Shown: piece after piece, positions 1 to 11,598 of the stretch
Numbering within the stretch: the first letter of the stretch is position 1
Layout of the letters: each line of letters begins with the position of its first letter
From: Vulcanimicrobiota bacterium
Lineage (GTDB): Bacteria; Vulcanimicrobiota; Vulcanimicrobiia; Vulcanimicrobiales; Vulcanimicrobiaceae
Length of the DNA: 11,598 nucleotides
Assembly (NCBI GenBank): GCA_003133025.1
Contig: PKZK01000080.1
Coordinates: forward strand, 485-12,082
Reading direction: 5' to 3'
Made by a program: the position numbers and the translations under genes
Notes under the pieces: model-generated
Seen by the model: the letters and a program-made list of their open reading frames with translations, nothing else
What the model was told of the DNA's origin: nothing
Databases searched by the model: none

Positions 1-554
1 TCCGGGCTGCCCCAGACGATGCCGAACCGTTCGCGCGCGTAGTTGCGGCGGCGCGCGTCGACGCGGTCGATCTCGGCCTTGGCACGCGCGGGCGTGAAGC
101 CGAAACTCTCGCACAAACGCTCGATGCGCCACGCTTTCGGTGCGGTGAGGAAGACGCGCAGGAGACCGGCGCTGCCCGCCAAGAGCACGCTGCCCATGCG
201 GCCGAGGATGACCACGTTCCCGGCGGCCGCCCGCTCGCGCACGCTCCGCTCGATCTCGCGCCGCACGTCGGCATCAAACGGATCCAGGACCGACGCGGGC
301 GGCGACCCGACCGCCTCCGGCGTCCCGGCCTCCAAGCCGCCGAGGACTCGCTCGGCCAGCGGCGGCTCGGCCCCCGCCCGGGCCGCCACCTCTTGCGGCG
401 AGGTGCCCAAGCGCGCTGCCACGGCCGTCGGGAGGTCGTCGGTCAGGAGAGCGTAGCCGAGCGCCTGCGCCACGCCGTCGGAGACGGCCAGGCCCGCCGC
501 CCCGTACTCTCGTGAAATGGTGACGATCACGAGGCGGCCCTTCGTGATGGTCAT
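1..554 (-). CDS. Cytidylate kinase-like family protein (Cytidylate_kin2 type), runs off the window's left edge
   Basis: Not in the ORF track because it has no stop in the window. Manual translation from ATG at 554 (alternative GTG at 530) gives [34 protein letters not shown]...[14 protein letters not shown]...[16 protein letters not shown]...[23 protein letters not shown]. This matches the family pattern ITISRxxGxxG / VIxGR / RVFLxA / DxxRxxY / W. Confidence 0.85.
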
Positions 555-616
555 CACCGAGGCCGCCCCCGGCCCGGAGTAGCGTTGGGGAAGCACTCGG
601 AGCCAGGGGTAGTTTC
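555..616. promoter_or_regulatory. Short divergent intergenic region expected to hold promoters for bchL and the cytidylate-kinase-like gene
   Basis: 62 nt between divergent start codons. Inferred from gene orientation only; no clear -35/-10 pair recognised. Confidence 0.35.
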
Positions 617-1453
617 ATGCTGAAGATCGCGGTTTACGGCAAGGGCGGAATCGGAAAGAGTACCTTCTCCTCGAATCTTTCCGCGGCGTTCGGCCGGCTC
701 GGCAACAAGACGATCCAAGTGGGTTGCGATCCCAAGCACGACTCGACGTTCACCTTGACGGGATCGCTGATCCCGACCGTGGTCGAGGTGCTGACCTCCT
801 ACAAATTCAAGGCCGAAGAGATCGAACGCGACGAGATCATCTTCAAGGGCAAGTACGGCGTCGATTGCGTCGAGGCGGGCGGCCCCCCGGCCGGCGCCGG
901 CTGCGGCGGCTACGTGGTCGGCGAGACGGTCAAGCTGCTCGAGAAGTTCGGCGTGTACAAGAGCTACGACGTGATGGTCTTCGACGTGCTCGGCGACGTG
1001 GTGTGCGGCGGCTTCTCGGCCCCGCTGCAGCACTCCGAGCAGGTCATCATCGTGGCCACCAACGACTTCGATTCGATCTTCGCGGCCAACCGCATCGCAA
1101 CGGCGATCACGATCAAGCAGAAGACCGGCGGCGGCACGCTCGCGGGCATCGTGGCCAATCGCGCCAGCAACGCCGAACTGGTCGGCCCGTTCGCCGAGCG
1201 CATCGGCTCGACGTGCCTGCTCTGCATCCCCGAGAACGACGGCGTGCGCAAGTCGCGGCTGACCGCGCAAACGGTCTTCGAAATGGACGCGACGGGCGCG
1301 CTCGGCGCACCCTGGATGGATCTGGCCAAACGCATGCTGGCCGGCGTTCCGCTGACCGTGCCGACGCCGATCCCCGAGCGCGAACTCTTCTCGCAGTTGG
1401 GCGCCGACTACGTGCGGCCGGCCGACATTCCAGCCCCCGCAATGGCGGTCTAG
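617..1453 (+). CDS. bchL: Light-independent protochlorophyllide reductase iron-sulfur ATP-binding subunit (BchL/ChlL; NifH/FrxC family)
   Basis: 278 aa. P-loop [24 protein letters not shown] (BchL-type, NifH has CDPKADSTR); [23 protein letters not shown] (Cys96, Tyr99; NifH has GGPEPGVGCAGRG); [11 protein letters not shown] (Cys130); [23 protein letters not shown]-terminal [10 protein letters not shown]-like AGGGGT at 605-610. Confidence 0.9.
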
Positions 1454-1467
1454 TGCCCATAAGGGCA
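1454..1467. repeat. Short inverted repeat TGCCC-ATAA-GGGCA directly after the bchL stop codon
   Basis: Perfect 5-bp arms at 1454-1458 and 1463-1467 around a 4-nt spacer. No downstream U-tract. Function unknown. Confidence 0.4.
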
Positions 1468-1509
1468 TAAACACCGTCGAGCGGAACTCCGGGCGGACGG
1501 AGGCCCCGC

Positions 1510-3385
<1,876 letters not shown>

Positions 3386-3396
<11 letters not shown>

Positions 3397-3769
3397 TTCC
3401 CAAACGCCGGTTCGCGCGACCGATGTGCTGGCCAACGAGAGAACGTATCTCGCCTATTTACGGTCGGCTTTGGCGCTCGTCGGCTTCGGCTTCGTGATCG
3501 CGCGCTTCAGTCTGTTCACGCGAGAGGTCGCCGAACTGACGGGACGCAAGCTTGCGCTCAACGGTTCGGCCTCGATCGTGCTCGGTGCGGTGATGGCCCT
3601 CTGCGGTATTGCTACCGCGCTCTTTGGAGCGTGGCGCTATGCCGAGACGGCACGCGGATTGCGGAGTGGACGCATCATCTCGCTCTCGCGAGGCCCCGTG
3701 GTCGTGAGCGCAATCGCGGTCTCACTCGTCTGCGCGGCCGTCGCCATCGATTTGCTCTTGGTACGCTGA
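3386..3769 (+). CDS. DUF202 / YidH-family small inner membrane protein
   Basis: 127 aa. Family signature LANERTYLAYLRSALALVGFG and three hydrophobic segments. Overlaps the GMC gene by 11 nt. Confidence 0.9.
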
Positions 3770-3804
3770 GCGCAGCCTTCCGCGACTTTGGGTAAAGGGC
3801 GGCC

Positions 3805-4692
3805 ATGGAAAAACTCGAGACGCCGAGTACCGACCGTCCCGTCGACCGGCTCGCGCGCTGGGCTCCGCTAGCCTCCGCTGCCGACGCTTGGCAGAGCGTC
3901 GTGAAGAAGGTGCTCGAGAGCGCGGGGCCCGCCGTCGTCGATGCGTTGCACGGCACGCCCCTCGGACATCCGCTGCATCCGCTGTTGACCGACGTGCCGG
4001 TCGGAGCGTGGACCGTCACCGCCGTGTTGGACGCCTTGGAACTCGCCGGAAAAGACGATTTGGCCGCGGGCGCCGACGCGTCGCTCGCGATCGGCATCGG
4101 CGGTGCGGTTCTGGCTGCGACCGCCGGCTGGGCCGACTGGTCCGACGCCGACGGCGAAGCCAAGAGCCTCGGCCTCGCGCACGCGGGGCTCAACGCCGTC
4201 GCGCTCGGCGCGTACGCGGCAGCGTTGCTGTTGCGCCGCAACGGCAACCGCGAGACGGGTATCGCGCTGGGCATGATCGGCTACGCGTTCGTGAGCGCGG
4301 CGGGATACTTGGGCGGCGAACTGTCCTTCGGCCGGGGGGTCGGCGTCCGGCAAACCGGCGAGCCGGTGACGCCTCCGACGGATTTCGTGACCGTGCTCGA
4401 TGCCGGCGAACTCGCGGAGGGTGCGATGCATCGCGTCGAGGCGCAGGGCGTGCCGGTGCTACTCTATCGCGAGGGCGAGACGATCTCCGCGCTCTCGGCG
4501 GTCTGCACGCATGCGGGCGGCCCGCTCGACGAAGGCAGCGTGAAGGACGGCTGCGTGACCTGTCCGTGGCACGGCTCGACCTTCCGTTTCAGCGACGGCG
4601 CGGCCGTGCACGGCCCGGCCGTCTTCCCCGTGTCGCGTTACGAGGCACGCATCGTCCAGGGAAAGATCCAGGTTCGCGCGCTCGCGGGTTGA
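3805..4692 (+). CDS. DUF2231-type membrane domain fused to a C-terminal Rieske [2Fe-2S] ferredoxin domain
   Basis: 295 aa. N-terminal LHGTPLGHPLHPLLTDVPVGAW, TAGWADW, HAGLN and GYLGGEL motifs within hydrophobic helices. Rieske ligands CTHAGG and CPWHGSTF; GPA motif near the C-terminus. Confidence 0.88.
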   Translation: MEKLETPSTDRPVDRLARWAPLASAADAWQSVVKKVLESAGPAVVDALHGTPLGHPLHPLLTDVPVGAWTVTAVLDALELAGKDDLAAGADASLAIGIGGAVLAATAGWADWSDADGEAKSLGLAHAGLNAVALGAYAAALLLRRNGNRETGIALGMIGYAFVSAAGYLGGELSFGRGVGVRQTGEPVTPPTDFVTVLDAGELAEGAMHRVEAQGVPVLLYREGETISALSAVCTHAGGPLDEGSVKDGCVTCPWHGSTFRFSDGAAVHGPAVFPVSRYEARIVQGKIQVRALAG

Positions 4693-4722
4693 GCGTGCGG
4701 CCCGTCGAAGGCGGGACGTCGC

Positions 4723-5745
4723 ATGCCCATCATTCGCACCCACGATCTGCGTAAGGTGTTCAAGGCGCTCGACCGCACGCCGGGCGTCGCAGGCACGCTC
4801 AAGACGCTCTTCTCACGCACGTACGTGGAGCGCGTGGCCGTCGAGGGCATCAGCATGTCGCTCGAGGCCGGCGAACTGGTGGGGTACATCGGGCCCAACG
4901 GCGCGGGCAAGTCGACCACGATCAAGATGCTCACCGGCATCCTCGTGCCCTCGTCGGGCGAGATCGTGGTCGCGGGCCTCGTGCCGTACCGCGAGCGCAA
5001 GCGCAACGCGCGCAACATCGGCGTCGTCTTCGGGCAGCGCAGCCAACTCTATTGGGACCTACCGCTGATCGAGTCGTTCGAGCTGTTGCGCGCGATCTAC
5101 CACGTGCCCTACGATCGCTACCGGCAGAATCTCGCGGCCTTCAGCAAACTGCTCGACCTCGACAGCTTCATGAAGACGCCCGTCCGGCAACTGTCGCTCG
5201 GTCAGCGCATGCGCGGCGACTTCGCCGCGGCCATGCTGCACGATCCGAAGATCGTGTACCTCGATGAGCCCACGATCGGGCTCGACGTGGTGGCCAAGGA
5301 CGCCATTCGCACCTTCATCGCCGAGGTCAATCGCGAACGCGGCACGACCTTCATCCTGACCACCCACGACCTCGCCGACGTCGAACGGCTCTGCCGGCGC
5401 ATCGTGCTCATCGATCACGGCCGCATCGTGTACGACGGCGAGATCGAGACGCTCAAAGAGCAGTACGGCACGCACCGCACGCTGATCGTCGAGTTCTCGG
5501 AAGACTGCCCCGACGTCGCCGTGGACGGCGCCGAGATCGAATCGCGTGAAGGTCCGACGGTGCGCTATCGTTTCGACCGGCGCGCGATCAGCGCCGACCA
5601 ACTGATCCGGCGCGTCGCCGACGCCTATGCGATCAACGACGTTACGCTCGAGGAGCCGGAACTCGAGTCGATCATCAAGCGCATCTATCTCGAGGGCTAC
5701 GCGCGGCCGAACGACGCGACGCAGGCGAGCGCGGCCGCGCGCTGA
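4723..5745 (+). CDS. ABC-2 type (exporter class) ATP-binding protein, COG4586-like
   Basis: 340 aa. Walker A GPNGAGKST, VVFGQRSQLYWDLP, signature LSLGQRMR, Walker B IVYLDEPTIGLD, H-loop LTTHD. Confidence 0.93.
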   Translation: MPIIRTHDLRKVFKALDRTPGVAGTLKTLFSRTYVERVAVEGISMSLEAGELVGYIGPNGAGKSTTIKMLTGILVPSSGEIVVAGLVPYRERKRNARNIGVVFGQRSQLYWDLPLIESFELLRAIYHVPYDRYRQNLAAFSKLLDLDSFMKTPVRQLSLGQRMRGDFAAAMLHDPKIVYLDEPTIGLDVVAKDAIRTFIAEVNRERGTTFILTTHDLADVERLCRRIVLIDHGRIVYDGEIETLKEQYGTHRTLIVEFSEDCPDVAVDGAEIESREGPTVRYRFDRRAISADQLIRRVADAYAINDVTLEEPELESIIKRIYLEGYARPNDATQASAAAR

Positions 5746-6557
5746 TGGTCGCCTTCGCCCCGGGACGCTTCATCGAACCCTACGTCGAGTTCGCGCGTAA
5801 AGCGTTTTCGCGCGAAGCGACGTACCGCTTCGAGGTTTTGACCTCGATCGGCTCGCTCGTGCTACGCGTCTACTTGTTGCGTTCGGTCTGGACGGCGCTG
5901 TACGCACAGAACGCGGCGCCGGCCGACATCCCACTTCACTCGATGATCACCTATGCGACCGTGGCGCTCCTGATGTCGCTGATCCTCGAAGTCGACGGAA
6001 CGCGTTCGATCCGCGACAAGATTCGCGAGGGCACGATCGCGACCGACTTGATGAAGCCGATCGACCTGCCGCTCTACTTCTTCTCCGAAGGCTTCGGCCA
6101 GACGATGTTCCACGCGCTGACCATCCTGCCGTCGCTGCTGCTCGCGTTGCTGCTCGTGCACATCGACGTGCCGAGTCTCGCGACGCTGGCGGTGTTCGGA
6201 TCGTCGTTCGTGCTGGGCTATTTCGTCAACTTCTTTCTGAACTTCCTGATGAATTCGGTTGCCTTCTGGACGCTCGAAACGTTTGCGATCCAACTGATGG
6301 TGCGCTGGGCCTCCGACTTTTTGGGCGGTCAGATCTTGCCCTTGAGCTTCTTCCCGGGCGCCCTCGGCTGGATCGTCGAACGCTTGCCCTTCGCGGCGAT
6401 CTACTCGACGCCGCTGCGCATCTACATCGGCGAGTTGCCGCAATCGGCCTGGCCGGGCGCACTTGCCGCGCAAGCGTTGTGGCTGGCGATTTTCGCGGGG
6501 CTTTCCGTCGTGGTTTGGCGCGCGGCGTCGCGCCGCGTCGTGGTTCAAGGAGGTTGA
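5745..6557 (+). CDS. ABC-2 family permease (ABC2_membrane_6/DUF990, COG4587-like)
   Basis: 270 aa, about six hydrophobic segments. Motifs ATYRF, IREGTIATDLMKP, AFW, GGQILPLSFFP, LPF...P..IYIG and C-terminal VVQGG. TGATG overlap with the ATPase gene. Confidence 0.9.
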   Translation: MVAFAPGRFIEPYVEFARKAFSREATYRFEVLTSIGSLVLRVYLLRSVWTALYAQNAAPADIPLHSMITYATVALLMSLILEVDGTRSIRDKIREGTIATDLMKPIDLPLYFFSEGFGQTMFHALTILPSLLLALLLVHIDVPSLATLAVFGSSFVLGYFVNFFLNFLMNSVAFWTLETFAIQLMVRWASDFLGGQILPLSFFPGALGWIVERLPFAAIYSTPLRIYIGELPQSAWPGALAAQALWLAIFAGLSVVVWRAASRRVVVQGG

Positions 6558-6558
6558 G

Positions 6559-7917
6559 ATGGCCGACGAAGTCGACCTGATCGTCATCGGCAGCGGCCAA
6601 GGCGGCGTGCCGCTGGCGGCCGAGTTCGGCAAGGCCGGAAAGCGCGTGGTGCTCTTCGAGCGCGAGCGCCTCGGCGGCACGTGCGTCAACTTCGGCTGCA
6701 CGCCCTCGAAGGCGTTTCTCGCGTCGGCCCACGCCGCGGGCCGCGCGCGGCTCGCGGGCGATCGCCTGGGCGTGCACTGCGACGTGCACGTCGACCAGCG
6801 CGCCGTCATGCAGCGCGTGCGCGCCGTGCGTGACGAGTGGCATGCGGGCGTCGGGCCCAGACTCGAGCGCGCCGGCGTCGAGGTGGTGCTCGCGGATGCC
6901 GCGTTCACGGGCGAGCGCACCGTGCGCGGCGGCGAACGCGAGGTGCGCGCCAACGTCGTGGTCATCGACACGGGCACGAGCCCCGCGATTCCCCCGATCC
7001 CGGGTCTCGACGGCGTCCCGTATCTGACGAACAAGACGTTCTTCGATCAGGAGACGCTACCCGCGCGGCTCATCGTGCTCGGCGGCGGCTACGTCGGCCT
7101 CGAACTGGGCCAGGGCGCGCAGCGCTTGGGCAGCGCGGTCACGATCGTCGAAGGCGGCGCGCGACTGATGGCGCGCGAAGAAGCCGACGCGGCCGACGTG
7201 CTGCGCACGAGCCTCGAGCGCGACGGCGTGCAACTCGAACTCGGCGCGCACGCGAGCGCGATCGCCTACGACGGCTCGACCTATCGCGTGACGCTCGCTT
7301 CGGGCGAGGTGATCGAAGGCGACGGCTTGCTGATCGCGACCGGACGCACGCCGAATACGTCCGGGCTCGGACTCGAACGCAGCGGCATCGCAACGACGCA
7401 GAGCGGCACCGTGCAGGTCGACGAGCATCTCGAATCGACGTGCGCGGGCGTCTACGCAATCGGCGAGGCTGCCGGCCAGCCTGCATTCACGCACGTTGCG
7501 TGGGAAGATTACCGGCGACTGGCCTCGACGCTGGCCGGCACGCCGCGCCGCCGCGACGACCGGGTGCTCTCGTATTCGACGTTCACCGAGCCGCAACTCG
7601 GGCGCACGGGCCGAACGGAGGCCGAGGCGCGTGCCGCGGGCATCGACGCGCGCACGGTAACGCTGCAACTCTCGGAGGTCGCGCGCGGCGTCGAATGGGA
7701 TTTGGAACTCGGCTTCTTTCGCCTCGTCGTCGATAACGCGAACGGCAAGATGATCGGCGCGACGTTCGTGGGTTACGAGGCCGGCGAAATCGTGCAGGTG
7801 GTCGGCTTCGCCATCCAACTGGGCGCGACGGGGCGCCAACTCGACGACTTCGTAGCCATCCATCCGACGTTCGGCGAAGGCTTGCCCAGCCTCGCCCGAC
7901 TGTTGGAGAAAGCCTGA
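6559..7917 (+). CDS. Class I pyridine nucleotide-disulfide oxidoreductase (MerA-like/RclA-like, lacking MerA metal-handling cysteines)
   Basis: Start re-assigned to ATG at 6559 (SD AGGAGG at 6548-6553), giving 452 aa. DLIVIGSGQGG; redox disulfide GGTCVNFGCTPSK; GGGYVGLE; ATGRTPN; AFTH; C-terminal HPTFGE. Confidence 0.9.
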   Translation: MADEVDLIVIGSGQGGVPLAAEFGKAGKRVVLFERERLGGTCVNFGCTPSKAFLASAHAAGRARLAGDRLGVHCDVHVDQRAVMQRVRAVRDEWHAGVGPRLERAGVEVVLADAAFTGERTVRGGEREVRANVVVIDTGTSPAIPPIPGLDGVPYLTNKTFFDQETLPARLIVLGGGYVGLELGQGAQRLGSAVTIVEGGARLMAREEADAADVLRTSLERDGVQLELGAHASAIAYDGSTYRVTLASGEVIEGDGLLIATGRTPNTSGLGLERSGIATTQSGTVQVDEHLESTCAGVYAIGEAAGQPAFTHVAWEDYRRLASTLAGTPRRRDDRVLSYSTFTEPQLGRTGRTEAEARAAGIDARTVTLQLSEVARGVEWDLELGFFRLVVDNANGKMIGATFVGYEAGEIVQVVGFAIQLGATGRQLDDFVAIHPTFGEGLPSLARLLEKA

Positions 7918-7919
7918 AC

Positions 7920-9551
7920 TTGGCGCGCTCGCTCCTCACACGCCTCGCCGTAACCGCGACGCTCGCGTGCCTGTGCGCGTGCGCATCGTCCAAACCCGCA
8001 ACGCCGCACGCGGCGAAGACGCTGGTCTTTACGGGTTTGGCCGGCGAGCCCGACAACCTCAACCCGATGCTCTCGGGCAGCGCCGACCTCGACAGCTTCA
8101 GCCGCCTCTACATGTCGTATTTGGTCGATAGCGACGACCACGGACAGCTCGTCCCGGAGATCGCCGACCGCGTGCCCACGCAGGCCAACGGCGGCATCTC
8201 GGCCGACGGCAAGACGGTCGTCTATCACATCCGGCACGGCGTGCGTTGGCAAGACGGCGCGGCGCTGACCGCGCGCGATATCGTCTTCAGCCTCGAGGCG
8301 GTGCTGAACCCGGCCAACAACGTCGTAACCCGCGTCGGTTATAGCGAGGTCGCGAGCATCGCGGCGCACGGCGACGACCTCGTTACCGTACGGCTGAAAG
8401 AGCCGTTCGCTCCGTTCACAGCCTACTTCTTCGGACCGCAGGGCGGCGCCGCGTTGCTTCCGCAGCATCTGCTCGCGCGGTATCCCAACCTCAACCGCGT
8501 CACGTACAATCAGGCGCCGATCGGGGCCGGCCCGTACCGGGTGGTGAAGTGGCGTCACGCCGACTCGATCACCTTCGTCGCAAACCCGGCCTACTGGCGC
8601 GGGAAACCGTCGATCGACAAGATCGTCTACCGCATCGTGCCGGCGCCCAACACGCGCCTGCAGCAATTGCAGACGGGCGAAGTCGACGCGTACTTCGACG
8701 TGGATCCGCAACTCTTACCGCAATTGCGGGCCGTCCCCGGCGTGCACGTCGCGCTGACGCCGGTCAACGACATTCACGTGCTGCAATTCAACGTGCGCGA
8801 TCCCATCCTCGCCGACGCGCAACTGCGCCGGGCCATCTCGCTCGCGATCGACCGGCCGCAACTCTTGGCCGCCGCGACGCACGGCTCCGGGGTAACGGTC
8901 GACGCCGACCAGCCACGCAACGGCTGGGCCTACGATCCGAGCGTACCGCCGCTCCGCTACGACGTCGCCGCCGCGAAACGGCTGCTCGACGCCGACGGCT
9001 GGAAAGCCGGCCCGGGCGGCATCCGCACCAAAGACGGGCATCCCCTCGATCTCACCTTGACGATTTCGCCCCAAAGCACGAACGGCTCGACGCTCGTGGC
9101 GACGATTCTGCAGGCCAACCTGCGCACGCTCGGCGTCGACGTCACGATCAAGACGGTCACGCCGACGCTCTTCGTGGCGCCCGCCGCGTCGGGCGGCTTG
9201 CTCGCCGCGGGCAAGTACCAACTCGCCTACAACGCGTGGTGGGTGATCGGCCCCGACCCCGACGATACCTGGAACTTCGGCTGCGCCGAGATTCCGCCCA
9301 ACGGCTACAACTATTACTTCTGGTGCGACCATCGCGCCGACACGGCCATGTACGCCGCGCTGCGCACCTACGATCGGAAGCAACGCATCGCCGACTACGC
9401 CGTCGTGCAGCGGCGCATCGTCGACGATTTGCCCATCGTCGCGCTCTGGCAGGTGCGCATGCCCAATGCCTACCGCACGCGCCTGCACGGCGTCTCGCCG
9501 TCGCCGTTCGGCTCGATGTTCTGGAACGCGTGGACGTGGACGCTCGATTGA
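7920..9551 (+). CDS. ABC transporter substrate-binding lipoprotein, family 5 (OppA/DppA/NikA-like)
   Basis: 543 aa, TTG start, GGAG at 7905-7908. Signal peptide with probable lipobox LCAC (Cys21). Motifs EPDNLNP, NGGISADGKT, GVRWQDG, PIGAGPY, ANPAYWRGKP, LRRAISLAIDR, AKRLLDADGW. Confidence 0.9.
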   Translation: MARSLLTRLAVTATLACLCACASSKPATPHAAKTLVFTGLAGEPDNLNPMLSGSADLDSFSRLYMSYLVDSDDHGQLVPEIADRVPTQANGGISADGKTVVYHIRHGVRWQDGAALTARDIVFSLEAVLNPANNVVTRVGYSEVASIAAHGDDLVTVRLKEPFAPFTAYFFGPQGGAALLPQHLLARYPNLNRVTYNQAPIGAGPYRVVKWRHADSITFVANPAYWRGKPSIDKIVYRIVPAPNTRLQQLQTGEVDAYFDVDPQLLPQLRAVPGVHVALTPVNDIHVLQFNVRDPILADAQLRRAISLAIDRPQLLAAATHGSGVTVDADQPRNGWAYDPSVPPLRYDVAAAKRLLDADGWKAGPGGIRTKDGHPLDLTLTISPQSTNGSTLVATILQANLRTLGVDVTIKTVTPTLFVAPAASGGLLAAGKYQLAYNAWWVIGPDPDDTWNFGCAEIPPNGYNYYFWCDHRADTAMYAALRTYDRKQRIADYAVVQRRIVDDLPIVALWQVRMPNAYRTRLHGVSPSPFGSMFWNAWTWTLD

Positions 9552-9555
9552 GTAC

Positions 9556-10368
9556 TTACAGCGCCAATCGCGTCAGGAACGTCTCGTGGTTGTACGACGC
9601 CGAATCGCCGAACTTGACGACGACCGTCTTGCTCGGCGGATCGATGTAGAGCGCCTGGCCGCGCGCGCCGCTCGCGTAGACGAGCGCCGGTCTTGCGGCG
9701 ATCGGGCTCAGCCAAAAGCCGAGGCCGTAGCGCGGATTGGGCTTCGACCCGGTAAAGCACTCGGCGAAGCGCTCCGCGTTGTCGACGATGTAGCGGCCAT
9801 ATTTCAGCCATTCGCCCGCGCCGAGCTGCGCGCCGGTCGGTAACGGCTGCGTGCCGTCTTTGAGCGTGCGCCACGACGCGACGTGCAAGCCGATGGGGTC
9901 GAGGAGCTTCTCGGTCAGATACGCCTGCGGCGAGCGGCCGGCTTTGCGCGCGAAGACCGCGCCGAAGACCTGGAGCGGAATCCCGCCGTACGTGAACGTT
10001 TTGCCCGGTTCGTCCTTGAGTTGCGTCGCGATCGCGCGGTCGACCGTGGGTACCGCGTTGCCCAGGCCGCCGAAACCGATGCCGCTGGTCAGGTTGAGGA
10101 GTTGGCGCAAGGTCACGCGCGTGCGCACGCCGTCCTTCCACTCCCCGAGGGTCTTCGAGACCGGCTCGTCGAGTTCGAGCAGGCCCTCGTCGCGCGCGAT
10201 CACCGCAACGGCGCCCCAAAAACTCTTCGTGCCGCTGTACAACGCATGCGGCTTCTCGCGATCGAAACCGCCGGCGTAGCGTTCCAGCAGCACCTTGCCC
10301 GCGCGTTCGACGATCAGCGCTTCGAGCGTATGCCGGCGCGCGTACGTTTCGGCGGCTTCGAGATTCAT
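9556..10368 (-). CDS. Serine hydrolase, beta-lactamase-related (AmpC/NylB-like esterase/amidase)
   Basis: Start re-assigned to ATG at 10368 (ATGA overlap with the LysE stop), giving 270 aa. SxxK motif YSGTKS, VTLRQLLNLTSG, EPGKTFTYGG, YGLGFW, ASGARGQALYIDP. No signal peptide. Confidence 0.85.
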   Translation of the reverse strand: MNLEAAETYARRHTLEALIVERAGKVLLERYAGGFDREKPHALYSGTKSFWGAVAVIARDEGLLELDEPVSKTLGEWKDGVRTRVTLRQLLNLTSGIGFGGLGNAVPTVDRAIATQLKDEPGKTFTYGGIPLQVFGAVFARKAGRSPQAYLTEKLLDPIGLHVASWRTLKDGTQPLPTGAQLGAGEWLKYGRYIVDNAERFAECFTGSKPNPRYGLGFWLSPIAARPALVYASGARGQALYIDPPSKTVVVKFGDSASYNHETFLTRLAL

Positions 10369-10991
10369 CGGGCGACCGGGAGCGGCTCGCGCGCGATGCG
10401 CGAGGCGATCCAGAGCAGCGCAGCCCCGCCGCAGCGTTCGATCCACAGTGCGCCGCGCGCGGCCACCGAGCTGCGCCGCAAACGGTCGGCAGCGAGGGTG
10501 TAGCCCGAAAGCACGCTGAGTTCGACGACCGCCCCGGCCAGCGTCAAGACGGCGATCTGCGGCGCGAGCGCGGCACGGGGGTCCACGAACTGGGGCAGGA
10601 CGGCGGCAAAGAACACGATGGCTTTCGGGTTCGCGAGCTGGGTCACGAGACCGCTTGCGAAGGCCCTACCCGGCTCGCCGCGCGGCGCATCGGTCCGTTC
10701 GATCCGCGGCGCTTCGCGTGCGAACAACGCCCGCAGGCCGACGAACGCGAGGTACGCCGCACCCGCGTATTTGACGAACGTGAAGACTCGATACGAAGCG
10801 AGCAGGACGGCGACGATCCCGAGGCCGGAGAGGATGAAATACAGCGTGTTGCCGGCGAGTATGCCCGCGGCCGCGGCCAAACCGGCGCGCTTGCCCCGGC
10901 GCAGCGCGTACGACGTGGTCAGCAACACGGCCGGGCCCGGGATCAAGCACAGCGTCAGTTCCAGCAGCACGAACGCGGCGAGCGTATTCAT
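10365..10991 (-). CDS. LysE/RhtB family translocator (amino acid/homoserine lactone efflux)
   Basis: Start re-assigned to ATG at 10991, giving 208 aa. Motifs IPGPAVLL, KYAGAAYLAFVG, GLVTQLANPKAIVFF..LPQF; about six hydrophobic helices. Confidence 0.92.
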   Translation of the reverse strand: MNTLAAFVLLELTLCLIPGPAVLLTTSYALRRGKRAGLAAAAGILAGNTLYFILSGLGIVAVLLASYRVFTFVKYAGAAYLAFVGLRALFAREAPRIERTDAPRGEPGRAFASGLVTQLANPKAIVFFAAVLPQFVDPRAALAPQIAVLTLAGAVVELSVLSGYTLAADRLRRSSVAARGALWIERCGGAALLWIASRIAREPLPVAR

Positions 10992-11090
10992 CCTTCCAAC
11001 CTCTGGAGTGTGACCCGCGGCGGCCGGAGTGCTCCGTACCCCGCTCGAACGGGCAAGTGACCCCGATTCCCGATTGAGGAGCCCGAATCC

Positions 11091-11598
11091 ATGCAGCCAC
11101 GAACGACGACCGCGCTCGCCGCCCTGACGCTTGCGCTGCATGCGGCTACCCCGGCCGATGCGGCCTCAGCCCGGCTCCTGGCCTACTACGGATATTGGGA
11201 CCAGTGGAATTCGCCGGCCTATACGTCGGCCAACATCCCGTTCAACGAACTGACCCACATCATTCACGACGGCGTCGTGGTCGAAGCCAAGGGCACGGGC
11301 GCGATCAAGATTCCCAAGGGGTTTCTCGAGCCGGCTTTGCTCTCCAAAGCGCACGCCGCGGGCGATAAGGTCATCCTCAACGTCTCCGGAAGCGCCGGGG
11401 CTTTCGCCAAGGTTGCCGCCAACGCAAACGCGCGCACGGCGTTTGCGAACAACGCGCTGGCGCTCGTGAACAAGTACGGCTACGACGGCCTCGACATCGA
11501 TTGGGAGGTGCCGAGCGCAAAGGGTAAAGCCAACTGCACCGCCTTCTTCCAAGCGCTGCGCGCCGCGCTGCCCGCCGGTAAGTATTTGCTGACGCTCG
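11091..11598 (+). CDS. Secreted glycoside hydrolase family 18 (chitinase-like), runs off the window's right edge
   Basis: Not in the ORF track because it has no stop in the window. Manual translation: MQPRTTTALAALTLALHAATPADAASARLLAYYGYWDQW...IPFNELTHII...AHAAGDKVILNVSG...ARTAFANNALALVNKYGYDGLDIDWEVP. Catalytic DGLDIDWE at 11484-11507, Sec-type signal peptide, SD GAGGAG at 11076-11081. Confidence 0.9.
   Translation, partial: MQPRTTTALAALTLALHAATPADAASARLLAYYGYWDQWNSPAYTSANIPFNELTHIIHDGVVVEAKGTGAIKIPKGFLEPALLSKAHAAGDKVILNVSGSAGAFAKVAANANARTAFANNALALVNKYGYDGLDIDWEVPSAKGKANCTAFFQALRAALPAGKYLLTL

Follow-up and report, generated by a model that had tools for sequence, protein, structure and literature searches.

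The gene bchL encodes a subunit of DPOR, the enzyme that converts protochlorophyllide to chlorophyllide in the dark, and the question raised by the locus described here is why it should stand alone among genes unrelated to photosynthesis. The DNA analyzed is a stretch of 11,598 nucleotides (hereafter, the window; C78:485-12082) from a Vulcanimicrobiota bacterium whose assembly consists of 265 contigs and is 80% complete; throughout, C denotes contigs of this source assembly (G000), G, genomes of the family, L, loci, and X, sequencing runs. The original prediction, made from the sequence of the window, recognized the gene and its isolation and offered three explanations: a phototroph with DPOR genes split in an unusual way, a second, separately regulated bchL copy, or a BchL-like Fe protein that a non-phototroph has recruited to a different nitrogenase-like reductase, the last of which would be an undescribed system. 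The features of the window are listed in Table 1.

Table 1. Features of the window, with positions counted from its first nucleotide
Feature	Position	Strand	Remarks
Cytidylate-kinase-like gene	1..530	-	PF13189 (Cytidylate_kin2), E 9e-30; left marker of the bchL slot; runs into NN gap
Palindromic box GTGA-N6-TCAC(CG), CRP-type	544..559 (core 544-557)	.	predicted activator site; sole match in the window, 0.01 expected
Predicted -10 hexamer TAGCGT	580..585	+	36 nt after box start
Predicted transcription start	591..592	+	would place box centre at -41.5, with a 25-nt leader
Shine-Dalgarno-like AGGGG	605..609	+	from sequence
bchL	617..1453	+	short-form L subunit of DPOR, ATP-dependent, with [4Fe-4S] cluster; 278-aa ORF
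GMC oxidoreductase	1510..3396	+	backbone gene; retained in non-phototrophs G010 and G059
DUF202 membrane protein	3386..3769	+	profile match
DUF2231-Rieske protein	3805..4692	+	profile match
ABC ATPase	4723..5745	+	right marker of the bchL slot
ABC-2 permease 1	5745..6557	+	PF06182
FAD-dependent pyridine nucleotide-disulfide oxidoreductase	6559..7917	+	backbone
Peptide/nickel-type ABC substrate-binding protein	7920..9551	+	profile match
Serine hydrolase, beta-lactamase family	9559..10446	-	backbone; start not fixed
LysE/RhtB exporter	10368..11141	-	backbone; precedes pirin in G059; start not fixed
Glycoside hydrolase 18-like gene	~11031-11598		named by eye; cut by NN gap at right end

The identification of the gene itself stands. 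Its product scores 366.8 bits against the BchL equivalog profile TIGR01281 (cut-off 345.15) and falls under the cut-offs for CfbC (227.8 against 402), NifH (225.4 against 394.35), and BchX (200.2 against 331.2), and its top PDB matches are DPOR L proteins (E 4e-87), with the nitrogenase Fe protein at 6e-53. The motifs that the original prediction had reported as intact are in place, namely, the P-loop GKGGIGKST at residue 8, CDPKHDST at 37, GAGCGGY at 93, and NDFDSIF at 149, as are both cluster ligands, C96 and C130, which, like the P-loop, are invariant in all covered rows of a 28-row alignment. The patch D150-F151-D152, described as specific to BchL in passages of PMC7948495, is present in 28 of the 28 BchL rows. 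The P-loop, the two cluster cysteines, and this patch are shared with the DPOR L proteins of Rhodobacter sphaeroides (3FWY, 6UYK) and Prochlorococcus (2YNM). Unlike the Rhodobacter-type protein, the window BchL lacks the flexible, autoinhibitory N-terminal extension (residues 1-29; query residue 4 aligns to residue 51-55 of the tagged 3FWY/6UYK), and its gene lies outside a bchFNBHLM operon; the missing extension is no bar to membership in the BchL family because ChlL lacks it as well. The protein is 83-95% identical to the products of the 29 closest loci, of which 20 are labeled as Vulcanimicrobiota/Eremiobacterota or genera of that phylum (Lustribacter being one such genus), three carry no label, and six carry others; the next group consists of Chlorobi and Chloroflexi, at 50-54%. 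The product of 617-1453 is, then, almost certainly the L subunit of DPOR of a phototroph and, by analogy with established DPOR biochemistry, is predicted to support ATP-dependent protochlorophyllide reduction together with BchNB. As an aside, the six loci with other labels (L033, L034, L039, L045, L057, and L059), titled Rhodospirillales, Janthinobacterium, Armatimonadota, or Alphaproteobacteria, carry the same bchL at 89-94% identity, and five of them share the kinase-like neighbor; the odd titles are probably submitter labels.

The isolation of the gene was also borne out. It is flanked by a divergent cytidylate-kinase-like gene, as originally described, and by seven co-directional non-photosynthetic genes separated by gaps of -11 to 56 nt. 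Among the 10 other window proteins scanned, there were no members of the bch, chl, puf, or nif families and no carotenoid families above cut-off; a weak carotenoid-isomerase match of the GMC protein reflects its FAD motif only. Nor does a bch cluster adjoin the window on the left, where the 484 remaining bases of the contig hold an MFS-like gene.

The partners of BchL are encoded elsewhere in the genome. There is one bchL, no bchX-level match, and only two Oxidored_nitro (NifD/K-like) genes, bchN and bchB, which lie on C45 with bchG and bchP behind them. BchN passes NF002768 (399 against 324) and scores slightly below TIGR01279 (418.2 against 419.95); BchB, BchG, BchP, and AcsF each exceed a family cut-off, and C15, C40, and C99 of BchN and D36 of BchB align to the equivalent residues of the solved DPOR. 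The pair bchM-acsF and a fused bchID were found on C92 and C216, bchH on C216 and C34, both bchH and bchID being divided between contigs, and a crtP-like gene with crtB at the end of C163; bchM, bchH, bchID, crtB, and the crtP-like gene are 69-82% identical to those of relatives. Thus, of the type II phototroph set of Vulcanimicrobiota, bchHID, bchM, acsF, bchLNB, bchG, and bchP are present. An Rfam scan of C45 yielded no matches. In G059, the gene order of the window is followed by pirin, which is the first gene of C45, and C78 therefore likely adjoins C45; this join, drawn from synteny, would put bchL at least ~27 kb from bchN. Synteny also points to the likely partner of ABC-2 permease 1, on C45 upstream of bchN, both proteins being PF06182 members. 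In a side observation, a RuBisCO-like protein is encoded in the backbone of G023 (L025:19091-19999) and in three loci without bch genes (L206, L207, and L224), and C232 of the present genome encodes a 64% homologue.

Several photosynthesis genes, namely, bchF, bchC, bchX, bchY, bchZ, and pufLMC, along with the gene for the regulator CRP-B discussed below, were not found in the 80%-complete assembly. In G023, the missing genes form a single block between the genes at the right end of C45 and crtB. C45 stops inside an NYN-like gene, and L150, 97% identical to C45, runs on into hemL. The window stretch was found in peat, moss, and permafrost metagenomes, with 14 runs holding at least half of its words, and single contigs of X1 (3010 bp) and X2 (2970 bp), aligned to the nearest relative L153, bridge hemL to bchZ. 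The depth of the X1 contig is 8.9, with 7-11 for this organism, and of the nine substitutions listed in the L150-covered hemL stretch, eight match L150 and one lies in a shifted gap. Among the missing genes, the reads recovered only bchZ, the contigs not extending to puf, and two near-identical metagenome contigs among the matches listed end before bchZ. Since the non-photosynthetic hemL is itself absent from the assembly and the matching contigs continue into bchZ, an assembly gap is the most likely reason for the missing bch and puf genes, and the source organism is likely a bacteriochlorophyll phototroph of Vulcanimicrobiota.

Two other readings of the isolated gene have to be weighed against this one. 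Phototrophy might be decaying in this lineage, with bchFCXYZ and puf lost, acsF inactivated, and bchL a relic, a course that the close relatives G010 and G059, which did lose phototrophy, make conceivable. Apart from the absences from the assembly, the signs of decay are an in-frame TAA in acsF (C92:13970; L120:1600) and stops in seven of the 58 strong alignments to the assembly, several of which run across gene ends or spurious frames. However, near-identical contigs from X3 and X5 have CAA (Gln) as the acsF codon, the X1 sequence being interrupted at this position, the NN gap that cuts bchM at C92:13303 is bridged with 57 letters by an X5 contig, bchZ and hemL speak for a gap as just described, the dN/dS of bchL against six relatives is ~0.05-0.08, and the promoter boxes described below are intact at four promoters; decay is, accordingly, very improbable. 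Still harder to credit, to the point of near dismissal, are the remaining explanations of the original prediction, in which a non-phototroph would have co-opted the Fe protein for a different nitrogenase-like reductase or the genome would hold a further bchL copy under its own regulation. The assembly contains no reaction centre, and the uncharacterized actinobacterial BchNB relatives mentioned in passages of PMC11194577 show that DPOR-like enzymes occur in non-phototrophs; against this, the only NifD/K-like proteins here are BchN and BchB, encoded beside bchG-bchP, bchL is single, and all 23 relatives with the same bchL have pufLM. The first of the three explanations holds in part: the DPOR genes are split, in a phototroph, but the layout is not unusual. 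A single bchL with bchNB elsewhere in the genome is what the original prediction had equated with mere dispersed gene order, and because the gene and its isolation are ordinary for the lineage, the proposed new reductase system falls away.

How ordinary this arrangement is becomes apparent from a survey of the family, which covered 234 other genomes at least 85% complete (G018 and G020 are possibly non-matching rows in the 234-genome tallies, and the 41-genome tallies include G008, G018, G020, and G036, although no conclusion depends on any one of these four). We identified bchL in 23 of the 234, in one case partial, pufLM in exactly these 23, and bchB in 23 of 23; a second, BchX-like match, present in all 23, is named from its position after bchF-bchC, not from a TIGR02016 score. 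In 23 of the 29 close bchL loci, some of which end soon after the gene, no bchN stands behind bchL, and the other six read bchL-N-B-G-P. When bchL and bchB share a contig, which is the case in 15 genomes, the distance between them is 14-57 kb in 12 and 1.3 kb in the other three. The layout is already in print: for Vulcanimicrobium alpinum WC8-2 and Eremiobacterota MAGs, passages of PMC9758169 and PMC6664022 describe bchL apart from bchNBGP with non-photosynthetic genes between them, a bchM-acsF pair, and a fused bchID, as observed here. The former text places bchNBGP and bchFCXYZ sub-clusters downstream of bchL in the isolate and MAGs, and the latter speaks of intermixed photosynthesis genes in a fairly constant order. 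In PMC12654162, the genes are called randomly distributed. The lone bchL is an ordinary gene of a published layout, and its isolation is normal for the lineage. By comparison, the Chlorobi and Chloroflexi, whose BchL is likewise of the short form, differ in having bchL next to bchB or within ~1.5 kb of it in 47 of 51 loci; separately, three Chloroflexales loci (L063, L067, and L085) show no bchN or bchB in the fetched upstream sequence of up to 10 kb, that is, a lone bchL there too, and one more has too little flank.

The comparison of relatives further reveals that the split genes occupy fixed positions. The bchL slot is bounded by the kinase-like gene on one side and by the ABC ATPase or GMC gene on the other. 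In 18 genomes, all phototrophs, it is occupied, and the kinase-like gene adjoins bchL; at the empty sites, that gene adjoins the ABC ATPase or the GMC gene, the slot being a spacer of 17-80 nt in 19 of 20 other genomes. Non-phototrophs likewise have nothing in the bchNBGP slot, which lies between RsbW and an M28 peptidase. A search for bchL remnants in 20 backbone regions, of which 19 came from genomes lacking bchL and one from the phototroph G021, away from its bchL, yielded none. G010 and G059, which are 96-97% complete and lack bchL, bchB, acsF, and puf, nest among phototrophs in the trees of rpoB (AU p 2e-4) and the backbone genes (AU p 5e-20), so that phototrophs do not form one clade in either; the species tree in question comprises rpoB and four backbone genes in quick searches with 17-43 selected rows, and four of the 24 phototrophs lack enough rpoB. 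For split-type BchLNB, 12 of 14 splits recur in rpoB, a fraction that drops to 9 of 17 when the compact types are added. The placement of the present genome differs between BchLNB and rpoB, but not significantly (p 0.19).

The compact bchLNBGP arrangement has a different history. The compact genomes, three in number and each from a different genus, do not form a clade in rpoB (p 6e-48), but their BchLNB form one clade (support 100) that pulls G192 away from its congener G191 (p 6e-6); BchL alone, which is too conserved, does not group them, and the concatenated BchLNB was used for this reason. In G147 and G192, the native slots are empty and the compact cassette lies elsewhere, with a second crtB in G147. 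Monophyly of the split type is rejected at AU p 0.013 and 0.014 with a very long outgroup branch and a mixture-model likelihood gap of only 2.4, which lends weak support to a split-to-compact direction. It seems likely that the scattered layout was already present in the ancestor of that part of the family in which phototrophs occur and was passed down with repeated loss, while the compact cassette would have spread sideways by transfer. As a separate observation, G231 (C77, L374, and C185, L358) has a native bchB in two frames and a cassette-type bchB-G-P on a 2.7-kb contig, a pair that could represent a replacement in progress or contamination and assembly error.

The sequence upstream of bchL bears on how the lone gene may be coordinated with the other pigment genes. 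A box of the form GTGA-N6-TCAC, the core of the canonical CRP site, precedes 28 of 28 bchL, 14 of 14 bchH, 7 of 7 bchM, and 24 of 24 bchF genes (distinct upstream sequences, all fetched loci), counts that come from related genomes and not from independent sequences. It occurs before 13 of 19 bchN genes, in 13 of the 13 that are split from bchL and none of the six that are joined to it and sit directly behind it. By contrast, for seven backbone genes, the box is present in a single one of the 379 regions upstream, and spacers of 5 or 7 give 0; the box was also absent before bchID (0/7), crtP (0/4), bchX (0/15), CRP-A (0/4), and CRP-B (0/27). Across 70 box sites, an xAxxxT hexamer follows the box start by 36 nt in 49 cases and by 37 nt in 22, with 0-1 at +34, +35, and +38. 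In 13 of the 70, the start codon is at +48 from the box start, a leaderless-looking spacing; should those mRNAs be leaderless, the box would be centred at -41.5. Class II activators bind at about this distance (site centre ~41.5 nt upstream of the start), according to passages of PMC11850224, and in its geometry, an N6 palindrome at -41.5 with a -10 hexamer, the bchL promoter fits the class II CRP/FNR architecture. A sigma-70 scan of 400-1700 detected neither a promoter nor a terminator, the former because the bchL promoter has no -35. The core of the box is not enriched genome-wide (21 matches against 12-71 for other spacings), and the present genome has six sites of the full architecture, four of them at bchL, bchN, bchM, and bchH and two away from bch genes, and three complete phototroph relatives have 6-7 each, four at bch promoters and 2-3 elsewhere, compared with 0 and 2 in two non-phototrophs (2 in G006). 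We consider it very probable that the box is a shared CRP-family promoter element, and its position suggests, at the level of sequence, a class II activator site centred at -41.5. The "separately regulated" bchL of the original prediction thus survives insofar as the gene has its own promoter, but not as regards the control, the box being shared with bchN, bchH, bchM, and bchF. Incidentally, the box begins 14 nt away from where the divergent kinase-like gene starts (window 530-557) and contains an in-frame ATG of that gene, which, given this proximity and overlap, may also be affected.

Two CRP-family proteins are candidate regulators. CRP-B (226 aa; recognition helix R-E-T-V-S-R), the gene of which lies between bchF and pufC and, in this genome, falls in the assembly gap, occurs in all 23 phototrophs and in none of the 211 other genomes. 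CRP-A (360 aa; G000 C92:11628-12707, L382:667-1746), encoded upstream of bchM in 22 of 23 phototrophs and 0 of 211 others, combines an NtcA-type helix, R-V-T-V-T-R, with a 145-aa N-terminal domain without a Pfam match, for which there is only a weak RsbRD_N lead (score 0.76). At the helix position that separates the two families, where, in passages of PMC11850224, V in place of E distinguishes NtcA from CRP recognition, CRP-B has Glu and CRP-A has Val. The helix of CRP-A predicts an NtcA-type box, and the puf regions agree with this prediction: 22 of 23 puf upstream regions contain a GTA-N8-TAC box (shuffles gave a mean of 2.2 and a maximum of 6, and a 9-nt spacer gave 9), and none of the bch promoters has one. 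The puf box lies 387-870 nt upstream of pufL (L438-L457), in most cases with a -10-like hexamer 36-37 nt on. Paralogues of CRP-A were observed beside extra puf copies. From co-occurrence and helix sequence, CRP-B is the rather probable, if still candidate, protein that binds the GTGA-N6-TCAC box. A phototroph-specific CRP-family activator at 544-557 would switch on bchL together with bchN, bchH, bchM, and bchF, and BchL would then act as the ATP-driven electron donor to the BchN-BchB encoded on C45. We hold with good confidence the overall reading that this is the single bchL of a Vulcanimicrobiota phototroph, with its partner BchNB on C45 and co-activation via a CRP-family box.

Neither the regulatory nor the historical part of this reading is without competitors. 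The box might be read by the general CRP encoded on C95, whose helix, R-E-T-V-N-R, is similar, or by the larger CRP-A beside bchM, or it might be a repressor site. The canonical character of the core, the nine HTH_Crp_2 matches over cut-off in this genome, and the equally phototroph-specific occurrence of CRP-A all leave some room for such a binder; yet, CRP-A has V for E in its helix and its type of box at puf, not at bch promoters, and the fixed -41.5 geometry without a -35 at the bchL promoter fits activation, which makes these alternatives, taken together, unlikely. A distinctly smaller chance attaches to the idea that the split layout passed horizontally from genus to genus as one whole region, without inheritance and loss. 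Ward et al. 2019 favor transfer within the phylum, passages of PMC6664022 report incongruent trees, inheritance requires many losses, given that only 23 of the 234 family genomes are phototrophs, and transfer is real for the compact cassette. On the other side, the backbone genes that flank the slots follow rpoB, with non-phototrophs nested, split-type BchLNB follows rpoB as well, and separate slots would have to be filled repeatedly at identical positions. The evidence thus favors inheritance with loss, supplemented by cassette transfer, over the transfer-only reading of PMC6664022, and this history agrees with the vertical view taken at the order level in passages of PMC11194577. A more far-reaching scenario, which we offer tentatively and somewhat short of an even call, has photosynthesis in Vulcanimicrobiota under a pair of dedicated CRP-family activators: one would act at every pigment-synthesis promoter, the other, NtcA-like and equipped with an extra sensor domain, at puf. 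Under such a regulon, bchL could have stood by itself in the ancestral chromosome, and the bchLNBGP operon would be derived, having formed in a mobile cassette that dropped the bchN promoter and returned phototrophy to lineages that had lost it.

The closest known parallel to the proposed control involves FnrL/CrpK of R. sphaeroides, where, in passages of PMC4263372, pigment genes are under CRP/FNR-family control via an N6-spaced palindrome; activator sites ~41.5 nt upstream of the start are likewise a feature of the CRP class II and NtcA promoters in the text of PMC11850224. The FnrL/CrpK site is TGA-N6-TCA, compared with GTGA-N6-TCAC with G/C flanks here, and, unlike in that system, the candidate regulators here are confined to the lineage, and puf has a separate box of the NtcA type. 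The passages of PMC9758169 and PMC6664022 contain no promoter box, regulators, empty slots, or compact cassette, their supplementary maps (Fig. S2, Fig. S7) lying outside the comparison, and the main text of Yabe has 0 matches for regulator, Crp, Fnr, or promoter. A literature search largely outside subscription journals and supplementary maps returned no description of the box, of its regulators, or of the slots, and we regard the box regulon and the slot history as a moderate addition to the published split layout. The box offers a direct test of photosynthesis gene control in a phylum that has a cultured member and for which no regulator is described in the literature searched; being shared, it likely lets one dedicated regulator switch on the scattered pigment genes together. 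The fixed slots, in turn, provide a synteny test of transfer versus loss of phototrophy inside Eremiobacterota, and the answer here appears to be both, the scattered form inherited with loss and the compact cassette transferred.

Some phototrophs of the family show additional gene copies. Duplicated puf operons are 99.5% identical over 3 kb in G004 (L114, L116), and have equal scores in G054, G058, and G147, the last with three copies. G004 also encodes, besides the fused bchID, a second chelatase set consisting of separate bchI and bchD with a bchH (L020:2-3818), alongside a second bchF-like gene. Finally, a NifH-like gene with four NifD/K/E/N-like genes was found in two phototrophs (G004 C1:1069571-1077286; G014 C7:309699-320167), with further NifH-level matches in G054, G057, G147, and G228.
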